The notes under the pieces: generated by a model
The model's database searches: none
What the model was told of the DNA's origin: nothing
Seen by the model: the letters and a program-made list of their open reading frames with translations, nothing else
Shown here: in pieces, positions 1 to 64,000 of the stretch
How the letters are laid out: each line of letters starts with the position of its first letter
How positions within the stretch are numbered: position 1 is the first letter of the stretch
Position numbers and translations under genes: made by a program
From: a virus
Lineage: Duplodnaviria > Caudoviricetes
IMG/VR virus record: IMGVR_UViG_3300013121_000023
Location: 96,001-160,000 of that record
Length of the DNA: 64,000 bases
Direction: 5' to 3' (one strand)

Positions 1-250
1 TGCTCACATGACGGACACATGAGAAGACTTCTCGGGAGCGGCTCATCTGGAATAAATGGTTTTGGATGGGCCGTTCTTTTTAGCTCCCCATGCTTGCATC
101 TGGGACATGAGAACGACGCATAAAATGCGTTCTGTTTTTTTTCTGCTTCCTCCAGAAGGTTCTTTTCACCTTCGGTAGCAAGGATATTCAGAGTAGCATT
201 CATGTATATGGTCGGTCTCATGGGATGGTCCCTGGTAGGAGGATAAAGCC

Positions 251-1930
251 GTGTTTACAGCTGTCATCAAGTTTACGCAAGGACTGAGCATAGGCGCTGA
301 TAATGCGGCTCTGCGAACCAGTAGCAATGCTACTGTTACTGTGGCCAGCGTGGGAGACCACACGGGTGTTTCTCAATGGACCTTCACGGTATTGGATGCA
401 CCAATTGGGAGTGCCTATGCACCTGGGGCTGTTCTTTCTTCTGGTCTGTCTACATCGACTACATTTACACCAGACGTGGTGGGCTCTTATTCTATAGAGC
501 TATCACTTACTGATGGTGACACAACGCTGTCGGTGAACAGAGTATTCACTTATCGTTCCAGCCGCTCTTGGACATATCCGCCGTTCAGAGCCAACTCTGC
601 AAATACAAATTATTCAGGTAATAGCCGTGGGTACATGGAGGCTATTGACCAGCTATTGAGGGATGTAGAGTCAAACGCACTATTCAGAGACACAGCTTAC
701 ACGGCTGCATCTGGTGATGTTCTCAGGTGGAATGGTAGCGCCTGGGCAAAGGACTCAAATGCCTTTTTCTTGGATGAGGCAAATGGCGCTTCATCTGGGC
801 AGGTACTTAACTGGAATGGTAGTGCGTGGGTACCAGTTACACCCGGAGGTGGTGGTAGCGGTACTACACAAGTTCTTATTTACAGACCTGGATCTACTCA
901 GTCTGGTAATAACTACACCAGCTGGACAGATCTAATGACGGCCTTTGCTGCCACTAAAGGTCTGGTATTCATATGCTTTGATAGCCAAGACGCAGCAGTA
1001 CAAATACCAGCTGGCGCATATAACTTTCAGTGGCGCGCAGTCTTTGTAGGTCTGCCATTCACTGATGTCATAGTAGCGATAGATGCTCTGGACGGTGCTG
1101 AGTGCCAGAATGTAATCGGCTTTCAAGACTTGCAGATATCGTGTCAAGCCATAGCCGGTAATTACAACTTCACTTGGGGTGCAAGCCCTGTGATGTTGCG
1201 CCTGGTAAACACCAACATGGCCGGTACAGGTGATGGCGTTGGTTTCGGTTTGCGTTTCAATAACAGTTTGAGTGTTCTGTACTTGCTAAACGGCAGCAGA
1301 CTTTCAGTTGACGCAGATGCTCCCGTAAAGGTCGAGGCTACAAAGACACTCACTGTTTATGTAGATGGTTCTTCTGAAATAGAAGGCGACTCTGTAAAGG
1401 GTGGCGGTACTCTCGTTGTATACGCTCTGGATGTGACAGCTCTGATAAGTAACCAACCCAATGTTGGCACTTTCACAGACTCATCTTTCAGAACCAGAAA
1501 CATACCAAGACTCCCAGATGCGAAGGTTTATTACGGCGTAGCTGGGTTGCAGACACATGATGACACAGCCTATAAAACGATAGGTGTCATAGATATAGAC
1601 CCATCTATACTGCCTCCCGCTGTTGGTGGTCAAATAACGCGAACCCTGACTTTCAGAGCTGTCGTACTCGTAGAAGCAACTGGGTCTACGATAACAGTAC
1701 GACTAAAGGATGAATCAGGCGCCGTTATCACCGGTAGCACCATTACTTCTACAGCTGCGGCAGAGACAGCACCTGAAGCCTTGAGCGCTGCGCTGACAAT
1801 AGGAGCCTCTCCTAATGTCCAGAACGCCAGGCAGATGTATAGAGTGGAAGTCAGAAGAAATGGTGGAGCCGGTACAGACAAAGTGTTCTGTTATTCGGCG
1901 CTCATGGAGCTTTCGTATGCAACAGTATAA
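251..1930 (+). CDS. virion structural protein (N-terminal PKD/Ig-like domain, tail fibre-like)
   Basis: 559 aa; PKD-like FTPDVVGSYSIELSLTDG, two fibre-type G(D/Q)VLxWNGSAW repeats; GGAGG SD before GTG. Confidence 0.6.
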   Translation: MFTAVIKFTQGLSIGADNAALRTSSNATVTVASVGDHTGVSQWTFTVLDAPIGSAYAPGAVLSSGLSTSTTFTPDVVGSYSIELSLTDGDTTLSVNRVFTYRSSRSWTYPPFRANSANTNYSGNSRGYMEAIDQLLRDVESNALFRDTAYTAASGDVLRWNGSAWAKDSNAFFLDEANGASSGQVLNWNGSAWVPVTPGGGGSGTTQVLIYRPGSTQSGNNYTSWTDLMTAFAATKGLVFICFDSQDAAVQIPAGAYNFQWRAVFVGLPFTDVIVAIDALDGAECQNVIGFQDLQISCQAIAGNYNFTWGASPVMLRLVNTNMAGTGDGVGFGLRFNNSLSVLYLLNGSRLSVDADAPVKVEATKTLTVYVDGSSEIEGDSVKGGGTLVVYALDVTALISNQPNVGTFTDSSFRTRNIPRLPDAKVYYGVAGLQTHDDTAYKTIGVIDIDPSILPPAVGGQITRTLTFRAVVLVEATGSTITVRLKDESGAVITGSTITSTAAAETAPEALSAALTIGASPNVQNARQMYRVEVRRNGGAGTDKVFCYSALMELSYATV

Positions 1931-2135
1931 CGTGATTATTAGTGAGCCCAGTGTACGTGCAGACAGGTACGGTAATAGACACTGGCACGCTAACATAGTG
2001 ATAAACGGTAAAACATGTGGGGCTGTGACCAAGCCGATCAAGAGTAGGGACGACTGGTTTGGTTTTCATGATACGTGTACAAGGGCACGAGAAAACCTAC
2101 AGTCTATTCAAGACACCATCTGCAAAGTTGGGTTA
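1917..2135 (+). CDS. hypothetical 72-aa protein ending at TTA
   Basis: GGAG SD, ATG 1917, MQQYNVII...ICKVG then TTA 2133-2135 just before the SD of the 2149 gene; fills an otherwise empty gap. Confidence 0.6.
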
Positions 2136-2148
2136 GACCGGAGAAACC

Positions 2149-3879
2149 ATGTCCAACGTGATCAACGCGAACCTTGTAAGAGACACCAACAACCCGCCAG
2201 ATGCGTGGTGTGTTACTTGGCGACTTCTTCTGTCCCTCATACAAGCAGGCTGGCAAATAAAGTCCTCTAGCAACGGCACTACAAAACTGGGTGTGGGTAC
2301 GGCTAGCCCGACCAACTTCAGCTTGGCTACTTTGCAAAACGTTGGGGCTGGAGGTACTGGGCCATCGATCACAAACAAAGAGTTTGGTGGATTGATGACC
2401 GTAACCGGTGTTTCTGGTCTTGTATCACCAACAGCTACAGACCCTGGCTCAGAGGGTAACTTCATCACCTTTTCTGGCTTTGCGTCGGGCGGTAACAACG
2501 GCACTTTTCAGATAGCCGAGGTACTGAGTGCTACTTCATGCACCATCTGGAATAATTCTGGTGTTTCTGGTGACGCGAATAACGGCAATGTTGGTGTTAC
2601 CTGGCAGGAGAAGAGCTTTAAGACAGCTACCTATACTCCTCCTGGGGCTGTTGTTCAGTGGGCTGTTCTAGAAGGGCCTAGAGTTATCAAGGTTCCTGTG
2701 AACACCACACCATCTTCCAGCTTCATCATCGGTGAGACTGTTTATCAGGGCGCCACCGTAGCTACCCAAAGAAGCGGTACACTAGCCGGCGTTGTTATGA
2801 ACTCTGCTGGTACATCTGGGTGGATGGCCATTGAGCCGCACGATTACGGCACATGGGATACGGTTGACGATATTGTAGGTGTCACTTCTGGCGCTACGCT
2901 GCTGGCAGCAAATATCTCAGCTACACCTGTTGTGTACGCGAATGAAGTGATGTTCGCGAAGTCTTCTTCAAACTATTATCAGGGTAGCTTTTTCTGGTGG
3001 TGCGGTGATAGGTCTGGCGAGAACTCAGACTCACTATCAGGTCGTGCAGGTTCTACAGCCGCTATTCCTCCCGGCTTTACAACCGACACCTTTCCGACAA
3101 ACGCCGCCCTTGGTTATGGCGGCAATGCCGCGCACCAGAATGTCATCAATACTACGGCAGCCAACATGGGCGCGAATGCACAAGTCATGTGTGCAAACGC
3201 TTTGCCCAGGCCGAGGCTCGCAAATGGAAGTGCCAGAACGCCTAGATATGCAGACGGTTCGTTCACCGTTTTGTATCACACGTCGGCCGCTCTTCTTACC
3301 GATGGGTCATACCCAGTGTCTTGGCAGCGCTGTGATGACGTAGAGCCAGGCGACTTGTCGCCGTTCGCCATTCTTACACAGGCGCAAGGAACAACCAGCT
3401 TCGATAAGAAGGCAAACCTGGCGAACACCTACATAGCTGCAACAAGCGGTGTTGTGCATCTAGGTACAAGCGGTTCTGTAAACGCTTGGGTAGCCTTTCC
3501 AGGTAGAGGCTGTGGTGTTGCTGCGAGAGATATTGTGCAGCCGTACGTCGGTCTCGTAGCGCAGACAACATCGGTACACTTCATGGCGCTGAACTCAGGA
3601 GAAGCCTGGAGGCTGGCAGTACACCCAGACACCACACCTCCTATAAGGCCCGAGCGCATTGGTTTGTACAACGATGGCTCAGCTAACCTAACTGGTGGCG
3701 TCACAAGTCAGATAAAGAACAAGAAGGGATCGCCCAGGTGGGTACGGTTGCTGCCTACAGGAAGCCGCATGTCTACGGCAGATAACAAGTTGTGGATATC
3801 AGTGGCTCCTCTTGACTCCACTTACGGCTGCTTGATGTTCGGGCCCTATAACGGTTCTACTACGCCTGTCGCCACATGA
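2149..3879 (+). CDS. virion structural/tail protein
   Basis: 576 aa, G/S/T/A-rich; NNGTFQIAEV motif seen in tail proteins; structural context. Confidence 0.6.
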   Translation: MSNVINANLVRDTNNPPDAWCVTWRLLLSLIQAGWQIKSSSNGTTKLGVGTASPTNFSLATLQNVGAGGTGPSITNKEFGGLMTVTGVSGLVSPTATDPGSEGNFITFSGFASGGNNGTFQIAEVLSATSCTIWNNSGVSGDANNGNVGVTWQEKSFKTATYTPPGAVVQWAVLEGPRVIKVPVNTTPSSSFIIGETVYQGATVATQRSGTLAGVVMNSAGTSGWMAIEPHDYGTWDTVDDIVGVTSGATLLAANISATPVVYANEVMFAKSSSNYYQGSFFWWCGDRSGENSDSLSGRAGSTAAIPPGFTTDTFPTNAALGYGGNAAHQNVINTTAANMGANAQVMCANALPRPRLANGSARTPRYADGSFTVLYHTSAALLTDGSYPVSWQRCDDVEPGDLSPFAILTQAQGTTSFDKKANLANTYIAATSGVVHLGTSGSVNAWVAFPGRGCGVAARDIVQPYVGLVAQTTSVHFMALNSGEAWRLAVHPDTTPPIRPERIGLYNDGSANLTGGVTSQIKNKKGSPRWVRLLPTGSRMSTADNKLWISVAPLDSTYGCLMFGPYNGSTTPVAT

Positions 3880-3887
3880 GGTTAGTC

Positions 3888-4262
3888 ATGGCTGACATAG
3901 GAACCACGGCTGACGTTTTCTATTACGGTACGCAGAATCAGACGATTGATTCGATGTACAGCGGTAGCCTTCCTGGTCTACATCCTAAAAATAACCAAGG
4001 GCTTGGGATAGAGCCTAGTAGTACTGACTACGGGAAGATAGTTCTAGTGGAGGGTGCTGGTATTCCTGCGAGTGGGCCACCACCTCTTCCAGAGCCTGTA
4101 AGGGTATTCAAGATGTCTTGGAGAGACCCTGATGGCACACCTGCGTGGCGTTCTTGGCGAGCTACTGGTGCAGCAGATACCAGTGGCAGTCAGTACAGCG
4201 GTCCAAAGAACGGTGCTACTCCTATATCGGATGCTACTGTTTTGGGTTCGTGGGTTGAATTA
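3888..4262 (+). CDS. hypothetical structural protein ending at TTA
   Basis: GAGG SD, ATG 3888; ...LGSWVE then TTA 4260-4262, followed by SD and ATG of next gene. Confidence 0.6.
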
Positions 4263-4276
4263 GGTGAGAGATCGCT

Positions 4277-7200
4277 ATGACATGTACAGCTGATGGTTAC
4301 GGCGCAGGTCCATGGGGTGAAGAACCTTATGGTGGTCCAGAACCCGTGTCTGGCGATCCCCTGCCATATACATCCGAATTCGACATATTCTGTATAGGGC
4401 CTTGTGCTCAGATGGAGTTCGCTACGCTGTATTTCGGCGTGACTGTACTACCTGGCGGGGACAATAGCTTTGTAGACAGTATATCCAAGGACCAGATACT
4501 AAGAAGCGGTGGTTCTTATCCTGATGTAGAAGCTAAGATGACCATCTTGAGCGAAATACCTTCGGGTAATACGCTTGAGTGGACATGGAAGTTGATATCG
4601 AGACCTATCGATTTTGCAACTCCTGCTGACAAATATCTTGTCGTCACGATGGATGATGAGACTGGTAAGAGCTACTGCTTCTACTTCTCTGACGCCGGTA
4701 TCGCATACAGCGATGTTCTGGGTAGTGCTTCGTCTGTAATACCTGATAGTACGGGTCTGATTACGCTAAATGAGTATTGGACCTTCAGAGTGGTGGTGGA
4801 CGTATCTGTAAATAAGATACTCTTTTTCGCCACCAAGACAGCAGACCTACCGCTAACTGGACATCAGCTACGATTCATTCTTTCTACGTTCTCTTCACCT
4901 CCTTCTGTATCGTTTGACAGCGTTACCATAAGAGCACTAGGTACAGTTACGGAGACCGCATATCTAAAGCTCGACTCCATATGTATGGGCACTGGTTCCA
5001 TATATCCCAATCTCAGACCTATAGCTGACGCTGGTACTGATGTTGGTCTTCGTATGTGTTCCATCGCCAGATTGGATGGCAGCAAGAGTTACGATCCCGA
5101 GGGGGCTCCGCTCATATACAAATGGAGATTGATCGACGCTCCTTACGATAGTGAGTTTTGTATAAGCGGACACGACGGATACACACTTTCGTCTATTTCT
5201 GGTTATGTAGATAAATTCTACTCGGACGAGTTCAACCCGCTTGTGCATACTATAGCTGTTGGTGACGTTCTTCTTTTGAACGGTGTTGCGCACACTATAG
5301 AAGTGATATCAAGCGATATAGACGGGTACTTCGTTCAGGTAGCTACAGTCACAATACCTGAAGAGCTTTCGTCCAGGCCGTTCAAGGTACTGCATCAGAA
5401 CGGCATTGATTCACCTACTTCTATCAAGCCTGTCTTTTACCCTGACGTTGTAGGAATCTTCAAGTTCGACCTGGTTGTGTTCGATGGCTCTCTTTATTCA
5501 GAACCGTCTGTCACCACCTTGTTCGTGCAATCGTCCAGCGTAGCTCGTGGCGTAATCCCAGACTTGAGCCTTCTTTGGGACTATCTGTCTGAGATATGGG
5601 GGATTGTTGAAGATAGGGAGCCTATAGAGACTTACTTCTCGGCCGCCTTTCAAGCTGCGGCTTCTGAGCTACTTACTCTTTGGCAAATCGACTACAATAA
5701 CAGTCTGACGGATATACAACGAACCTTCATACGCAAGTGGCTGTCTTACAGTTTGTTGCTTGAGGAGCTAAATCCATCGACGACAACTATTCGTAAGATG
5801 TACGGCGGTGTTGCAAGCTCGCTGATTCCTGCCACTGGTTCTAACCAGAACGGCCTTACGGTAGTTATCACAAGTACAGTACACGACCCTATAACCGCTA
5901 CCTTCGTTGGTACCAATCCAATCGTACCGAGCGATTTGAGAGACCAACTACTAGAAGCACTACAGGCTATAGATGAGTCGTATGAAGTGACGCTGGTTTA
6001 TAAGCAGAGTACAAATGAATACTCTCTCAGAGTAACTAGCTCTCACGTCTTCTCTGTGGATGCTTCCAGCACATCTACCATATTCAGCGCTTCGTACTCC
6101 ACGCTAATCAGCGGTTCTTCTGGTGCCTATGCTGGGGATAAGACGTACAAGGTAGAAATAGGTCTTCTTGGACTTGACGTTGTTCAAGGAGACTACCTGT
6201 ATATAAACGGTGATGGTTACAAGATAGATAGAATCATTACCGATGCTGCTGATAGCTATGAGTACCAGAGAATAGTTCTGCTCGACGATATAAGCGCCAT
6301 GTCGGGGGCAGACTGGTCAATACTTCCCTACGTAAAATCGAAGACGCTATCGTTCTACTCGGAGATGGTTGTTTTCAATGACAAGGCCAAGTTCGATGTA
6401 ATCGATGCGAGTGGAGATTTGGTTGTCTACACGGCAGATGTACTCGGAGCCACTTCTAAATCTGAAGATGTATTGTTTTTCGATGCGACAGCTATAGATC
6501 AGTTTTTGAGCGATGCTTCCTACACGGTACAGCTAGGAAAGATACAAAGGCAGAGGTATGTACCTATTGATGAGTTGATTACAGACGTACCTTATCTACA
6601 GGAGACCATAAAAGACCCTGGAGATGAGCATGTTCTTCGCAGAAACGTTGACTTCTATATAGAAGATTTCAGGGATTTGAAGTGCATCAGGTTTGAGCAA
6701 GATATCTGGGAAGGCGTTGAGGCTGTGCCTCTTTTGTGGGGCGAGTACAACTACCTGGATAACAGGCCTGTCATAGAAGCCAACTTCGGCGCCGCCGTAA
6801 ACTTCACTTTGGACGATATGCGTTCTCTGGGTATAAGCAACCTGGACTACCTATCGTCTGTGCAGGGTCTATGGTATGCGCACTTCAAAGCACCTACTAT
6901 AAGTAATCTTCGAATAGGTGCTCAGATACTTCTCGGCCTCCCATTTGCGGAGTCAAAGAGCACGATACTTGAGATACGTAATGACTTCTCCCCCAATACA
7001 GGGAGAATACTTCTACAGGATGCTGTTAATAGCGATGTAGTGCGTTCTTACAAGTACCCGAGTCTTTTGGGCCTTGAAACGAACCCGGCTACAGGAGTTG
7101 CTTATGCTGTAGGTGATACAGTTGAGCAGTTCGCTCCGCTTGTAAATGGCGTGGAAGTAGATGATTACGTAAAGAACCCAACATGGTTTTACGCCTATAT

Positions 7201-7810
7201 GGCTGGTGGAAACATGTTCGAGGTTCAAAAGTTCTTCAAGTTCGTGGTCAGGGTGGATTCAGCGGCCTTTAACCTGAACTCCATATTGTTCATCCAGCAG
7301 TTCGCAAAGCGGGTCAAGGCTACCTACACTTACCCCACCTTTGCCGTTCGCAAGGATATAGAAGAAGATCTATTGGAGGTGGACGAAGATACTGCTTTTG
7401 GCGGTACTCTGAGTATAAATACTTCAGTATGTACGTCGCAGGTGTTTAATCAGGCGTACATATTTGACCAGTGGGAACCAGGACCAGACAACAGTGCATA
7501 CAACATCGAAACCGGCATACATACAGTTCCTCAGTTCGATGTTGACGCAGACCCTGGTACGCCTATACCCAGCTTTCCTACAGCTGAAGATACTGCCTGG
7601 GGGTATGACAAAATGTTCATATGCCCAGAAAGTGAAATACTAGGCACAGCCTCTCTGACATCTGGCTCACCTATAACAATCACTTACGACAGTATCTTTG
7701 TGGTAGATGTGCCTGTGTACCAAAACTGTGACCCTGGACTACCAGTCACTTGGAGTTTTGACGACCCACCCCTTTCTGCTGGTACGTGGTGTACTTTCTT
7801 CGTATTGTAA
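4277..7810 (+). CDS. baseplate wedge/tail protein with PKD domain
   Basis: 1177 aa acidic; PIADAG..LDGSKSYDPEGAPLIYKW and FYPDVVGIFKFDLVVFDG PKD motifs; C-terminal baseplate-like region; no in-frame TTA found. Confidence 0.65.
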   Translation: MTCTADGYGAGPWGEEPYGGPEPVSGDPLPYTSEFDIFCIGPCAQMEFATLYFGVTVLPGGDNSFVDSISKDQILRSGGSYPDVEAKMTILSEIPSGNTLEWTWKLISRPIDFATPADKYLVVTMDDETGKSYCFYFSDAGIAYSDVLGSASSVIPDSTGLITLNEYWTFRVVVDVSVNKILFFATKTADLPLTGHQLRFILSTFSSPPSVSFDSVTIRALGTVTETAYLKLDSICMGTGSIYPNLRPIADAGTDVGLRMCSIARLDGSKSYDPEGAPLIYKWRLIDAPYDSEFCISGHDGYTLSSISGYVDKFYSDEFNPLVHTIAVGDVLLLNGVAHTIEVISSDIDGYFVQVATVTIPEELSSRPFKVLHQNGIDSPTSIKPVFYPDVVGIFKFDLVVFDGSLYSEPSVTTLFVQSSSVARGVIPDLSLLWDYLSEIWGIVEDREPIETYFSAAFQAAASELLTLWQIDYNNSLTDIQRTFIRKWLSYSLLLEELNPSTTTIRKMYGGVASSLIPATGSNQNGLTVVITSTVHDPITATFVGTNPIVPSDLRDQLLEALQAIDESYEVTLVYKQSTNEYSLRVTSSHVFSVDASSTSTIFSASYSTLISGSSGAYAGDKTYKVEIGLLGLDVVQGDYLYINGDGYKIDRIITDAADSYEYQRIVLLDDISAMSGADWSILPYVKSKTLSFYSEMVVFNDKAKFDVIDASGDLVVYTADVLGATSKSEDVLFFDATAIDQFLSDASYTVQLGKIQRQRYVPIDELITDVPYLQETIKDPGDEHVLRRNVDFYIEDFRDLKCIRFEQDIWEGVEAVPLLWGEYNYLDNRPVIEANFGAAVNFTLDDMRSLGISNLDYLSSVQGLWYAHFKAPTISNLRIGAQILLGLPFAESKSTILEIRNDFSPNTGRILLQDAVNSDVVRSYKYPSLLGLETNPATGVAYAVGDTVEQFAPLVNGVEVDDYVKNPTWFYAYMAGGNMFEVQKFFKFVVRVDSAAFNLNSILFIQQFAKRVKATYTYPTFAVRKDIEEDLLEVDEDTAFGGTLSINTSVCTSQVFNQAYIFDQWEPGPDNSAYNIETGIHTVPQFDVDADPGTPIPSFPTAEDTAWGYDKMFICPESEILGTASLTSGSPITITYDSIFVVDVPVYQNCDPGLPVTWSFDDPPLSAGTWCTFFVL

Positions 7811-7813
7811 GAG

Positions 7814-8506
7814 GTGAAAATGGCCAACAGGCGAACATCCAGAAGCGATCGTGTTGAGGTCCATTCGAACCTCAAGATGCTCATGCGTGAGAGGGGTAAG
7901 ATAGTAAGAGGCTCTAGGCGAGAAGTTCACAACATATGGCTAAATGCAGGTAGGTTGTGGCTCGCTAATCTAGTCGCCTACTCTTCTTACTCTCCCCTTA
8001 CACCGCAAGAAGATAACCGCATCAGATACATAGGTGTTGGTATCGGCGGCAACAAGCAAGACTCAAGCACGGTAAACAATTACCCCATGGGTCCAACTGG
8101 GGCACCATTGCTTGTCCCAAATGGCTACTACCCAGGCACAAATACACAGGATGATACGACTCCATCAGCGACTGCTCTTGAGCGTCCAGTGATGGTGTCA
8201 TCTACAAATCCTTCTGTGCCTTCAACACCTCCGCTATACAGCGACCCTGGCCAGCTGTGGATGAAAGAAGTAGGAGCACCGGCTTCGCATCCCACCAGCT
8301 ACTCGACCAAGTTTGTCGTTGTTTTCACGGAGACAGAGATTTCATACGGGCCTTTTTTGACCGTCCCTATGTCAGAAATAGGTCTCTTCACAAATGCTGT
8401 GGACCCAGCTGTATACAACAACCAACCGTTGGCTTACGATACATTCACGACCATTACCAAGACATCAGCCTTCTCGTTTGAGGTTGAGTGGACTTTGAGG
8501 TTCTGA
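7814..8506 (+). CDS. baseplate/tail structural protein
   Basis: HNIWLNAGR..YIGVGIGG..SEIGLFT..EVEWTLRF pattern of phage baseplate/fibre-base proteins. Confidence 0.6.
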   Translation: MKMANRRTSRSDRVEVHSNLKMLMRERGKIVRGSRREVHNIWLNAGRLWLANLVAYSSYSPLTPQEDNRIRYIGVGIGGNKQDSSTVNNYPMGPTGAPLLVPNGYYPGTNTQDDTTPSATALERPVMVSSTNPSVPSTPPLYSDPGQLWMKEVGAPASHPTSYSTKFVVVFTETEISYGPFLTVPMSEIGLFTNAVDPAVYNNQPLAYDTFTTITKTSAFSFEVEWTLRF

Positions 8507-8507
8507 A

Positions 8508-10655
8508 ATGGACTACTTTCACAGACTGACAGAGCCAACGTATTTCGTGTTCAGCGACAACGGTATCGCCATGGAAGGCGGCGAATCCGGTGTCACTTAC
8601 GATTACATCAACGATCCTCCTGGTAACGGAGATCCTGGCGCGTCTGCCCCTGTAAATACAGGAAAGCACGCATCTGGTACCAACCAAGGTTCTTACTTCA
8701 TTGGTTATCAGGACCAAGCGACATCTGCAAATGCCAATAGGCCTGCTTATGCTGTTGCACAGGGTCTAGAGCATATAGATAACATACTGCACGTTGCTCT
8801 GGCGATACCCACGAAGAGCGCGATGTACACGGCTGGTGGCTCTGAAACATCCAGAGCTATCAGTGACCGTATCTATAGAGGTACCGGCGCCATAACGGAT
8901 ATCTACAAGATAGTAGATTCATCCGGTAATGAAATTCTGGTCAACTCTTCTGGTATCAAGTGTCAGGTAACGGCTGTTGCCGCTCTGTCTGGTTCTTTGT
9001 CGGCCGATGGGTTTTACGACGGTGGTGTTACGTTCACCATCTCACCGGCAGTACCTAATGGTACGAACTACCACATACTGTACGGAGCTAGAAGTAATCT
9101 AGCCAGAGTATCGCCAGATATGTTCATCAGGTTCCTGGTTGAATCTAGGATGAACATAAGCGAGGTCATAGAGCAGCGCTTCAGGGCTCTCCATGGCGTA
9201 AGCCCGTTTGACGCTTCTCAGTTTGCCTGGGATGATACATGGAAGAGCACCATTGCAGACCTGGCCTTTGGCGGTCTCAATGACAGATACGGCCGCACTA
9301 CTGTATCCAATTCAGGTAAACCGGAAACCTGGATGAACCCGAATTACGATGACAGTAATATAGGGTCTGGCCATTTCATCGAGAGAACCGGCCCTGCTCT
9401 AAGTGTGTATACGTCTATAGGCGATTTGGACGGCGGCACACACTCTTATACAGACCCGTTCAATGCTTTGTTCAGGTCTATATTCTGGACTGGTAAGGGC
9501 GTCGGTACAACATCCGTATTGGGCGATGTTGGCTTCTTGGTCAACGGCGGTCGTAGAAGGTCTAATGACGAAACAGAGGACTACAATGCTCCTGGCCTTG
9601 CCAGCTTCTTGGCCGTTGAATCAAAGTCTGTAGCAAACGGTACATCGGCAGCAGACTTCTATACAAGGCTGAAGGGCGACGCTAACGCTACTATCTCAGA
9701 GGTGTCTGGCGAGCTTGAGGTAACTCTCACGGACGCTGACGCTGAGTTCTACGATACCGGTACCACAAAGACCAGCATCGCTGTAGGTCACGACCTGCTT
9801 GAGATAAGAGGCGTGTGGAATGACATAGCAATGCCGAATATAGATATACCGGCAGTGTTTGTTATTTCAGAGCTGGTCGTTGGAAACAACAAGAAGTGCA
9901 AGGTAAGGCAGCTGTCCGGCAAGCCTGTCACTGACTTCGTATCCAGCGCTGTATCTGTAAAGGTTCGTTGGCACGCCCCCTATTTCTCTGTTGGTGACGG
10001 TGGCCCTGAGTACTATGAAAAGATAAATGGTACTGGCACATCGAAGATAAACCTGAAGGGGTTTTTCTATTCGAGGGGTTCTTTGCTGTCGGCTACGTCT
10101 GGTAACAGAGTAAGCCCAGACCCAGCCAGGTTCTTCGCTCAAGACTCTTCTTCCACGGCTCTTGAGTGGGGTTACCATGTAAATGATGTGACCACAGCCA
10201 CCAGCGCCAAGTACACACCTAAAGGGTATCTGTACGGCGACGGCAGCATACAGACCACAAAGGTCAAGTCGAGCATATACGGTACAAATGCGTACGGCGG
10301 TGCTCTCATATCTCTGAGCGGTAGCCAGACGCTCAACATATCTGATTTGAACACGAATGCTTTTGCCATCGTGTTCGGACAGGCTGGAGCTGCGGTTACC
10401 TTCACCACAATATCTCTGCCTATATCGTCCATGACCCCAGGCGATAGGTTCGATATTTTCTTTGTGGCTGATGGCAGCACACCTATGCAGATAAGCAGCA
10501 CAACTACTACATGGCCTTCTGACTGCATGTTTGAGAACAGCGCAGACAGACTGCTCAGCAATGACACCAGTGTTATAGACCACTACTCTGGTGTTGTGGT
10601 TGTTGACTCTTCTCTAAATAACGTAGCTCTCATGACCGTTCGTAGGTACTACTGA
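8508..10655 (+). CDS. tail fibre-like protein
   Basis: 715 aa, G/S/T-rich, C-terminal TWPS..DHY domain; structural operon. Confidence 0.55.
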   Translation: MDYFHRLTEPTYFVFSDNGIAMEGGESGVTYDYINDPPGNGDPGASAPVNTGKHASGTNQGSYFIGYQDQATSANANRPAYAVAQGLEHIDNILHVALAIPTKSAMYTAGGSETSRAISDRIYRGTGAITDIYKIVDSSGNEILVNSSGIKCQVTAVAALSGSLSADGFYDGGVTFTISPAVPNGTNYHILYGARSNLARVSPDMFIRFLVESRMNISEVIEQRFRALHGVSPFDASQFAWDDTWKSTIADLAFGGLNDRYGRTTVSNSGKPETWMNPNYDDSNIGSGHFIERTGPALSVYTSIGDLDGGTHSYTDPFNALFRSIFWTGKGVGTTSVLGDVGFLVNGGRRRSNDETEDYNAPGLASFLAVESKSVANGTSAADFYTRLKGDANATISEVSGELEVTLTDADAEFYDTGTTKTSIAVGHDLLEIRGVWNDIAMPNIDIPAVFVISELVVGNNKKCKVRQLSGKPVTDFVSSAVSVKVRWHAPYFSVGDGGPEYYEKINGTGTSKINLKGFFYSRGSLLSATSGNRVSPDPARFFAQDSSSTALEWGYHVNDVTTATSAKYTPKGYLYGDGSIQTTKVKSSIYGTNAYGGALISLSGSQTLNISDLNTNAFAIVFGQAGAAVTFTTISLPISSMTPGDRFDIFFVADGSTPMQISSTTTTWPSDCMFENSADRLLSNDTSVIDHYSGVVVVDSSLNNVALMTVRRYY

Positions 10656-10663
10656 GGTAAGCC

Positions 10664-11335
10664 ATGACGATTCAACAGAGACAGAGGCCTGCTTCAAACC
10701 TGGAGCGGACGCTAGCCTACAACAACAACACGACCATAGTTGGTACTGGAAAGACCGTGGCTTTTGAGCCATCTGGTCCTACAGCCTGGCTAGATACGAG
10801 CTTCAGGTGGGTACTGGTTCTAGATGCTCCTGCCATAGCAGCCGGTAACTTCGCTGACTTCTCTGCTGTGTATCCAGGTCATACAGCAGTGGATGGCGGT
10901 GAAAACCTACTTGAGTTGATTCACATAGGCTCACCTGCCTTCCCTACAGCCGGCCCATCATCGAAGCCATTTTCTATAACAAATTATATCGAAGACATCA
11001 TGGTGTTTGCGGGCAGTGATTATGCAAGTACTCCTGCTTATGGCAACACCACACTAGCGTTCAACTTCTACTTGAACAGAAGCAACGCCATAAATAAGAC
11101 AGGTGGTCTCATATATAGCAAGACCGTTCAGGGAGGCATCACATTCCCTAACGGAACTACTGATAACTACGAAATACAGACTACAAAGGATACGACAGCA
11201 GGTAGAAGGTTTGTCATGAGTGGTGGTACTTCATCTACGACCGCAAACAGGCTAACCATGTCTATCGAGAACACTGGTGCAAATAGCATGATTGCTGGTG
11301 ACATCGTGGTAGTTGTAAAGGGCTTCAGGGTGTAA
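10664..11335 (+). CDS. hypothetical structural protein
   Basis: 223 aa, GAGG SD, co-linear with tail genes. Confidence 0.55.
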   Translation: MTIQQRQRPASNLERTLAYNNNTTIVGTGKTVAFEPSGPTAWLDTSFRWVLVLDAPAIAAGNFADFSAVYPGHTAVDGGENLLELIHIGSPAFPTAGPSSKPFSITNYIEDIMVFAGSDYASTPAYGNTTLAFNFYLNRSNAINKTGGLIYSKTVQGGITFPNGTTDNYEIQTTKDTTAGRRFVMSGGTSSTTANRLTMSIENTGANSMIAGDIVVVVKGFRV

Positions 11336-11337
11336 TC

Positions 11338-11712
11338 ATGGATGACGCATTCAAACTGGTAATTGACGTATTTGGGTGGTCTACCATCCTGTATGCCCTG
11401 TTTATACACTTCGTGGTCCTTTGCTTTAGACGGACTGCTGAAGCCATCAAGCCATCCCTGACCAGCAACAAGACGTGGCGCGGCCTTGTGCTGCACTCAG
11501 CTCCCCCTGTATTCGGCGTTCTGGGGGCCATCGTACCGGCCAACTACCCATTCCCAGGTGTCGTGGCCAGCAGCATGTACGCAAGGGTCATGTTCGGCGT
11601 TGTGCTCGGTACCTTGAGCGGCGTTGTGTACAAGCTACTCAAAAGCAAGTTCATGCCGGCAGACGACACGAAGTCAAAGGATGATGTGCCTCCTGTGACA
11701 ATAGATAAGTTA
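11338..11712 (+). CDS. holin-like membrane protein ending at TTA
   Basis: three hydrophobic segments, charged C-terminus; TTA 11710-11712 precedes a terminator hairpin. Confidence 0.5.
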
Positions 11713-11731
11713 CGTATGCGTGTGTAAATAG

Positions 11732-11768
11732 AGAAGCACCTGGAGTACTCCGGGTGCTTTTTCTTTTG
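11732..11768 (+). terminator. intrinsic terminator
   Basis: AAGCACCTGGAG-TA-CTCCGGGTGCTT followed by T-tract. Confidence 0.75.
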
Positions 11769-11778
11769 GAGGATTCAA

Positions 11779-12117
11779 ATGCTGGAAGACAAGAACATGT
11801 ACTGGGTTTTTATCATTGGCGTATTTGTGCTTCTATCCACCGTTTTGGGTATAGGCATAGCCTTCCTCAAGTCTTTCTTGGGTGATGGCCATGGCGTGGA
11901 TAAAGAGCTGGAAGACAAAAAGAAAGAGATAGACACAAAGATAGACGAAGAAATCAATGTGATCGACGAAACACAAGAGGAGAAGATAAAGGAAATCATA
12001 GAATCACATGATGTAGCCGTTCAAGAAGTCATTGATGAGCAGCAAAAGAAAGAGGAGATGCCCCCAGATGAACTTACTGCCAAGCTATTGGACATAGGTA
12101 GCAAGGTAAGGCAGTTA
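11779..12117 (+). CDS. membrane-anchored coiled-coil protein (i-spanin-like) ending at TTA
   Basis: N-terminal TM helix plus E/K-rich coil; TTA 12115-12117 lies just before hairpin TTGGCGCAC..GTGCGCCAA. Confidence 0.5.
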
Positions 12118-12156
12118 CAGCATATTGGCGCACTGCTTTAGCGGTGCGCCAAAACT

Positions 12157-12165
12157 GTCATAAGA
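12157..12165 (+). promoter_or_regulatory. CATAAGA candidate phage promoter element (first of ~13 copies)
   Basis: intergenic, strand-matched copies ahead of non-structural transcription units. Confidence 0.55.
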
Positions 12166-12197
12166 AAAAAGATAGTACACGTTTGAGGTGAGCAATC

Positions 12198-12668
12198 ATG
12201 TCGGTTTTCAAAAGAGATCTAAAACGTAAGCTTAAATGGAAGTATATAAAACGTCTTGTGCATCGAGAGTACAATCCCGAAATGCTAAACGCACTATATG
12301 ACATGCTCATATTCGAAATGGTTAATACGTATGAATCACATAACTCTCATTCTATTATGGTGAGTTTTTATGCGCTATGGTTGAGAGCAATTTTGACCCA
12401 CCCAGCCTTTGGTGTGTGGTACCAAGAATTTGGTATTAGAGTTGTTTGCTCAACTTGGTCAAGCAAAGTACGAATACACGTATCAAAGAACGAGATATAT
12501 CTGTACCTCGCGTATCGAGGTACTATGAAGGCATTGCGCAAATACGCACCAGAATACGTGCTTGGTGACATAAGAAAACTGATAAATGCTGGGCCGCCGG
12601 CTATATTTTATGACACAATAAAAGCAAAAAACTTTCGTAGGTATCTTTTGTTCGCCAAAGAAAAATAA
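12198..12668 (+). CDS. hypothetical protein (APEY paralogue family)
   Basis: LKWK, LWLRAILTHPAF..W and YAPEYV shared with next gene. Confidence 0.7.
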   Translation: MSVFKRDLKRKLKWKYIKRLVHREYNPEMLNALYDMLIFEMVNTYESHNSHSIMVSFYALWLRAILTHPAFGVWYQEFGIRVVCSTWSSKVRIHVSKNEIYLYLAYRGTMKALRKYAPEYVLGDIRKLINAGPPAIFYDTIKAKNFRRYLLFAKEK

Positions 12669-12704
12669 TGTGATGAGATTTTACAAGAAAGCCGATGTAT
12701 ATAC

Positions 12705-13253
12705 ATGTCTCTAAAAATATGTGTTACCGCCACCTTTCGCAATTACCCGCAGCGCCTAGTGCGCCAATCTTACCTAAGACTAAAATGGAAGTGCGTGAAG
12801 AGGTACGTTCACAGTATAGAAGAGTTGTCAGACTTGGTATATATTTACGGTGTATTGAGGGGTAACCTAATAACCGAACATAGGTATCTACGTATAGTTA
12901 AAAGGAAGAATGATGTATATGACTTGAGAGGCTCGTTGATAGCTTTCGACATTCTATGGATGAGAGCTGTGCTAACTCATCCGTACTTTCGTATCTGGTA
13001 CGCACAAAGAGGAATATATGTGATGGGTAGTGATACACACAGAAACAAAAATACAGACTTTTTGGTACGCATAGCGGTTATGCCTAATCTAGAAAAGACG
13101 ATAAAGAGGTATGCTCCAGAATATGTAAATGATGATCTTCTAACAGGAGATTTTTACGGGCAGTATAAAAAGATAACGAGAAGAGTACCATGGTACTTTC
13201 ATACATGCGTGATTATGAAGGATGGCACATTCACTTTTCTCACAAATGAATAA
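12705..13253 (+). CDS. hypothetical protein (APEY paralogue family)
   Basis: LKWK, LWMRAVLTHPYF..W, YAPEYV. Confidence 0.7.
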   Translation: MSLKICVTATFRNYPQRLVRQSYLRLKWKCVKRYVHSIEELSDLVYIYGVLRGNLITEHRYLRIVKRKNDVYDLRGSLIAFDILWMRAVLTHPYFRIWYAQRGIYVMGSDTHRNKNTDFLVRIAVMPNLEKTIKRYAPEYVNDDLLTGDFYGQYKKITRRVPWYFHTCVIMKDGTFTFLTNE

Positions 13254-13818
13254 TAAAAAGCAAGCACTAAGAGAACTATGCAGAATAGCCAATTCAGTAG
13301 AAACTAGACAGGACGTAATGGATCTGTTTTTTACTTTCGAAAACTTGTTTTGGGACGAGTACAACGTAGACGAAGCTAGAGAGCCCATACCGCCCATACA
13401 TAAGTGGAGTCAGGCCAGCCTACAAAGTACGTGTATGCTTATTGATGCTGAAGTTGAGCTTATGCGTGCCCTATTTTCGAATCCAATGTTCCCTTTTATT
13501 TATATGAACGACCCAGATCCATGTTACCTCCTTTTGCATATGGACAAAAGGCGTGACTTTGTTTTTATGAACTTCGGTCAGAGGTCTTCTATCCTTTTTG
13601 GTGCGCTAGTTTCTAATTCCATGCACGCTAATATACGGCATATGACTACCACCGGTTTGAAATATAGATTGAAACACGAACTTGAGATAACTCAGATTAT
13701 AGCGTTTTTGGAGGTCAGTAACGCACCACCATACGTACTCGATGTGGTTTACGAAAACGCAGCTTTTATGAAAAGTCTATACGATCTACAGGAAGCACAG
13801 ATTAGCTGGTGCGAGTAG
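13246..13818 (+). CDS. hypothetical protein (APEY paralogue family)
   Basis: CMLIDAEV.LMR..FSNP.FPFIY and AFLEVSNAP.Y shared with next gene. Confidence 0.7.
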   Translation: MNNKKQALRELCRIANSVETRQDVMDLFFTFENLFWDEYNVDEAREPIPPIHKWSQASLQSTCMLIDAEVELMRALFSNPMFPFIYMNDPDPCYLLLHMDKRRDFVFMNFGQRSSILFGALVSNSMHANIRHMTTTGLKYRLKHELEITQIIAFLEVSNAPPYVLDVVYENAAFMKSLYDLQEAQISWCE

Positions 13819-13820
13819 GC

Positions 13821-14366
13821 ATGATTAATCTGAATGATACTATAAAGACAAAGCTGGTAGGAATATTCATAAAGGCCGGTTTGGCAGAAAGTAGAGCTGA
13901 CATACAACAGGTGTTCGAAGATTTCGAAGAGGTACTCATCGATTACTATAGTTCTGTTTTTCGCTTCAATGGAGAGTCTGCAAAAGTGGTAACCACGGCC
14001 AGAGATATGTGTATGCTTATTGACGCAGAAGTTGATTTGATGAGAACTATATTCTCTAATCCTGCATTTCCTTTTATTTATATAAACTATCCAGACCCAT
14101 GGTTCCAATTTATCTATATGGACAAACTACGAGATTTCGTAAGCATAAGTAGGCATTCTCCTAGAATATGTATTCTGTCGGAGAGTTCTCCGATTCATAC
14201 TTATCATGACTATAAGGACGCTTACGATGAGGTTGTTCGTACAGTAGCATTTCTTGAGGTTAGTAACGCGCCTGACTACATAATGGAGGTAGCTTACAGA
14301 AATACACACCTATTTCTAGAGTCCGATAAGGGCGTAAAAACTGGTAAGAAAGGTAAAATATTGTGA
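13821..14366 (+). CDS. hypothetical protein (APEY paralogue family)
   Basis: close paralogue of the 13246 gene, with matching DNA stretches. Confidence 0.7.
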   Translation: MINLNDTIKTKLVGIFIKAGLAESRADIQQVFEDFEEVLIDYYSSVFRFNGESAKVVTTARDMCMLIDAEVDLMRTIFSNPAFPFIYINYPDPWFQFIYMDKLRDFVSISRHSPRICILSESSPIHTYHDYKDAYDEVVRTVAFLEVSNAPDYIMEVAYRNTHLFLESDKGVKTGKKGKIL

Positions 14367-14794
14367 ACATAGTAGCGTTTATTGTGGGCGACACACTAGT
14401 AATAGTTTCAGAAGGTGGGGATCTTTTCAGGGTTGACATGTGTAGCGCTCCTATTAGACAACGTATAGACCAGGTTGATAGCTTGGACGAGTTCGCATCG
14501 ATTATTTATGCAAACTCATTTGAGGCTGCGCCGAGTGCAAACGAGTCAATAGAGCTTATACGGTCTGCCGTGAACAATCCATGTCTACCTATGTGGTTTG
14601 TACAAGATCCTTTTGTGGTGTACGTACTACTGTGCCTGCCTTCGATTACGTGTTTCAATAAGGAGATTATTAAGTCGATAATGATGAATCAGGTAATCAA
14701 CATAACTCCATCTATTATAAGTATACTTCCAGAGTATATACAAATGTACATAATAGATCTAATGCGTACATCTATGCGCCTAAAAGAGGCATAA
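14363..14794 (+). CDS. hypothetical protein (distant APEY family)
   Basis: NNPCLPMWF..LPEYI. Confidence 0.6.
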   Translation: MNIVAFIVGDTLVIVSEGGDLFRVDMCSAPIRQRIDQVDSLDEFASIIYANSFEAAPSANESIELIRSAVNNPCLPMWFVQDPFVVYVLLCLPSITCFNKEIIKSIMMNQVINITPSIISILPEYIQMYIIDLMRTSMRLKEA

Positions 14795-14799
14795 GAACC

Positions 14800-15276
14800 A
14801 TGAATAAAACCGTACTAGAAAGAGCAATGCAGATTCTGGGCAATGCAGATGGTACTGATTTCGTAAGCAGGGTTAATGAAGCGTGTGATTTCATTGCGGA
14901 GAACATTACGGTAGCAACCGACATGTACACTATGGTACATGTATGTACTACGTGTGCATATATCGCTGGCACAATGAAGGTAGGCTACGGTAGCGATACT
15001 TTGGTACGCCTTATACGTAGGGAGTTTCTTAGAGGACTATACAGGATGCCTCAGTTTCCTATATGGTTTCTCGAAGACGAGAAGCTCTGCCTATCTTTCA
15101 TAACTCACATATGTGGGTGTAACTCTGAAGCAGACCACATTGTATCGTTGCTGTGCCTAGATAGAATTGGGGAACGTCCTGTATTTTTGGAAGTGGAGGC
15201 ACCGATTTACGTTAAGGAGTACGTCATAAAAAGAGCATCCATATACGGCTATGATGGGTGCCATATGAACGTTTAG
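14800..15276 (+). CDS. hypothetical protein (distant APEY family)
   Basis: PQFPIWF..EAPIYV. Confidence 0.6.
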   Translation: MNKTVLERAMQILGNADGTDFVSRVNEACDFIAENITVATDMYTMVHVCTTCAYIAGTMKVGYGSDTLVRLIRREFLRGLYRMPQFPIWFLEDEKLCLSFITHICGCNSEADHIVSLLCLDRIGERPVFLEVEAPIYVKEYVIKRASIYGYDGCHMNV

Positions 15277-15285
15277 GAGAACGCT

Positions 15286-15789
15286 ATGGATGTCACGTTT
15301 CATGCATACAAGTTCGGTAGAGAGATACGACAGCTGAAAGAACTCAGCGAAGAAGAAGAGCTTGCCTTTCTACAATCCTCGTTGAAAAACATCAAAGACA
15401 AAATTATAGAAGAGATAGAAAAAGCAACAGATGGTGATAATGCAGTGTTTATTGTAAAATATATGCTTAATGTTTCTCGAATGGCCGTTAATGAGATACG
15501 CCTAAAGTACTTTGATGTCAATCATCCATATAAAAACGCTGTTGCACGTATGGTGCATGAATACACATACGACATAGTAACAAAAGTAGTCACTGATCCA
15601 ACAATTGTTGTTTTGTGCCAAATCCATAACAATGACAGACGAGATATTGTATGGGAAATTACGCTTACTATAGTAAATGCTGGATCTAGCGTAAATGACG
15701 AGTATAGACGTGTTCGTATAGCAGACGTACCCACAAGAACATTGAGGACATACGAACGGGCCTTGTTTAACATACCGGATTGGTTTTTA
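15286..15789 (+). CDS. hypothetical protein, probably ending at TTA
   Basis: AGGAG SD; only in-frame TTA seen is at 15787, 12 codons before TAA. Confidence 0.55.
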
Positions 15790-15888
15790 GTCGTATTGGA
15801 AAAAATATTGCGTATTGGCGCATAAGAGGTTTGGCAGTTACTTTGGGCGTCCAAATGGCCGCCCATGTTTCATCAAAAGGAGTTAGTT

Positions 15889-16326
15889 ATGGGTTTTTAT
15901 GGACGTGGAGATGAAGGTCAGATGGTGGTTAGCGTAACAAAGGATTTTCTTATACAGAAGCTCACTGATAACAAAGAAAACCATATTAAAGAGTACAAAA
16001 AAGCAATAGCTAGTTACCAAGCTAGGGTAGCTAAGGAACTGGCTGCCGTGCTTGCCAAATTGCAGGCCGGTAAACCCATACCGGAAAGCTGGACGTATAA
16101 GCGCCCAGTATCACACGAGCGCGAGTACGCGCTTGCAATAGACATGTTGAGAGCATCGGTAGATACGACGCTCAAAATAACCGGTTCGATGTACGATATG
16201 TACGTCAATGACCGGTGGGACTGGAAATCCACGTTCGACGTAGTAAATGCTACGTATAATGATGGAGACGCCAACTCCGACGCAGGCGCCAACTCCGACG
16301 CAGGCGAGACCATGGTGCGTTCGTGA
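15889..16326 (+). CDS. hypothetical phage protein
   Basis: AAGGAG SD, ATG 15889; N..HI.EY..A..P.SH..EY..AI.ML..YV.D.W.W pattern; 18-nt tandem repeat near 3' end. Confidence 0.7.
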   Translation: MGFYGRGDEGQMVVSVTKDFLIQKLTDNKENHIKEYKKAIASYQARVAKELAAVLAKLQAGKPIPESWTYKRPVSHEREYALAIDMLRASVDTTLKITGSMYDMYVNDRWDWKSTFDVVNATYNDGDANSDAGANSDAGETMVRS

Positions 16327-16332
16327 TTTGTG

Positions 16333-16537
16333 AGACGCCAAGTCTCCATGTCGGAAAACGAGGGATGTGGGCCACAGTTGACCCACAAATCCCAAAGGTG
16401 TCTGTGATGGCTTCGGCCAGAGTGATGGTCGCCGATTGACATCCGTCCATCGGCGATAGATACTGAGGGCCATGTACCACTAGCTGCACCTTGGTCGTGG
16501 CCCTCCTTGTTTCCGGTTCCATCAACCGTTTTTTTTT
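16333..16537 (+). ncRNA. multi-hairpin intergenic RNA / candidate leader
   Basis: several nested inverted repeats (GGGATGTGGG/CCCACAAATCCC, TGGC-TTCG-GCCA, TCGCCGAT/ATCGGCGA, GAGGGCCATG/CGTGGCCCTC) then T-tract. Confidence 0.45.
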
Positions 16538-16554
16538 CGTTCAAGGAGGATGTG

Positions 16555-17073
16555 ATGACGACACGAAAGTTTGGGTTTGGTTCTATCCGTGTGGCTCGTA
16601 ACTTGATTGATATCGCAAGAGTAGATATCAGAAAATACGAGATGAGGATAGCCGCCACGCAAGCGTTGTACGACGTTTGTAAGGAGCTGATCAAGAGCGG
16701 AACTCTTATGGGTATCAACGCCCGTACAGTTTTGCTGCTTATGGCTTATCTCAAAGGTAGGTATTATGACGATGTTGAGAGAAAGCAAAGCGCTACATCA
16801 CGAAAATTTTTGAACGCCATAACCTTCAAGATACTGCATGACATAAAGTCAATCTTCCCAAATAAAGACAGTTTGAAGAACGTAGCCTTCGAACACATCA
16901 AGTTGGACGGCGCTGGTGGTTTTGCTGACTGGGTAGCATCCTGCGGAAACAACGTGGTTTCGGTGCCGCCTGGAACCAAGAAGGCCAGAAAGAAAGCTTA
17001 CGCCGAAAGAAGGGCTGCGCGAGTTAAGAAGGACATGGAAATGACTCATACAGCGAGTGACTTCAAAGCTTAG
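16555..17073 (+). CDS. basic hypothetical protein, in frame with downstream Pth2 across a TAG
   Basis: AAGGAGG SD; LLMAYLKGRYYDDVE motif; ends TAG 17071-17073. Confidence 0.7.
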   Translation: MTTRKFGFGSIRVARNLIDIARVDIRKYEMRIAATQALYDVCKELIKSGTLMGINARTVLLLMAYLKGRYYDDVERKQSATSRKFLNAITFKILHDIKSIFPNKDSLKNVAFEHIKLDGAGGFADWVASCGNNVVSVPPGTKKARKKAYAERRAARVKKDMEMTHTASDFKA

Positions 17074-17382
17074 AGGGTATATGTGGTGGTGTGTGACGAT
17101 CTCCCCAGCAGCTCACAAAAAGCTGTTCAGGGAGCACACGCACTCACCCAGTACATTCTACGTAACTTGCAAGAAGCCCAACAATGGGAAAAGGACTCAA
17201 ACGTCCTTGTGTTTCTGCGGGTGCCCGACGAGCAAGCCCTTATTTCTACAGCTGACAAGCTGAAGATTAATGGCGTTCCGGTGGAGGTGTTTACTGAGCC
17301 CGATTTGGGTAATAGGGCTACAGCACTGGCTGCGTCACCGTCAGCAGCCAAGCACCTCAAAAGATACCCACTGATGAAGTTA
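17074..17382 (+). CDS. pth2: Pth2-like peptidyl-tRNA hydrolase domain ending at TTA
   Basis: RVYVVVCDDL..QKAVQGAHA..W..LVFLRV..E..L..FTEPDLGN..TALA..YPLMK then TTA 17380-17382 right before a terminator. Confidence 0.75.
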
Positions 17383-17384
17383 CG

Positions 17385-17418
17385 AAAGCGGGCCTCGGCC
17401 CGCTTTCTTTTTAACTAC
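17385..17418 (+). terminator. intrinsic terminator
   Basis: GAAAGCGGGCC-TC-GGCCCGCTTTC plus TTTTTAACTA. Confidence 0.8.
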
Positions 17419-17487
17419 CAAACATTATTCATTTACAGACATAAGATGTGTGAGAAAAAGACGTATTCTCAAATATAGGAGAAATCT

Positions 17488-18222
17488 ATGCGCGCTCTTC
17501 CGATGATTGAAGCTGCTCCACATAAAGGCCAACTCTACTGTTCAGTGCGGTATGCAAAAAATTACGTAGCTGATAAAAAGGATTTCTTTATGCGTCTATT
17601 TAGCAAGCTCGGTACGCATACATGCGCGCCAGCAGCACACTGCTACACAGGAGATCCAGTAACCATATCTTCCATGTATTACGCATGCCCATTTTTGACG
17701 CATATCAAACCCACTTACCACAGATTGTCTTATCGGTGCGACCTGTTTGAAGATAAACTATCCACAGTTATCCCCAACAATACGGGAATACCGTTTCACA
17801 TATACGACTTTGAAATGCTTATGAATAGTCTGCAACGTGAAAATCAGATTGCTGTAGGTACTGCCATACAACTTCAAATTGGTCGTTTGTGGCAATGTCG
17901 TCAGCTACAAGAAGATTTGACTATGCATGGACGTTATCTCGGAGAAAGCAGAGATGGTCGCTCATCAGATGGGAATCATACGTCTGGTCTAAATATGATT
18001 CCATTTATAATACGTACCGATGGCGGTCAGTCGTCTGACAAGATTTCACTCAATGCGAAAAAGGAGGTGTTCTTGAAAACGCTACTTAATCCATCACCAC
18101 CAGTGACACAGATATACCCAATGTCGGCAGCACTTGATGAACTGCATACAGCCGACGAGATGAAAACAGCGAGGAGTCGTTATGAAGAGATATTGAAAGA
18201 GTTGCCGAAAGTGGATGAATTA
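17488..18222 (+). CDS. cysteine-cluster protein (YkgJ-like spacing) ending at TTA
   Basis: CPFL..YRC.LF..CRQLQEDL..HG; TTA 18220-18222 removes a 56-nt overlap with the next gene. Confidence 0.55.
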
Positions 18223-18286
18223 TCGTTGAAGACAACTTTTACTCTGTGCTTCTGTAACGTAAGCGCTGTCTCGTTTTTAGAAAGGT

Positions 18287-19426
18287 GTGAACATGTCGTA
18301 TTTCTTCACAAAAGACGATCTCTCGGTATCATACGGAACTAATCTGTATAACTGTTTGTACGATAATGACTTTTGGTCCAGCCTGTTGTCCAGAGTCTCG
18401 CTCAGACTAGGAATGTCTGCTTACGTAGGAAATGTTGGCGACGCTAGATCTAAAATATCGAAAGATAACTTCGATAAGCTAGTGTCTATTCTTAAAGAGA
18501 GTTGTTTTACTAAAGTCTACTCAAGAGGTGATTATCCGTCTTGTGAAGAGGTATATCTATCCGTAGCTGGATACGTGATTGTAGACGTATTCCAGGATAA
18601 CCATACATTCATATATGTAGGAATGTTCGATAGGGAGTCTGTTAGTAAGCTTAAATCCAAAATAGAGCATCTTGTAGAAAAAGTACCTGAAAATAAAGTT
18701 GATAACATACCGCGGGTACACGTCGTAGTTCAAACATCTAGCGGCCTAGACACTAGGGAATTTAATAGTGTCTATTGCAAGCTAGTTCGGGATAACTATG
18801 ACGCGCGCGTTCTTTCGCAGTGGGACAACGTTATTTCTGAGTTCAAGAAATCCGAGCCTGTGGCTAGAATGGCCATACTGAATGGCCCGCCAGGCACCGG
18901 TAAAACACATCTTATAAAGTCCATGCTGTTTGAAGATGGATTGTTTTGCCTTCTTCTGCCAAATGATTTGTTTGTAAACGTGGCCTCACCGGCCTTCCTC
19001 AACTTCTTGATAAATACAGCAGGGAGAATTTCACAGAAGTTGGTTCTTATACTTGAGGACGCCGATAGTCTATTGGAGGAGAGGTCCAACAAAGACGACG
19101 TTAATCCATTGGCGACGCTGCTCAATATGGCAGACGGAATATTGGGTAGAATATTGGATGTTCGTATGATTTTGACTACGAATAGAAAAGATCAAACGTA
19201 TGACGCCGCTACCCTGAGAGCTGGTAGGCTTCTTCACAACATAAACGTAGATAAGTTGGAAAAGAATGGTGTACTCAAAGCCTTTAGAAACATACTGGCT
19301 GACAATGGGATGTCTGAGAATGACATTCATTGCGAACTAGAAAAATTCGCGGCGGATCGCATGTCCATTGCCGATGTATATGCGATGGCGTTTGATGTGC
19401 TCAACAAGAGAAGAGAAGCAAAATGA
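18287..19426 (+). CDS. AAA+ ATPase
   Basis: GPPGTGKT, ILEDAD, TTN, LRAGRL. Confidence 0.9.
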   Translation: MNMSYFFTKDDLSVSYGTNLYNCLYDNDFWSSLLSRVSLRLGMSAYVGNVGDARSKISKDNFDKLVSILKESCFTKVYSRGDYPSCEEVYLSVAGYVIVDVFQDNHTFIYVGMFDRESVSKLKSKIEHLVEKVPENKVDNIPRVHVVVQTSSGLDTREFNSVYCKLVRDNYDARVLSQWDNVISEFKKSEPVARMAILNGPPGTGKTHLIKSMLFEDGLFCLLLPNDLFVNVASPAFLNFLINTAGRISQKLVLILEDADSLLEERSNKDDVNPLATLLNMADGILGRILDVRMILTTNRKDQTYDAATLRAGRLLHNINVDKLEKNGVLKAFRNILADNGMSENDIHCELEKFAADRMSIADVYAMAFDVLNKRREAK

Positions 19427-20505
19427 TAGATCTAGGACCGATCAAAAACTACCTGTCTTTGGTTTGTACGGCAGACGATGCCGGTATCACATACGACAAA
19501 CTATTGAATGCGCTAACAATATCGCAAATGTTGTCGTATAAAGAGAGCTACGTAAGAGTACTGCGCTTGTCAAAGGACATGCTTTCACCTGACGGTAACA
19601 GGGTAATAAGTAAAAGAAACCTAGTAAAGTTGGAGAAGCAACTGTCTGCAAAGTTCTATCTAATGCAGCATGCAGGTAATAGAAAGTATTACGTATCCAA
19701 GGATGGGTGCGGTTTTCTGATGGTAGATGCTGGCGAGTACTTGTCTATAGTGGGGGCCGAACTGTGGTTCAGTAATCTACCAGGTGGGTCAGGTACTGAT
19801 GCAATTAAAAGCGCGCTAAGCCTCAGTAGATTGGAGGCAAGACCTACTGCGTGCGTCCACATGCTAGTAGCGCAGGGCGGTATTTTGACAGCCCGCCCAG
19901 TGTTCATAAAGGAAAGCAAGTTTGTAGTCTCTAACTACTCTTCAACGGTTAGGAACAAATGGGCGCACGCCGTATCAGCTATGTGTAGCGCTGAGCCACC
20001 AGCTAGACTGACTATACTGAATGGTCCGCCAGGAACTGGCAAGACACACTTGATAAAATCACTTCTGAGTAATAAGGATGTCAGTTGTTTGTTCATACCT
20101 AATGGTTTGTTTCCTAAGTTGGCCGATCCATCATTCATAGGTGCAGTCACGGACTTCTGCCGATCTACCGATCTACCTGTGCTTATTATGGAAGATGCCG
20201 ATGATGTATTGAGTTCCAGAGAAGAGGCAGGGACAGTGAACCCGTTGGCTACACTGCTTAATATGACAGATGGAATACTTGGTGTGATGCTGAACATTCG
20301 TGTGATTTTGACCACGAACAGAAAGGACCAATCTCTGGACAAAGCTTTGATCAGAGAGGGTCGTCTTCTAGAGCACATAGAGGTGGGGTATCTTTCTCCG
20401 AGCGAGGCTGTAGAGTGCGCCAAAGGGCTTGGCGCTTCTATAAAGAAGCCTTCAAACAGTATGCCTTTGTGTGATGTGTATGCTGCGATTAAGCAAAAGA
20501 TTTAG
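19423..20505 (+). CDS. AAA+ ATPase (tandem paralogue)
   Basis: GPPGTGKT, IMEDAD, TTN, IREGRL. Confidence 0.9.
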   Translation: MIDLGPIKNYLSLVCTADDAGITYDKLLNALTISQMLSYKESYVRVLRLSKDMLSPDGNRVISKRNLVKLEKQLSAKFYLMQHAGNRKYYVSKDGCGFLMVDAGEYLSIVGAELWFSNLPGGSGTDAIKSALSLSRLEARPTACVHMLVAQGGILTARPVFIKESKFVVSNYSSTVRNKWAHAVSAMCSAEPPARLTILNGPPGTGKTHLIKSLLSNKDVSCLFIPNGLFPKLADPSFIGAVTDFCRSTDLPVLIMEDADDVLSSREEAGTVNPLATLLNMTDGILGVMLNIRVILTTNRKDQSLDKALIREGRLLEHIEVGYLSPSEAVECAKGLGASIKKPSNSMPLCDVYAAIKQKI

Positions 20506-20524
20506 GGTTTAAGTCATAAGAATT

Positions 20525-21033
20525 ATGAGATGTTTAATTAGAGACCCCTCCAAAGAGGGTCTGCCTACAAACCCGGGCAGATGAAAACATAAAAGTGGGT
20601 TCTCAGTTAATGCGACATTAACTGAGTGTCTTGAAACCAAGTCCATAGTATGGACTCTGGGATGTGCCCAGCACATATACCCAGCACATATCGCGGCTAG
20701 CGCCCCGCGATTGGCTTGCGGCAAGGCAAGGTGTCAGTCACTCAAGGTAAGGTGTCGTTGCTACACGCCACCGAGTGACGACGTATAGGGTTTCAGTGTG
20801 AATCCCAGTGGGGGATAGCACGAAGTAGCATTTACAGCCCTATATTTCAAGCCTCCGCAATGTCATAGAAAGCAAGCATACAGCTAGAACGTTCATTCGC
20901 GAAGCTCGCTTTTCTTGTTCGGCGAGTTAGCACAGAACGATGCTGTGTGTTTGAGCCGTAGCGCAGCGGCGTAGGATATATTTTATCTGTGTGTGTGTGT
21001 GTGGGCTGCCGGAATAACCGGCAGCCTTTTTTT
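20525..21033 (+). ncRNA. candidate large structured ncRNA (~500 nt)
   Basis: no credible ORF; more than ten stems; starts after a CATAAGA motif, ends in a strong terminator. Confidence 0.6.
21003..21033 (+). terminator. intrinsic terminator
   Basis: GGGCTGCCGG-AATAA-CCGGCAGCCT plus T-tract. Confidence 0.85.
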
Positions 21034-21051
21034 AGTACCGATGGAGAAGCC

Positions 21052-22050
21052 ATGAAGATGAATATTTTGGGCCAGGAACGTTGTCTGTATAACGTACCCT
21101 ATCACATAGGGTTCAACACTATAAAATTTGTAAGGTCTTTGTACGCATGGCTCAGTGATTACGATCGTAAGCTAACGTGGATGACCGTAAGTTCACCGCG
21201 TCAATCAGCAGAATATTATCACTCCGTAGCTTTGGACAATGGTTATAAAGAAATATGGATGGCAGAGACGGGACTTACACGTTACGAACTAACTGCTCTT
21301 TTGCAATGGATGAGCATACTTCAGCGCGTAGTATTTGAAAAAATATCTCATTTTCCAGCTAGGGCGCTTTTCAGAAGGAATGAAGGTAAATTGGAGGTTC
21401 ACCCAGCAGCTATAGTAGGCGACTTCAATAAGGTATCTAAGTTTTCTCCAACCTATCGTAATTACGTTTCTATTGGAGTTGATACCCCATATGAAATTAT
21501 TGATATCTACGGCATACATGCACTTGTCGATAATTCTGATGAAGATAAACCATTTCACATGTTCCCTGTGGGAGCTAATGAATCCATTGCAAGTATATTC
21601 AGGTCTAACGATCAGTTTAAATTGACTGTCACTAGTAAGACTGAACTCATTAGCGGTATATACGAATCTGAAGCGGCTGCTAATCGTAATAAGATACACG
21701 CTGAAGGAAATAGAATTGCCAAGGCTTGCGTAGAAGATAAAGTGGCGATCAAAACAGATATTCTCATTGCTAGCCTAGAAACCTGTTTCATGTCTTTTTC
21801 GTGTATGGAGAGAGCAATAGCCGCCGTACTGTCTGACCCGGGGTATGAACAGCACAAGTCATCAGTTATAAACGTCATCCAAACAATCATATCTTGCTAC
21901 ATGGGACATATGTATTGGAGAGAGCAGTTTGATTTCTACATGGCCAGTAAATACGCTGTGCCGCAGATGTACTCTATAGATATGTCTTATGGTGATTTTG
22001 ACTTGGGTAAGCTTATAGATTATTGGAGGCCCTACATCGGTACGAAGTAG
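21052..22050 (+). CDS. hypothetical protein
   Basis: GGAG SD, ATG 21052; ends TAG TAA. Confidence 0.7.
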   Translation: MKMNILGQERCLYNVPYHIGFNTIKFVRSLYAWLSDYDRKLTWMTVSSPRQSAEYYHSVALDNGYKEIWMAETGLTRYELTALLQWMSILQRVVFEKISHFPARALFRRNEGKLEVHPAAIVGDFNKVSKFSPTYRNYVSIGVDTPYEIIDIYGIHALVDNSDEDKPFHMFPVGANESIASIFRSNDQFKLTVTSKTELISGIYESEAAANRNKIHAEGNRIAKACVEDKVAIKTDILIASLETCFMSFSCMERAIAAVLSDPGYEQHKSSVINVIQTIISCYMGHMYWREQFDFYMASKYAVPQMYSIDMSYGDFDLGKLIDYWRPYIGTK

Positions 22051-22058
22051 TAATCTTG

Positions 22059-22091
22059 AGAAGGTCCGCTTGGCGGACCTTCTTTTAGCTA
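22059..22091 (+). terminator. intrinsic terminator
   Basis: GAAGGTCCGC-TTG-GCGGACCTTC plus TTTTAGCTA. Confidence 0.8.
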
Positions 22092-22141
22092 TTAAAAAAA
22101 ATGTCTATTACAGCAATAAGAGGATTGAAAGGAACGTGGCT

Positions 22142-22498
22142 ATGAGTAGTGAGCTAAGGGACTTGCAGAAGTACAGTAACGACATAGGTGATGTGTTTCT
22201 TACGATAGGAACGATCAATGAGGAAACAAGAGCATACATAAGAACACTGTGTGTTAAAAGCCACGAATCCAGTATTGTCAATACTACGGTCGGGTCTGTG
22301 TTCTTTGTCGGAGCTTGTTGTGTTTTGTTTATAGGTAGGGTCACAGTTGAACTGTCGGCGGCAGTACCTATATTTGTACTATCATTTTACTTTTTTGTCC
22401 GTTCATACACAGAACGTAAGTTGGTTTGTAGGTATGAACTTATATTGTTTATGTCGTATCAACAAAAAGAGTTGGTTCGGAGGTTTAAGAATGTCTAA
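22142..22498 (+). CDS. hypothetical membrane protein
   Basis: two hydrophobic segments. Confidence 0.55.
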   Translation: MSSELRDLQKYSNDIGDVFLTIGTINEETRAYIRTLCVKSHESSIVNTTVGSVFFVGACCVLFIGRVTVELSAAVPIFVLSFYFFVRSYTERKLVCRYELILFMSYQQKELVRRFKNV

Positions 22499-22949
22499 GC
22501 GTGACTTGGAGCACAGAATTGCTGAAGAAACAAATATGTATCTTAAGGAGTTGTTGTATGATGATGCTAGAGGACTAAAATGTCTAGTAAAGAATGTTGT
22601 GGAGTGCATTATACAAAGGATTATCGATGAGAGTGTTTGCGCACAGCACTCAGCCAACACTGGTGTAATGATAACGGATATAAGTCATACGACCGCTAGA
22701 AAAATACTTGTCGATAAAGCCAACGTGCTGGCTGCTCATTTTGTGGACGCTGTTATAGATGCAAACTATAAGAAACTAACAGATAAAAAATACGTGGATG
22801 AAGCAAAAGAAATAGTATTTAGAGAATACAGTGATGCGCTTAATTATGAGTTGAAACACGCAGCCAGGGAACTGGCTAGGAAGCACGCAAGAGAAAAAGG
22901 GGAAAAGATCGTAAATAGTGTCATTAAAGGGTATAAAGATGGAGAATAG
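22491..22949 (+). CDS. hypothetical protein
   Basis: GGAGG SD before ATG 22491. Confidence 0.65.
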   Translation: MSKRDLEHRIAEETNMYLKELLYDDARGLKCLVKNVVECIIQRIIDESVCAQHSANTGVMITDISHTTARKILVDKANVLAAHFVDAVIDANYKKLTDKKYVDEAKEIVFREYSDALNYELKHAARELARKHAREKGEKIVNSVIKGYKDGE

Positions 22950-23223
22950 TATATCTGAGTGGGTAAGTTTCTTGATGGACAACGATATATACGTACGTGA
23001 GCACGATGATAAATATAGCATACTTATTCCATTCTATATAAGTAGCTACGGCCTCAGAACTCCGTTGGAAGCATCCATAAGCATCATAGATAGATTGGAG
23101 GAGAGTATCAGAAGTGCCCATCTTGGACACGAGGAAATTATAGATATACGCAGCAAAATAGTGCTTATACAAAAAGCTGCTATTTTGTTTTTGGGAACAG
23201 CTCCAGTAGGGGTGATTACATGA
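22939..23223 (+). CDS. hypothetical protein
   Basis: operonic ORF with short overlaps. Confidence 0.55.
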   Translation: MENSISEWVSFLMDNDIYVREHDDKYSILIPFYISSYGLRTPLEASISIIDRLEESIRSAHLGHEEIIDIRSKIVLIQKAAILFLGTAPVGVIT

Positions 23224-23942
23224 GATTGTTGAAAATAGTAGACTATGAGCCATATTTTTATTTGCGTACGGCAGAGGATTTCAATATCCAGATATACCTG
23301 CATAGAGGTACAAAACTGTTTACAAATCTCTTTGAAGTCCTACCTACATATACTTGCCACACAGCGAATCGTGAGATGCCCGCTAAATGGTACAGAAATT
23401 ATGTGGCAGACCCCAACATTAAGTGCTGCCCGTTTTTGCACTATAATCGTGGTTACAAAACTCCGTATACCGCTTATAGGTGCAAACTATTTAGTAAGCA
23501 CCTGCACGTATATGTTACATATGGCGGTATAGAAGTATGGCCAGGAGATTCAGCAGTATACGAGGTGGCTAGTACGGCTTCTTCCTCTATTACTGCTTGG
23601 TTCGGTCACGTAGCTAGATTGCCTGAATGTAGGCAGCTTCAGGAAGATTTGCTACTTCATGGAGAAGCGGTAGAAAGCTTCCAAAAGACGTACGCACATG
23701 TAAATACTAATATAGTTAACAAAGCTAAAATCGCTGGTCTGGTAAAGGAAAAACAACTATTTGAGAGAGATGCAGTTGATGCTGACAACAAGAGTACTGA
23801 CGAAGTAGAACCAGATACCGATGAAGATTTTGTTAAGTGGCAATGTGCGTTCTGCAACGCATGGAATGTCACCGAAGTTCAAGACGACAAACGTTGTTAC
23901 TTTTGCAAGTCTGAATTTTTGGTTGTTAACAAGGAGAAGTGA
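23220..23942 (+). CDS. cysteine-cluster protein with C-terminal zinc ribbon
   Basis: CCPFL..YRCKLF..CRQLQEDL; WQCAFC..CYFC. Confidence 0.6.
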   Translation: MRLLKIVDYEPYFYLRTAEDFNIQIYLHRGTKLFTNLFEVLPTYTCHTANREMPAKWYRNYVADPNIKCCPFLHYNRGYKTPYTAYRCKLFSKHLHVYVTYGGIEVWPGDSAVYEVASTASSSITAWFGHVARLPECRQLQEDLLLHGEAVESFQKTYAHVNTNIVNKAKIAGLVKEKQLFERDAVDADNKSTDEVEPDTDEDFVKWQCAFCNAWNVTEVQDDKRCYFCKSEFLVVNKEK

Positions 23943-23943
23943 C

Positions 23944-24558
23944 ATGCCCCACCTCAACCTTAAGGTTATAGAAGCAGATCTGTACGCTGCACCTAATAGT
24001 TATGCATCGGTGACGACAACAACATCGTTTCTCGATCTTGTGCTTGTGCGCTGCGAGCGACAAGACGTGCAATTTTATTTGCAGGTCTATACAACTCAAG
24101 GATGTGGGCTCGTTTGGTGCGGGCACCATAAATTGATACCGCAAGGCCAGGGCAAGTCCGCAGTGAGGGATGGAATTGAAGTGACATTGATTCCGTTGGT
24201 ACTCGCCGGGGCAGAGCTTTCTCTTTTTGTTGACGCTGCCGTATTGATCCCAAAGTACGTACGTTTTGGCGTCACCGAACATATGTTGATGCTGCGGCAT
24301 GAGTCACCGATTGTTCCATACAGCGTAGCTAATGAACTAGTTGCAAAGTTTCTCGGCGGCTATAAACCGGAAGCGCTCATTTGCTGGCCCAATGATGACG
24401 TTGACAAGCTAGTTGGTGCTCTCGACATAGATGTCAAGATACACGATATAGAGTCCACACAGCCAACGCCTGAAGAGTTGGCTGAGACCGAGAGGAAGCG
24501 AGCTGCCTTTAGGTCTAGACTTGAGACTGTTATTGCCAAACGCGGTGGGCCCCGGTGA
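23944..24558 (+). CDS. hypothetical protein
   Basis: AAGGAG SD before ATG 23944. Confidence 0.65.
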   Translation: MPHLNLKVIEADLYAAPNSYASVTTTTSFLDLVLVRCERQDVQFYLQVYTTQGCGLVWCGHHKLIPQGQGKSAVRDGIEVTLIPLVLAGAELSLFVDAAVLIPKYVRFGVTEHMLMLRHESPIVPYSVANELVAKFLGGYKPEALICWPNDDVDKLVGALDIDVKIHDIESTQPTPEELAETERKRAAFRSRLETVIAKRGGPR

Positions 24559-24645
24559 CATATTTGTAATAGATAGTATTTGCGAAGAGAGGTTTATTCT
24601 CTCTTCTTTAGATATTCTGTAATAAGAGATTTGGAGGTAGGTACC

Positions 24646-25776
24646 ATGGGTTCTTTTGATTTCACCTGTGCTATTTCACGTATGCCGATTAGCTATGAGC
24701 AGCGAGCTATCTTGCTACTATTGGCAGGTAATGAGAGTGTCAGTAACAAAGGTTGTTCACCTAATGACTGGTGGTTCCCTTGGTCATTTCCAGTGTGTGC
24801 TACGTATAAAGATTATGGCAGGTTTGTACCTGTGTCGTGCCATGACGTATGGGAGAAAGTTCTACAGAAATATGTTGTGGTGAAGGAAGTAGGAGAAAAC
24901 GAGTATCACGATGTACCCACACACAGGAATATGAAATTCGAAGATATAATAGAAGCATGTCTAGAAGATAGACTGGAAATAACAGATAATGCAGGCGTAG
25001 TTTACCAAAACGCGCTTGAACTAAACGATGAAGCCAGTACGTATATACCAACAGTAAATAAAATACGTCGCATCATAAGTGGTATAATGAAAAAAGACGC
25101 AAATGATTTCTTGATAAGAAGGATAGGTAGAGGCGTTATTAACGTAAGCACCCGCATAGGCTCAACCATAAAAGCTAATAAGTTCTTTTCCGCTATGTGT
25201 AAATTCATAAACAGTAGAGCGACCTTCACATCTATAGTGACACCTGGTAAATACGAAGTCACTCTAACTATTTACGCAAAGCCTGGTAACTTTCATATGA
25301 ATCCCGACGAGTCTATGGCTGGTGAACCACCGACCAAAATGCCAATGGCTTTCATGGCTATAAGAGGCGATGTTTGGGATTATCTGAGTTCTACTAACTA
25401 TACTGGTTTGACGAAAAAGAAAATACAGGCAGACATAACACGACTGAGAAAGTTCGTGGATTCGTATAAGAACGAGCCGGAAAGTATGAGATACCACCTG
25501 TGTAAACTTGATATGTCAATTGAGTCACGCATATTTATAGATGGTGTTCTTGGACCTATGAGGTGTGATAGGTCACCGCATCTGTTGGTGGGCAGTAGCG
25601 AGAAAGAAGAGTTCTGGCGACTGGTACGTGCTTTCGCTACGGCTATGCCGGCTATACACAGACTCAGACACATGCTCGTGCCGTCCACGTCAGTTGGGTG
25701 GCAGGTGGATTATGGGGAGGCGCACGTTCGCGCCTATAAAGCGTTTGCTCAGATGGCTGGAAAAGGGAACAAATTA
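24646..25776 (+). CDS. hypothetical phage protein ending at TTA
   Basis: GGAGG SD; MGSFDFTCAISRMPI..YKDYGRF; TTA overlaps next ATG (TTATGA). Confidence 0.7.
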
Positions 25777-26345
25777 TGACCATGAGCGAAGATAATCTTT
25801 CGTGGATGTATGATGCTTGTAAAGAATATCTTTCAGTATTGAGGGACGAAGAGATAAATACACTCATATACATTACAGCTCCAAATAGGATGGTGACTGT
25901 AACAAAGGAAGCCATCAGTGAAAACAGGTTTCCGTCCATCGCGTCTATGCATAAACTGGGGCTACTGTATTTTAACGATTACGATAAGACCAGATATGAG
26001 GTGTGCACCACTCACGCTGGCTATCTACTGACTACGTTTTTGGGAAAAACAGTTCCTTACATAGTTGAGACAGCGCGTGTAGGGCCCGATAAGATTCACA
26101 TAGATGATGAGGTTAATCGAGGTTATATGCGCATAATTTATAAAGCAGACATGTCAGATATGCTGTGCAAGTTCTTTGTGCTTTGGAAGGATATGTACGA
26201 TAGAGACGTGTTTATCTCCATGATCAAGAACAATAATGGTAATGAAGAAAAACCGTGTTCCATATTCGTATATTCCGCAGACGAGACAAAACTGAATGAG
26301 TACGTAATCGCCAAAATAAATGCATTTACTAGAGAGGTTAAATAA
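25776..26345 (+). CDS. hypothetical protein
   Basis: 189 aa operonic ORF. Confidence 0.6.
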   Translation: MTMSEDNLSWMYDACKEYLSVLRDEEINTLIYITAPNRMVTVTKEAISENRFPSIASMHKLGLLYFNDYDKTRYEVCTTHAGYLLTTFLGKTVPYIVETARVGPDKIHIDDEVNRGYMRIIYKADMSDMLCKFFVLWKDMYDRDVFISMIKNNNGNEEKPCSIFVYSADETKLNEYVIAKINAFTREVK

Positions 26346-26836
26346 TGAATCGTAGGTATATATACGTTACCGGTAGTCACGGTAACAAAGATGTGGATAG
26401 CGTAGTAATGGCACTACGCAAGGCAAACCATCGTGTGTACAGTCCGTGTGCGCGTAACAAGTCTATGGGCTTGAGGAACAAGGTTGCTACAGCACCTGGC
26501 AACGTATACGTGGACTGTTTGCAGTTGGAAGCCGACTTCGGCTTTAAGCGTGACGTTGGGGCGCTGCTAGCGGCTACGCTATTTGTACTAGTACTACCAT
26601 CATGCCCTAATAGTGATGTAGACCTAGGTATGGCCGTTGGACTCAGAAAGCCGGCGTGCGTATACGTTCCACCAGAAGCTAAAAAGCTACGTATGGTGGA
26701 GTCGTATCTATCTGTTAACAAGTTCTCGTCTAATATAGACGAGGTAGTTACGTGGTCCACTAACATATCGTTGTTGTTCCCCGATAGTGTTTTGAGCCCC
26801 AATGCGCTCATGGACTCGTTGAGCTGCTACGAATAA
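26345..26836 (+). CDS. nucleoside 2-deoxyribosyltransferase-like protein (possibly degenerate)
   Basis: YIYVTGS..H.VYSP..D..L..FVLVLP..DLGMAVGLRKP pattern; the usual catalytic Glu appears as Asp. Confidence 0.55.
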   Translation: MNRRYIYVTGSHGNKDVDSVVMALRKANHRVYSPCARNKSMGLRNKVATAPGNVYVDCLQLEADFGFKRDVGALLAATLFVLVLPSCPNSDVDLGMAVGLRKPACVYVPPEAKKLRMVESYLSVNKFSSNIDEVVTWSTNISLLFPDSVLSPNALMDSLSCYE

Positions 26837-26847
26837 GGAGAGCACGT

Positions 26848-27393
26848 ATGGAAGCCTACAGAATGATAAGCGAGGAAGACTTGAAATTCTTTCAATACGT
26901 ATCTCACGAGGTTAGTGATGACAGTATATCACTTCTTGTGTGGATTCATGGCATGTCACCAACATATAGAACAAACTCAGATGCCTTCTCTGCTACAATA
27001 CTAATAGACCTTCTACAGTACGGACTTGCAAGAAAGAATGAGGGAAGAATAGAGACAACGCATCTAGGCCTTATAGTTGTGGGAGTACTCGTAACAGCCA
27101 TATTCCCAGCATTTCCAGCTGACTACGTTGCTAATCTAAAAGGCAAGGAAGAGTCGGTAGAGGAGGCACTGCTTTCTGGCAGACTCGTAACTCCTAGTAC
27201 ACGATCTTGGCTTTTTGCCGATTTTATACGCACGGTCATGCAAGCACACAAAATAGGTATGCGTCCAGTTTGGGAAGACGACAAAATGAAACTCGTTCCT
27301 ATTAGTCATATTGATGGTCGTAATAGGAGTGAAACAATTATCAAGGAATACCTTTCAGACATTGTTGAAGAAATCTTGTTGGCGAATAAATAA
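26848..27393 (+). CDS. hypothetical protein
   Basis: AAGGAG SD. Confidence 0.6.
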   Translation: MEAYRMISEEDLKFFQYVSHEVSDDSISLLVWIHGMSPTYRTNSDAFSATILIDLLQYGLARKNEGRIETTHLGLIVVGVLVTAIFPAFPADYVANLKGKEESVEEALLSGRLVTPSTRSWLFADFIRTVMQAHKIGMRPVWEDDKMKLVPISHIDGRNRSETIIKEYLSDIVEEILLANK

Positions 27394-27406
27394 GAAAGAT
27401 TGTTTG

Positions 27407-27479
27407 TAGGACGCCCGGGACTTGAACCCGGAACCTGCGGATTAAAAGTCCGCTGCTCTACCTATTGAGCTAGCGACCC
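27407..27479 (-). tRNA. tRNA-Lys(UUU)
   Basis: cloverleaf; GCGGA-CTTTTAA-TCCGC; GGTTCAAGTCC T loop. Confidence 0.9.
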
Positions 27480-27490
27480 GAAGGAGAACC

Positions 27491-27787
27491 ATGACAACAG
27501 CAGCGCGCATGAGGGATTTGGTGGGCGAATATACCAAAAAAGTCATTAGTGAAAATGAGGAACATATAAATGAAAACTTGCTACCGATATTCCTTAAAGA
27601 CTTGTATTCTTGCATAGAATCAGCTGCATCTAAGGGACAGCGCACATACCAACATGCTATAAATCTTACAACCTTGAAGGTGCTGCATTTGGTTGTTCCA
27701 CAATTGAGAGATCGAGGTTATTTGGTAGAGTATATTACTAGTAGTACTACACAGCATCTTATGTACATGAACGTATCTTGGTCATTA
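27491..27787 (+). CDS. hypothetical protein ending at TTA
   Basis: AAGGAG SD; ...NVSWS then TTA 27785-27787 before the shared terminator. Confidence 0.6.
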
Positions 27788-27791
27788 CTTG

Positions 27792-27827
27792 GTAGCTAAA
27801 AAAGAAGAGAGCGAAAGCTCTCTTCTT
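27792..27827. terminator. bidirectional terminator
   Basis: AAAGAAGAGAGC-GAAA-GCTCTCTTCTTT between convergent genes. Confidence 0.8.
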
Positions 27828-28205
27828 TAAATACTTGAATCTATGCGCCTCAATGTATGAGGCCATTACCTCTGCAATGTAGTCGGGGGCAATTCCCCGA
27901 AGTGCATTGCGACTGAGCACTTTTGCGGTACCCTTCCCCCACGGTACCTTCACTGCCTCAATATATGGTTTGCCCTCCCCTTCTGGATGGCGCATTGTTA
28001 GCAAGTGTCTCGCTGCCTGCATCAGCAGGGAGCTTACCTCCTTCGGCTCCTCCAGCCAAAGGATGTGGATTACTGGGTGGTTCAGCACCACCCTCAATTG
28101 CTTTATGGTTTCTTCATTTGCAATATCAGTGTACCTAGTGCCCTCATGTACGAATGTCCTAATGTCCAACAGGGCCTTCCGAAGGCCCTCTATGTTTTCG
28201 TACAT
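27828..28205 (-). CDS. hypothetical protein (APEY family) ending at TTA
   Basis: AGGAGG SD; LNHPVIHILW..IAPDYI; TTA 27830-27828 abuts the terminator. Confidence 0.65.
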
Positions 28206-28318
28206 AGTACCTCCTTTCATATATCTTATGCCATTTTTACGAATAAATTAAGGTACACATAAGTAATAATCGAGGGGCTAAAGAAATGGAAGGATAGCTC
28301 CATCTCTAATAAGTGTTG

Positions 28319-28390
28319 TGCCCCAGAGAGGAATCGAACCTCCTTTAGCCTCCTTGTAAGGGAGGTGCCGGACCAGCTGGCTCCTGGGGC
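28319..28390 (-). tRNA. tRNA-Val(UAC), non-canonical D arm
   Basis: GCCCCAG/CTGGGGC acceptor; CCTCC-CTTACAA-GGAGG; GGTTCGATTCC. Confidence 0.8.
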
Positions 28391-28395
28391 AACTG

Positions 28396-28686
28396 TAACT
28401 TAGATATATCCAAAGAAAGGGAAATCAGCATACCAATGAATTGGTCTCTTCCTTTTTCTACTTCTGTTATGAATTCCGAAACCAATTTGGTTTCGGTCGT
28501 GCCATTTGACTCTATTGTCATGTTCATGTTATGAAAACATGACGATGCTGAATCTGGCCATATTGTGTGTGATACTTTATTAAACCGTTTGTGGAATAGA
28601 TGCCACGCATCTCTAAAGCAGTCTGTTACATAGACCATAACCACCAGTTCTTTTCTTTCTGTGTCCTTTATGAAGTAAACGTTCAT
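28396..28686 (-). CDS. hypothetical protein ending at TTA
   Basis: TTA 28398-28396 ends the ORF 5 nt before tRNA-Val instead of running through it. Confidence 0.6.
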
Positions 28687-28722
28687 TCTTCATTCCTTTC
28701 ATTTTTACTCATATAGTAACAG

Positions 28723-28796
28723 TGGGACCACTCGGATTCGAACCGAGAACATCCCGGTTATGAGCCGGGGGCTCTGACCGATTGAGCTATAGTCCC
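28723..28796 (-). tRNA. tRNA-CAU (Ile2-like or elongator Met)
   Basis: CCCGG-CTCATAA-CCGGG; paired G1-C72 so not initiator. Confidence 0.85.
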
Positions 28797-28875
28797 AAAC
28801 AAGCCGTTTTTAAATAAACGGCAAGGATTTATTGCATGACGTGGCCTCAGCCCGCCTTATCTATGCAATACATCG

Positions 28876-28947
28876 AGCCCACTATGGGATTTGAACCCAT
28901 GACCTACGGTTTACAAAACCGTTGCTCTACCACTGAGCTATGTGGGC
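28876..28947 (-). tRNA. tRNA-Thr(UGU)
   Basis: ACGGT-TTTGTAA-ACCGT. Confidence 0.9.
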
Positions 28948-28950
28948 AGG

Positions 28951-29060
28951 AGCGACAGGCCCGAGTCGAACGGGCGACCAACGGAAAACCGCTGCTCTAC
29001 GGGGCCATCACCAGACAGAACGTTACTTGTCTGGCTTGTGACCTACTGAGCTACTGTCGC
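28951..29060 (-). ncRNA. tRNA-like RNA with D-loop insertion and no anticodon loop
   Basis: GCGACAG/CTGTCGC acceptor, intact T arm, ~45-nt hairpin in D loop, anticodon arm reduced to GCGG-TTTT-CCGT. Confidence 0.7.
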
Positions 29061-29083
29061 AAAAAAGGCTTATATAGCCTTTG

Positions 29084-29155
29084 TGGATCGTCTAGGAATT
29101 GAACCTAGGCACAGCGCTTATAAGACGCCGCAGGGCAACCAGCCCGTCACGATCC
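29084..29155 (-). tRNA. tRNA-Ile(UAU), non-canonical D arm
   Basis: GGATCGT/ACGATCC; GGCGT-CTTATAA-GCGCT; GGTTCAATTCC. Confidence 0.8.
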
Positions 29156-29234
29156 ATAAGAGGTACACCGGAGACCCGATGAAGCCTTCCGCCAGCATGG
29201 TAGGAAGAAGGAGTGTCACCACGATGTACCTCGG

Positions 29235-29306
29235 CATCCCTGACAGGATTTGAACCTGTGACCCGGAGATTAGAAATCTCCTGCTCTTCCGCTGAGCTAC
29301 AGGGAC
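29235..29306 (-). tRNA. tRNA-Arg(UCU)
   Basis: GGAGA-TTTCTAA-TCTCC. Confidence 0.9.
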
Positions 29307-29544
29307 ATCTACGCCTTCACTCATATTTCTTATTGCGCTATTTATTTGATTTTTTCTTACGGTAGCTAAAAATAGATAGGGTTTGCTGATATAGGAGTAA
29401 GTTGGCCCGCCGTCATGATCGCCGTTATACCGGATGGAGTCTGGAGTACAGCTACTATCAACCGGGCCGAGAAGATAGATTTACAACGAACTGGTGTGGT
29501 TCGTATGACTAACGGTCTTTCGGGGCGCCTCATCAAGACCGCTG

Positions 29545-29623
29545 TGCTCTTGGCAGGAGTCGAACCTGCAAATAATAAAGCCGCTTTTGAAACGGCCGCG
29601 TCTGCCTATTTCGCCACAAGAGC
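29545..29623 (-). tRNA. tRNA-Leu(CAA), short variable region
   Basis: GCCGT-TTCAAAA-GCGGC; Leu-type GGCGAAATAGGCAGACGC D arm. Confidence 0.85.
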
Positions 29624-29682
29624 TTTGGCCGTCACCCCCCACACCAACTACTAGAGCTGTGTGGGGGGGGGGTTTCGTAGGT

Positions 29683-29781
29683 AGACCCCGAGTTAGAAAG
29701 CCGTTCTGCATCTTCAGTATTCGGCGAAGAAAAAGAGAGTTGCACTCTTTTCGGGCGTGTATGGCTTTCTTGGTGGGGTCT
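29683..29781 (-). ncRNA. Y RNA-like element 2 (T-arm containing)
   Basis: terminal stem AGACCCC/GGGGTCT and AGAAAGCC/GGCTTTCT; internal AAGAG-TGCAACT-CTCTT; shares motifs with 29871-30016. Confidence 0.5.
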
Positions 29782-29865
29782 TGGAAAGCGAAGAGGAATT
29801 GAACCTCTTATCTCCATTTCGGTAGTTGGCCTAGATGGATGGTTTTTGCCTTTAACCTACGCTTC
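29782..29865 (-). ncRNA. tRNA-like RNA with 17-nt anticodon loop
   Basis: D stem GGTT/AACC; TCCAT-(17 nt)-ATGGA; AGAGG-TTCAATT-CCTCT; ends CCA. Confidence 0.6.
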
Positions 29866-29870
29866 ATAAT

Positions 29871-30016
29871 GAGACCCGAGTTACTGCACCATTGTCCTTG
29901 TTAGGACTGGTTTTGGTTACCAGTTGCCGACCACCGGCACCTACCCCTTATACGGGGTAGCTAGGATTCGAACCTAGTTTTTGGGGTTGCGTGTAGGATG
30001 CAGTTGTTTGGGTCTC
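29871..30016 (-). ncRNA. circularly permuted tRNA-like RNA inside a long closing stem (Y RNA-like)
   Basis: order T arm, closed acceptor hairpin, D arm, anticodon arm; ends paired GAGACCC/GGGTCTC and ACTGCA/TGCAGT. Confidence 0.7.
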
Positions 30017-30018
30017 GG

Positions 30019-30100
30019 TGCTGAGAGAGGGACTCGAACCCTCACGGTTTTACCCGCCGGTACCTAAAACCGGGGCGTCTACCTATTCCGCCACCTCAGC
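30019..30100 (-). tRNA. tRNA-Leu(UAG)
   Basis: CCGGT-TTTAGGT-ACCGG; long variable arm. Confidence 0.9.
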
Positions 30101-30174
30101 AAGAAAGGGTGTAAGTAACGTGTGTAGGGACGAACGGCGAAGAACATCCAAGTACTCACGTTAAGCACACCCTG

Positions 30175-30253
30175 TGGGGTAGATAGGGATCGCACCTATC
30201 AGCTCTGGGCAGCGGTTTTACAGACCGCCTGAAGCACTAGCTTCGTCTACCCC
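30175..30253 (-). tRNA. tRNA-Tyr(GUA), atypical D and T loops
   Basis: GGGGTAG/CTACCCC; GCGGT-CTGTAAA-ACCGC; T loop TGCGATC. Confidence 0.75.
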
Positions 30254-30350
30254 TGGCGCGCTGGCTTTCATAGAACGTTGCTGTACAGCAGCTACAGCTA
30301 ACTACGAGCAGAGTCGTAACACTCTGACTCAAGCCGCGCAATCATTTTTA

Positions 30351-30842
30351 TAAAGCTCTTCTTTTTTCTTTTGTAAAGAAGTCCAAGAGGTCTTGTGGAG
30401 AAGTAGCGCTTGGAACCAAGTCCGCCGAGCCTGGGTATTTGGCGGCCTTTAGGACGAACACAACGGATTCAGAGCAAAACATTGCGTGAGTGGTGTCAAA
30501 TGGGTTTCTCCATTTCATTTTTAGCCACTTACCTATTTGTACAAAGAATGCGCCTATTAGACCTGTGTAGTCATATCCACCACCTAGCCAATCTGTAGCC
30601 ACACGCACACCCTCATCTAGCGGTTCTTGCGGAGTTATTATTTCTACTATGTCGTGTGTTTCTGCAAACCTAGAAAAGGAGGTCAACTTGAATCCTCCCT
30701 TTGTAGCTTCCATAACCATGGATTTACCTAGAAATGCATTTTCTATGATAAGCCATACGTGACTTACACGGCTCTTTGTGACCGCGCGTATGATTCTAGA
30801 TATGACGTTGTTTTTGCTAGTAGAGAATCCTATTCTGACCAC
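30351..30842 (-). CDS. permuted papain-like NlpC/P60 (YiiX/YaeF-like) enzyme
   Basis: SHV..YDY..FCSE..P.DL; ends TTA TAA. Confidence 0.8.
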
Positions 30843-30846
30843 AGTA

Positions 30847-31146
30847 TCACCTCCAGTTGTCTAGCGCGTGCCATATAAACAACAACCCCACTACACACGT
30901 AAGAGGATCTGATATCCACGAATTCCAAAAACTCTCTGGTGTCAGCCATAGATTAGGCCATTTCTTCTCAGCGAACTTTTCAAATATTTCCCAAACAAAG
31001 GCCAAACCTAGGCATACACCCATAGCAATGTTTCTGTCTGCTCTTATTGCCCAAGTGTTAGACCCTATAAACACCCAGAAACAGAAGTGCACTATCGACC
31101 ATACGTCAAATAGTGCATACCCAGCGCGGCCTATGAACCAGCTCAT
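30847..31146 (-). CDS. small membrane protein
   Basis: WSIVHF..WE..E..ES..NS..D with three TM segments. Confidence 0.65.
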   Translation of the reverse strand: MSWFIGRAGYALFDVWSIVHFCFWVFIGSNTWAIRADRNIAMGVCLGLAFVWEIFEKFAEKKWPNLWLTPESFWNSWISDPLTCVVGLLFIWHALDNWR

Positions 31147-31940
31147 GTCTTTGCTCTCCCTAGATCTAGCCAGAAGGCTACTTTGAGTCCTTCATGCGCT
31201 GTGTGGTTATGTACCCATACTCGGAACTTCCAGTGAGGTAGAAGCAGCTTCGTCTCTATGGCTGCTAGCGTAAGAGTCTGCTGGCTGCTCGTCCCATGCA
31301 TAGGAATAGAACGCGCGTGAGTAACAAGCGTTACCTCGGTAGCGAGTAGGTTAAATCTCCCCTTTTTCTCGTAATTGGGGGATATCGCACCTCTGCCTAT
31401 CAGCGGAGGATCTGTACCGCCATCTGTCCAATTCCAGAAGCAGTATCCCTCTGTTTGATCTACCCAGTCGTCGCCGTAAGGAATGGGCACCGCTGTATCT
31501 AGGTCTACGTTGTGCGTGCCTGCTCCTGGGGCGCCTGCTGTCCAAGGCACTATCAAAAGACCATTTTGATCTGGGAGTCCGGTTAGGTGGTTAACCCTCA
31601 TACAGTTACCATCTAGCCCTGGCGCCTCTACAACAGTAGACGCTGGGGCGATCAGCTGTAGAGAGCAGGTATCACCGAACTCTGCGCCTCTAGGCACAAG
31701 AGACCCACCAGCAATCCAAACCGGGTCTACAAAGCCAAATTCGAACGGGGCGGTATTGTTGCTCCCGTTCAAATTGTTAGGCGAAGCGTCTACCTCAAAC
31801 ATAGGGCCCGTACCACGGGCAGCATCCAAGTTTGGGTTAGCTAGGTCGTCGGCCTGACCGGTAAGATACCTGTAGTTCTTGTCCGGGTAGATATTAGGTG
31901 CATGAAAAGGCTTACCGTCAAATGCGCGCGGAACACCCAT
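31143..31940 (-). CDS. hypothetical structural protein
   Basis: 265 aa in structural operon. Confidence 0.6.
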   Translation of the reverse strand: MGVPRAFDGKPFHAPNIYPDKNYRYLTGQADDLANPNLDAARGTGPMFEVDASPNNLNGSNNTAPFEFGFVDPVWIAGGSLVPRGAEFGDTCSLQLIAPASTVVEAPGLDGNCMRVNHLTGLPDQNGLLIVPWTAGAPGAGTHNVDLDTAVPIPYGDDWVDQTEGYCFWNWTDGGTDPPLIGRGAISPNYEKKGRFNLLATEVTLVTHARSIPMHGTSSQQTLTLAAIETKLLLPHWKFRVWVHNHTAHEGLKVAFWLDLGRAKT

Positions 31941-31942
31941 GG

Positions 31943-32587
31943 TTACACCTGCGTAAAGACGAAGATGACATCAAACGCTCCCTGAGTCGTATTTGTCACG
32001 AACTTCAGGTGGATACCCTGACCGGCCCTTATGGTAATCGGCTTCTGTACAGGGTCTCTCTTAGCTCTAGCTGGCAAGAAGTTGGCGATGGCCTGCTGCG
32101 CACCTTCTTGGTCTAGTGTACCAGGGCCCCACTCATCAGTAGATATCCTGATGATATCTAGAGGCTGGGCTTCTTCTGTGCCGCCCAATGTAGCACCGGT
32201 ATGCATCACAATACCTGCGCCAAGAGAATCATCCGTATCATGTGCTCTAGGCGTAACAGCCGTACCACCAGTAGGGGCGACTGTATGTGACCACCGTACC
32301 AAGTTGAACTGTCCCGCAACGCCTGTAACCGCCGTAGTTTGGGAATTTCTCAGGTAGTACTCTCGTAGCTTCACTACCTTTGTAGAACCTACGGGATTAT
32401 ACAGAGACAGCATTGACTTGTTGAGAGTCAGAGCTGCGCCAACGGCGATACTGGTAAACGTAGCTTCTTCCGTAGGGGCCTGTGTAACAGCAAACCTGTA
32501 CACACCATTATCTAGGATGATGTTTACAGGGTTGCCGCTGGGATCGCGTACTACGACATCTCCCTCTATTACTGAGAAGGCGCCCAT
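31943..32587 (-). CDS. hypothetical structural protein
   Basis: 214 aa; ATG overlaps upstream TTA. Confidence 0.6.
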   Translation of the reverse strand: MGAFSVIEGDVVVRDPSGNPVNIILDNGVYRFAVTQAPTEEATFTSIAVGAALTLNKSMLSLYNPVGSTKVVKLREYYLRNSQTTAVTGVAGQFNLVRWSHTVAPTGGTAVTPRAHDTDDSLGAGIVMHTGATLGGTEEAQPLDIIRISTDEWGPGTLDQEGAQQAIANFLPARAKRDPVQKPITIRAGQGIHLKFVTNTTQGAFDVIFVFTQV

Positions 32588-33132
32588 AACGTCTCCGTGG
32601 TGGTGATGCTGGTAACGCTTCCACCTGCTCGTGTAAACACATGTGTGAGCGTCTGCACCAAAACGCCAGACCCATCGTACTGATTTTCTACTACTTGGCT
32701 CACAAGGCCGCCAGTTCTTGTAAGAATAGCCTCTCGTACTTTTATGAGTTTAGCTGGGCTAGTCCACACAGTAACAGCCGCAACCCTACCGGATGTTCTA
32801 CTTATTTCCGTGTAACAAGTTTCGGCTAGATCGTGGACCAGACTATCTATTACTTCATGAGAACCTGGAGTGAGACCACCACCACCTGTAACCATGTCTG
32901 TTAGAGACACTGGTGTTGGGTTGGTGCCGTCTTTGAATTTAAGATCGTTTCCATCCCTGAATATTAGAACGCCGTAGTCTCTATTTGAAGCATCCTGCAC
33001 ATAAAGACCAGCCGACTCCAGAGCGTCCTGTTGAGGATTTATTCCAGCAGGGTAGGGAAAGTTCTGTGCATCTTGCCCACCATCTGCCGTACTTTCGGTT
33101 TTGTATACCTGAACGCGCTCTGGAGTCGGCAT
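32587..33132 (-). CDS. hypothetical structural protein ending at TTA
   Basis: GAGG SD, ATG 33132; ...TTTET then TTA overlapping next ATG. Confidence 0.6.
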
Positions 33133-33140
33133 GGCTAACC

Positions 33141-34337
33141 TCAAGGCTTCTTGCCGAAGTCGTGAATCTTGACCATCAGGTCTGTTGTGTTCTTGGCCAC
33201 TCCTACCAAGACGACGCGATTGCCGCCGCCGGGTGGAGTTGCTTGTATACCGCCTGTGGGGGCCAAGTAATAATTAGACCCAGCTGTTAGGCCACCAATT
33301 GCGATCAAACCGCTGCTGGTGTAGTTTACGGCCGCAGGGGATGTAACCGCAGCTCTAGCCAGGCCCATGACAAAGGACTTGGCGTCTGTGTCTGCTCTGG
33401 CTTTGCCAGCCGTGTTCGCGGTTGTTGTGTAGTAGATAGGATCGCCTATGGACAGGTTGTCCGCTGTCGCAGAAACAGTATCAGCCACTCTCTTATGATC
33501 GTGAATGTCACCAACATAAGATGGTGTTGTGGAAGTACCGTCTACTAGCAGATTAACGTTTGCAGCAGTAACAGCAGCGCTGGTAGCTACACCGTTTATC
33601 TCAAACAGGGAAGGCAGACCCTTGACCGATATACCAGAAGCGCCGATCTGTAGTGTCGTACCATTTAGCTTGATGGCGACACCAGCAGCAGTTACCTGAA
33701 TGGCGCCAGTAGTGCCATCCGGTTTTACGGCCAGTTTACCGTTGGGAGATACGCCAACAAACTGTAGACCTGGCGTTGTGTCTAGCTCTACAGAAAATTC
33801 GTTACCCGACAGTATAATGCCGTCACCACCTGTGTAACCGGTGGCACTGGAGAACTGGATAAACGCCAGGTTATTTGTATCTATTACAGCTGGCGCGTCT
33901 GTGGTGCAGACCCAAGCTGTGTCTGCGTACAGTGTTCCCTGTGTAGCCCACACAGCTGTATTTTCTGCGTCGCCGCCAGTAGGGAAGTCGGCCGGTCTAG
34001 ACCACGCACCGGCCGCAACAACCCAAATACCGTTTTGAGACGCTGTTGACTGGGCGGTCAAAAGAACGCGGTCACCAGCAGTGGTAGCAATGCTGTCGAT
34101 GTTTGGAGTACCAGACAGCGACGCGATGTTAGCTGTAGCTACGAGCTTTACCGGATTTTTCCAAGAAAGACCGTAAACAACGCTGTCTACGTATGCTTTC
34201 GTAGCGGCATCTCCAGCGCTTGACGGTGTTCCAAGGTTGACTACACGACCACCCTGCATATCAAGGTGATCGCCAGACGCGAAGTCAGAGAAATAGTTGT
34301 ATGTGGCGTCACGGAATACGGGTTTGTTCGTAGCCAT
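33141..34337 (-). CDS. tail fibre/head decoration-like protein
   Basis: DAATKAYVD..WK.PV..GDRVLL..Q....QNGIW fibre domain; C-terminal GLTAGSNYYL..VGVA cement-like domain. Confidence 0.7.
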   Translation of the reverse strand: MATNKPVFRDATYNYFSDFASGDHLDMQGGRVVNLGTPSSAGDAATKAYVDSVVYGLSWKNPVKLVATANIASLSGTPNIDSIATTAGDRVLLTAQSTASQNGIWVVAAGAWSRPADFPTGGDAENTAVWATQGTLYADTAWVCTTDAPAVIDTNNLAFIQFSSATGYTGGDGIILSGNEFSVELDTTPGLQFVGVSPNGKLAVKPDGTTGAIQVTAAGVAIKLNGTTLQIGASGISVKGLPSLFEINGVATSAAVTAANVNLLVDGTSTTPSYVGDIHDHKRVADTVSATADNLSIGDPIYYTTTANTAGKARADTDAKSFVMGLARAAVTSPAAVNYTSSGLIAIGGLTAGSNYYLAPTGGIQATPPGGGNRVVLVGVAKNTTDLMVKIHDFGKKP

Positions 34338-34347
34338 TTGATACCTC

Positions 34348-34758
34348 TTATGGGTGCATGTTTATGCGCCCGGTATCAACATCATACGCTACGTTGTCCC
34401 AGTTCCCTATATCGTACTTCTCACCCAAATCTTTCTTTAGCTTTTCTATTTCGGCGGTTTTGTCTTTTGATTTTTCGTTTAGAAAAGCCACTCGTTCATT
34501 TATGCCGCGCATAGTGTGCCCTACTTGAAGCTCTGTGATACGAGCTTTTAGCTTGGCCACTTCTATGCTCATAGATGCTATTGCAGCATCTTTCTCAAGC
34601 ATTGACTTGTTCAGCTCTAGGTTGTCCCTTTCAGTCTCAAGAAGATTTATCTGTAGCAGGTCTTCTTTGCTGAGATATTTAGCTGCTGGTGCATCTACCT
34701 CTGGCATTCTTGTGTTGGCGCCTTTCGATGGTTCCTCTGCAAGCATCACGTCTTCCAT
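34348..34758 (-). CDS. coiled-coil protein (possible fibre chaperone)
   Basis: heptad-rich; C-terminal L.EKY..DTG.I. Confidence 0.6.
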   Translation of the reverse strand: MEDVMLAEEPSKGANTRMPEVDAPAAKYLSKEDLLQINLLETERDNLELNKSMLEKDAAIASMSIEVAKLKARITELQVGHTMRGINERVAFLNEKSKDKTAEIEKLKKDLGEKYDIGNWDNVAYDVDTGRINMHP

Positions 34759-35234
34759 AACAGTCTCCTGTAAAGCTCTAGTGAAGGTTTCACTATGAGC
34801 GTATTTTCGTCCAAAGCCTGACCAAACGTTTGATGATAACCAGATGCAGGCGGTGTCGTAGATAGTGTGCCTGTTGCAGATACCCAGTATCTTGCATTTG
34901 GCGTAAAACCAGGTTTTTGATAAATGCCGTATATAAGTACGGCTACCTGTATCGGGTTTATGACAGCCGTAACAATACCTATAGCTGGCATTTTATTTAT
35001 GTCTGACACATCAGCTACGTCCACTGTAGGTAGGCCACCAGAAGACATGCCAGACACATACACTACGTAGCCAACGCCTGCTGTGGAGTTGTTAGCTACG
35101 ATGGTTTGGTTCAGGGGCCATAGATTAGCAAGAATAGCCTTTCTGGTTTCACCAGACTGAACGATTGGAACAAGCTCGGCACCGGTAACAGCCGATGCTG
35201 GGTTTAGTTGGCTTATCTTCCTGCTAACCGCCAT
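34758..35234 (-). CDS. structural protein ending at TTA
   Basis: KISQLNPA..GAELVPIVQSG.T.K N-terminus; PAIGIV..YWVSATG.L..TPP; TTA overlaps next ATG. Confidence 0.65.
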
Positions 35235-35238
35235 GAGT

Positions 35239-35376
35239 TAACTCTTGCAGCAGATAGCCGCCGTCTTCTTGAACTAGGTCGTCTGTATTTTCACACAGAA
35301 TATGTCCGCCCTCATCATCTTCATCTCGTACTTGGTACGGGCGGGCATGTAGGTGGGAATTCGTATGTATCGGCAT
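35239..35376 (-). CDS. 45-aa peptide starting and ending at TTA junctions
   Basis: MPIHTN...ILCENTDDLVQEDGGYLLQE then TTA 35241-35239, 4 nt before next ATG. Confidence 0.55.
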
Positions 35377-37952
35377 AACCAGTCATCCTTCTTTTGGGGC
35401 GCGCTCCAACCATCGCCTTCTACAGACTCTTCTAGCTTAGATACCTGTTTGCGCAATCTACGCAACTTAGATATATCGGAGTCTTCTTTCCATTTCTTAG
35501 CTGCATCCAACTGAGACAGGGCCATCCTGCTTATGTCTCTATCCCATACTGCGTTCGATACTGATTTGCCCAACAAACCAGCTATCTGTGTACCTGCCAA
35601 TAGAGTTGCTAGTCCCCTAGTTTTTGGATTTTCAAATCCTCTTACGTAGGCTGGTACGGTCATCAGGGCTGATAGGCCGGCTTTTGGAGCGTTCTCTCTC
35701 AGATCTTCCACTGTTTGCCCTAGAAGGGATCTTCTAGCTACCTCTTCAAGAGCGTTTGCTTTAGCCGGGCTTTTATTAGCCTCAACCGCCAGATTTTTTA
35801 TTAGACTAGGTGCGTAGCTCTCCGCCATAAGACCACCTAGAGCACCAGCACCAGCACCAGCTAGTAGGCTAGTAGCGGTTGGTACAAATAGAGACGATCT
35901 TACGGTTCGTTCATCGACGTTTCTGTTGAGAAGATTGGGTAGCAGCGCACCGCTAAACATCCCCACTACTGGGTTTATAGCGCTAAAACCAACACGACCG
36001 GCACTGGCTAGTTGTAGGCGCAGTTTATTTGCCGCCAATTCGTTCTTACCCTCATCTGTCATCTTAAAGTTGGCGCTACCGGCTGTCTTTAGGAAACCTA
36101 TAGACTTTTTGAAATCGTCCATAGGAACTGAATCTATACGGCCTATTATGGTGTCTTTGTAGGCAGGACTACTGTGAGCTAGAAACATCTTCCTGGCTTC
36201 TCCCTCAGAGTTAAATCCTAGCATTACTTTGTTTTCGTCGAACTTGCCGTTCAACATTTGCTTTATGATGAATGCTTTATCAGCATTTTTGTTCGGGCCT
36301 AGATATACGTCTGTCTCCTCTCCGTCTTTGTCTTTCGTGCCAGGTATAAAGCCGTAGTCTGTCTTGTACTTTCTGGTCCAGGCAGGCAGACCGTTCTTAC
36401 CGTCAAACTTCTGTAGGAATCCCTTTGGTCTATCTACATGGACAGGAATTCCTTGAAATTCAGTTTTCTTGTGTACCTTGTCTGACGCTGTTTTCTCGTG
36501 CTGCGGAAGAAGATCTCTGAATTGCTTTATCAGGTCTTCTTTCTTTTGCGACATATCTGACAAGTACTCGTCAACTGCCTTATCAGGAGTTCTCTTTAGC
36601 CACTTTTCATTGAACCTGGTTATCAAACCTTTTGGCCGAACACCTAGGTAGTGCTCGATCAACACTTTTCTTTCTTCTGGGGGAAGATCTGCGTGGCTGC
36701 CGTATCTGGCCGCTCTACCTTCTAGTTGCTTCAGCTTTTCTCTGTTCCAGTGTGGGTCTAGTATCTGTACCAACCTGGTACCTTTCAGGTCCAACCCCTC
36801 ACCGCCAGCAGATGACACCAACAGTGCTCGCAGCTTACCCTCGTTGTAATCACGCACCATTTGGTCTCGTTTACTGTGCGCTATATCACCCGTAAACTCA
36901 CCGAAAGGTACACCAGCTTCTTGTAGCTTTGCTTTGTACGGGTTTATGCCCGATTCCAGCCAGTTCGAGTAAACCAGAGCCTTCGCCCTAGGGTTTTCAT
37001 CGATCATTTTCTTTAGTGTTTCGAAGGCTTTGTCTATCTTAGGCTGGTGTATGACAGCATCTTCCTTGGAAAGCCCCGCTGTGGTGTTCACAGCTTGTCT
37101 GGCCGAACCAAGAAAGTTGTTCATCATGGCAGACTCCTGCTTGCTGGGAGGCAGGCCTCTTTTGACCTTTGCGGCCACCCATGGGGGCGCTTGACCCATG
37201 AGGGTGTCATATAGCTTCAGCTGGTCAGGAGTAAGTTCTACCTGTACCTGCTTGGTCTCCACATCGGGAAAGTTGTCTTTTGTCCCCGGATGGTAGTCAA
37301 CCCATTTACTGAACTTCTGTTTCAGTTCTGGTGCTTTTCTGTCGTAAAGAACCTGAATCGTTCCAGGCGTAGCTTGGTTTATATGCTTGTCCCAAAAAGA
37401 CGGCTTCACTACCTTTTCAGTTATGTACGCAGATTCGAAGTCTTTTCTGTCGTGCGGCAGTATCTTTGCATTAGCGGCAAGGTTTATGAGTGGAGCTATA
37501 TCAGCTGGATGATTGTAGAAAGGGCTACCAGTAAGCAGAAGTCTCTTATCCGCCTGTGCCCCCAAGTTTTTTATTGCTCGAAAGGTAGCGCTACCTATGT
37601 CCCTAGCTCTGTGCGCTTCGTCCACAATCATAAGTGGGTTTTCTTCTGTGGTTCCTTTCGCAGCTAGATTCTGAATGCTCTCTATATGAGCCGGCTGCTT
37701 ATGCCCCTTCAGATGCTTGGCCCTCTCTTTAGCGTAGTTGTCCCTAAGCGCGGCTGGAACAACAACGGTGCTAGGTACCCCCAGAGCATCTTGTGCAGCT
37801 ATGCTTGAAAGAGTCTTACCGCTACCCAGACCATGAACAACCAACAACCCAGGTTGGTCTTCTTTCTGAATGCGATCTACTACACGTTGTTGATGAGGCA
37901 ACAACGGTGTTTTTACCTCAGCTATCTTTAGCAAATCGTCGAGTAGTCCCAT
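35376..37952 (-). CDS. SNF2-family helicase fused to pyrophosphatase-like and membrane domains, ending at TTA
   Basis: HGLGSGKT, DEAH, LTGSP, GGEGLDL, QLEGRAAR; YGFIPGTKDKDGEETDVYLG..DENKVMLGF; hydrophobic C-terminus. Confidence 0.85.
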
Positions 37953-37974
37953 AAAGGCATCATACCCGATTTGA

Positions 37975-38016
37975 GTAGCTAAAAAACACAAAGTTATGTT
38001 TCAAACTTTGTGTCAA
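37975..38016 (-). terminator. intrinsic terminator
   Basis: ACACAAAGTT..AACTTTGTGT plus TTTTTTAGCTA on minus strand. Confidence 0.7.
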
Positions 38017-38022
38017 AGATGG

Positions 38023-38520
38023 CTACATGAACCAAAGACCTTCGTCTTCTAGCGAAGCTACTTTTAGGTCTGTTACGTTAGTTGCTGTTACTGCTTTTAT
38101 CACTGTCGTCTTTGTTATTCGCGCTTTCGTTGGTTTTCTTTTACGTACAAGAACATACTCTAGAAATGGTCTTGGATTATCTCTAAGGTAGTTATACACA
38201 GAATCCCATTCTTCTTTCGTCAAGCCGTATCTTGACGTTTTATAACTCGCATTAGCTGTCATTGCGTTCTTGAGTTGTAGCTCAAGGTCGAGCACGGCCC
38301 CCAATAGCTTATTGCGACAGTAACCACTTCGCCTTTCTGCTTCTCCCACTGTTATTATATTCGGCTTTGGTATCTTTATTCCCATAGACCTGGCTTTTAC
38401 TATTATAGACCTTTCTGTTTTTGGGTACCCCATTGCTCTAAGTGCTTGTTTAGCTGCGTTTACATTTGGCATCTTTGTTATTAGAACTCCTACCATAATA
38501 GGATTCCATCTGGTTTTCAT
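38023..38520 (-). CDS. basic hypothetical protein (possible DNA-binding)
   Basis: KTERSIIVKARSMGI helix-turn-helix-like segment. Confidence 0.55.
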   Translation of the reverse strand: MKTRWNPIMVGVLITKMPNVNAAKQALRAMGYPKTERSIIVKARSMGIKIPKPNIITVGEAERRSGYCRNKLLGAVLDLELQLKNAMTANASYKTSRYGLTKEEWDSVYNYLRDNPRPFLEYVLVRKRKPTKARITKTTVIKAVTATNVTDLKVASLEDEGLWFM

Positions 38521-39056
38521 ACAGACCTCTTTTTGTTTGGGGCAAACGAAAATCTTGTTATCTGTGATTTAGCTATAGCGTATATTTCTTCTTGTGATTT
38601 GCCTTCAACTACAACATAATCGGTTATTAGGTAGTTTTTGTCACGCCTTCCTATGGCGCGTTTACCGCTAATTACAAAACTGTAGTTGTAAGTGTTTGCT
38701 ATTACAGCGAGTTTGTTTTTATTCGCGACGTGCTCTAGTATGTATTCTGGTGCGAACACTTCTGTTAGGAATTCTGTGTCTATTATTCTACCTGCACTAA
38801 TTGGTACTCCTGCGCCTACGTATACCGCAATATATTTGCTTTCTGGTATACACAACTCGATAGACCTAGATACAGAATCGCTGTTTTCTTCGAAGAAAAA
38901 CCAAAGCATCGCATGATTAAAAATTCTGTACAATATCTCCATGCGTCTATTTGTGGATTCTTTAGCTGTTATGCTGATTGCTTTATGTACGTAGGCACTC
39001 AACTCTAGTACGCTATTTGCATCTTCTATAAGATCTATAGTACTTCTGTTAGCCAA
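38517..39056 (-). CDS. hypothetical protein (APEY family)
   Basis: IFNHAMLWFF..FAPEYI. Confidence 0.55.
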   Translation of the reverse strand: MANRSTIDLIEDANSVLELSAYVHKAISITAKESTNRRMEILYRIFNHAMLWFFFEENSDSVSRSIELCIPESKYIAVYVGAGVPISAGRIIDTEFLTEVFAPEYILEHVANKNKLAVIANTYNYSFVISGKRAIGRRDKNYLITDYVVVEGKSQEEIYAIAKSQITRFSFAPNKKRSV

Positions 39057-39394
39057 TCAGGTGCGCTCCATTTTGGCGGGTACACATCCACGTAATAGCC
39101 ACGTATCTCTGCTAGTACTTCATTTGTTACTTCTATTATTTCCATTGTGTGATCGTTCAAGTCCATTTCATCGCAGTGTACGTATAGATATCCTTCTTTT
39201 CTATAAAACGTTCCGCTGTAACCTATATGTCCACAAAACCGATAGCTTTCTACCGGGTACTCTATCCTTGTAAAAGCATCTACAAAGTAACCTATGTTCA
39301 GGTCGTCTGTAGCTGCGCCAGCATACTGTTCCAGCACTAGGTGTACATCTTTGTATATGGGTACCAGTGGTTCGTAATAGGTGAACTTGTGCAT
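39035..39394 (-). CDS. hypothetical phage protein
   Basis: YRFCGHIGYSGTFY motif. Confidence 0.65.
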   Translation of the reverse strand: MHKFTYYEPLVPIYKDVHLVLEQYAGAATDDLNIGYFVDAFTRIEYPVESYRFCGHIGYSGTFYRKEGYLYVHCDEMDLNDHTMEIIEVTNEVLAEIRGYYVDVYPPKWSAPDWLTEVL

Positions 39395-39413
39395 CTTTTT
39401 AGCGTTTCGTTAG

Positions 39414-39485
39414 CGCGGGTAACGGGACTTGAACCCGTACATAAGGATTTAGAATCCTATGCTCTACCAGTTGAGCTATACCCAC
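39414..39485 (-). tRNA. amber suppressor tRNA (anticodon CUA)
   Basis: GTGGGTA/TACCCGC; TAGCTCAACTGGTAGAGCA; TAGGA-TTCTAAA-TCCTT; GGTTCAAGTCC. Confidence 0.85.
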
Positions 39486-39520
39486 ATGCCCAATGTCTTA
39501 TAACAACATTGGGCTTATTT

Positions 39521-40186
39521 CTACATTTTTGGCACCGAGAAGCCTTTATCTCCTTGATACTTTCCGCCCTTGGCTGCATACGAAATTAGGGGCGCGACAG
39601 CAGTTCTGAAGAATAGAACCTGGCACACTCCTTCACCTATATACAGTTTGGCAGGTACGGGGTTGGCGTTCTGAATTTCCAACGTCAGTCTACCGTGCCA
39701 TCCTGGTTCTATTGGGGTGATAAGCTGATTCACGCCGCACCTAGCGTACGTAGACTTGCCTATGCACAGCCCCATTATATTTTCTGGCATTCGGAAGTAT
39801 TCCAGTGTTTCACCGAATACAGTGGAGTTGCCAGGTATCCATACGTAAGAACCAGTAGGCCCTTCTTTTGGTAGTAGCTGCTGAAGTGGTGCGCCACCGT
39901 TTTTAGGGTCTACGTGCGTAGAGTCTGGCGTCCTAACGAACCACTTGTCCCCAGCAGTTATATCGTAGCCAACCGTAGATATACCACGGCTTATTATCTT
40001 CACATTGGTGAGTACGCCGTTGATATCCATTGGTTCCTGACGTACTGACTTCTTTAGATACGGAAAGACTATGGAGTTTTCTTCTTTGTCTAGAAGCTTT
40101 ATGATTTCTCCATCAGTCAAGAGGCCAGATGGTTCACTACCGGTAAGGTGATTAAGCATGCGCTCAAAATCGTTGTCGTTCGCCAT
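39521..40186 (-). CDS. dcd: dCTP deaminase
   Basis: IIS.G.S..GYD, GKSTYARCG, TPIEPGWHG.LTLEI, GKYQ. Confidence 0.9.
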   Translation of the reverse strand: MANDNDFERMLNHLTGSEPSGLLTDGEIIKLLDKEENSIVFPYLKKSVRQEPMDINGVLTNVKIISRGISTVGYDITAGDKWFVRTPDSTHVDPKNGGAPLQQLLPKEGPTGSYVWIPGNSTVFGETLEYFRMPENIMGLCIGKSTYARCGVNQLITPIEPGWHGRLTLEIQNANPVPAKLYIGEGVCQVLFFRTAVAPLISYAAKGGKYQGDKGFSVPKM

Positions 40187-40610
40187 TTTTCTTGTCTCGT
40201 CCTTTTCATTTGCTCAGGAATATAAACCCGAGCCGCTTAAAGCTGTACCGCCTGGAGACGACAAAATAGTATCTATCAAAGAGGGAGACAAGGCACAGTT
40301 CGCAGGCCAGCTGTTTTCTTCTGATACGGCTCTACGTTGGGCCAATTTCTTGGAGCAGGCCCATGTCAGACTCCGTGTAGACGTAGAACGTGAACGCGCC
40401 ATAGCTGCGGCCAAAGAACGTGCGCTAGAAGAGAAACTACGACTTGAGAAGCAACGTTCTGAGTTGTTGCTATCTGAGTACCAGAAACAAATAGATAGAC
40501 TCACGAAACCTGACCCTTGGTACAAATCTCCAGTTGTTCCATTCATGGGAGGGGTTCTTACCATGACCATTGTGACGGTCACTGTTGTAGTTCTGGTTTC
40601 GAAGAACTAA
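40158..40610 (+). CDS. secreted/membrane coiled-coil protein
   Basis: signal peptide, coiled coil, PWYK.P plus C-terminal TM helix. Confidence 0.6.
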   Translation: MRSKSLSFAIFLVSSFSFAQEYKPEPLKAVPPGDDKIVSIKEGDKAQFAGQLFSSDTALRWANFLEQAHVRLRVDVERERAIAAAKERALEEKLRLEKQRSELLLSEYQKQIDRLTKPDPWYKSPVVPFMGGVLTMTIVTVTVVVLVSKN

Positions 40611-40642
40611 AAACATAAGGCCGGATATCCGGCCTTATGTTT
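40606..40642. terminator. bidirectional terminator
   Basis: AAACATAAGGCCGGA-TA-TCCGGCCTTATGTTT between convergent genes. Confidence 0.8.
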
Positions 40643-40789
40643 ACACTACATACCTGTTAAACCAAGACAAAGCCTCTTGTAGAGGCAGACCATCCGGTAT
40701 GAACAGGTTTGCTTTTTTCGCCAGAGCATACACAGATTGTACAGATGTTGGTTGTTCCACATCCATGTACTCTGTGTTGCTCGGCGCAC

Positions 40790-41974
40790 TAATTTTCCCT
40801 TTACGGACTCCACTACTGTAGAAGTTATAGACTTTGCTGAGTCTATAACTTCCGCTATTTCCATGCCCAGCAGTTGGGCATTGGCCATGGCCTGCATGGC
40901 CACGAGCTTGGACAGCGTTTCTCTTACTTCTATAGTTTCTTGCACTGTCCTGGCTGTATCATCAGCCATCTTGCTTGTTTCCCTTACAGCCACGGCCATG
41001 GAGTTGATAGCTTTGGCGATTTCATTTTGTTGATTGAGCATAGCGATTTGAGTTGCCCCCAAATCCTCTAGCTTCTTAGCCATCTCAGATACGATGGCCA
41101 ATATTTGTTGTGCAGCCCCACTCGCTGGAGCTGGAGCCGGTGTTGTGGCCTGTGGAACAGGCGGGGCTTCTGCGGCGGCTGGTGCTTCTACAGCCATCTT
41201 GGGCTTTCTAAGGCTCTTTTGCGCCGCCGTAGGCGCCGATGCAACAGACGCCGCTGTGGGCGCGGCTGGTGCGGCTGGTGCGGCTGGGGCCTGAGCGGGT
41301 GCTGTGGGTACGGAGGGGGTACTGTCTGCTACTTCAGGAAGCACCCTCCCCTCCTTGGATGCATCCACTATGGCCGTTCTGACACTATCTGTAAAAAACT
41401 CTTTTCCTTTTGCCCTAAACAACTTTAGGGCCTGACTGGCGTAACTAACTTTCTTCGGGACTTCTAGCAGTATGAATTGAGGTGTGTAGGCGCCTATAGC
41501 GCTCATCATGCCCCTCAAATGTATCGGCGGTATTGCCGCCAATACCTTTTCATCCAGCGGGGTTTCCCCAGCCATCTTGATGTATTCTTCCGGTGTCTTT
41601 GCTTCAGCTCTAACTGTCATGGTCATGGGCAATCTCCTTTTTTGTACGGCTTTTGTGGCCAGAATCTTGTCTTTGTGCTCAGCATTCATAGCCAAGCAAA
41701 CCAAAACTTGTGCGTCAACGCATTCGTAACAGGAGTAGGGGTCTCCGCTTGCTGCTGGGCATGTCAGCTGCGGTGATACCTGCCTCCATCTTTCCAGTAG
41801 AAAAGACATCAATTTATCTCTGATGCTATCTACTGGGTTTCTTTCCCATTCTTCTAGATGTTCGTCGTTTTCTAGAAGAGAGATCAATCTTTCTTTAGCT
41901 AGTTCTTCATGGGCATCGTGTCCTAGTGACCTAGCGACCGTCACTAGCTCTTTTTTGTTAGCTTCTTCAAACAT
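40790..41974 (-). CDS. hypothetical protein with Ala/Pro linker; ends GK-TTA with a -1 frameshift extension to 40641
   Basis: G GGA AAA TTA; -1 frame open for 50 codons to TAA at the terminator. Confidence 0.65.
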
Positions 41975-42468
41975 CAAATCATGGTTGGTTGCAGTTCTGT
42001 TAGATCCATAGTTCTTATGTCGCATCTCCACAAGATAATTGTTGTTCTTTCTTGTGGCCCGAAACTTTTTGTGGCGATCACAATAAAGTTGTGCTCGTCA
42101 TCTAGGTCTAGCACTTCTGCCATGGCGTCTTCAACGAATTTCACTCGGTTGCTTACGTCAACGTGCTTGTACCTGTTAGCTGCTTTCTTTGGCCACCCTT
42201 TGTTAATTATGTCCGGCATAAACAGCTGTATGACGATACCGTAAGGGTGGTTCTTTTCTGGTGATTTAGTCTTGCTTAGCTGTTTGCTTATATCGTACTT
42301 AGCGTTGGTTTTAAAGTCTTTTAGAGCTTTTGATGGAAAGCGTTTGTTACCTGAGCTTGGGTAGGCTTCGTTAATAGAAGGCGGCAGGTATCCAAGCTCT
42401 ACTATCCACAGTCCTTCATCTGTCGAACTGACGGTAGCCAAGGTTATTCTCTCTATTTGTTCCGCCAC
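41974..42468 (-). CDS. rusA: RusA-like Holliday junction resolvase
   Basis: PPSIN..DVSNRVKFVEDA..DD. Confidence 0.75.
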   Translation of the reverse strand: MAEQIERITLATVSSTDEGLWIVELGYLPPSINEAYPSSGNKRFPSKALKDFKTNAKYDISKQLSKTKSPEKNHPYGIVIQLFMPDIINKGWPKKAANRYKHVDVSNRVKFVEDAMAEVLDLDDEHNFIVIATKSFGPQERTTIILWRCDIRTMDLTELQPTMI

Positions 42469-43090
42469 TCTTTAGCTTTATCAACTCGATGTTTCTTGAG
42501 ATTATTTTCATGGCAGATCCTAGTTCTTCACATATAGATTCTAGCAGAATTTTGCTTTGAGTAAAATACTGTTCTTGTTCCAGCAGATCTTGGTAATCCG
42601 GGTTCAATAGTATGGCGTCTTGTACTTCTTCTGCGCTCATACCAGACCTTTTGCCTGCTACCTTATCGCCTCTCAATTCTTTTCTCAGCTTGGCCTCCAA
42701 TATCTTCATAGCGTTTTGTACTTCTATGAGACGGGCCTTTGTTTCAGCTAGATGCGGGCTTACATAAGATAGCCAAGCGTTAAACTTCACGAAACGTTCC
42801 GTATAGTCAGCCGTATTTGACCTTGATAGATCATCGGGCATGAGCTTCGGCATTTCGTATTGTGGCGGCAAGTTATTCCTCGGGCTTGGTATACTCAGCT
42901 TCTCTAGATTTGCTATGACTTTTTCAGTTGTAGCCCATCTATTGAGTATCTCTTTCTTGAGGGACTCTCCACCGGCCGCCATCTCTTTTGATAGCTTGCC
43001 TAGTCCACCACCAGAGTTTGTTAGTGGCGTCCTGGTTACACCAGTAGCAACCGTATTTATGATAGGTATATCATCGTACTGACCGCTCAT
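42416..43090 (-). CDS. hypothetical coiled-coil protein (possible recombination mediator)
   Basis: AGGAAG before ATG 43090; helical; recombination operon context. Confidence 0.55.
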   Translation of the reverse strand: MSGQYDDIPIINTVATGVTRTPLTNSGGGLGKLSKEMAAGGESLKKEILNRWATTEKVIANLEKLSIPSPRNNLPPQYEMPKLMPDDLSRSNTADYTERFVKFNAWLSYVSPHLAETKARLIEVQNAMKILEAKLRKELRGDKVAGKRSGMSAEEVQDAILLNPDYQDLLEQEQYFTQSKILLESICEELGSAMKIISRNIELIKLKSGGTNRENNLGYRQFDR

Positions 43091-43848
43091 GTTCTTCCTT
43101 TCGTTAGCTTCACGATAAGATCGTTGTCCATCTCCCTTTTCAGCAAATAAGGAGGCTCGCATACCCACGAGTATTTACAGAACTCGCAGTGCGATCCATC
43201 CATTTTGATAGGTAGTGTTTTCTTTCTTTTATGTTCATGAAATGAGAGTATTCTTTTGTATATCCTATCCCACAGCTTTTCATCGAAATCTACGAGATAG
43301 GCACCTTTGGAATTTGTTATTACCTGGCTGTTCTTGTTGTAATAAAGAAACCACATATGGCTAAGGCCGAGACACGCCATGTATACGTGTCCCTGTTCTA
43401 TGTGGTCTGGCTGAGGACCAGACAGAATCTTGAATCCGTCGTTTGATATGGTCTTTATCTCTAGACCTACTCTTATGGGCTTACCTTCAGTGTGGAAAGT
43501 AAACACACCATCGCAGCTGGATACTATATCCAGCTCCTTAGCTATGGCACTAGTACTTGAGTCTATTCGCACTTCGGCTTCAAAAGACATGTATATATCT
43601 GGCGATTCGTTAGCCATGTCTTTAAACTGTCGCTGAAGCATATCGTGTACAGCGTGTCCTAGATCGAACCTACGCTTCCACATAACAGGCGTATGCCCGC
43701 GCTTCTCTTCACCTATCATTGTGTACACAGCTTGTCTGTGACACTTAGATATTTCCGAGGCATGTACGCCAGCATCTCTTTTGTCTTGGTCTTTCCTTTT
43801 AAGGAAATCATCGTATCTGTCACTTAGGCTTTCTATTAGACTTCTCAT
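43087..43848 (-). CDS. Cas4-like PD-(D/E)xK exonuclease
   Basis: HASEISKC..G.AVH..DG..EIKT..Q...YM; C-terminal C..C.Y...C. Confidence 0.85.
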   Translation of the reverse strand: MRSLIESLSDRYDDFLKRKDQDKRDAGVHASEISKCHRQAVYTMIGEEKRGHTPVMWKRRFDLGHAVHDMLQRQFKDMANESPDIYMSFEAEVRIDSSTSAIAKELDIVSSCDGVFTFHTEGKPIRVGLEIKTISNDGFKILSGPQPDHIEQGHVYMACLGLSHMWFLYYNKNSQVITNSKGAYLVDFDEKLWDRIYKRILSFHEHKRKKTLPIKMDGSHCEFCKYSWVCEPPYLLKREMDNDLIVKLTKGRT

Positions 43849-44386
43849 CCGTATCTCCTATAGCTTTCAACCAGTCAGACTTTGACATGATTACGTAGGA
43901 CTCGTCAGCGTCTCCGGTAGCTCTGTTAACGAATTCAACTACTAGAGCTGACTTTTCATTACCTTTTGTAGCTGATTGAGCTTTGTGTAGAAGCCCTTTT
44001 GATACGCGGAAACTGTCAGCGGTCTGTACGCTTTTAAGCTCTACATTCCACTTACCTTTTTTGCGTACGTCTCCTTTGGCCCTAGGCGTAGCCCCTGATG
44101 CTGGTTGAAGCTTACCGCCAATTTCCTCGGCGAGTATCTTCTCTCGCTTCGTAGCTACCTTCCTTGTCCTGTGATCTGGGGCTATTCTACCCTTCTTCTT
44201 TTCTACGTTTATGTCAGAGAACTCCATACCTATAGGTCTTGATACAATGCAGCCGCGACAGCAAACAAGCTCAGCTATGTCTGCTACCGTTTGTGCAGTT
44301 AGAAGATACGAATCAGCACGTTCTCTACCGCAAATAGGACAAGTACCGCTTTCAGGGAATACTTGTATGGTAAACGAAAACGACAT
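43820..44386 (-). CDS. Hjc-like resolvase with N-terminal zinc finger
   Basis: CPIC..CRGC; RE..QPASGA..KGDV..VELK. Confidence 0.7.
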   Translation of the reverse strand: MSFSFTIQVFPESGTCPICGRERADSYLLTAQTVADIAELVCCRGCIVSRPIGMEFSDINVEKKKGRIAPDHRTRKVATKREKILAEEIGGKLQPASGATPRAKGDVRKKGKWNVELKSVQTADSFRVSKGLLHKAQSATKGNEKSALVVEFVNRATGDADESYVIMSKSDWLKAIGDTDEKSNRKPK

Positions 44387-45597
44387 TCCACGTTCTTCCT
44401 GGTAAGAGTGAGGTCCATGAGCATGATTCGTATTTCGGGCTCTTCCAACAAGTCTTCTATGTCTGACAGACTCTTGTAGGGGCCAAGCGGTGCATTGTTT
44501 CCATAGTTAACAACATCGTTTTTCATATTGACGACATAGTATTTATCTTTGTCTTCTACGATAGCGCCTACACGCAAGGCTTCCGTAACCAGCAGCATGT
44601 CCTCTCTAGCGAAGTAGTCGTAACTGTAGTCGAATTCACCTGTAGCACCATCGTGTATACCTGCTTTACCTTTTGCTATAGTGAATTTTATTTCTTTACC
44701 TGTTTGTACCTTCTTCTTTTCTTTGGTGTTTTTGTCACGCTCTTCTTCTTTTTCTTTAGCGCCTACTTGAAGAGTTATGTGTACCAGTAGCGCATGCATC
44801 AAAGCACTTGGGCCTATGAATTTCCTTTCTGGAATAAACTTTTGCATTGGTCCAGGTGCATTGGCCCTATCCTTGTTGGCACGTACCTGACCTATGAACA
44901 GCAGAGAGGTTTCGTGACGGCTAGAGCTGAGTATTCTGTTGTAGTAGTGCTGAAAGAACCTAGTAGTGACAGTCGCAAGGGCACCTTGTCTAGGGTCTTT
45001 TTCAAAACCCTTATCTTCGGTATCCATTTCAGCCGAGGGTGACAGCGCGTTGTAGCTGTCTATAGCTACTATTCCGTAGGCTCCAGAGTCTAGTATCGAC
45101 AGTATGTTGTCGTAATACGCCTCGGCGTTATGACCCTTGATTATGTCGAATCTTCCTATTTGTCTGTTGAATGCTTCTTTTTCTTCTTTAGTAAAAGGTG
45201 GAAGTCCGTTTTTAACTCTATGTGTTTCTCTTTCTTCAACCATTATCTTGGGTATAGCTATCTCAATACCCATACGACGCATCAGAAAGTAATCCCTAGG
45301 ATGTTCTGTGCAGGCTAGAGCTATGTACGATTCATCACCGTATACTTTTTGATGCATTTTGAAAGTCATATCCAGAAGAAATGACTTACATGAATGCTCT
45401 ACACCAGATATGAGTGACGGGCCTCCAGCTGGAAACCCGCCCCCAAGGGCTTCGTCTACGGTGATTATTCCTGTTGGTCTTCTTAGAAAGAACGCATTTG
45501 GTGCTTGGCTGCTAGGTACAACCAGACTCTCTTTGTCGTTGATCTTCTTGATGGCCGCTATGGCTGCTTTCGCTTTATCTTTCGACATGTTCGACAT
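44371..45597 (-). CDS. recA: RecA/UvsX-like recombinase ending at TTA
   Basis: PTGIITVD.ALGGGFP.G, IVAIDS, FIGQVR; AGGAG SD before ATG 45597. Confidence 0.85.
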
Positions 45598-45665
45598 GTT
45601 GGCTCCTAAAAGAAACAACCCCTCTCCCATAAAAACTTATGACAGAGGGGTTGATTTGTTTTCGT

Positions 45666-45860
45666 TAAACGATTTATTGTCTCGAACGGCTCTGTACCAC
45701 AGTTGTTGCACACCAGTACCCTGCCATGAACTTCCGGCCTGCTACCGCACTTAGGGCACTTATAAACGTCGGATGCAGTCTTAACACCTCTGTCGGTAGT
45801 TCCCATGGCCGTTTCATCGACCCCGTACTTAGACATTTCCTCTTCCGATTTAGGTAGCAT
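45666..45860 (-). CDS. small zinc-ribbon protein ending at TTA
   Basis: KYGVDE..KTAS..CPKCG..C.NCGTEPFE. Confidence 0.6.
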
Positions 45861-46093
45861 TCTTTCTTATCCTCCTTTGAGAGCCTGGTATAGAGGCTAC
45901 CATAGCATTTTTTACCAGACCTTACCAGGTGCGCGACTCTTGGTATATTCACGAATTTACGTTTTCGTATTTCGTGATTAATGATGGCCGCTATAGCATC
46001 ATATACCAATGTCACGGTATCTATATCTGTCGCAGATCTCTCAGATACCCGCTTCAGAAACTCTTTTTCGTTCTTTTGTATCTTACCTATCAT
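45782..46093 (-). CDS. HU/IHF-like DNA-binding protein, probably ending at TTA
   Basis: EFLKRVSER..V..VYDAI..I..V.IP.V..L HU-like pattern. Confidence 0.5.
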
Positions 46094-48042
46094 TTAGCTT
46101 CCGCCCAGCTCTTACCTTTAGCGGCAGATGTAGTTAGCGGTACAGCTAGATCTGTAGGAAACGGATGTTCCATGGTTTCCTTTATGATTGGTAGACATAT
46201 ATCTACATATTCATCAGGGCACTCGAACACAAGTTCGTCATGTACCTGAACTAGCATTTTGCAGCCGTATTTTTTCTTCAGTCCTAGAGCTTCTACCTTA
46301 AGCATTGCGCACATAGCTACGTCAGCGGCAGACCCTTGTATAGGAGCATTGCTAGCCTGTCTTTGCGCTCTGCTTATGTCAGACCTTTTGAGTGACCGAA
46401 GCTCTTTAAGGTACCTTCTACGTCCAAGAACAGTAAAGGCGTATCCGTAGGTAACTGCTTCTTCAACAGCGGATTGAAAGAAGTGCTTAACAGCCGGATA
46501 TCTACCCAGGTATAGCTCGATAAGGCCTTCGGCCTTATCCACCGTGCAGCCTATTCTGGACGCCAGAGAATTGGCTCCCATCCCGTAATTTAGACCAAAC
46601 CCTATTGCCTTAGCTGCTTGCCTAGCCCACATGATTCTTTCTATTTCATGCAATTGCTGAGGTGTTATTGTTTTCGCAAGGTCACCAGTTTTGTCCTGCT
46701 TTAGCGCACCTTCTGTTTTCTTAGCCCAAATGAAGTCTTTATAAGTTATCTCTCTCTTCAACTCATCGCTTAGTATTGGGCCGAATACCAGTTCGGCGTT
46801 ACCCATATGTATGTCTTTGCCCTCCAAAAAGATGGCAATCATATCTGGCTCCATGGCGGCTGCCGCCAGTAGCCTCATCTCAAGCTGTTCGTAGTCTATA
46901 ACTATGAGACTACAGTTTTCACTGGATATGAAAGCTTTGCGCATACCAAATTTATCTGAGTCTGGTCTTGGTATGTTTTGTACGTTTATGTTGCTTGAGC
47001 TAAGTCTTCCAGTTCTGGCTATGTCTTGGTTAAATCTGTAGCCTACTCTACCGTTAATCAGCATCTTATCTATGCCGTAAACGTAGGTTTTTAGTATCTT
47101 GCTGAGTTTCCTGTGCCTCACCACTATCGGTACTATGGGATCTTTATCTGCTATTTCATCAAGTGTCTTTTTGTCTACGGATTTATTACCTGATTTAGTC
47201 TTTATACCTCTTTCTTCAAAAAGATATTTCGCTAGCTGTTGGTTGGAAGAAATATTGATTGGCTTACCAGCTATTTTCCAAGCTTCCTTTTCTATGGAAG
47301 CTATTTCATCCAGCATTGGTTTTTCTAGGTCTTTTAGTTTCTTTGTGTCTACTTTAAATCTGTTTCTTTCGCATTCGTACAGCACCTTTGTAAAAGGTGC
47401 GCACAACATGAAGAAGTATTCCAGAAGAGTAGGGTACTTATCAGGGTATAGCGAGTAAGTATTGGCCTCTTCTAGTTCTTGCAACAACGCATAGTATAGC
47501 TTCAAAGTTCCGTAGGCGTCGTTTGCTGTGTACTCAACAAGTGCGCTTTTATTCTTGCGCTCCATTTCCATAAGTAGGTCTAGAGGTCTGCTTCCTTCCT
47601 CTTTGCCGATCTTGCCAAATGTGGATTCAAAACTACGCCATGTCCACCCCAGTATTTGGTGAGTCATTTCTTTAAGGCCGTGTGGTTTTTCCTCATATAG
47701 CAAGGCGTGCATGACTGATACGTCTGCTATCGTACCCTCCAGCCAAACCCCACAATTCTGTAGCATGTGCATATCGAATTTGGCGTTGCACATGATCCAT
47801 ATTTTGTTTGGGTCTGTGAACGCCTCTTTGAAGAATGGAAAAGTACTTGCCGGCATACTTATTCGACGGTCTGCGAAAGCTATGGACCAGTAGTAAGCCC
47901 TATCACGAGCCGTATCTAGACCGGATGTCTCTGTGTCTATTGCTATCTCTACGGCCGAATTCACATCCACTACAAGTTTGTCTATATCGTGCGATGTCAA
48001 ATCAAACCATTCGGCATCTGGTAGTTCTACATTCCATGCCAT
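46090..48042 (-). CDS. polA: family A DNA polymerase with 3'-5' exonuclease
   Basis: DTETSG, NAKFD, TGRLSS..N.QNIP, DYEQLEMR, AK..FG..YG, QGSAAD, VHDE; no in-frame TTA found. Confidence 0.95.
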   Translation of the reverse strand: MAWNVELPDAEWFDLTSHDIDKLVVDVNSAVEIAIDTETSGLDTARDRAYYWSIAFADRRISMPASTFPFFKEAFTDPNKIWIMCNAKFDMHMLQNCGVWLEGTIADVSVMHALLYEEKPHGLKEMTHQILGWTWRSFESTFGKIGKEEGSRPLDLLMEMERKNKSALVEYTANDAYGTLKLYYALLQELEEANTYSLYPDKYPTLLEYFFMLCAPFTKVLYECERNRFKVDTKKLKDLEKPMLDEIASIEKEAWKIAGKPINISSNQQLAKYLFEERGIKTKSGNKSVDKKTLDEIADKDPIVPIVVRHRKLSKILKTYVYGIDKMLINGRVGYRFNQDIARTGRLSSSNINVQNIPRPDSDKFGMRKAFISSENCSLIVIDYEQLEMRLLAAAAMEPDMIAIFLEGKDIHMGNAELVFGPILSDELKREITYKDFIWAKKTEGALKQDKTGDLAKTITPQQLHEIERIMWARQAAKAIGFGLNYGMGANSLASRIGCTVDKAEGLIELYLGRYPAVKHFFQSAVEEAVTYGYAFTVLGRRRYLKELRSLKRSDISRAQRQASNAPIQGSAADVAMCAMLKVEALGLKKKYGCKMLVQVHDELVFECPDEYVDICLPIIKETMEHPFPTDLAVPLTTSAAKGKSWAEAK

Positions 48043-48065
48043 AGAAACCTCGTAGGTAAAAAAGA

Positions 48066-48092
48066 AAAGGGCCCGCTTAGCAGGCCCTCTTC
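48066..48092 (-). terminator. intrinsic terminator
   Basis: GAGGGCCTGC-TAA-GCGGGCCCTT plus T-rich tract on minus strand. Confidence 0.7.
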
Positions 48093-48110
48093 TCGTCTCT
48101 GTTCGTTTAA

Positions 48111-49325
48111 TAACTCAACAGATTCTTCGTCGTCGTCCTCTACAGTTCGATCTTCAAAATGTACCGGTGTGCCTTCTTCTGGTGATGGCTCTCCGTACAC
48201 ATTGATCTGGTCGCTCCAGCTATCTGGCACGTATACCCTTGGAAAATCAAAGGGTACAGCCATCTTGCTGTATTTTGGATCTATAACAGAAGGCGCCGAT
48301 ATACGAACCATGTCTAGCTGGGTCTTCTTGGTTTGTGGCTGCCCAGGATTCCCTGGATCAGTTACTACCGTTCGTATATCTATGTCTACGTCAAACAACG
48401 ATGCTCTTCTGGCATCATTGCATTGAGTACACCAGAACTTCTCTTGCAGTAGACCGATGTTTTTGCACTTAGGGCAATTATAGGGTCTGCTGGTTAGAGC
48501 AGATATCTGCTCGTCTGTTAGCGAGGTGCTGGTCAAGTCTATGATTGGGTTATCACAGTTTGAGCACAGCCACATTGTGGTTTCTATGCTCTGCTGAGAG
48601 CCACACGATGTGCAATCATTCTCAACAGAGCTATTCTTTTCCAGCAAGTACTGATGCTGCAATTTGGACAGCTTGAATGGGCGCATCATCGCGTCCACAA
48701 CCTTCGCTGACATTTGGCAGTGCTGGCAACCTCTACCCACACATGGCTCCCATGTCATGTATGGTTGGTTGGTCCTCGGGTTTACCTTTATCTGCTTCGT
48801 TTTGAAGTCAGTTTGAGGTACCTCGTGATATTTGTGTATGTGTAGAACATTCCATACATACTTGTGGGATTTACTTACATAACCAGCTTCAACATTTGAA
48901 TTTTTGAACTCATAAAATATGTCGCAACCTCTACACGGCTTTCTGTGCTCTCTAGTAAAGTGCAGAGGTCCGCCGCTACATATGGTTGATTTCTTGTTTC
49001 TTGCGTTGTAATGCTGAACAAACTTAAAGAATTCGGATTCTGTTTCATACAGTTCGAATCCCCAAGAACCGTCTTCGCGGTCTACCCTACTCGGTATCTG
49101 CAACTTATAAGAACCCCGTATGAGGCGTATCTTGTCGCTTTTACCGGCCAGTTCAGTCGGTCTGAAGCCGGGATCGTATTTAGATAGGAACGGTCCCTGT
49201 CTGGTACCGCCGCCGCCAGACATAGCGGCTAGCGCTCTTTCTCGCTGTGACAGCGAAAGCGAGCCGGGCTTAATTCCGTACTTATCCAGCTTGTTCAACA
49301 CGTTTGGATCTTTCCCGAATGACAT
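48111..49325 (-). CDS. ssDNA-binding-like protein with zinc ribbons, ending at TTA TTA
   Basis: H..C..C..C, several CxxC pairs, acidic tail EDDDEESVE; between primase and polymerase. Confidence 0.6.
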
Positions 49326-50316
49326 GAAACTCTTTTCCTTTTCTGTTTTCCAAAACCCAATTTATCAGAGGTTTCGGTGTCTCATACGATGACTGTATAT
49401 CAAACTCACTCAAATCATCTGGTTGTTCTACTTGTTTCAGATACGGCAAAAAATAGACAGATGTTGTGAGTGACAATCTTGCTGCTGCGTCTATGGAGCC
49501 TTTTATACCTGCGTCGTTGTTGTCTAGCATCAAGTATATAGGACAACCCATACGGGTTAGCAACCATTCTTGCTCAAACGTTAGCATTGAGCCGAGTAGT
49601 GCTACTGTGTTCCTTATACCAGATTGGTGAAGTTTCATGCACGCCTTGAATCCTTCGACCAACACAACAGGAGGGGATTTGTTAGTAAAAAACACCTCTG
49701 GGTAAACTCTGTGAAAGTTCCAGAGTATGTGGCTTTTGACTATCTCTCTCCTAGCTAGACCCCATTGTAGGTACTCGGTGTCATATAGTTTGTATCTTGG
49801 CGCTTGCCCTGGCATTACTGCTCGGCCAGATATACCCTCCAATCTTCCCCTGAAGTCTCTCAGTGGGAAAGTTATACGCATGTTCTTTTTATCGAATCCT
49901 ACATCAAAGTAGGAAAGCGTTTCTCTGTTGAATCCGCTTTTAACCAGGTCCAGTGGTGTGTAGTCAAATAGACCCAGCACGGACTCAGATAGAGGTTCTA
50001 GTGTGACCACATTGGGTCTCACACTGCTTTTGTCAGGTGGTGTTGCCTCTTCCAGTTCTTCCAGAAGAAACCTGTATTGCCTGTTTACTACATCCCTGGA
50101 ACCACCCAGCTTGCACAGTAGGTTTCTAAACGTCCCTTTCTCGTGACACGAGAAGCAGAAGAATAGGCCGTTTACTAGGGATATAGCCAACGTGTGCGTT
50201 ACTACGCTACCCATTGTATGAAATGGGCATGTCACCTGTACGTTGTTTGGACCAGATCTCTTTACATAGCCGAACCTGTTTTCTATTATTTGGTAAACTT
50301 CTTCTCTCGCAGACAT
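49282..50316 (-). CDS. dnaG: DnaG-type primase
   Basis: CPFH..CFSC zinc finger, FP..G..GR, VEG..DND.AG TOPRIM. Confidence 0.9.
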   Translation of the reverse strand: MSAREEVYQIIENRFGYVKRSGPNNVQVTCPFHTMGSVVTHTLAISLVNGLFFCFSCHEKGTFRNLLCKLGGSRDVVNRQYRFLLEELEEATPPDKSSVRPNVVTLEPLSESVLGLFDYTPLDLVKSGFNRETLSYFDVGFDKKNMRITFPLRDFRGRLEGISGRAVMPGQAPRYKLYDTEYLQWGLARREIVKSHILWNFHRVYPEVFFTNKSPPVVLVEGFKACMKLHQSGIRNTVALLGSMLTFEQEWLLTRMGCPIYLMLDNNDAGIKGSIDAAARLSLTTSVYFLPYLKQVEQPDDLSEFDIQSSYETPKPLINWVLENRKGKEFHVIRERSKRVEQAG

Positions 50317-51755
50317 AATAGACCGTCTATGTTTTCTGGTACGATATCTTTAAGGGCTTGTTCAAGCTCTGTTTCTTTTTTGGACTTGCCTTTCTTCTTA
50401 GCTATTTTGTTAGCCACCTCTTCTGTCAGTTCTTCTTTAAGAGCTTCTTGATCGTCTCTTGTTTTCTCTGTTTCAATAGCGTACTTATTCAAAACCTCTA
50501 TAAACTCAAAGTTAGTACATGGTTTTGCATGAATCTTAAAACCATCCAGGCTGTACTCACGGGCACCGCCTACACTCAGAGTGATAGTTCTATCTATGTA
50601 GTTAGGTATGGACCTAGCGAATAGGGTTGCGTCTTGAGCGATAGCATCGCTGTATCCAATATCAGAGCTAGACGCTTCCTCTTTTTTGTCTGCCGTTCTA
50701 TTTGCCTGTGTTGTTCCGATGATAGGTACGCCAAAGTCGAGCGGTATGCCGCGCAAGCTTCTGGAGATGCCCATAACTCTTTGCCACTCTTGTGCTCTGG
50801 ATGAGCCTTCATCGGAAGACATCAGGTAGAAACCGTCGATACCTACTACAGAAGGCTTGTAGTGGTTTATCTTGCTCCTTATCCACATCGGTGTGTCCTT
50901 GCCCACACCAACGTCTCTACCAGACAGAACTATGATGTCATTGTATCCATTAGATGCGGCTTTCTTTTCGTTCAGAACGTCTTTGAATTGGTAGAACGTA
51001 TCTCTCATATCGCTGTTCAAGCGACCGAATTTTACGTCTCCGTAAGCCGCTCTGATATAGAAAGCAGCTATGCGCATCAGTATATTCTTGGGTGTCATTT
51101 CTTTGGTATATATGACCACCCTATGTCCTATCGCGTACGCGAAGGCCAACAAATAGCAGAGAACAAACGTTTTCATGCTTTTTGGTCTTCCGTATATGAC
51201 GTTAAAATCGGCTCCTTCTATGCCGCCGGTTATGTTCGTCACATCGCTCCACGGCCAAGGTAGAACACAATTGGTTTCTCCACTTGCCAGTTTGTCGTAG
51301 TCGAACAGTATCTCATCGAACATGTCTGAGAATGTATGGTCTGTTCTTCTAGACGAGTTCTCTTGAACTATCTCTTGCGAAATAGTCAGGAGTAGCTGAG
51401 CTGCGTATACTGGATCGTCATCTTTTGCAGCGGCTACTTTTAGCAGCAAGTCTTGAACTGATATTCTGGCTTTTGCTTTTTTGACTTCGTGTATTATTGC
51501 ATCGATAGTCATGCTTTCGTCATCAACAAGATCGTACGAGGGGAAGTACTCGTTCATCATGTTGGGGCCGAAAACGGCTAGTTTGGTGGTTGGGTTTTTA
51601 GCGTAGTCGCACAGGGTGAAGAATATGGCCTTATCACTTGCCGTACCCATGTGCTCAGCAGTGATACCTTCTTCGAGCACATGGGTCAGTAGGTCGAAAG
51701 CTTTGCCACCGCTACCGATTATCTTAGACAAAAGTATAGTAGACGGACTAGCCAT
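50316..51755 (-). CDS. dnaB: DnaB-like replicative helicase ending at TTA
   Basis: GRPKSMKT, EM, IDG.YL, QANR, SDAIAQDA; TTA overlaps primase ATG. Confidence 0.9.
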
Positions 51756-52110
51756 GAGGCTCCTTTCTAGACCAGAAAGCCCCCTTTCGGGGGCTTTTTA
51801 AACCTGGCTCGGGTTCTTTGCTGGCCCAAGCGGCAACGATGCCAGACTCGCTGCTTGATGCGCTGGTGGGCCCATCGAACAAGACACGTAGTACATCTTG
51901 TTCGTAGCTGGCGAGAAACTTTTGGAAAAGTTCTTTGGTCTCATCGCTCATGACAGCGCTGGTGCCGTGGGAGAACGCCATAGTACCACCCGTTTTTGTA
52001 TTTACAAGGGCCGTTCTGACAGACACGGAGAAGCCCCCGTGTTCGTGCTTGAACTCACCGTCATAAACCACCACAGCATCAAATTTTGGTATCCCAGATA
52101 TAGGTGTCAC
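51748..52110 (-). CDS. hypothetical protein
   Basis: operonic ORF. Confidence 0.6.
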   Translation of the reverse strand: MTPISGIPKFDAVVVYDGEFKHEHGGFSVSVRTALVNTKTGGTMAFSHGTSAVMSDETKELFQKFLASYEQDVLRVLFDGPTSASSSESGIVAAWASKEPEPGLKSPRKGAFWSRKEPHG

Positions 52111-52391
52111 TGCTTCACCGTTGCTGAGGCCACATCAAACGCATCCATGGCTAGTTCATGTGCTTCTCTCATAGTTCTAGTTTTTGCTTCTTCGAGCATG
52201 TGTTCGTTCTGGTCGCACTCTAGTTCTACTTCTGCGTACACTTTAATTTGGCCGAAGTCAGATGAAAATCCCATTCCTATTCTGATCCTAGCTTTTCCTT
52301 TTGATGGGTCTCTTACGTATTCGTCCACAACAGTTGAGCCTTGTTTCATTTCTTCTTTATCTCCAATCTTCGTATGAACGTAATACTTCAT
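52107..52391 (-). CDS. hypothetical protein
   Basis: operonic ORF with ATGA overlaps. Confidence 0.65.
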   Translation of the reverse strand: MKYYVHTKIGDKEEMKQGSTVVDEYVRDPSKGKARIRIGMGFSSDFGQIKVYAEVELECDQNEHMLEEAKTRTMREAHELAMDAFDVASATVKQ

Positions 52392-52798
52392 TTCTTGTAT
52401 CTAAGTTCTTGTATTTCAAAGTTTGCATCTGGGGGAATAACACCGTCAGATTTCATTCTTTCGTAGTCGTCTTCATTTATTTTAAATGTGTTTGTAGTCT
52501 CTATTACGCCTCCGTACTGCAAGAACACGGATTGACCGACAAAATCAGCCAGGTCTTTGCCGCGTATCTTATTTACTACGGCGTGTACTTTGAACGGGCC
52601 GCAGTTGACTCTCATTTCTCGTACAACTCTATCTGCATCGTCTTTAGCGGCGTTGCAGTCGTCTAGCAGCTTTTGATACTCCATGAACGTTACCGAATTC
52701 GCGGTTATGAACCTATCTAGACGTTCTTTAGCCTCCACATAAGCAGTAACTTGAGGTATCTCGGCTACGTCTACTTCTTGAATGGATATCTTTTTCAT
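52388..52798 (-). CDS. hypothetical protein
   Basis: operonic ORF with ATGA overlaps. Confidence 0.65.
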   Translation of the reverse strand: MKKISIQEVDVAEIPQVTAYVEAKERLDRFITANSVTFMEYQKLLDDCNAAKDDADRVVREMRVNCGPFKVHAVVNKIRGKDLADFVGQSVFLQYGGVIETTNTFKINEDDYERMKSDGVIPPDANFEIQELRYKK

Positions 52799-53559
52799 GC
52801 CGGGGTCTCCTTGTTGTGTAGCTCAACGTAGTAGCGCCACGCTCTAGTAACGTATCGTATGTCATCTATAAATTCGTTTTTGTCGCTCCTGCCCTTCATG
52901 TCACCTATATTCTTCAGAATGGTTGCTGGGTGCCATGTAGGCATAACTAGGTACGGTACTTGTTGTACGTAGTTAGACACTACGTAGGAATCGTCACTCT
53001 TTCTGAAGAATCTGTTGCTCTTACCTGGTGTTTTTATACGTAGTATTTTACCGTCATGATATGCGTGGAAAGGTTTTCCTCTACAGCTATTTATGTTCAC
53101 ATGTTTTCCTAGGACAGCAGATGTAGCAGTGGTCCCGAAAGTTATCACCGCAAATGGTTCTAGTGCATATAGCTCTTTGTACAGCCTTACATGGCAAGCG
53201 TCTTGGCTGTCTTTGGGTGGGTCTTTATCTTTGTACATTATATGACCGTGACGCATCATTGGCTGACCACTGTCGTCCATAACCATGTCACAGGCCCTGC
53301 ACATGATTGAATGCGTCAGGTAGTAGTCTTTGAGTCCTATTTTATCTAGGACGCCTCTGACGAACTCACCTGTAGTGCCAGCAAATGCAGATCCCGAAGA
53401 CTCGCCAGACCATATAGGAGCCTCATCTACAAAAACTATCTTACCCAGACCGCTTAGCTCACCGAAGCATATCTGACCGTTTACTAGCTTCCTGTGCTCG
53501 GACAGTGAGCACCTCTCACAGTTTGTATACTCTTCTTTTATAATCTGTAGCTGTCTCAT
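52795..53559 (-). CDS. family 4 uracil-DNA glycosylase-like protein
   Basis: C..C.L, EAP..E..G..F.G..G, C, G..A, PTWHPA. Confidence 0.8.
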   Translation of the reverse strand: MRQLQIIKEEYTNCERCSLSEHRKLVNGQICFGELSGLGKIVFVDEAPIWSGESSGSAFAGTTGEFVRGVLDKIGLKDYYLTHSIMCRACDMVMDDSGQPMMRHGHIMYKDKDPPKDSQDACHVRLYKELYALEPFAVITFGTTATSAVLGKHVNINSCRGKPFHAYHDGKILRIKTPGKSNRFFRKSDDSYVVSNYVQQVPYLVMPTWHPATILKNIGDMKGRSDKNEFIDDIRYVTRAWRYYVELHNKETPA

Positions 53560-53906
53560 GTGATTAGAGATGTTCTGGTTTCCTTTGATTTACAGTTTTC
53601 TATGTAGTCCTTGTACATCTTAAACAGTTGAGACTTTACGTCTAGAATTACTACGCTCGATGGCTTTACGTACACACTACCAAAATCAGTTCCGCATAGG
53701 CCCTTAACCAACGGTATGACGGTAGGAGCAACACCTCCCAAACTTGTTCTTTGCTGAACTATGATTTCTTCAAGCTCGATGGCGTTTTGCATCGCCAAGT
53801 AGTTACCTGGCGTATCTATCTCTTTCTTAAAGTCTTCCATTCTTATAGAGCCTACATACTTGATGCCGGATGTAGACGCGATACACACAATAACTTCTTC
53901 AGGCAT
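53556..53906 (-). CDS. hypothetical protein
   Basis: operonic ORF. Confidence 0.6.
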   Translation of the reverse strand: MPEEVIVCIASTSGIKYVGSIRMEDFKKEIDTPGNYLAMQNAIELEEIIVQQRTSLGGVAPTVIPLVKGLCGTDFGSVYVKPSSVVILDVKSQLFKMYKDYIENCKSKETRTSLIT

Positions 53907-53907
53907 G

Positions 53908-55530
53908 TCAAACCTCTACGATCTCGAACGGACCACCTTGGTCCTCTGGCCAGTTCTTCAGAGCCCTTTTCATTTTGGCGAAAAGACCGCTTATTAGCGG
54001 AGCTTGGTCTTTTATGGCTATGACCCTCGGAGCTGGCTTCGTTGGGTGGGCCCTTAGAACCCTACCTATTACCTGAGCCAAAGAACCTTCACCAGCAGTT
54101 TCTTCTACCACAGGCTCACACATGATAACCGTAGACAAACTATCTTTATCAAAGGCCTCTTTTCCATATTTTGCTACGGCCAATATCACTCTTTTAGATA
54201 TGGCTGCCTTTCTTCCAGCGGCTTTTACTTCTTCTATTACAAACCCTATATCGTTTCTTCCGGCTACGGTTAGTGCCTTAGCTATAAATTGTCTACGTAG
54301 CTGCTTCTTTCTTTTTATGACGGCTATGTGCGCTTCGTGTCCTCTTAGTATGGCGTATAGGCCAGGTTCTCTTCTAGTATCATATATCTGCTTAAGCTCC
54401 TCGTAATTATCTATCTCTTCTGTATGTGCAACATCTTCAAAGCCAACATCTTTTGGGCGTACGTTAGTCTCATCTTTGTACATAGCTTGATTACAAAGTA
54501 TGGAGTATATGTTGAACAATTCTTCTGTTGAATAAGAAAGTACAAGTATGTCTCTTTGTTGAGCTGCTTCTACTCTGATTACATCCACTATTTTGCGTAT
54601 TCTTGGTATGTTTCTACCTAGATGTATGGCTAGTTTTACGTAGTGAAAGTTGTTTGACTTGTCGCATATTTCTTGTGCCACTTTTTCATCGTTAGGGTCT
54701 AGCACACAACCACTGTTCAAAAGAATGACTTGTGGAGACATTCTTTGTTTTAGGTTTTTGTGTATGACTGGACCTATGTGGTTTCTATAGATTAGGTCTC
54801 TACCGTCATTTCTCACAGGTGTGGCGCTAAGTATCAATCGCCTACCGTAAAATGAGTAAGCGGTTTTGCTGAATGTTTCTGCTCCCACATGGTGACCTTC
54901 GTCCCATATGACCGTCCTGAAGTGCCTTCTCATCTGCTCAGGCATACTGTCGGACATAGCTGCAACGGTATGATAGGTACCTAGTACCAATGGTCTGTCC
55001 CACACCCTAGTAGCACTCTTTAGTTCTCCTATGTCTTTTGGTTCTAGACACAGGTTTTTTAGAGCCTGTGCTTTCCACTGTTCCAGTAGTTGTGTGTCCG
55101 GTACTAGAACAAGTGCCGGTGCGCCTATTGTGGCTATATAGTGCAGAGCTATTATTGTTTTACCTTTGCCGCACGCTAGGCACAATATCCCGTCTCTAGT
55201 CAATGATTCAAAAGCATCTCTTTGTGTAGTATCGTTGCGATTCAAATAATCTAGTTCTATCTTACTGGTAATACGTATTTGAGGACTCAGCTCAGGGGTA
55301 GCGTCAATGATATCGAAGCTGTACGCCTCCGATTCGTCGTACATTCCCCTGGCGACAAGTAGATGATTATCTGTCTCCCTGAACAGGTAGACATAGTTTT
55401 CTTCATTCTTCCCTTCTTTGACCTTTATAGTCAGACCATTTTTCATTATTGGTACGTTTATCTCTTTTTTAGGTATCCAAAACCAGTTGTCTAGGTAGCC
55501 TTTATTTGGGTCTCTTACTAGTATGCGCAT
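53908..55530 (-). CDS. superfamily 2 helicase
   Basis: CGKGKT, DEGHH, SATP.R.DG, QVIGRVLR; no in-frame TTA found. Confidence 0.9.
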   Translation of the reverse strand: MRILVRDPNKGYLDNWFWIPKKEINVPIMKNGLTIKVKEGKNEENYVYLFRETDNHLLVARGMYDESEAYSFDIIDATPELSPQIRITSKIELDYLNRNDTTQRDAFESLTRDGILCLACGKGKTIIALHYIATIGAPALVLVPDTQLLEQWKAQALKNLCLEPKDIGELKSATRVWDRPLVLGTYHTVAAMSDSMPEQMRRHFRTVIWDEGHHVGAETFSKTAYSFYGRRLILSATPVRNDGRDLIYRNHIGPVIHKNLKQRMSPQVILLNSGCVLDPNDEKVAQEICDKSNNFHYVKLAIHLGRNIPRIRKIVDVIRVEAAQQRDILVLSYSTEELFNIYSILCNQAMYKDETNVRPKDVGFEDVAHTEEIDNYEELKQIYDTRREPGLYAILRGHEAHIAVIKRKKQLRRQFIAKALTVAGRNDIGFVIEEVKAAGRKAAISKRVILAVAKYGKEAFDKDSLSTVIMCEPVVEETAGEGSLAQVIGRVLRAHPTKPAPRVIAIKDQAPLISGLFAKMKRALKNWPEDQGGPFEIVEV

Positions 55531-55543
55531 ATGACACCTTTGA

Positions 55544-55571
55544 GTAGCTAAAGAGCATTCTTTCGAATGCT
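55544..55571 (-). terminator. intrinsic terminator
   Basis: GAGCATTC-GAAA-GAATGCTC plus TTTAGCTA on minus strand. Confidence 0.75.
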
Positions 55572-55579
55572 CAATCTTT

Positions 55580-56215
55580 TTACTTAATCCAGGGCTTGCT
55601 GCTTATTGATTTCGCAGTCTGTACCCCTACTGCGGTAAGTGCTGCCCTTATACCGTCTACTAGTACCCTTTTTATTATTGGTACTTTGGTACCGTCCTCC
55701 AGTGCATCTGGTTCCACAGCCTCTAGTATAGACGGTACATGCAGGTGGTCCTGCACTACTGTCATGGCTGGTTGTCTGACTGCCATGTTGTTGCTGTGAT
55801 GTGTTTGTATATATGGTGAGCCACTCGCTGATGGTGGCGTAACCGTAGTCCTTCCGGCCGTGGCTGCCTGCGCGATAGGAACAGCCGGTGTAGCTGGCCT
55901 GTACTGAGGCAAATATTGCCGTCTCTTTGCCTCCTCTATTTGCGCACTCTGTACTGTTATTTTGTGTCGGCACGCATCATATACCGCGCATCTAGGTCTT
56001 ATACGGTCTATCGCATCCGTGTACCCTGGATCGTACCCCCCGGTACATTCGATATCATTTGAATCGAACATCCTTTTTCTTTCATTGCCTGAATTGCAGT
56101 GCGAACAGTTCGACGGTGCAAGACATGGAGATAGCTTTTCTTCATATGCTTTTATACTCGGTGTCCATGTTTGGACAACATGAACTAGTCCGAAGCATGG
56201 AGGCTCTTCTGACAT
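55580..56215 (-). CDS. hypothetical Cys-rich protein
   Basis: AAGGAG SD; PPCFG..EC..C..C. Confidence 0.6.
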   Translation of the reverse strand: MSEEPPCFGLVHVVQTWTPSIKAYEEKLSPCLAPSNCSHCNSGNERKRMFDSNDIECTGGYDPGYTDAIDRIRPRCAVYDACRHKITVQSAQIEEAKRRQYLPQYRPATPAVPIAQAATAGRTTVTPPSASGSPYIQTHHSNNMAVRQPAMTVVQDHLHVPSILEAVEPDALEDGTKVPIIKRVLVDGIRAALTAVGVQTAKSISSKPWIK

Positions 56216-56303
56216 GCATTTCTCCTTGACAGATGTTTATCTATCAGTTTCCTTATGACAGATATCCAATTACCTTTGATGTGTAGGAGAGTGAGGTTTT
56301 CCT

Positions 56304-57668
56304 ATGAATACGAGCGGTCTCATTTTGGATGTGTATGACGATCATGACGGCACACTGCTAAAGAAGTTCTTTAGTAGCGTTCAAGATATGCCGTCTTTTG
56401 TAAAAACAGCTCAGCAGGTAACGGCTGAGTACCGAGACAAGCTACCTGATGATGTTTTTGCTTTGGTAGTTCAAGATGGCGAGCACAAAATCAAGAAGTA
56501 CGCTTGTGTAGACGAAGGCAACACTGCCCTGTCTGTTCTTTATTTTATGGAGAATGGCGGGAAGTTGCCAGAGCACATGCAGAAGATTGCTGCGGCTAAT
56601 CTCTCAATCGCGTGTGGATGGTACGGACTTCAAGTACCTGCCGACTTGGAAAAAATCGCTATGGGCCTTGGCACTATTGTCGGTATTCCTGGCAGGATCG
56701 CCACTGTACAGGGCGCCATAAAGGATGCCGAGGAAGCAGACAAAGCACTGAAGGGCGTGCCAAAGGGTGCGCTTTATGTGAAGCACGCAGAAGTTAGCGG
56801 TACGGCTACTGCGCCTATGTCTAGGGACACAAGAAAAGATAAAACACCGGTTAAGGTGTCGTCGGATCTAAATCCGACCACAAAAGATAACACTGGTGAG
56901 AAGAACACACCGCCACCACAGATGAAGCCCATGAACATGAGTCCTAAAACGGATGCCTGTGGTGAGAGACCCAAAGAAGTTCAGGTAAAGAAAGCCAATC
57001 ACTACGCATTGGGTGATAAATATCCTATAGATACGGCTGAGCAGGTTAAGAAAGCTGCTGCTTATTTCGTTAAGCATAAGGTGGCGTTTGAACCATCCGA
57101 ACGTAGAAAGTATGCTCAGGCCGTAGCCGAAAGGGCTGCCGATCTATACGTTTCTATACCAGACGAAATAAAAGGATATGGTGGCACTAAGTATGCTTCG
57201 GCTGAAAGCATAGCCATGCATTTGAATTCTAGGGATTTGCTGCTCAAAGAGCGTGGTAATTTCACTGGCTCTGAGGTACTGCACAAGATAGCGGAGCAAG
57301 CGGGGTCTCTGCCACCTGAACTGTGGGCTACCGTTCTAGGTGAGTTCGATAAGACAGCTGGTATAGTCGAATATTACGATACTAGGCTGTACGACCCTTA
57401 CTTCGTGACATTCGCTGATATGTGTAAGACCGCCAGCGAGTCGGGAGAAAAGGAGAACTTTTCTTGGTCAGAGGGTTCGCATTACACAAACTTTGGAGCC
57501 CTTAAGAGGCTGGCTGTTCACGGTACCCGCCATCTAAAAGAAAGATTCGACGAAGATTTTTTTGAGGAGTTCGTAAAAGACCCTGTTGGTATGTTTGAGC
57601 ATCTACCACTGGCAGAGAAGCGAGTAATAGCTACTATGTCTATGGATCAGAGACTCAACCAGGACTGA
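56304..57668 (+). CDS. head-associated protein with many KxA motifs
   Basis: 454 aa; KTA, KIA, KHA, KKA, KYA repeated; YPIDTAEQV..A..YF; upstream of portal. Confidence 0.65.
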   Translation: MNTSGLILDVYDDHDGTLLKKFFSSVQDMPSFVKTAQQVTAEYRDKLPDDVFALVVQDGEHKIKKYACVDEGNTALSVLYFMENGGKLPEHMQKIAAANLSIACGWYGLQVPADLEKIAMGLGTIVGIPGRIATVQGAIKDAEEADKALKGVPKGALYVKHAEVSGTATAPMSRDTRKDKTPVKVSSDLNPTTKDNTGEKNTPPPQMKPMNMSPKTDACGERPKEVQVKKANHYALGDKYPIDTAEQVKKAAAYFVKHKVAFEPSERRKYAQAVAERAADLYVSIPDEIKGYGGTKYASAESIAMHLNSRDLLLKERGNFTGSEVLHKIAEQAGSLPPELWATVLGEFDKTAGIVEYYDTRLYDPYFVTFADMCKTASESGEKENFSWSEGSHYTNFGALKRLAVHGTRHLKERFDEDFFEEFVKDPVGMFEHLPLAEKRVIATMSMDQRLNQD

Positions 57669-57669
57669 C

Positions 57670-58326
57670 ATGGACGATACGAATTCAGTGACTCTAAAAA
57701 ATGCGTTCAAGAACAGTGACTCACACCCACTGTTTTTGGACCTTTTGTTGATCAGAAAGTACGGCGTCGACTATTTGGGTTGGTCGTATGAAACGTTGGA
57801 TACGGTTATTCCAAAGGATTTTGGTATGACCGTATCCAGCTACAACATGCAGAAGATAGCCGCGTGTCAATCACTGCATCTAGTGGACACTTTCTGGTCT
57901 AGATGGGAAACTTTCGGATGGATAACGTCTGGCCTGCACGGAGTGCCGCCAGATCCAAACAACACCCAACTGTTCACAGTGGCTCAGTACATGGTAGCTG
58001 TTGATACAGCCACTAAGATACAGAGCCAAAACGAATTCTCAGATGAAGTAAAAGCGTATGTTAGGTCTGTCTACATGATGGACCACATAGCTGTTCCTAT
58101 AGAACCGTTGGACTTTGTTACTCTGGATGTTTCTGATTATCCAGTGAACGTACAGAAGATAACGGAGCGTTGGCCCGTGGTGCGTTCCAGTAAACAGGCG
58201 CCACACGGGAATACGATAGAAGATGAACAGCTTAGAAAAATGTTGGCCGCCCACATCTTTCTTGAAGATAGTAGGAGTCGGCTGAATGCACAAATGTCTC
58301 TACTAAAGGACGTGGTTCCTCAATGA
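57670..58326 (+). CDS. hypothetical head-module protein
   Basis: 218 aa; HP..L..YG..YL.W..ET; F..EV..Y. Confidence 0.65.
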   Translation: MDDTNSVTLKNAFKNSDSHPLFLDLLLIRKYGVDYLGWSYETLDTVIPKDFGMTVSSYNMQKIAACQSLHLVDTFWSRWETFGWITSGLHGVPPDPNNTQLFTVAQYMVAVDTATKIQSQNEFSDEVKAYVRSVYMMDHIAVPIEPLDFVTLDVSDYPVNVQKITERWPVVRSSKQAPHGNTIEDEQLRKMLAAHIFLEDSRSRLNAQMSLLKDVVPQ

Positions 58327-59246
58327 GCTACTCAAAGCAGCACGCTGTTTTGGCTTTTGTCAATGAGATCGAAAAGACAGCAGTGTCTCACAGCGTTGGG
58401 GCGCCACTAACTGCTGCTGCTTTGGGGGGTCTTTGGTTTGGCAAGAACAAGTGGGACGAGGCCAGGGAACGTGGTGAGGGTGTTGGGGACGCTGCTTTGT
58501 CGGCGCTCAAAGGTGGCTTGAAGGGCGCCGTGGGTGGTGGCCTGGTAGGTGGTGCCATCAGCAAGCTATCGCCCATGGTGGAGAGGAACTTGTCTCAGTT
58601 CGGACAGGCTCAGCTACACGGCTATACTGGGTGGACACCAAAGAATATGACGTACGAACAGGCCATGGCACATATGGACCTTGGTACGCATGGTGTAGCT
58701 GGTGATGTAGCGCGTTATAAAGACGAGTTGGCTAAAGCCATAGAAGAAAAAGCAAAACATGTGGGAGACCCATCAGGCCCGGTATCTGTACTAAAGCGAC
58801 ACCTGCTGGATAGAAAAATAGGTTCTTTGCCAGAACAGATAACCAGTACAACAGAGGAGCTAAATAAAAGACTTAGTAATCCTCATGTTGCTAAAGCTAC
58901 CGACTGGCAGCTTACTAGTTTGCCTGGTTACCTAAAGGCGATGAAAGAGCATGGTGTATTGCCAGTTGCGAAAGCGTCTCTTAACGAAGCCTGGCACAGC
59001 GCACCTGGGTTGTGGAAGGCTCCGCTTATAGCTGGCTCTGTAATGCCTTTGTACTACGGAATCTCTGGACCGGTACCAGAAGACAGCAGCAGAGCTGAGG
59101 AAGTTGCCAAAGGCGTCGGCAGAGCTGTAGCTAACCCATTTGGATTCGGATTGCCCATGCAGGCAGCAAATGCTGTGGGCGATGCTAGTGGGTATATCGC
59201 TGGTTCAGTAGGCAAGGGCGTTGATTATCTGATGAATAGAGGTTTA
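58323..59246 (+). CDS. Gly/Ala-rich hydrophobic protein (possible ejection protein) ending at TTA
   Basis: AFVNEIEKTA N-terminus, glycine-zipper helices; TTA 59244-59246. Confidence 0.6.
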
Positions 59247-59251
59247 GCGTC

Positions 59252-61138
59252 ATGAGTTTCACGTACCCTTCAATGCCCGGTATGAGCAGCGGGCGCTATG
59301 CGGGCGGTACAAGGGGCCGTATACAAAACGCTGCCTCTGGTATAGCGTACCCACACCCGTTTTTCGATCTAGCGCATACCTACCTACCACCATCTGTAAA
59401 GATACTTCTGTTTTGGTGTAGGTATTACTTCCTAACCCAACCGATCATAAACATGATTGTGTTTAGGTTGGCTGAGTATCCGATTACAGAGCTGTTGGTT
59501 GAGCACGAAGATGCTGATGTTAGAAAGCTCTGGACAGATTATATGCAAGAGCACTTGGACATCAGATCGTTTCAAGTTGAAACTGGTCTTGACTACCATG
59601 TGTATGGAATAGTGTTTGTATCTATACACTATCCTCTCGTAAAGACTCTGAAGTGTACTTCGTGTGGCTTTAGCGCTCCTGCTAAGAAATTGAGGGAGCA
59701 CTGGTCATTTGTTAGCTATGAGTTCAAGTTGCGCTGCCCGCACTGTGGCGTAACTGCGGCAGCTCAACCAAACGACATATACCCAAGGAACCCACACAAC
59801 ATAAGACTGATAAGATGGAACCCTGAAAACATAGAATCTCAGCACAACGAGATTTCTGGTGAAGTCTCTTATTTCTATAACATACCTAATCAAATAAGAA
59901 ACGATGTAATGGCCGGTAAGAAGGAAATAGTTGAGACCACCCCTCAGCTATACCTACAGGCCATAAAAGAAAAGCGTGGCGTGAAGATGAGCCCCAAAAA
60001 TCTCTTCGTTTTGAAGAGACCTAATCTGTCTGGTTTGGACAGAGGCTGGGGTCTACCTATCATGCTTCCGCTTCTGAAGGATGCCTTTTACCTACAGATA
60101 ATGAAGAAGAGCCAGGAGACTAATCTTCTGGAGCATCTTGTGCCTTTGCGCGTTCTGTACCCGCAGCCGGCTACTGGTTCTAGCGATCCATTTACACTGG
60201 TAAATCTGACACAGTGGCGTGAATTCATAGGAAACGAGATAGCTCGTTGGAGAATGGACCCTGGATACATACCTATCGCGCCTATACCTATAGGTCAGCA
60301 ATCTATAGGTGGTGACGGCAAGGCTCTGCTTCTACAGGGTGAGATAAACAGCCAGATAGAACAGTTGATATATGGCACGGGTGTACCTAAAGAATTTGTG
60401 TATGGCGGCATGTCTTGGTCGGGTACTAACGTATCGCTAAGAATGCTTGAGAACATGTTTCTGGGGTACATACAGAGACAGCACCAGCTGGTTAAATGGA
60501 TAGTGGAGTCAGTGTCTGCTTTTACTGGTTGGCCTAAAGTTGGTCACAGATTTAAGCCGTTTAAGATGGCCGATGACATCCAACGTAGAGCATTTGACTT
60601 GCAACTAAATGCCGCTGGTAAGCTATCTGACGAGTCTTTGTTGGCGAATGCCGATTATGACGCTTCCAAAGAAACTGAGATAGCTCTGGAAGAAGCTGAT
60701 AGAAGACTTCAAGTCATGAAGAAACAACAGCTAGCCAACGCCAAGATACAAGGTGAAGCTCAGCTAATCATGACCCAGTACCAAGTGAAGGCGCAACAAG
60801 CCATGGCTATTGCTCAACAAGCTCCAGCAGCTCAAGGCGAGGCCAATGAAGGCATGCAGTCTCCTATTGGGCAGGGCAACAGGATGGAGCCCGGTACAGG
60901 TGGCTTGGACTTGAGATACGCTGCTCAGCAGCAAGCCATGTCCATAGCTGCACAACCACAGCAGGCACAGCAAATAGCCTTGCAAAATCTGGCTCAGATG
61001 AATGGTCCTGAGTTTGCTAGCATGGTTCAGCAAATGCTGGCCCAGATGAATGGTGCCAACGCAAGTGCTAATCCTTTGATGAATACACAGCCACTACCTG
61101 AGCAAAGAGCACCTAGAAGAGAAGCTTCAGCTGTTTGA
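59252..61138 (+). CDS. portal protein with zinc-ribbon insertion
   Basis: AEYPIT, G.DY..YG..F, GWG.P, G.GVP.EF..GG, FK..DD; CTSC..CPHC insert; Q/A-rich tail; no in-frame TTA found. Confidence 0.75.
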   Translation: MSFTYPSMPGMSSGRYAGGTRGRIQNAASGIAYPHPFFDLAHTYLPPSVKILLFWCRYYFLTQPIINMIVFRLAEYPITELLVEHEDADVRKLWTDYMQEHLDIRSFQVETGLDYHVYGIVFVSIHYPLVKTLKCTSCGFSAPAKKLREHWSFVSYEFKLRCPHCGVTAAAQPNDIYPRNPHNIRLIRWNPENIESQHNEISGEVSYFYNIPNQIRNDVMAGKKEIVETTPQLYLQAIKEKRGVKMSPKNLFVLKRPNLSGLDRGWGLPIMLPLLKDAFYLQIMKKSQETNLLEHLVPLRVLYPQPATGSSDPFTLVNLTQWREFIGNEIARWRMDPGYIPIAPIPIGQQSIGGDGKALLLQGEINSQIEQLIYGTGVPKEFVYGGMSWSGTNVSLRMLENMFLGYIQRQHQLVKWIVESVSAFTGWPKVGHRFKPFKMADDIQRRAFDLQLNAAGKLSDESLLANADYDASKETEIALEEADRRLQVMKKQQLANAKIQGEAQLIMTQYQVKAQQAMAIAQQAPAAQGEANEGMQSPIGQGNRMEPGTGGLDLRYAAQQQAMSIAAQPQQAQQIALQNLAQMNGPEFASMVQQMLAQMNGANASANPLMNTQPLPEQRAPRREASAV

Positions 61139-61139
61139 G

Positions 61140-61169
61140 TAGCTAAAGAAGGGGGAGAAATCCCCCTTC
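61140..61169. terminator. terminator between convergent genes
   Basis: GAAGGGGGA-GAAA-TCCCCCTTC preceded by TAGCTAAA. Confidence 0.8.
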
Positions 61170-61176
61170 AAGTTTT

Positions 61177-61518
61177 CTACTTCCTGTTTATTATCCTTCT
61201 TACTCTCACCTCTCTTATCTTGCGGACTATTTCACAGCCCGCGTCCATAAATGTTTTTACGCAGCCGTCGTCTCCAACGACTGCGAACCCGTCTTTGTCT
61301 CCCACCGTGATTGGGTAGAAGACTCCACTGTTCAATATGTAATAGTCCATTGTGTCAAATGCCATCTTGATTTGTTTCATTATTATTTTTCGGGCAAGCG
61401 TGCCAGATATTCCGAACCTTTGGTTAAGTCGCTCACATGCGTGGCGACTCATACCCTTTGGCCTTCTAGGGCTAGGGCCATTTGTCGTCGTCGTCGTCGT
61501 CGTCGTCAACATCGTCAT
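61177..61518 (-). CDS. small protein with HAxER motif (RNase toxin-like fold possible)
   Basis: SRHACERLNQRF..VKTF; start uncertain. Confidence 0.5.
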   Translation of the reverse strand: MTMLTTTTTTTTNGPSPRRPKGMSRHACERLNQRFGISGTLARKIIMKQIKMAFDTMDYYILNSGVFYPITVGDKDGFAVVGDDGCVKTFMDAGCEIVRKIREVRVRRIINRK

Positions 61519-62002
61519 TGTCGTCTTCTCCAGTGAAAATGTCCCACAACTCTTCGTTTGAGTTCATAGCTACTGCGCAATCGAAACAAACGAAGGTCGC
61601 ATTGTTCTCATCGATTTTTATGACCGGTGAGATTGGGGCCGCATTTTCTTTGTATATAGGGCTCTTTTTTGGGGCCGTTATTTTTGCTTCTGCCGCTCTT
61701 ATGCATTGCACTTGATAAGCAATAAATCTACAGCAGCGTGAACATACGCACGCTGGATCTGACGTTTCTCCCTCTTCTACTGCTACAGGTACGTCAGATA
61801 CACTGTTGAACAACTCCCCCCAACAGTGCTCATGCATTATTAGAGGATCTTCCTCCTCTATTATGAAATTTGGTAGATTGTGCATCCTTTCGAAAAATCC
61901 AATATTCAGCACTACTACCAACTCTTTGCATTTGAAGGAATCGCCGCATGTGCAAGCGAATTCTTCTTCTAGTATTGCATTAATAATTTCGTCAACGTCC
62001 AT
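61472..62002 (-). CDS. acidic Cys/His-rich hypothetical protein
   Basis: C.CG, HEHC, CSRC, CFDC; poly-Asp tail from GTC repeat. Confidence 0.6.
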   Translation of the reverse strand: MDVDEIINAILEEEFACTCGDSFKCKELVVVLNIGFFERMHNLPNFIIEEEDPLIMHEHCWGELFNSVSDVPVAVEEGETSDPACVCSRCCRFIAYQVQCIRAAEAKITAPKKSPIYKENAAPISPVIKIDENNATFVCFDCAVAMNSNEELWDIFTGEDDNDDVDDDDDDDDKWP

Positions 62003-62514
62003 TTAACCTTTACAGTTTCTACTGATATCCATCTTCTCATTATCCTTTCATACTCTGTACTGTGTTCAAACAAGAACAATCTTTCCAAATAATCTCCACC
62101 ATCAAAATGTATACGTCTTTCTATTTCCGTGTATAGTGCAATATCAAATCCAATGTCTTCGATCTCTCTGACATAGAGATCGTCTTGAAGGTCAATCTGG
62201 TCCATGGTGAACCCAACGTACTGCCTACTATCAACGTTTACGTAAGGCTCGTCTAGCCACGGACATTCATCACCACTATCATACATACCTATTAGATGTT
62301 CAAAATCCCTTTGATTTATAAATGTGGAGAACCCACGGTTATCCACAAGTCTTACTCTCAGACCGTATCTATTGGTGGGGTAAAAGAATCCACTAACTGA
62401 CCAGTGTCTGTTTTTTACTACGGGATCTTTGACTTGATACCCGATCAAGCCAAAAGTGTCTGGTAGCATCAGTGATACTACCGGTCTTGGTATTGTCCAT
62501 GGGTTAGTAATCAT
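61984..62514 (-). CDS. hypothetical protein ending at TTA TTA
   Basis: start MITNPW 62514 (TAATG overlap); an in-frame TTA just upstream excludes the longer start. Confidence 0.6.
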
Positions 62515-62599
62515 TAGTAACCAAGATTTATCCTTCTTACTATGTGGGCATTTGCTGCCCAAACGATTCCAAGTGCAAATGACTTTATAAATAGCCAAA

Positions 62600-62737
62600 T
62601 CATTCGTCCTCCTTATCATCATCCTCGGTCTTTCTTTCTGGGTTGTATATTTCTTCTATTAGTTGTTCAAACATTGCACATGTGTTTGCACATGTGTTTG
62701 ACTCGTTCGACTCGTCTGTTTCTTCTGGTTCTCTCAT
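62600..62737 (-). CDS. 45-aa acidic peptide
   Basis: MREPEETDESNES...KEDE; directly after a GGCATAAGA motif; contains 12-nt tandem repeat. Confidence 0.4.
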   Translation of the reverse strand: MREPEETDESNESNTCANTCAMFEQLIEEIYNPERKTEDDDKEDE

Positions 62738-62796
62738 CTTGTTTCTTATGCCAGTTAGAGCTATGCTTTTACGGCCTATATACTGGAATCGAGAAC

Positions 62797-64000
62797 ATGG
62801 CTCATCTAAACCCGCAAGAGGCTCACGAGTATTTTCAGGGTAGGGTTATCGAAGCGCTTAAATCCGGCTTTCCAATAACCGGTAAGTACTACGACCTCCA
62901 CCTTGAGAATGTCCAAGCCAAGGACAACTTGGGCGTAGATGACATCCACGAACAACACCGCGCAAGAGTGGCCGGTGAAACGTGGTCTGTACCAGTGCAC
63001 GGTACAGTCGTCATCAAGGACAAAAACGGTAAAACGCTGTCGTCGTCCAACATGAAGTTGGTAGATGTACCTAAGATGACAGCTCGCCACTCCTATATAG
63101 TCGGGGGTCAGGAGTACCAGCTAGACAACCAATGGCAACTAAAGCCCGGTGTTTATGTTCGTCGCGATAGAAAAGACAACATAGAGGCTCAAATAAATGC
63201 CATAGGTAGGGGCGGCGGATTTGGTATAAATTTCGATACTACGTCCAAGGTATTCAACCTTGAGTATAACAAGGCAAACATACCTATTTACCCCATCATG
63301 AAAGCTCTGGGAGCTAATGATGCGTATCTAGAGAGTATTTGGGGTAAAGACGTTTTTGAAGCCAATGCGAAAGCTAAAAACGTCAGTAACTCTCTTGCTA
63401 GGTTTTACAAGACCACGACCAACAAAGAGCCGGCATCTGTAGAGGAAGCCGCTCAACACGTTCGTACATTCTTGGGAAATCTGAAAGTACGACCAGAAGT
63501 TACGAAAATAACTCTAGGAAAAGAGTTCAGCGGAATAAACGGTGATTTGCTACAAAGCGCCACCGAGAAGATGCTGAAGGTACAAGCGGGACACCCCGAA
63601 GATGATCGAGACTCTTTGGTCTTCAAAGATCTTAGATCTGGTGGTGACTACGCGCACGACCAACTGGTGTCTGCCCTTAGAACTATAAAGACAAAAGTTC
63701 AGCGTAAGTTGAACTCCATGCAGCAGCCAGATGTATATGGCTCCTTTCACCACGATTATTTCAATAAGCCTATTAAAGGCATATTTGAATCGTCTGTAGG
63801 TAGGCTGGCGTCACAGATAAACCCAGTAGAAATGCTATCGTCGTCGTTTCAAACGACTATACTTGGTCCTGGTGGCATATCGTCTGTGGAGCGTATAAAT
63901 GATGAGGCTAAACTCATCAACCCATCACACTTTGGTCTACTGGACCCAATTGTTACTCCAGAGGGAGACAAGACAGGTATTACCCTCAGACTACCGATGG
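62797..64000 (+). CDS. rpoB: phage DNA-directed RNA polymerase beta-like subunit (partial, runs off window)
   Basis: PKMT..SYIVGGQEY..Q..PGVY, DDRDSL..K.L, SQINP, LGPGG, NPSHFGLLDPIVTPEGDKTG align by eye with conserved RpoB regions. Confidence 0.9.
   Translation, partial: MAHLNPQEAHEYFQGRVIEALKSGFPITGKYYDLHLENVQAKDNLGVDDIHEQHRARVAGETWSVPVHGTVVIKDKNGKTLSSSNMKLVDVPKMTARHSYIVGGQEYQLDNQWQLKPGVYVRRDRKDNIEAQINAIGRGGGFGINFDTTSKVFNLEYNKANIPIYPIMKALGANDAYLESIWGKDVFEANAKAKNVSNSLARFYKTTTNKEPASVEEAAQHVRTFLGNLKVRPEVTKITLGKEFSGINGDLLQSATEKMLKVQAGHPEDDRDSLVFKDLRSGGDYAHDQLVSALRTIKTKVQRKLNSMQQPDVYGSFHHDYFNKPIKGIFESSVGRLASQINPVEMLSSSFQTTILGPGGISSVERINDEAKLINPSHFGLLDPIVTPEGDKTGITLRLPM

Follow-up and report, generated by a model that had tools for sequence, protein, structure and literature searches.

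Can a gene with the body of a tRNA and nothing to pair with a codon encode a working RNA, or is it simply a dead tRNA gene? This question is raised by a 110-nt locus, called the mimic below, at positions 28951 to 29060 of the window (the whole 64,000-nt stretch of phage DNA analysed here). The carrier is a complete phage record of 177,132 bp with direct terminal repeats and a compact genome. The stretch is contained in sequencing runs of activated sludge, digester, soil and river samples.

Anatomy and genomic setting of the mimic

The mimic is read on the minus strand from 29060 to 28951, with positions p numbered as 29061 minus the coordinate. Its parts and its immediate neighbours are as follows.

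28951..29060, minus strand: whole tRNA-like gene, 110 nt including the discriminator U (sequence reading, fold, and 141 bits with our own model R1)
29054..29060, minus strand: acceptor stem, 5' strand (G1-C72, C2-G71, G3-C70 and so on), with 7/7 pairs to 28952-28958
29042..29053, minus strand: U8 and A9, D stem 5' strand and start of the D loop, A14 G15 U16 A17 G18 G19 (sequence reading)
29001..29041, minus strand: 41-nt hairpin inserted in the D loop after G19 (sequence reading, folding)
28993..29000, minus strand: G-U-A21, D stem 3' strand and A26 (sequence reading)
28981..28992, minus strand: mini-hairpin of 4 bp and UUUU, replacing the 17-nt anticodon arm (sequence reading, fold)
28959..28980, minus strand: 5-nt variable loop (U-G-G-U-C) and canonical T arm (sequence reading)
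28951..28958, minus strand: acceptor stem 3' strand and discriminator U73 (sequence reading)
28948..28950, minus strand: 3-nt spacer (C-C-U) between the mimic and the next gene (sequence reading)
28875..28947, minus strand: tRNA-Thr(UGU), probable co-transcript of the mimic (70.4 bits)
29061..29082, minus strand: weak hairpin followed by a U run, abutting the mimic 5' end (read by eye)
28803..28822, minus strand: terminator-like hairpin downstream of tRNA-Thr (consensus scan)

The body is that of a class I tRNA with two changes, one in the anticodon arm and one in the D loop. As stated in the preliminary description, the acceptor stem, D stem and T arm are perfect: p1-7 pairs with p103-109 in seven of seven Watson-Crick pairs, p10-13 with p64-67 in four of four, and the T stem in five of five, closed by a loop (U-U-C-G-A-C-U) of the usual UUCRA type. 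Together with the mini-hairpin this gives 20 stem pairs and no mismatch. The description was also right that an anticodon loop is lacking, with an arm of 12 nt (GCGG / UUUU / CCGU) compared to 17 nt in a tRNA, and its claim that the RNA cannot decode normally is borne out by the anatomy of a tRNA-shaped gene that has nothing to pair with a codon. Regarding the D loop, it correctly described an inserted hairpin but gave its length as about 45 nt, while 41 to 43 nt are found depending on where the borders are drawn. This insert (p20-60) consists of an 8-bp stem and a 10-nt loop, with five extra pairs possible across an internal loop.

Tertiary contacts with both partners in place are U8-A14, G15-C48, G18-U55, G19-C56, U54-A58 and G53-C61, and the other core nucleotides A9, A21, A26, G45 and G46 are present as well. 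Since none of the core nucleotides is missing, the standard tertiary contacts can all form, in the core as in the elbow. The whole mimic folds at -50.5 kcal/mol (z = -4.7), a value equalled by none of 200 shuffles. Folded alone, the D-loop insert also gives a hairpin, with a z of only -1.6, which is not significant. Both changes yield closed hairpins and not mismatches.

Standard tRNA finders miss the mimic. ARAGORN called neither a tRNA nor a tmRNA here, and the Rfam tRNA model (RF00005, gathering threshold 29 bits) did not match even at E <= 10 when 700 nt were searched. With respect to membership in RF00005, the 7-bp acceptor stem, the D and T arms and the core nucleotides are there; the 5-bp anticodon stem and the 7-nt loop carrying U33 and the anticodon are not. 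No Rfam family fits the mimic.

Several other readings of its parts were ruled out. The long hairpin is not a true anticodon arm with the mini-hairpin as variable arm, since it is enclosed by the D stem and a 'variable region' of 36 nt would result. The insert is no repeated or mobile element either, its sequence having a single occurrence in the phage genome. Its 10-nt loop was considered as an anticodon mimic, a 6-nt kissing palindrome, a K-turn and a sarcin-ricin motif, none of which rises above chance.

The mimic sits in a minus-strand cluster of 9 to 10 tRNAs (27406-30253), 3 nt upstream of tRNA-Thr(UGU). The hairpin directly upstream of it lies just downstream of tRNA-Ile(UAU); it is terminator-like, was not called by the consensus terminator scan, and carries in its loop a TATA-rich hexamer, a possible -10 box. 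Because of this hairpin and U run on the one side and the terminator-like hairpin on the other, the mimic may be transcribed together with tRNA-Thr as a small unit. Among contigs from four sequencing runs, none spans the mimic: X7 contigs end at 28932 and 29062, and one X15 contig reaches 29045. None of the 20 listed matches (10 studies) that contain parts of the tRNA cluster is an RNA run.

Origin of the sequence and recurrence of the design

Taken without its insert, the core of the mimic measures 69 nt and shares 52 positions (~75%) with tRNA-Thr(UGU) and likewise 52 with tRNA-Lys(UUU), both from the same phage. Over 12 nt (28989-29000) the mimic is identical to the phage's tRNA-Lys; this run comprises G-U-A21, the D stem 3' strand and A26 and extends four nucleotides into the mini-hairpin. 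Against tRNA-Thr, 15 of 16 nucleotides are the same. Removal of five loop-side nucleotides and one substitution would turn the tRNA-Thr anticodon arm into the mini-hairpin. Most acceptor pairs and all T-stem pairs differ from those of tRNA-Thr and tRNA-Lys, and still the pairing is perfect. R1, a covariance model of the mimic, scores best in related phages on ordinary tRNA-Gly(CCC) and tRNA-Thr genes. The acceptor end holds the bacterial glycine set (U73, G1-C72, C2-G71 and G3-C70) as well as the threonine pairs G1-C72 and C2-G71, according to the determinants in Table 1 of PMC9976931. Judged from the sequence, descent from a class I tRNA of the Thr, Lys or Gly type appears to be the best explanation, as part of an overall reading towards which we lean.

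Searches for an orthologue returned none. Two mimic-specific patterns, one exact and one degenerate, matched 0 viral contigs, and a looser D-loop pattern found only tRNA fragments before whole tRNAs in the viral contigs. A flank pattern had 0 matches in metagenome contigs, a set from which records very close to the window may be missing, and over 40 whole related phage records R1 matched only ordinary 73-nt tRNAs. Based on the three viral-contig pattern scans and the 40 related genomes, the sequence is so far unique to this phage. Relatives of the SNF2-type helicase encoded nearby are numerous in phages of 160-210 kb, and the tRNA cluster is not syntenic in these helicase-related phages; used as a single query, the helicase gave no close relative in viral contigs. 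As its nearest relatives are only 64% identical, the mimic gene may be young.

The preliminary description had proposed a homologue search and regarded uniqueness to this genome together with the lack of a processed transcript as the mark of a recent pseudogene. Of these, uniqueness of the sequence was indeed found; the two-fold design, on the other hand, recurs in unrelated sequences with compensatory changes. The pattern used for the design fixed only the D arm, an insert of 30-55 nt after two G's, a stretch of 10-18 nt in place of the 19 nt of a tRNA, and the beginning of the T arm, and set no pairing demand on the acceptor stem, T stem or mini-hairpin. It matched 28 metagenome loci and 3 viral loci. 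Chance matches, an element of Patescibacteria (CPR) and archaeal intron-bearing tRNAs were dropped, leaving about seven unrelated sequence families that have both the D-loop hairpin and the shortened anticodon arm. These were located as follows.

Gut-phage contigs of 117-175 kb
A GC-rich phage, between the terminase and portal genes
Two soil contigs related to each other
Three other contigs, with the element of one lying immediately downstream of a Ro60 (TROVE) gene

The mimic belongs to this set by design only: its hairpin after G18G19 falls within 30-55 nt, its arm within 10-18 nt, and the helices of the acceptor, D arm and T arm are all intact. When the examples are aligned with it, 98.9% of 189 cells are paired and the acceptor, T and mini-hairpin stems covary, where it should be considered that matches were selected for a paired acceptor stem and that the pairing of the T stem (100%) and mini-hairpin (95.6%) is unselected. 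Changes on both sides are seen in 16 of the 22 aligned pairs. None of 500 shuffles reaches the pairing of the alignment, and no slid register comes near it. All eight inserts in the set fold as hairpins. Two sister pairs illustrate how the elements vary: L138 and L145 have identical tRNA bodies and remodelled hairpin tips, while the sole difference seen between L140 and L146 is a change from G-U to G-C in the acceptor stem. The recurrent examples share the design and not the sequence, and may be convergent.

A control pattern with a full-length anticodon arm matched 14 viral loci. A real D-loop insert was seen there in one giant-virus tRNA-Ile but in no phage tRNA. A third pattern, combining a normal D arm with a shortened anticodon arm, matched at least 112 viral loci. 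At least 29 distinct, well-formed tRNA-like genes were counted among these loci, with an arm typically of 4-5 bp and a tetraloop. Anticodon-less tRNA bodies are common in phages, and those with a D-loop hairpin are a rarer subset. The representative genomes of 185,579 prokaryote species contained no example with the design pattern. Matches in DPANN archaea are intron-bearing true tRNAs, and an archaeal-type intron was ruled out as being the same thing. The 86 neighbour ORFs of 26 anticodon-less tRNA-likes have no family in common, so they indicate no partner. A general association of the design with Ro60 was ruled out: only one look-alike adjoins a Ro60 gene, with further tRNA-likes following it, and the TROVE gene is absent from the whole 177-kb phage genome and from five other phage records.

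The strongest competing explanation, which we nevertheless consider unlikely, is that the mimic is a functionless, decaying duplicate of a phage tRNA (Thr or Lys type) that lost five nucleotides of its anticodon loop and received a 41-nt insertion by chance. Its uniqueness among the 40 relatives and in all pattern scans would fit such an origin, as would the near-identity of the mini-hairpin to a shortened tRNA-Thr anticodon arm and the fact that partial tRNA fragments are common beside phage tRNAs. However, the stems are free of mismatches and the bases of the tertiary core are all kept. The acceptor and T stems have diverged from every paralogue, yet are fully paired, and the insertion stands at the sole tolerated site of the D loop and folds. 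Moreover, the same two changes recur with covariation in unrelated sequences, whereas no D-loop inserts were found in phage tRNAs with intact anticodon arms in the viral control scan. Weighing these points, the mimic is probably a working non-decoding RNA rather than a dead tRNA gene.

Proposed function and competing explanations

We propose, with moderate and somewhat better than even confidence, that the mimic is a gene for a stable, tRNA-shaped, non-decoding RNA that binds some tRNA-recognising factor. This reading is based on the anatomy of the mimic, on where it lies in the genome and on the finding that the design recurs elsewhere with covariation; its expression, its processing and a binding partner are what we infer. 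Points that speak against it are the failure to find an orthologue, the weak fold of the insert taken alone, the terminator-like hairpin abutting the mimic upstream and the possible convergence of the look-alikes. The gene keeps the sites recognised by RNase P, the CCA-adding enzyme, T-loop modifiers and elbow-reading proteins, and is without an anticodon.

In this model, the anticodon arm would have collapsed to a 4-bp stem with a UUUU loop, and a hairpin would have been grafted after G18G19, presumably the sole pocket of the D loop from which it could project outwards with the L-shape unbroken. The mimic and the tRNA cluster would be transcribed together, probably with the mimic and tRNA-Thr in a dimeric precursor. 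RNase P would then cut at the 5' end of the mimic and at that of tRNA-Thr, the latter cut freeing the 3' end of the mimic, after which the leftover C-C-U would be trimmed and the CCA completed by 3' trimming and CCA-adding enzymes. Such processing by RNase P and the CCA-adding enzyme is to be expected because the acceptor stem and elbow are intact. The product might accumulate as a stable RNA and occupy a protein or complex that reads the tRNA body, elbow and acceptor end. Candidate targets are a host tRNA-targeting defence enzyme, or an enzyme for tRNA processing, modification or charging. The RNA would never enter decoding, and the D-loop hairpin could serve as a second binding surface, making the mimic a sponge or an adaptor.

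D-loop insertions are not tolerated in general, since in E. coli a tRNA with an engineered aptamer ahead of G18 could not be detected (PMC5397188); the mimic spares G18G19. A role as decoy for nucleases that read the anticodon loop, as first suggested for this locus, is unlikely because the mimic is without that loop. Candidate decoy targets are still the factors and enzymes whose recognition depends on the tRNA body or the acceptor end. A decoy for synthetases and an RNA that binds ribosomes at stalled codons, the other jobs suggested for this locus, are likewise only candidate roles. Transfer RNAs are the target of many bacterial defences against phages, PARIS, retron Eco7, Septu, OLD and Schlafen-type nucleases among them, which makes non-decoding tRNA bodies natural candidates for decoys or adaptors in the conflict between phages and host defence.

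A quite improbable alternative is that the mimic acts only in cis, as a tRNA-shaped 5' leader that provides the transcript it shares with tRNA-Thr with a stable start and RNase P sites, and that it has no job once released. The distance of only 3 nt to tRNA-Thr and the two flanking hairpins, which suggest a two-gene unit, would be in line with this. Phage T4, which makes dimeric tRNA precursors, offers a precedent. But a leader would need neither an intact elbow and tertiary core nor an extra hairpin. In addition, no tRNA adjoins any other example of the design, except for the Ro60-adjacent one that is followed by further tRNA-likes.

Another explanation, which we regard as very improbable, is that of an amino-acid carrier outside translation: the acceptor end would be charged in the manner of a glycine or threonine tRNA and used by a transferase, comparable to the staphylococcal non-proteinogenic tRNA-Gly. 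The full bacterial glycine set and the threonine pairs at the acceptor end agree with this, and so does tRNA-Gly(CCC) as best R1 match in relatives. However, GlyRS and ThrRS also need C35/C36 or G35/U36 of the anticodon (PMC9976931), which are gone here. Furthermore, there is no transferase gene near the mimic, and the acceptor ends differ in the other design examples.

The phage also has an unusual codon usage. TTA behaves as a stop, with 1.1 per 1000 in frame versus 16.3 and 8.9 out of frame, and 24 of the 39 in-frame TTA triplets lie in the last tenth of their ORFs. The phage encodes no homologue or domain of a release factor, and ARAGORN finds in it no tRNA reading UUA. Odd tRNA-shaped RNAs are of interest in a carrier that reads UUA as a stop without visible release machinery. 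The genome does encode a peptidyl-tRNA hydrolase of the PTH2 family, 11.6 kb away from the mimic. In seven related genomes, a PTH2-family gene is directly adjoined by odd tRNA-likes and by tRNAs with A34-type anticodons in widened loops. Two relatives, G006 and G007 (51-58% helicase identity), have tRNA-likes with a perfect 8-bp stem as anticodon arm, capped by a GNRA or GGAG tetraloop; other tRNA-likes in related phages have anticodon loops of 5 or 6 nt.

The least probable of the explanations considered, and one we give hardly any credence, makes the mimic part of the machinery for UUA stops: as the RNA component of a termination without protein factors, it would dock on ribosomes idling at UUA and help peptide release by passing the peptidyl-tRNA to PTH2. 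In its broader form, equally doubtful, the PTH2 and non-decoding tRNA-like modules of the seven related phages would constitute one ribosome-directed system. Besides the stop-like TTA, the absence of a release-factor homologue and of a UUA-reading tRNA, and the association of PTH2 with non-decoding tRNA-likes in relatives, this explanation can draw on the 10-nt hairpin loop of the mimic, which contains U-A-A, complementary to UUA. Yet a given triplet occurs by chance in ~12% of 10-nt loops, and the arm bearing this loop leaves from the D loop and would be some 8-10 layers too long for the decoding site. PTH2 is also distant from the mimic, relative G007 has the PTH2 module and uses TTA inside ORFs, and in other carriers of this design TTA freely serves as a sense codon, at 30-35 per 1000 in the gut phage. 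A tie between the design and a TTA-stop code was ruled out as a general rule by this use of TTA within genes in the gut phage and G007.

Comparison with known RNAs

Stable tRNA-like RNAs of phages, namely T4 species 1 and 2 and T5 RNA1, have been known since the 1970s, and to our knowledge no function has been assigned to them. The mimic resembles these RNAs in being encoded within a phage tRNA cluster, on the same strand, and in having an acceptor and T arm without a decoding arm. T5 RNA1, annotated as 'tRNA-like stable RNA with unknown functions' with RNAI and RNAIII as neighbours, likewise abuts tRNA genes and combines a tRNA-like acceptor and T arm with the lack of a usable anticodon arm. 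Unlike the mimic, it is 144 nt long with a class II (Leu-like) body, its anticodon region is enlarged, and a D-loop hairpin is absent; similarity in sequence to the mimic was not seen either. The T4 species 1 and species 2 RNAs (rnaC and rnaD) are small stable RNAs at the end of a tRNA cluster, and in rnaC an acceptor-like stem closes a canonical T arm. They differ from the mimic in length (119-139 nt), in the lack of a canonical D arm and in overall fold, and apparently are not sequence homologues. A distant blastn comparison of the tRNA cluster with 50,697 phage records gave tRNA-level matches only, with no T5 or T4 record in the best 20 of 649.

Compared to a canonical class I tRNA, such as the phage's own tRNA-Thr and tRNA-Lys or bacterial tRNA-Gly, the mimic shares the acceptor stem, D stem, T arm, variable loop and core nucleotides, and differs by the missing 7-nt anticodon loop and the 41-nt D-loop hairpin. 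In eukaryotes, the MHV68 vtRNAs and mascRNA are tRNA-shaped, processed by RNases P and Z and CCA-tailed, and are neither charged nor used in decoding. Besides their eukaryotic setting, these RNAs differ from the mimic in having an unrelated sequence and no D-loop hairpin. A term search of a review on non-canonical natural tRNAs (PMC7609411) returned no passage on a form such as that of the mimic. What recurs in unrelated phages and metagenome contigs is one specific, undescribed design: a full tRNA body, a mini-hairpin arm and a D-loop hairpin.

YrlA-type Y RNAs have tRNA-like D and T arms with tertiary contacts and are substrates of RNase P, TruB and DusA (PMC4201824). YrlA (Rfam RF02553) is similar to the mimic in that it mimics a tRNA, is handled by tRNA enzymes and does not decode. 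It is, however, circularly permuted, with its ends at the 'anticodon' side and a loop-closed acceptor stem, whereas the mimic has the normal tRNA order and free acceptor ends. YrlA is also tied to Ro60, for which the mimic's phage has no gene. The mimic is most likely a variant of the phage tRNA-like stable RNAs, and by layout, and apparently also by sequence, a member of neither the T5/T4 group nor the YrlA group. As to Rfam assignments, a YrlA or other Y RNA was ruled out by a score of 28.7 bits with RF02553 against a threshold of 69, the match spanning the 3' half of the mimic and the 5' half of tRNA-Thr and thus being a two-gene artefact. The tRNA-like domain of a tmRNA was ruled out as well, with only a 5.8-bit Rfam fragment and no tmRNA found by ARAGORN.

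Separately, the same tRNA cluster contains a 146-nt RNA at 29871-30016 (z = -5.4). It has no Rfam score. A long closing stem encloses its D arm, and a T arm and a closed hairpin resembling an acceptor are also present, a permuted layout as in YrlA-type Y RNAs.

Use of TTA in the phage genome

Across the whole 177-kb genome of the phage (G000), TTA behaves as a stop codon. Counted over 68 ORFs of at least 250 aa, its in-frame frequency is 1.1 per 1000, versus 16.3 and 8.9 per 1000 out of frame, and in these same ORFs 24 of the 39 in-frame occurrences fall in the final tenth of the reading frame. An example site is the following:

Window 17083-17478: example of TTA as a stop codon in G000

The gene for a PTH2-family peptidyl-tRNA hydrolase in this genome would end at an in-frame TTA located just ahead of a terminator hairpin. 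A search of the whole genome retrieved no RF-1 or PCRF domain. Two partial relatives with a GC content of 0.51, L071 and L072, are likewise very poor in in-frame TTA, at 0.6 per 1000 compared with an out-of-frame value of 5.4, and may have the TTA-stop code in common with G000. No tRNA genes were found in these two fragments.

Non-standard RNAs in and near the tRNA cluster

Besides the anticodon-less mimic, further RNA genes were recorded in and near the cluster:

Window 29871-30016, minus strand: structured RNA of 146 nt (fold z = -5.4)
Window 29683-29781, minus strand: RNA of 99 nt, next to the 146-nt RNA and with the same closing stem
Window 29782-29865, minus strand: tRNA-like gene of 84 nt
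Window 39413-39485, minus strand: tRNA standing by itself, scoring 67.5 bits, with the anticodon CUA of an amber suppressor type

The long closing stem of the 146-nt RNA encloses a T arm, a closed acceptor-like hairpin, a D arm and an anticodon-like arm, an arrangement that YrlA-type Y RNAs also have. No Rfam match was obtained for it at E <= 1, and the phage that carries this YrlA-like RNA lacks a gene for Ro60, the protein tied to such RNAs. The 84-nt tRNA-like gene has a paired T arm, an encoded CCA and an over-long loop at the anticodon position; it was missed by both ARAGORN and the Rfam tRNA model. The tRNA with the CUA anticodon lies 9 kb away from the tRNA cluster. ORF statistics do not suggest TAG read-through in the phage.

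Parts of the tRNA cluster are also present in a soil sequencing run (X7), where phage contigs of 2740 and 602 bases stop at window positions 28932 and 29062. These ends bracket the mimic exactly, and no contig of the run spans it. The gap could stem from strain variation or from the assembly having broken at shared tRNA words.

Hydrolase genes beside odd tRNA-like genes in related phages

A PTH2-family hydrolase gene directly adjoins two or three odd tRNA-like genes in each of seven related phage genomes:

L106 5473-6081
L108 1065-1679
L117 1474-1978
L101 75-582
L100 1652-2160
L115 9059-9891
L109 1553-2132

One of these tRNA-likes carries AAU, AAC, AAA or AAG as an A34-type 'anticodon', and a mismatch at 31-39 widens its loop. 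Another is without a usable anticodon and has either a tetraloop on a long stem or a loop of 5-6 nt. L106 holds a further RNA, flanked by an anticodon-less tRNA-like on one side and an A34-type tRNA on the other:

L106 5887-5998, minus strand: tRNA-like RNA of 112 nt with ACCA at its 3' end

Its acceptor and T arm are paired, its first hairpin is non-canonical and its middle arm is very long.

tRNA-like genes and inserts in other contigs

On contig L159 (3103-5280), a Ro60 gene (TROVE + vWA) is followed by three non-decoding tRNA-like RNAs in a row, each built differently: one has a D-loop hairpin with a mini-arm, another a 6-bp stem with a 6-nt loop, and the third an anticodon region that contains a long insert. 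The viral contigs L189-L300 contain at least 29 different tRNA-like genes of well-formed structure in which the D arm is canonical and the anticodon arm is reduced to 11-16 nt, in many cases a stem of 4-5 bp capped by a tetraloop. Neighbouring ORFs encode an RF-1 domain in one case and a Tad2-like anti-defence domain in another.

The gut phage with a look-alike of the mimic also has a RAGATH-1 hammerhead ribozyme (79.6 bits), at a distance of about 0.9 kb from the look-alike and within a stretch of roughly 1.4 kb without ORFs of at least 90 aa (L143 1567-1640; L142 11380-12900). A giant-virus MAG contains the following genes:

L185 1967-2187: tRNA-Ile(UAU), two copies

Their anticodon arm is intact and their D loop carries an insert of about 33 nt, which may be an intron whose site is non-canonical.

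Follow-up and report, generated by a model that had tools for sequence, protein, structure and literature searches.

Bacterial YrlA RNAs are understood as mimics of the tRNA elbow that are tied to Ro60. Their defining features are T, acceptor-like and D stem-loops and, near the 5' end, a GNCGAA motif; their genes share a strand with a Ro60 gene and lie no more than ~4 kb from it, Ro60 itself being present in only ~5% of bacteria (PMC4201824). YrlA RNAs have no anticodon loop, because the anticodon stem runs on into the Ro-binding stem; a UA kink is conserved in them, and an origin from a dimeric tRNA precursor has been proposed (bioRxiv 10.1101/312249). In M. smegmatis, RNase P cleaves YrlA, whose stem has 7 bp, and CCA is added to it in vivo (PMC4201824). 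Thermus phage phiLo encodes Yrl1 and Yrl2, and its Ro60 works together with the host PNPase (PMC12135203). Permuted tRNA genes are recorded from six algae and one archaeon only; their bulge-helix-bulge (BHB) is cut by a splicing endonuclease and the product is ligated into a circle (PMC3978253). The phage RNA element described here resembles the YrlA kind yet keeps an anticodon arm, its relatives occur mostly without Ro60, and the family is apparently uncatalogued.

The element is encoded by a phage from IMG/VR whose genome is complete, comprising 177,132 bp with terminal repeats and a G+C content of 46%. The window, a stretch of 64,000 nucleotides, corresponds to bases 96001-160000 of this genome. 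Within the window, ARAGORN places nine tRNAs at 27406-30253, and the 146-base element is located on the minus strand inside this cluster (Table 1). A suppressor-type tRNA(CUA) at 39413 is positioned away from the main cluster, and ARAGORN detects no other tRNA-Trp in the phage. The cluster also holds several further odd tRNA-like genes and hairpin spacers. Neither promoter-like nor terminator-like sites were found flanking the element on its strand. Since such sites are missing and tRNA genes abut the element, its release would fall to the enzymes that trim its neighbours. The element would be transcribed inside the phage tRNA operon, without a promoter or terminator of its own; trimming of the tRNA-Leu 3' end would generate its 5' end, and an RNase P cut at the 5' end of the downstream tRNA-like gene would make its 3' end.

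Table 1. Features of the element and its surroundings, listed in the direction of the minus strand (positions refer to the window).
Feature	Position	Strand	Remarks
tRNA-Tyr	30253-30174		acceptor stem identical to that of the element
tRNA-Leu(UAG)	30100-30017	minus	directly upstream; the element begins right after its 3' end
146-base RNA element	30016-29871	minus	within the tRNA cluster
Outer stem, 5' strand GAGACCC	30010..30016	minus	helix 1 covaries, double changes in 7/7 pairs
Internal loop, 5' side AAACA	30005..30009	minus	AACA, GGCC-G or AUCC in relatives
Inner stem, 5' strand ACUGCAUC	29997..30004	minus	helix 2, double changes in 8/8 pairs
Single-stranded handle motif CUACACGC	29989..29996	minus	followed by an A/C-rich linker to 29978
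T arm CUAGG-UUCGAAU-CCUAG	29961..29977	minus	canonical loop UUCGAAU; helix 3, 100% paired
Sealed acceptor hairpin CUACCCC-GUAUAA-GGGGUAG	29941..29960	minus	7 bp; helix 4, 7/7 pairs covary
D arm GCCG-GUGGU-CGGC	29926..29938	minus	GG present, 5-nt loop; helix 5 covaries
Anticodon-like arm ACUGGU-AACCAAA-ACCAGU	29906..29924	minus	5-6 bp; helix 6, 5/5 pairs covary
Small hairpin GUCC-UAACAA-GGAC	29894..29907	minus	in the place of a class II variable arm, followed by AAU; counterpart in L188
Inner stem, 3' strand GGUGCAGU	29883..29890	minus	fold and covariation
3' internal-loop motif AACUC	29878..29882	minus	family consensus (C)ACUC, then GGG
Outer stem, 3' strand GGGUCUC	29871..29877	minus	fold and covariation
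tRNA-like gene	29865-29783	minus	17-nt anticodon loop, encoded CCA; begins 5 nt downstream of the element
Sibling RNA B	29683..29781	minus	same handle, non-tRNA cargo of two hairpins; z -3.8

Structurally, the element is a whole tRNA cloverleaf whose parts follow a rotated order and whose acceptor end is sealed by the loop G-UAUAA. The opening in the chain falls between variable hairpin and T arm; attached there is a two-tier handle, with an outer tier of 7 bp and an inner tier of 8 bp on either side of a 5x5 internal loop. A 19-nt single strand starting with CUACACGC connects handle and tRNA body on the 5' side, and AAU does so on the 3' side. Unconstrained RNAfold recovers the full fold with a minimum free energy of -59.8 kcal/mol, compared to -37.0 +/- 4.2 kcal/mol for shuffles (z -5.42), and 0/200 shuffles equal the native element. 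Pair probabilities range from 0.75 to 1.0 in the outer stem, inner stem, T arm, acceptor hairpin and D arm; the two outermost pairs of the anticodon arm are the exception. Between 4 and 6 pairs are available to this arm, since the variable hairpin overlaps the alternative 6-bp anticodon stem by 2 nt and competes with the outermost pairs. The acceptor stem of 7 bp carries a G discriminator, GU precedes the D arm in place of positions 8-9, and the 7-nt anticodon-like loop has CCA at its center and A at position 33.

The initial annotation had read the element as a circularly permuted tRNA that keeps its anticodon arm and lies inside a long closing stem. Every arm it named is found at its minus-strand position, both in the unaided fold and through compensatory changes in homologues, and the covariation of six helices bears out the permuted body together with its anticodon arm. 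The long stem does depart from the variable position, the opening being between the variable region and the T arm, and the identity of the acceptor stem with that of the phage tRNA-Tyr holds. To this description we add the 8-bp inner stem, the 5x5 internal loop and the variable hairpin.

Homologues were sought through several routes. A blastn search of GenBank phages matched only the neighbouring tRNA-Leu and no homologue of the element, and a strict 5' handle pattern gave no match over viral contigs. Scanning viral contigs for TACACGC-N90-120-TAACTCGGG returned 64 matches, which were judged to be chance. A neighbouring protein of 164 amino acids has many relatives, located in a conserved five-gene block; at the loci examined, no tRNA cluster or non-coding gap lies downstream of them, and a covariance model built from the element alone (R1) detected no homologue at these loci or in four complete related phages. 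The productive scan combined TACACGC with a T loop within 5-35 nt. Hits with the T loop 11 nt later were mostly tRNA-Val(UAC) and were set aside; a second scan added a leading C to TACACGC, which excludes this tRNA, and gained more relatives.

Two of the loci were matched end to end by R1, namely L167:3644-3780 (46 bits, E 9e-10) and L161:5591-5734 (40.5 bits, E 2.5e-8). An alignment of these two with the element has 97% of its cells paired, with 26/39 pairs changed on both sides. A second model (R2), built from these three sequences and run on the pattern-selected loci, recovered 23 members over their full length at E<=1e-7; they come from phage contigs and Myxococcota genomes. The viral members are found in L355, L330, L274 (two), L322 (three in tandem), L352 (two), L188, L196, L311 and L272; the bacterial members in genomes of Polyangiaceae, Archangium, Corallococcus and Myxococcaceae. 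R1 or R2 matches at tandem tRNA junctions were discarded after inspection with ARAGORN (L123, L161:3920, L166, L194, L136, L219, L139, L175 and L218).

In the 23-sequence alignment, which is fitted to the structure of the model, 94.6% of the cells are paired and 34/36 pairs show double changes. The covariation score of this structure-fitted alignment is 0.865, compared to 0.223 in shuffles, of which 0/500 reach 0.865. When the partners are slid by 1-3 columns as a control, pairing falls to 35-45%. All six helices covary, including the anticodon-like arm (95.7% paired), which is present in ~19 of the 23 relatives with differing 'anticodons'. Stand-alone family genes occur in Myxococcota, where carrier myxobacteria hold 2-5 copies, dispersed or in tandem. 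The RNA was found in 13/41 sampled Myxococcaceae genomes, with 1-5 copies in the carriers seen, while in a phylum-wide sample of 121 genomes the query genome was the sole carrier. No Rfam family, searched at the gathering cutoff and at E<=10, covers the element. Our literature search found no description of CUACACGC- or ACAGCAA-handle RNAs, of DUF2828-RNA pairs, or of permuted tRNA genes from bacteria or phages. The element belongs to an apparently uncatalogued RNA family.

The handle motifs are conserved across the 23-member family though both handle stems vary. The family handle consists of a ~7-bp outer stem usually ending CC(C), then AACA, AAACA or GGCC-G, a ~8-bp inner stem, (C/U)UACA(C/A)GC and the cargo, followed by the returning inner stem, (C)ACUC and GGG/outer stem. 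The element has each of these parts, namely the outer stem, loop, inner stem, motif, cargo and return strands; as the covariation shows, its ends pair through the outer stem, the ACUC loop and the inner stem and then lead into CUACACGC. This motif is identical in most of the 23 relatives, with UUACAAGC, UCACAAGC and UUACAGGA as variants. The commonest cargo is a complete permuted tRNA. A reduced cargo of T, acceptor and D arms only is present in L146, L311, L435 and L423, D and anticodon arms only in L130, and a tRNA body in normal order but without an acceptor stem in L170 and L352:6240. Since these varied tRNA-derived cargoes are mounted on a common handle, the handle behaves as a cassette with exchangeable cargo.

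The 177-kb genome contains only two copies of the handle, one in the element and one in the sibling RNA B. The handle of B comprises AGACCC..CAA, the inner stem, AUACACGC ... UAACUCGGGGUCU; its outer stem and AACUC loop match those of the element, and 5/8 pairs of the inner stem are changed on both sides between the two RNAs. An ACAGCAA at 30284 was considered as a further handle and rejected, as it sits within a hairpin.

When comparing the element with YrlA (RF02553), we observed the T arm, the closed acceptor hairpin and the D arm in the same rotated order. In both, the ends pair into a long stem-loop-stem, with UA after the middle stem and an ACU-G loop on the 3' side, and the 7-bp acceptor stem is a candidate RNase P substrate; YrlA is also present in phage genomes, for example those of mycobacteriophages. 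In contrast to YrlA, which opens in the anticodon stem, the element keeps its anticodon arm and variable hairpin; its handle branches off between this hairpin and the T arm and carries the motifs CUACACGC and (C)ACUC. It has no GNCGAAN0-1G motif, its 5' part reading GAGACCCAAACAACUGC and its only CGAA being located in the T loop. A search with the Rfam YrlA model, the check that the initial annotation had called for, gave no match to the element at E<=10 and leaves its novelty intact. The sole YrlA row, at 29477-29593 (15 bits, E 6.4), overlaps a tRNA-Leu and is noise.

The sibling L146:3704-3831, which shares its handle with the element and carries a T-acceptor-D cargo, aligns to the complete YrlA model with its handle, scoring 45.9 bits, below the gathering score of 69 bits (E 3.9e-9 in a local search, 4.4e-7 in a 59-kb search). 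In this alignment both handle tiers fall on YrlA stems, CUAC on CUA and ACUCG on AcUuG, and the conserved UA kink of YrlA lines up with CUAC. The myxobacterial members match the YrlA model through the core only, at 32-38 bits.

The element also differs from YrlA in that neither its phage nor most carriers have a Ro60 gene. In the complete 177-kb phage we found no Ro60/TROVE, DUF2828, DUF7788, RtcB or PolyA_pol (CCA-adding enzyme), with a DUF2828 search that detects the known Felix O1 member as a positive control. TROVE and DUF2828 are likewise absent from five carrier Myxococcota genomes and from the carrier phages G008, G010, G179, G180 and G181, each at least 90% complete; G184, also at least 90% complete, lacks DUF2828 and has TROVE. 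Overall, TROVE is encoded in 2/16 carrier phage records, G184 and G006, in which the RNA lies in a tRNA cluster on the same strand, ~1.5 kb and ~5.6 kb downstream of TROVE, respectively. The ~4 kb proximity of YrlA genes to Ro60 is therefore seen in G184 and not in G006 or in the phage of the element. In the hunt for a partner, a BLASTP comparison of three complete carrier phages detected no common protein, and the genes flanking the myxobacterial copies are unrelated (aldehyde dehydrogenase, MutS2, peptidase M4, IS66).

These observations bear on whether the element is an orthodox Y RNA, that is, a divergent YrlA orthologue whose handle would bind a Ro60/Rsr ring supplied by the host and which would act with an exoribonuclease such as PNPase, like the Deinococcus, Salmonella and phiLo systems. 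The stem-loop-stem handle, the match of the sibling to YrlA (E 4e-9), the members 1.5-5.6 kb downstream of a same-strand TROVE in G184 and G006, and the precedent of phiLo Ro60 with host PNPase (PMC12135203) are consistent with it. We nevertheless regard this explanation as unlikely: the handle has no GNCGAA/CGAA motif, TROVE, DUF2828 and DUF7788 are missing from the phage in a search whose positive control worked, TROVE is found in 2/16 carrier phage records and 0/5 carrier Myxococcota genomes, and only ~5% of bacteria have Ro60 (PMC4201824). The initial annotation had offered a new Y RNA class or a permuted/two-piece tRNA as alternatives. Of these, the Y RNA class fares better, through the YrlA-like handle, the L146 match and the TROVE-adjacent members; the label itself is only partly supported, because Ro60 binding defines Y RNAs and this phage and most carriers have no TROVE.

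Other phage RNAs share parts of this architecture. In Felix O1, four RNAs of the form AGACCNN-NU-ACAGCAA...NNGGUCU follow ORF42 (DUF2828 + DUF7788), and one of them, at 24580-24704, contains a permuted T-acceptor-D module. They resemble the element in their location in a phage tRNA cluster, in a closing stem followed by two nucleotides and UACAGCAA, and in their interchangeable cargo. The element has UACACGCAA instead, in which one base is inserted; UUACAAGC and UUACAGGA, variants within the family, form a bridge between the two motifs. Whereas the Felix O1 handle is a single 7-bp tier without an ACUC loop, bearing a tRNA module without an anticodon arm, the element has an 8-bp inner stem followed by CU and ACACGCAA (one extra base), plus the outer tier. 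The partner gene ORF42 has no counterpart in the phage of the element, tblastn with ORF42 gave no match, and R2 matches Felix O1 through the tRNA core only (28 bits). A common origin of the two handles is at most plausible. Yrl1 and Yrl2 of phiLo are likewise phage-encoded stem-bulge-stem RNAs proposed to recruit host factors, but their hallmarks are a CGAA motif and a proven interaction with Ro60, and they lack a tRNA body (PMC12135203). The T4 RNAs rnaC and rnaD (species 1 and 2) are small stable RNAs processed from a co-transcribed phage tRNA operon, and rnaC carries a T arm; they differ in their normal order, in sharing no handle motifs and in having no sealed acceptor hairpin.

To assess how tRNA-like the interior is, the family was un-permuted in silico by opening the acceptor loop and joining the variable region to the T arm, followed by ARAGORN. 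The un-permuted element is called as tRNA-Trp(cca) only at relaxed thresholds (-ps) and yields nothing at default, because of the G at the U8 place, the 5-nt D loop and A33. The 'Trp-like' identity that had been assigned to it is weak, given A33 instead of U33 and a tRNA-Trp call at relaxed thresholds only. Once un-permuted, 17/23 relatives are tRNAs at default thresholds. The anticodons are of about 11 kinds (att, tac, acg, gca, ctt, aat, gaa, tgg, cca, gat, tat, tct), and the anticodon loops are mostly normal CU-NNN-AA, with A33 in four including the element. The acceptor loops of the relatives range from the stable tetraloops UUCG, GAAA and GAGA to loops starting with ACC or ACCA, which are reminiscent of a former pair of tandem tRNAs with its discriminator, CCA and spacer.

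The main rival to a mimic is a true circularly permuted tRNA gene, in which RNase P and 3' trimming would open the acceptor loop, CCA would be added and the resulting tRNA(CCA) would serve in translation. It would do so either in two pieces, which the handle would hold together in place of a long variable arm, or after removal of the handle and ligation of the ends. As in the algal and Thermofilum pendens genes, the 3' half precedes the 5' half and a short loop connects the acceptor ends; those genes are enriched in class II tRNAs (PMC3978253), and the element has a class-II-style variable hairpin. All tRNA arms are present and covary, the acceptor has 7 bp and a G discriminator, ACC or ACCA stands at the start of some acceptor loops, no other tRNA-Trp is encoded by the phage, the M. 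smegmatis YrlA provides a precedent (PMC4201824), and the default ARAGORN calls for 17/23 relatives, with about 11 anticodons, add to the likeness, as most relatives become canonical tRNAs once un-permuted; the element itself is called a tRNA at relaxed thresholds only. Its A33, G8 and 5-nt D loop, along with that relaxed call, make a working tRNA less likely for this copy, although the permuted body that had been proposed stands. Several relatives have anticodons unused by bacteria (AUU, AAU) or no anticodon arm, and many acceptor ends are closed by stable tetraloops. The algal and archaeal termini form a bulge-helix-bulge with 3-nt bulges and a 4-bp helix, while those of the element form 7 bp/5x5/8 bp without a BHB motif, and its family, with a handle of conserved sequence, is found in phages and bacteria that have no such splicing endonuclease. 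RtcB and a CCA-adding enzyme are absent from the phage, known permuted genes are restricted to six algae and one archaeon (PMC3978253), and a tRNA needs no conserved, sequence-specific handle. Taken together, we judge such a translating tRNA rather improbable. It is improbable, too, that the family as a whole comprises genuine bacterial and phage permuted tRNA genes, the first beyond algae and archaea, with the handle as a maturation or quality-control signal; were such RNAs opened at the acceptor loop by RNase P, given CCA, charged and decoding, they would supply phages with nuclease-resistant spare tRNAs, and this copy would read UGG.

A decaying by-product of tandem tRNA duplication, or a structured processing spacer of the tRNA operon, either of them functionless in itself, would fit the position between tRNAs, the odd tRNA-like genes and hairpin spacers nearby and the tandem tRNA junctions that imitate the layout, but it is highly improbable in view of full-length homologues with compensatory changes in unrelated phages and stand-alone Myxococcota genes, conserved single-stranded motifs and a second handle copy with different cargo.

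We consider it somewhat better than an even chance that the element is a stable, non-decoding tRNA mimic presented on a conserved handle, a relative of the YrlA-type Y RNAs and a candidate decoy or adaptor. Its interior folds as a complete class-II-style tRNA body in rotated order, with the acceptor closed by a loop. Such a mimic would most likely have arisen from the junction of two tandem tRNA genes, its acceptor being equal to that of the phage's own tRNA-Tyr; this origin is suggested because the models cross-match tandem junctions, because acceptor loops begin with ACC or ACCA, and because a corresponding model has been published for YrlA. Given the sealed acceptor, A33, G8 and the 5-nt D loop, this copy probably does not decode, as judged from its sequence. 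We postulate that it offers a tRNA-shaped surface and one imitation of an anticodon arm to tRNA-binding proteins, and that the handle provides stability and binds a partner, which would be Ro60 in the minority of phages encoding it and something else, probably a host factor, in this phage. Its most likely use would be that of a decoy or adaptor where phage and host compete over the host's tRNAs and over defences that cleave tRNAs, a reading prompted by the differing 'anticodons' of the copies, the sealed ends and the place of these RNAs in phage tRNA arsenals.

Some observations run counter to parts of this proposal. The canonical form of 17/23 un-permuted relatives is more than an elbow mimic needs, and decoding is possible. 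The partner idea is set against the absence of TROVE, DUF2828, DUF7788, RtcB and PolyA_pol from this phage, against three complete carriers without a detectable common protein and against the unrelated neighbours of the myxobacterial copies.

Beside YrlA, the family represents a second design, in which a whole tRNA body, including the anticodon arm, is shown on a conserved handle and a different tRNA is imitated by each copy. Handle RNAs are common in large phages and present in Myxococcaceae, mostly without a Ro60-like gene, and this distribution points to a Ro60-independent partner. The family also reopens a question from Wang et al. 2018, namely whether working tRNAs can result when bacteria process permuted tRNA-like transcripts. 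As Myxococcus is genetically tractable, the family is open to direct study, and its members are concrete candidates for tRNA decoys in the conflict between phages and their hosts over tRNA cleavage.

In some other phage contigs, handle RNAs, relatives of the permuted-tRNA RNA of the window in which an outer stem, internal loop and inner stem with conserved single-stranded motifs enclose an exchangeable cargo, are arranged in tandem, with three or four per array. Within such arrays, the cargo or the 'anticodon' differs from copy to copy. In two contigs the handle surrounds a tRNA body of normal order; this body lacks an acceptor stem, the place of which is occupied by the handle.

One of these two contigs (L352) belongs, together with L067, to a phage of 447,761 bp (IMGVR_UViG_3300022744_000001), which shares with the window the five-gene block located beside the tRNA cluster. 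This phage carries several members of the handle-RNA family, positioned at genome sites away from the block. A further large phage, of 323 kb and bearing the Ro60 protein domain TROVE (L161), possesses a cluster of 38 tRNAs. Among the bacterial relatives, some copies in the Myxococcaceae genomes G147, G164, and G166 form tandem pairs spaced by approximately 20-80 nt, and one Polyangiaceae copy (L387) adjoins an IS66 transposase.

The tRNA cluster of the window contains at least four non-canonical tRNA-like genes. The gene with the 17-nt anticodon loop is called tRNA-Arg(acg) by ARAGORN solely when a 10-nt intron is permitted, and the Rfam tRNA model does not match it. In the tRNA-Tyr, AC stands in for positions 8-9, and the D arm lacks GG. 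The motif ACAGCAA in the spacer at 30254-30345 was considered as a handle and rejected, as it sits within the hairpin (z -1.6).

Coordinates of RNA features in the window and in other phage contigs
Feature	Location	Strand	Remarks
Tandem handle-RNA array	L146:3700-4170	-
Tandem handle-RNA array	L322:2158-2646	-	'anticodons' e.g. tgg, att, gat
Tandem handle-RNA array	L274:6067-7321	+
Handle around normal-order tRNA body	L170:2340-2475	+	D, anticodon, T arms
Handle around normal-order tRNA body	L352:6240-6367	-	D, anticodon, T arms
tmRNA	L161:9321-9698	+	inside 38-tRNA cluster
tRNA-like gene	window 29783-29865	-	17-nt anticodon loop; CCA encoded
'tRNA-His(atg) with a 15-nt intron'	window 28949-29060	-	ARAGORN, intron mode
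tRNA-Tyr(gta)	window 30174-30253	-	ARAGORN; under Rfam tRNA gathering score
tRNA-Ile(tat)	window 29083-29155	-	ARAGORN; under Rfam tRNA gathering score
Inter-tRNA spacers, closed hairpin RNAs	window 29635-29670, 30106-30173, 30254-30345	-
tRNA(CUA), amber suppressor type	window 39413-39485	-	ARAGORN label Pyl

The tRNA with anticodon CUA lies 9 kb off the main tRNA cluster, and its presence may be a sign that part of this phage recodes TAG.

What the first reader, a model, noticed from the sequence alone, without database searches (positions are those of the whole stretch)
39414..39485. Stand-alone amber suppressor tRNA in a genome that still ends genes with TAG
Canonical cloverleaf with loop TT-CTA-AA and G discriminator, outside the tRNA cluster, with a TTATAAGA motif about 10 nt upstream. 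Many TAG-ended genes have a backup stop within three codons (20505 TAG GGT TTA; 22050 TAG TAA; 22949 TAG TAT ATC TGA; 39521 TAG AAA TAA; 39035 TAG ATC TTA; 61177 TAG AAA ACT TGA), as expected if TAG is leaky, and two backups are TTA. TAG at 15276 is also in frame with the next gene.
Basis: partly seen in the sequence, partly recalled or inferred. Interest (0 to 1): 0.8.

Follow-up and report, generated by a model that had tools for sequence, protein, structure and literature searches.

The report
Phage amber-suppressor tRNA with Pth2 target
A 177-kb phage that still ends genes with TAG carries a genuine UAG-reading tRNA, and its likeliest job is to carry ribosomes past one TAG inside a two-domain peptidyl-tRNA-hydrolase gene, a tRNA-plus-hydrolase pairing that many unrelated phages share and that I found in no paper.

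Summary
The tRNA at 39414-39485 (minus strand) is real. ARAGORN and Rfam (67.5 bits) both call it, it folds as a cloverleaf, and the CUA anticodon is identical in two independent assemblies.

The genome is a complete 177-kb phage and is not TAG-recoded. TAG marks true ends of coding, and in-frame coding signal collapses after it as after other stops.

The TTATAAGA "promoter" is the loop of a hairpin and is not enriched.

A specific target exists. At 17071-17073 a TAG lies between a 172-aa N-domain gene and a Pth2-type hydrolase domain, three codons before the conserved first strand. Other sequences encode the same two domains as one uninterrupted protein.

Among 57 lineages of phage Pth2 homologues, 48 have a CUA tRNA within 5 kb and 30 have an early in-frame TAG, without genome-wide recoding.

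Here the pair is split: 22 kb apart, on opposite strands.

This scan has already reported the Pth2/CUA-tRNA module on other genomes. I re-derived it independently. No paper in the searched library describes it.

The phage also appears to end genes at TTA. I found no link between that and the tRNA.

The parts
39414..39485 (-). tRNA with anticodon CUA (amber suppressor type). It has a 7-nt loop UUCUAAA, G73, a 4-nt variable loop, an unpaired U27-U43 and no encoded CCA.
   Evidence: ARAGORN. Rfam RF00005 67.5 bits, E=1.5e-12. The minimum-energy fold is a cloverleaf, z=-3.6. The sequence is identical in two other assemblies. Position 27-43 is unpaired.
39488..39514 (-). 10-bp hairpin with loop UUAUAAG, ending 2 nt before the tRNA 5' end. 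No U-tract follows it. It is a likely processing or stability element, not a promoter.
   Evidence: Fold gives -16.1 kcal/mol, z=-5.1. The motif is not enriched. No promoter or terminator was called at this site.
39521..40186 (-). dCTP deaminase gene directly upstream of the tRNA. It ends TAG AAA TAA.
   Evidence: Pfam PF22769, E=2e-26. PHROG 1663. Homologues align to its last residue.
39035..39394 (-). 119-aa gene of unknown function starting 19 nt after the tRNA. It ends TAG ATC TTA.
   Evidence: ORF list. No Pfam or PHROG match. The same gene was called in independent assemblies.
16555..17070 (+). Gene A, a 172-aa N-terminal domain that in other sequences is fused to a Pth2 domain.
   Evidence: Coding score 0.25. 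An HMM built from 18 N-domains of fused homologues hits only this protein in the phage proteome: E=2.3e-4, next best 0.32, and 0 of 2000 shuffles reach the score.
17071..17073 (+). In-frame TAG between gene A and the Pth2 domain. This is the proposed target codon of the tRNA.
   Evidence: Sequence. R-V-Y after the TAG aligns with the conserved K-L-Y of homologues, and no ATG lies between.
17074..17382 (+). Pth2-type peptidyl-tRNA hydrolase domain. An alternative start is GTG 17083, preceded by GAGGG. The gene ends at TTA 17380-17382, at the point where homologues end.
   Evidence: Pfam PF01981, 33-35 bits against a cut-off of 23. 746 homologues were found. The family-invariant residues are kept.
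17388..17413 (+). Intrinsic-terminator-like hairpin plus T-tract starting 6 nt after the TTA. It lies inside what table 11 would read as ORF.
   Evidence: Read directly from the sequence.
27406..30253 (-). tRNA cluster with nine ARAGORN calls: Lys, Val, Met, Thr, Ile, Arg, Leu, Leu and Tyr. Seven pass Rfam. None reads UUA.

Best explanation
The gene encodes a functional amber-suppressor tRNA. It is transcribed with the replication and nucleotide-metabolism genes and charged by a host synthetase.

The phage has not reassigned TAG. I propose that the tRNA's selected role is gene-specific. It competes with release factor 1 at the UAG at 17071-17073, which interrupts a two-domain gene made of an N-domain (gene A) and a Pth2-type peptidyl-tRNA hydrolase. 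Termination there yields the N-domain alone. Suppression yields the full 275-aa N-domain-Pth2 protein. Hydrolase output would then be set by how much charged suppressor is present.

Shown:
- The tRNA is real, and its anticodon is confirmed in independent assemblies.
- TAG ends coding genome-wide.
- The Pth2 domain starts right after an in-frame TAG.
- The N-domain-Pth2 architecture exists uninterrupted in other sequences.
- CUA tRNAs accompany phage Pth2 genes in most lineages.

Inferred:
- The tRNA is expressed and charged.
- The UAG is read through in vivo.
- The fusion, rather than a GTG-started Pth2, is the active product.

The inserted residue is unknown. Gln or Lys are the usual outcomes for CUA tRNAs in E. 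coli.
For: tRNA integrity:
- Searches confirm the fold, and one search confirms the sequence in other assemblies.
- The unpaired 27-43 position is enriched in phage CUA tRNAs: 16/65 against 17/202 other tRNAs, p=0.001.
- PMC13092985 reports that an unpinned top pair of the anticodon stem raises UAG or UAA read-through.

No recoding:
- Coding density is 0.933-0.935 with TAG as a stop and does not rise when TAG is read as sense.
- The per-codon coding score after TAG is -0.43, like TAA and TGA at -0.47, against +0.21 inside genes.

Target:
- PF01981 begins 2 residues after the TAG.
- R-V-Y aligns with the consensus K-L-Y, and most stand-alone homologues start 3-4 residues before our GTG.
- The closest homologue (51% identity, L176) reads ATG ACG TAG ...K L Y V V V, and a CUA tRNA lies 30 nt after its stop.
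- L046 reads ATG TTG TAG before its Pth2 and has a CUA tRNA 460 nt downstream.
- In 57 IMG/VR lineages of Pth2 homologues, 48 have a CUA tRNA within 5 kb and 30 have an early TAG.
- Those loci are not TAG-recoded.
- Gene A matches the N-domain of uninterrupted N-domain-Pth2 proteins.

Relatives:
- G002 has neither Pth2 nor a CUA tRNA.
- G001 has an ungated Pth2 with two odd tRNAs about 100 nt upstream.
Against: - Here the tRNA and Pth2 are 22 kb apart on opposite strands. In other phages they are usually within 200 nt on one strand.
- A GTG at 17083 with GAGGG 5 nt upstream could start Pth2 without read-through. The closest homologue is annotated from the equivalent GTG.
- Only three codons lie between TAG and GTG, so coding constraint there rests on a short match.
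- The gene A to N-domain homology rests on one 33-residue motif (15 bits).
- Seventeen lineages have a CUA tRNA beside an ungated Pth2. Gating therefore cannot be the whole reason for the pairing.
- No expression, charging or proteomic data could be obtained.
Confidence: 0.55

Rival explanations
1. It is a general, untargeted suppressor, an early step toward TAG recoding as proposed for suppressor tRNAs acquired by standard-code relatives of recoded phages. TAG is simply leaky late in infection, and no particular gene depends on it.
For: - Borges et al. describe suppressor acquisition by standard-code phages before code change.
- TAG is the least used terminator here, 26/216.
- 10 of the 26 TAG-ended genes have another stop within 3 codons.
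Against: - TAG is 17% of canonical stops, which is ordinary for 46% GC.
- The backup enrichment is absent outside the window.
- No in-frame TAG was found in any conserved domain.
- This reading does not explain why CUA tRNAs sit beside Pth2 genes in 48/57 lineages.
Confidence: 0.17
2. It is a host-directed weapon. The suppressor extends host proteins that end in UAG, or disturbs RF1-dependent termination, as part of host takeover. Pth2 then cleans up the resulting peptidyl-tRNA load.
For: - Ungated Pth2 genes are also followed by CUA tRNAs, 17 lineages. That suggests a functional partnership beyond gating.
- The phage has few TAG-ended genes, and many of their extensions are short.
Against: - The host is unknown, so no host data are available.
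- The phage's own 16 TAG-ended genes with extensions of 6 codons or more would suffer too.
- No phage release factor or synthetase was found that could bias the competition.
Confidence: 0.12
3. It is part of one integrated rewiring of termination together with TTA-as-stop. UUA ends genes, UAG is partly read through, and Pth2 releases chains at UUA.
For: - In-frame TTA count is 140, against 1031 and 466 in the other two frames, and the in-frame copies sit at ORF ends.
- Adding TTA as a fourth stop does not lower coding density, unlike any other codon.
- Coding score falls after TTA.
- Pth2 itself ends at TTA where homologues end, and a terminator follows.
- No tRNA for UUA is encoded.
Against: - None of 73 other Pth2/CUA-tRNA loci with enough data shows TTA depletion.
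- None of 9 other CUA-tRNA loci shows TTA depletion.
- Relatives G001 and G002 lack the TTA pattern.
- The module is therefore older and independent, and a CUA anticodon cannot read UUA.
Confidence: 0.1
4. It is a non-functional relic or a recently mutated sense tRNA with no role.
For: - It has no close relative in which to test conservation.
- Its isotype cannot be assigned by similarity.
Against: - Its Rfam score is high, all tertiary positions are intact, and the loop is suppressor-typical.
- It is not a paralogue of any tRNA in the phage.
- The same class of tRNA recurs beside Pth2 in dozens of lineages.
Confidence: 0.05

Closest known systems
Suppressor tRNA(CUA) of TAG-recoded ('code 15') phages such as crAss-like and Lak phages, and suppressor tRNAs acquired by their standard-code relatives (Borges et al., bioRxiv 10.1101/2021.08.26.457843; Peters et al., PMC9523058)
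   Same: It is a phage-encoded cloverleaf tRNA with a CUA anticodon. It has no phage synthetase, so it would be charged by the host. It lies among early and replication genes.
   Different: - This genome has no in-frame TAGs in structural or lysis genes and full coding density under table 11.
- GC is 46%, not low.
- TAG is not depleted among the canonical stops.
CUA suppressor tRNAs of cultured jumbo phages with no known target: Xanthomonas phage XacN1 (PMC5852040). Also Bixzunavirus mycobacteriophages such as Cane17, where a 'tRNA-OTHER' lies beside gp148 'peptidyl tRNA hydrolase'.
   Same: - They are standard-code phages with a CUA tRNA and a Pth2-type hydrolase.
- In Cane17 the CUA tRNA lies 250 nt after the hydrolase gene, and ATG TAG precedes its GTG start.
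- XacN1 ORF364 (280 aa) carries the Pth2-like domain at its C-end, the same two-part layout as gene A plus Pth2 here.
   Different: - In XacN1 the ORF is uninterrupted, and the authors found no target for the tRNAs.
- Here the two domains are separated by TAG.
- Here the tRNA is 22 kb away on the other strand.
Programmed UAG/UGA read-through producing C-terminally extended proteins (for example Q-beta A1 coat extension; from general knowledge)
   Same: One stop codon gives two products in a set ratio, a short protein and an extended protein carrying an extra domain.
   Different: Classical cases rely on host near-cognate tRNAs and codon context. Here the virus brings its own cognate suppressor tRNA.
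Amber suppressors with an unpaired 27-43 top pair of the anticodon stem (E. coli tRNA-Trp and tRNA-Thr CUA variants; 4-bp anticodon-stem tRNA-Trp; PMC13092985)
   Same: The tRNA has U27-U43 unpaired, giving a 4-bp anticodon stem, and A37-A38 follow the anticodon.
   Different: Those are laboratory mutants or UGA-reading tRNA-Trp. Whether the mismatch here raises efficiency or allows UAA reading is untested.

Membership tests
Amber suppressor tRNA (tRNA-Sup CUA) | Canonical cloverleaf with conserved tertiary nucleotides (U8, A14, G18G19, U33, purine 37, G53 T54 T55 C56, A58, C61) | tested here: met
   ARAGORN. Rfam 67.5 bits over model positions 1-71. The minimum-energy fold is a cloverleaf. 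The nucleotides were read.
Amber suppressor tRNA (tRNA-Sup CUA) | Anticodon CUA at positions 34-36 of a 7-nt loop | tested here: met
   The loop is UUCUAAA. It is identical in two other assemblies.
Amber suppressor tRNA (tRNA-Sup CUA) | Expressed, aminoacylated, and inserts a residue at UAG | not testable with these tools
No phage GlnRS/GluRS or TrpRS/TyrRS was found.
TAG-recoded (code 15) phage | Many genes with in-frame TAG, and low coding density under table 11 that is rescued by reading TAG as sense | tested here: not met
   Density is 0.933 under table 11 against 0.928 with TAG as sense. It is 0.935 against 0.927 when TTA is also a stop. There is no coding signal after TAG.
tRNA-Pyl (ARAGORN's label) | Atypical Pyl architecture (small D-loop without G18G19, 3-nt variable loop, 6-bp anticodon stem; from general knowledge) | tested here: not met
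   The D-loop is a normal 8 nt with GG, the T-loop is TTCAAGT, and the anticodon stem has 5 positions. ARAGORN's label follows from the anticodon alone.
Phage tRNA(CUA)-Pth2 module (this scan; not found in papers) | A Pth2-type (PF01981) gene is present in the same phage | tested here: met
   PF01981 at 33-35 bits against a cut-off of 23, at 17074-17382.
Phage tRNA(CUA)-Pth2 module (this scan; not found in papers) | The CUA tRNA lies on the same strand within a few hundred nt of the Pth2 gene | tested here: not met
   Here the two are 22 kb apart on opposite strands. In 48/57 lineages the tRNA is within 5 kb, mostly under 200 nt.
Phage tRNA(CUA)-Pth2 module (this scan; not found in papers) | An in-frame TAG lies shortly before the conserved first strand of Pth2, with no ATG in between | tested here: met
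   The sequence reads TAG AGG GTA TAT GTG..., with the TAG 3 codons before the conserved Tyr. The variant form here is that a 172-aa domain, not a 2-13-codon leader, precedes the TAG.

The most novel reading that the evidence does not exclude
The CUA tRNA and the Pth2-type hydrolase form a widespread, undescribed phage translation circuit. In this phage it has been coupled to a new genetic code in which UUA terminates. Under this reading Pth2 is the enzyme that frees finished chains from ribosomes halted at UUA, and the amber codon in its gene lets the suppressor tRNA license that activity only during infection.
Probability: 0.1. Interest if true: 0.9.

Novelty: new variant of a known kind. 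Interest (0 to 1): 0.6.

Why it matters
Suppressor tRNAs in phages that keep the standard code have had no known purpose. The XacN1 authors looked for targets and found none (PMC5852040).

A specific, recurrent target would turn these tRNAs from curiosities into parts of a natural one-codon translational switch that acts on tRNA recycling. That target is a stop codon at the entrance of a Pth2-type peptidyl-tRNA hydrolase.

This phage adds a variant. The amber codon sits in the linker of a two-domain gene, so one gene would yield two products. The tRNA is also unlinked from its target.

The idea can be tested directly in cultured phages that carry the same pair, namely Bixzunavirus in Mycobacterium smegmatis and XacN1.

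It also warns annotators that Pth2 genes in phages are often called from a false internal GTG start.

Tried and rejected
- **Close relatives to test conservation of the tRNA:** none exist in the collections searched. The best dCTP deaminase match is 39-47% identical and PolA 46%.
- **An exact anticodon-arm search of viral contigs** found nothing.
- **Isotype by similarity:** bacterial tRNAs sharing the D-arm reach 56/72 (Gly) and 54/72 (Thr, Lys, Trp). The phage's own tRNAs reach 36-49/72. No assignment is possible.
- **TAG recoding:** rejected.
- **Three ORFs in one frame at genome 8604-12368:** in G001 the homologues lie in different frames, so they are separate genes.
- **Domains spanning TAG in six in-frame ORF pairs:** none found.
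- **The pair 14800-15276 / 15286-15825:** no homologues in relatives.
- **Phage release factor (PF00472, PF03462) and GlnRS/GluRS or TrpRS/TyrRS (PF00749, PF00579):** absent.
- **Extra or hidden tRNAs in the cluster:** nothing new by Rfam at E up to 1.
- **TTATAAGA as a promoter:** not enriched.
- **Backup stops as adaptation to a leaky TAG:** not replicated outside the window.
- **A link between TTA depletion and CUA tRNAs or Pth2:** none in other phages.
- **Pairwise BLASTP of gene A against fused homologues:** weak, E 0.02-0.05. The profile search was needed.

Full report
**1. The observation**

ARAGORN finds ten tRNAs in the window. Nine lie in a cluster at 27406-30253. One has anticodon CUA at 39413-39485 on the minus strand.

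Rfam's tRNA model scores the CUA tRNA 67.5 bits over its full length, against a gathering score of 29. The 72 nt fold on their own into a cloverleaf at -26.4 kcal/mol, z=-3.6.

The features read from the sequence are:
- loop UUCUAAA;
- discriminator G73;
- a U2-G71 wobble pair in the acceptor stem;
- a 4-nt variable loop;
- U27 and U43 unpaired;
- no encoded CCA.

ARAGORN's label 'tRNA-Pyl' reflects the anticodon alone. The D-loop and T-loop are ordinary.

Two contigs assembled independently from other runs (SRR15603313, SRR26835457) carry the identical 160 nt, CTA included.

**2. The setting**

The window is bases 96001-160000 of a 177,132-bp virus record with overlapping ends.

The tRNA lies in the minus-strand replication and nucleotide-metabolism block:
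- It starts 35 nt after a dCTP deaminase gene.
- It ends 19 nt before a 119-aa gene of unknown function.
- Family A polymerase and SNF2 helicases lie nearby.

The motif occurs 9 times in the genome against 8.5 expected, and no sigma-70-like site was found. The tRNA is most simply co-transcribed with its neighbours and then processed.

**3. Is TAG still a stop?**

Yes, on three counts:
- Table 11 gives 93.3% coding density, and reading TAG as sense does not raise it.
- A codon-usage score averages +0.21 per codon in genes. In frame after TAG it falls to -0.43, as it does after TAA and TGA (-0.47).
- No Pfam or PHROG domain spans a TAG in the six cases where TAG is in frame with the next ORF.

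The most striking case is three ORFs in one frame. In relative G001 the homologues sit in different frames, so they are separate genes.

**4. The TTA context**

Notes from earlier readers in this scan claimed that TTA ends genes in this phage.
- In-frame TTA occurs 140 times, against 1031 and 466 in the other two frames. Most in-frame copies lie in the last tenth of an ORF, at its extreme 5' end before the likely start, or in short doubtful ORFs.
- Adding TTA as a fourth stop leaves density at 0.935. Any other codon used this way lowers it.
- Coding score falls after TTA (-0.38).
- The Pth2 gene ends at TTA at the point where homologues end, and a terminator hairpin starts 6 nt later.

With four stops, the genes end in TGA 74, TTA 63, TAA 53 and TAG 26.

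**5. The backup-stop argument**

With only TAA and TGA as backups there is no enrichment.

With TTA included, 10/26 TAG-ended genes have another stop within three codons, against 38/190 for the rest (p=0.035). The excess is 7/11 inside the window and 3/15 outside, and the outside figure equals background.

The hypothesis was formed on the window, so the independent part of the genome does not support it.

**6. Identity and tuning of the tRNA**

The tRNA is not a paralogue of any tRNA in the phage (36-49/72 identical). It is not close to one bacterial isotype either: Gly 56/72, and Thr, Lys and Trp 54/72.

The phage encodes no release factor and no GlnRS/GluRS or TrpRS/TyrRS. A host enzyme must therefore charge it, and the inserted residue stays open.

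The unpaired 27-43 position is enriched among phage CUA tRNAs:
- 8/14 against 4/34 in a first sample;
- 16/65 against 17/202 in a second sample chosen by Pth2 rather than by tRNA (p=0.001).

PMC13092985 summarises experiments in which unpinning this pair raised UAG read-through and allowed UAA reading. This argues for a tuned suppressor rather than an accident.

**7. A specific target**

Earlier notes flagged a Pth2 domain behind an amber codon in this window. They also reported a CUA-tRNA/Pth2 pairing in other genomes. I treated both as leads and tested them.

*(a) The local sequence.* It reads ...TTC AAA GCT TAG AGG GTA TAT GTG GTG GTG TGT GAC GAT CTC.
- PF01981 starts two residues after the TAG.
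- R-V-Y matches the family consensus K-L-Y.
- Most stand-alone homologues begin 3-4 residues before our GTG.

*(b) The closest homologue (51% identity).* It lies on a 168-kb contig and reads ATG ACG TAG CCA CAC CGA GAT AAG CTG TAC GTG GTG GTT. A CUA tRNA lies 30 nt after its stop.

*(c) A systematic sample.* I took 82 viral loci with Pth2 homologues, forming 57 clusters at 80% identity.
- 48 clusters have a CUA tRNA within 5 kb, nearly always on the same strand and mostly within 200 nt.
- 30 clusters have ATG, then 1-13 codons, then TAG, then at most 16 codons without an ATG before the conserved strand.
- These loci are not TAG-recoded. Reading TAG as sense raises density by 0.042, and the TGA control raises it by 0.028.

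*(d) Uninterrupted two-domain proteins.* Some homologues are single proteins of 190-230 aa with an N-terminal domain ahead of Pth2. A profile built from 18 such N-domains finds gene A, and only gene A, among the phage's 216 proteins: E=2.3e-4, next best 0.32, and 0 of 2000 shuffles reach the score.

Gene A, the TAG and Pth2 therefore correspond to one two-domain gene with an amber codon in its linker.

**8. Relatives and cultured phages**

- G002 (PolA 35% identical) has neither Pth2 nor a CUA tRNA.
- G001 (PolA 46% identical) has an ungated Pth2 preceded by two tRNAs with 9-nt anticodon loops.
- In Mycobacterium phage Cane17 the annotated 'tRNA-OTHER' 250 nt after 'peptidyl tRNA hydrolase' is a CUA tRNA, and ATG TAG precedes the annotated GTG.
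- XacN1 has two CUA tRNAs for which its authors found no target. It also has a 280-aa ORF with a C-terminal Pth2-like domain.
- Full-text searches found no paper that links Pth2 to suppressor tRNAs.

**9. Interpretation and limits**

The best reading is a gene-specific read-through switch. RF1 termination at UAG 17071 gives the N-domain alone, and suppression gives N-domain-Pth2.

The main weaknesses are:
- The tRNA and its proposed target are 22 kb apart.
- GTG 17083 with a GAGGG ribosome-binding site could start Pth2 independently.
- The N-domain homology rests on a single 33-residue motif.
- Ungated Pth2 genes also keep a CUA tRNA beside them (17 lineages), so the partnership must have a further basis that I cannot name.
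- No other Pth2/CUA locus shows TTA depletion, so I cannot tie the tRNA to the TTA phenomenon.
- No expression data were obtainable.

**10. Verdict**

The tRNA is real and probably functional. The genome-wide 'leaky TAG' reading is weak. The likely role is tied to Pth2.

As a phage suppressor tRNA it belongs to a known kind. Two features make it a new variant: the Pth2 pairing, and the split form here with an amber codon in a domain linker. The module itself has already been seen by this scan on other DNA.

Noticed in passing
whole genome; in the window e.g. 17380-17382, 20509-20511, 39029-39031: TTA behaves as a fourth terminator. There are 140 in-frame copies against 1031 and 466 in the other frames, and the in-frame copies cluster at ORF ends. 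Adding TTA as a stop keeps coding density at 0.935, and 63 genes would then end at TTA. Coding score drops after it. No tRNA for UUA is encoded.
   Followed up: partly
L007:1422-1575 (G001, 186.7-kb relative): Two tandem tRNAs lie about 100 nt upstream of the ungated Pth2 of the relative. ARAGORN calls them 'Phe(aaa)'. Their anticodon loops have 9 nt (CGUAAAGAA and ACUAAAGAA). They occupy the place where other phages keep a CUA tRNA.
   Followed up: no
G001:143109-143475 and G002:161047-161424: Both distant relatives encode a tmRNA. This phage has none and has ten tRNAs instead.
   Followed up: no
window 29083-29155 and 30174-30253: ARAGORN's tRNA-Ile(UAU) and tRNA-Tyr(GUA) do not reach Rfam's tRNA threshold. 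Ile scores 23.8 bits, and only against the tRNA-Sec model. Tyr is not reported. They may be atypical or not tRNAs at all.
   Followed up: no
L258:1471-1479 and 2101-2173 (Mycobacterium phage Cane17): The annotated peptidyl-tRNA hydrolase gp148 is preceded in frame by ATG TAG directly before its GTG start. The 'tRNA-OTHER' 250 nt downstream is a CUA tRNA.
   Followed up: partly
L178-L257 (viral contigs with Pth2 homologues): The short leaders before the gating TAG are mostly M-K or M-T (MK 7 clusters, MT 5, MKDT 3). They resemble two- or three-codon minigenes of the kind known to provoke peptidyl-tRNA drop-off in lambda (bar minigenes; from general knowledge). Gene callers start these Pth2 genes at internal GTG codons.
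   Followed up: partly
window 38023-40186: Three of the 26 TAG-ended genes (38023-38520, 39035-39394, 39521-40186) flank the suppressor tRNA itself. This may be chance.
   Followed up: no
window 17035-17046: In-frame ATG GAA ATG ACT, preceded by AAGAAGGA, lies 10-12 codons before the TAG. This is a possible internal start that would make the TAG codon 11 or 13 of a Pth2 ORF nested in the end of gene A.
   Followed up: partly
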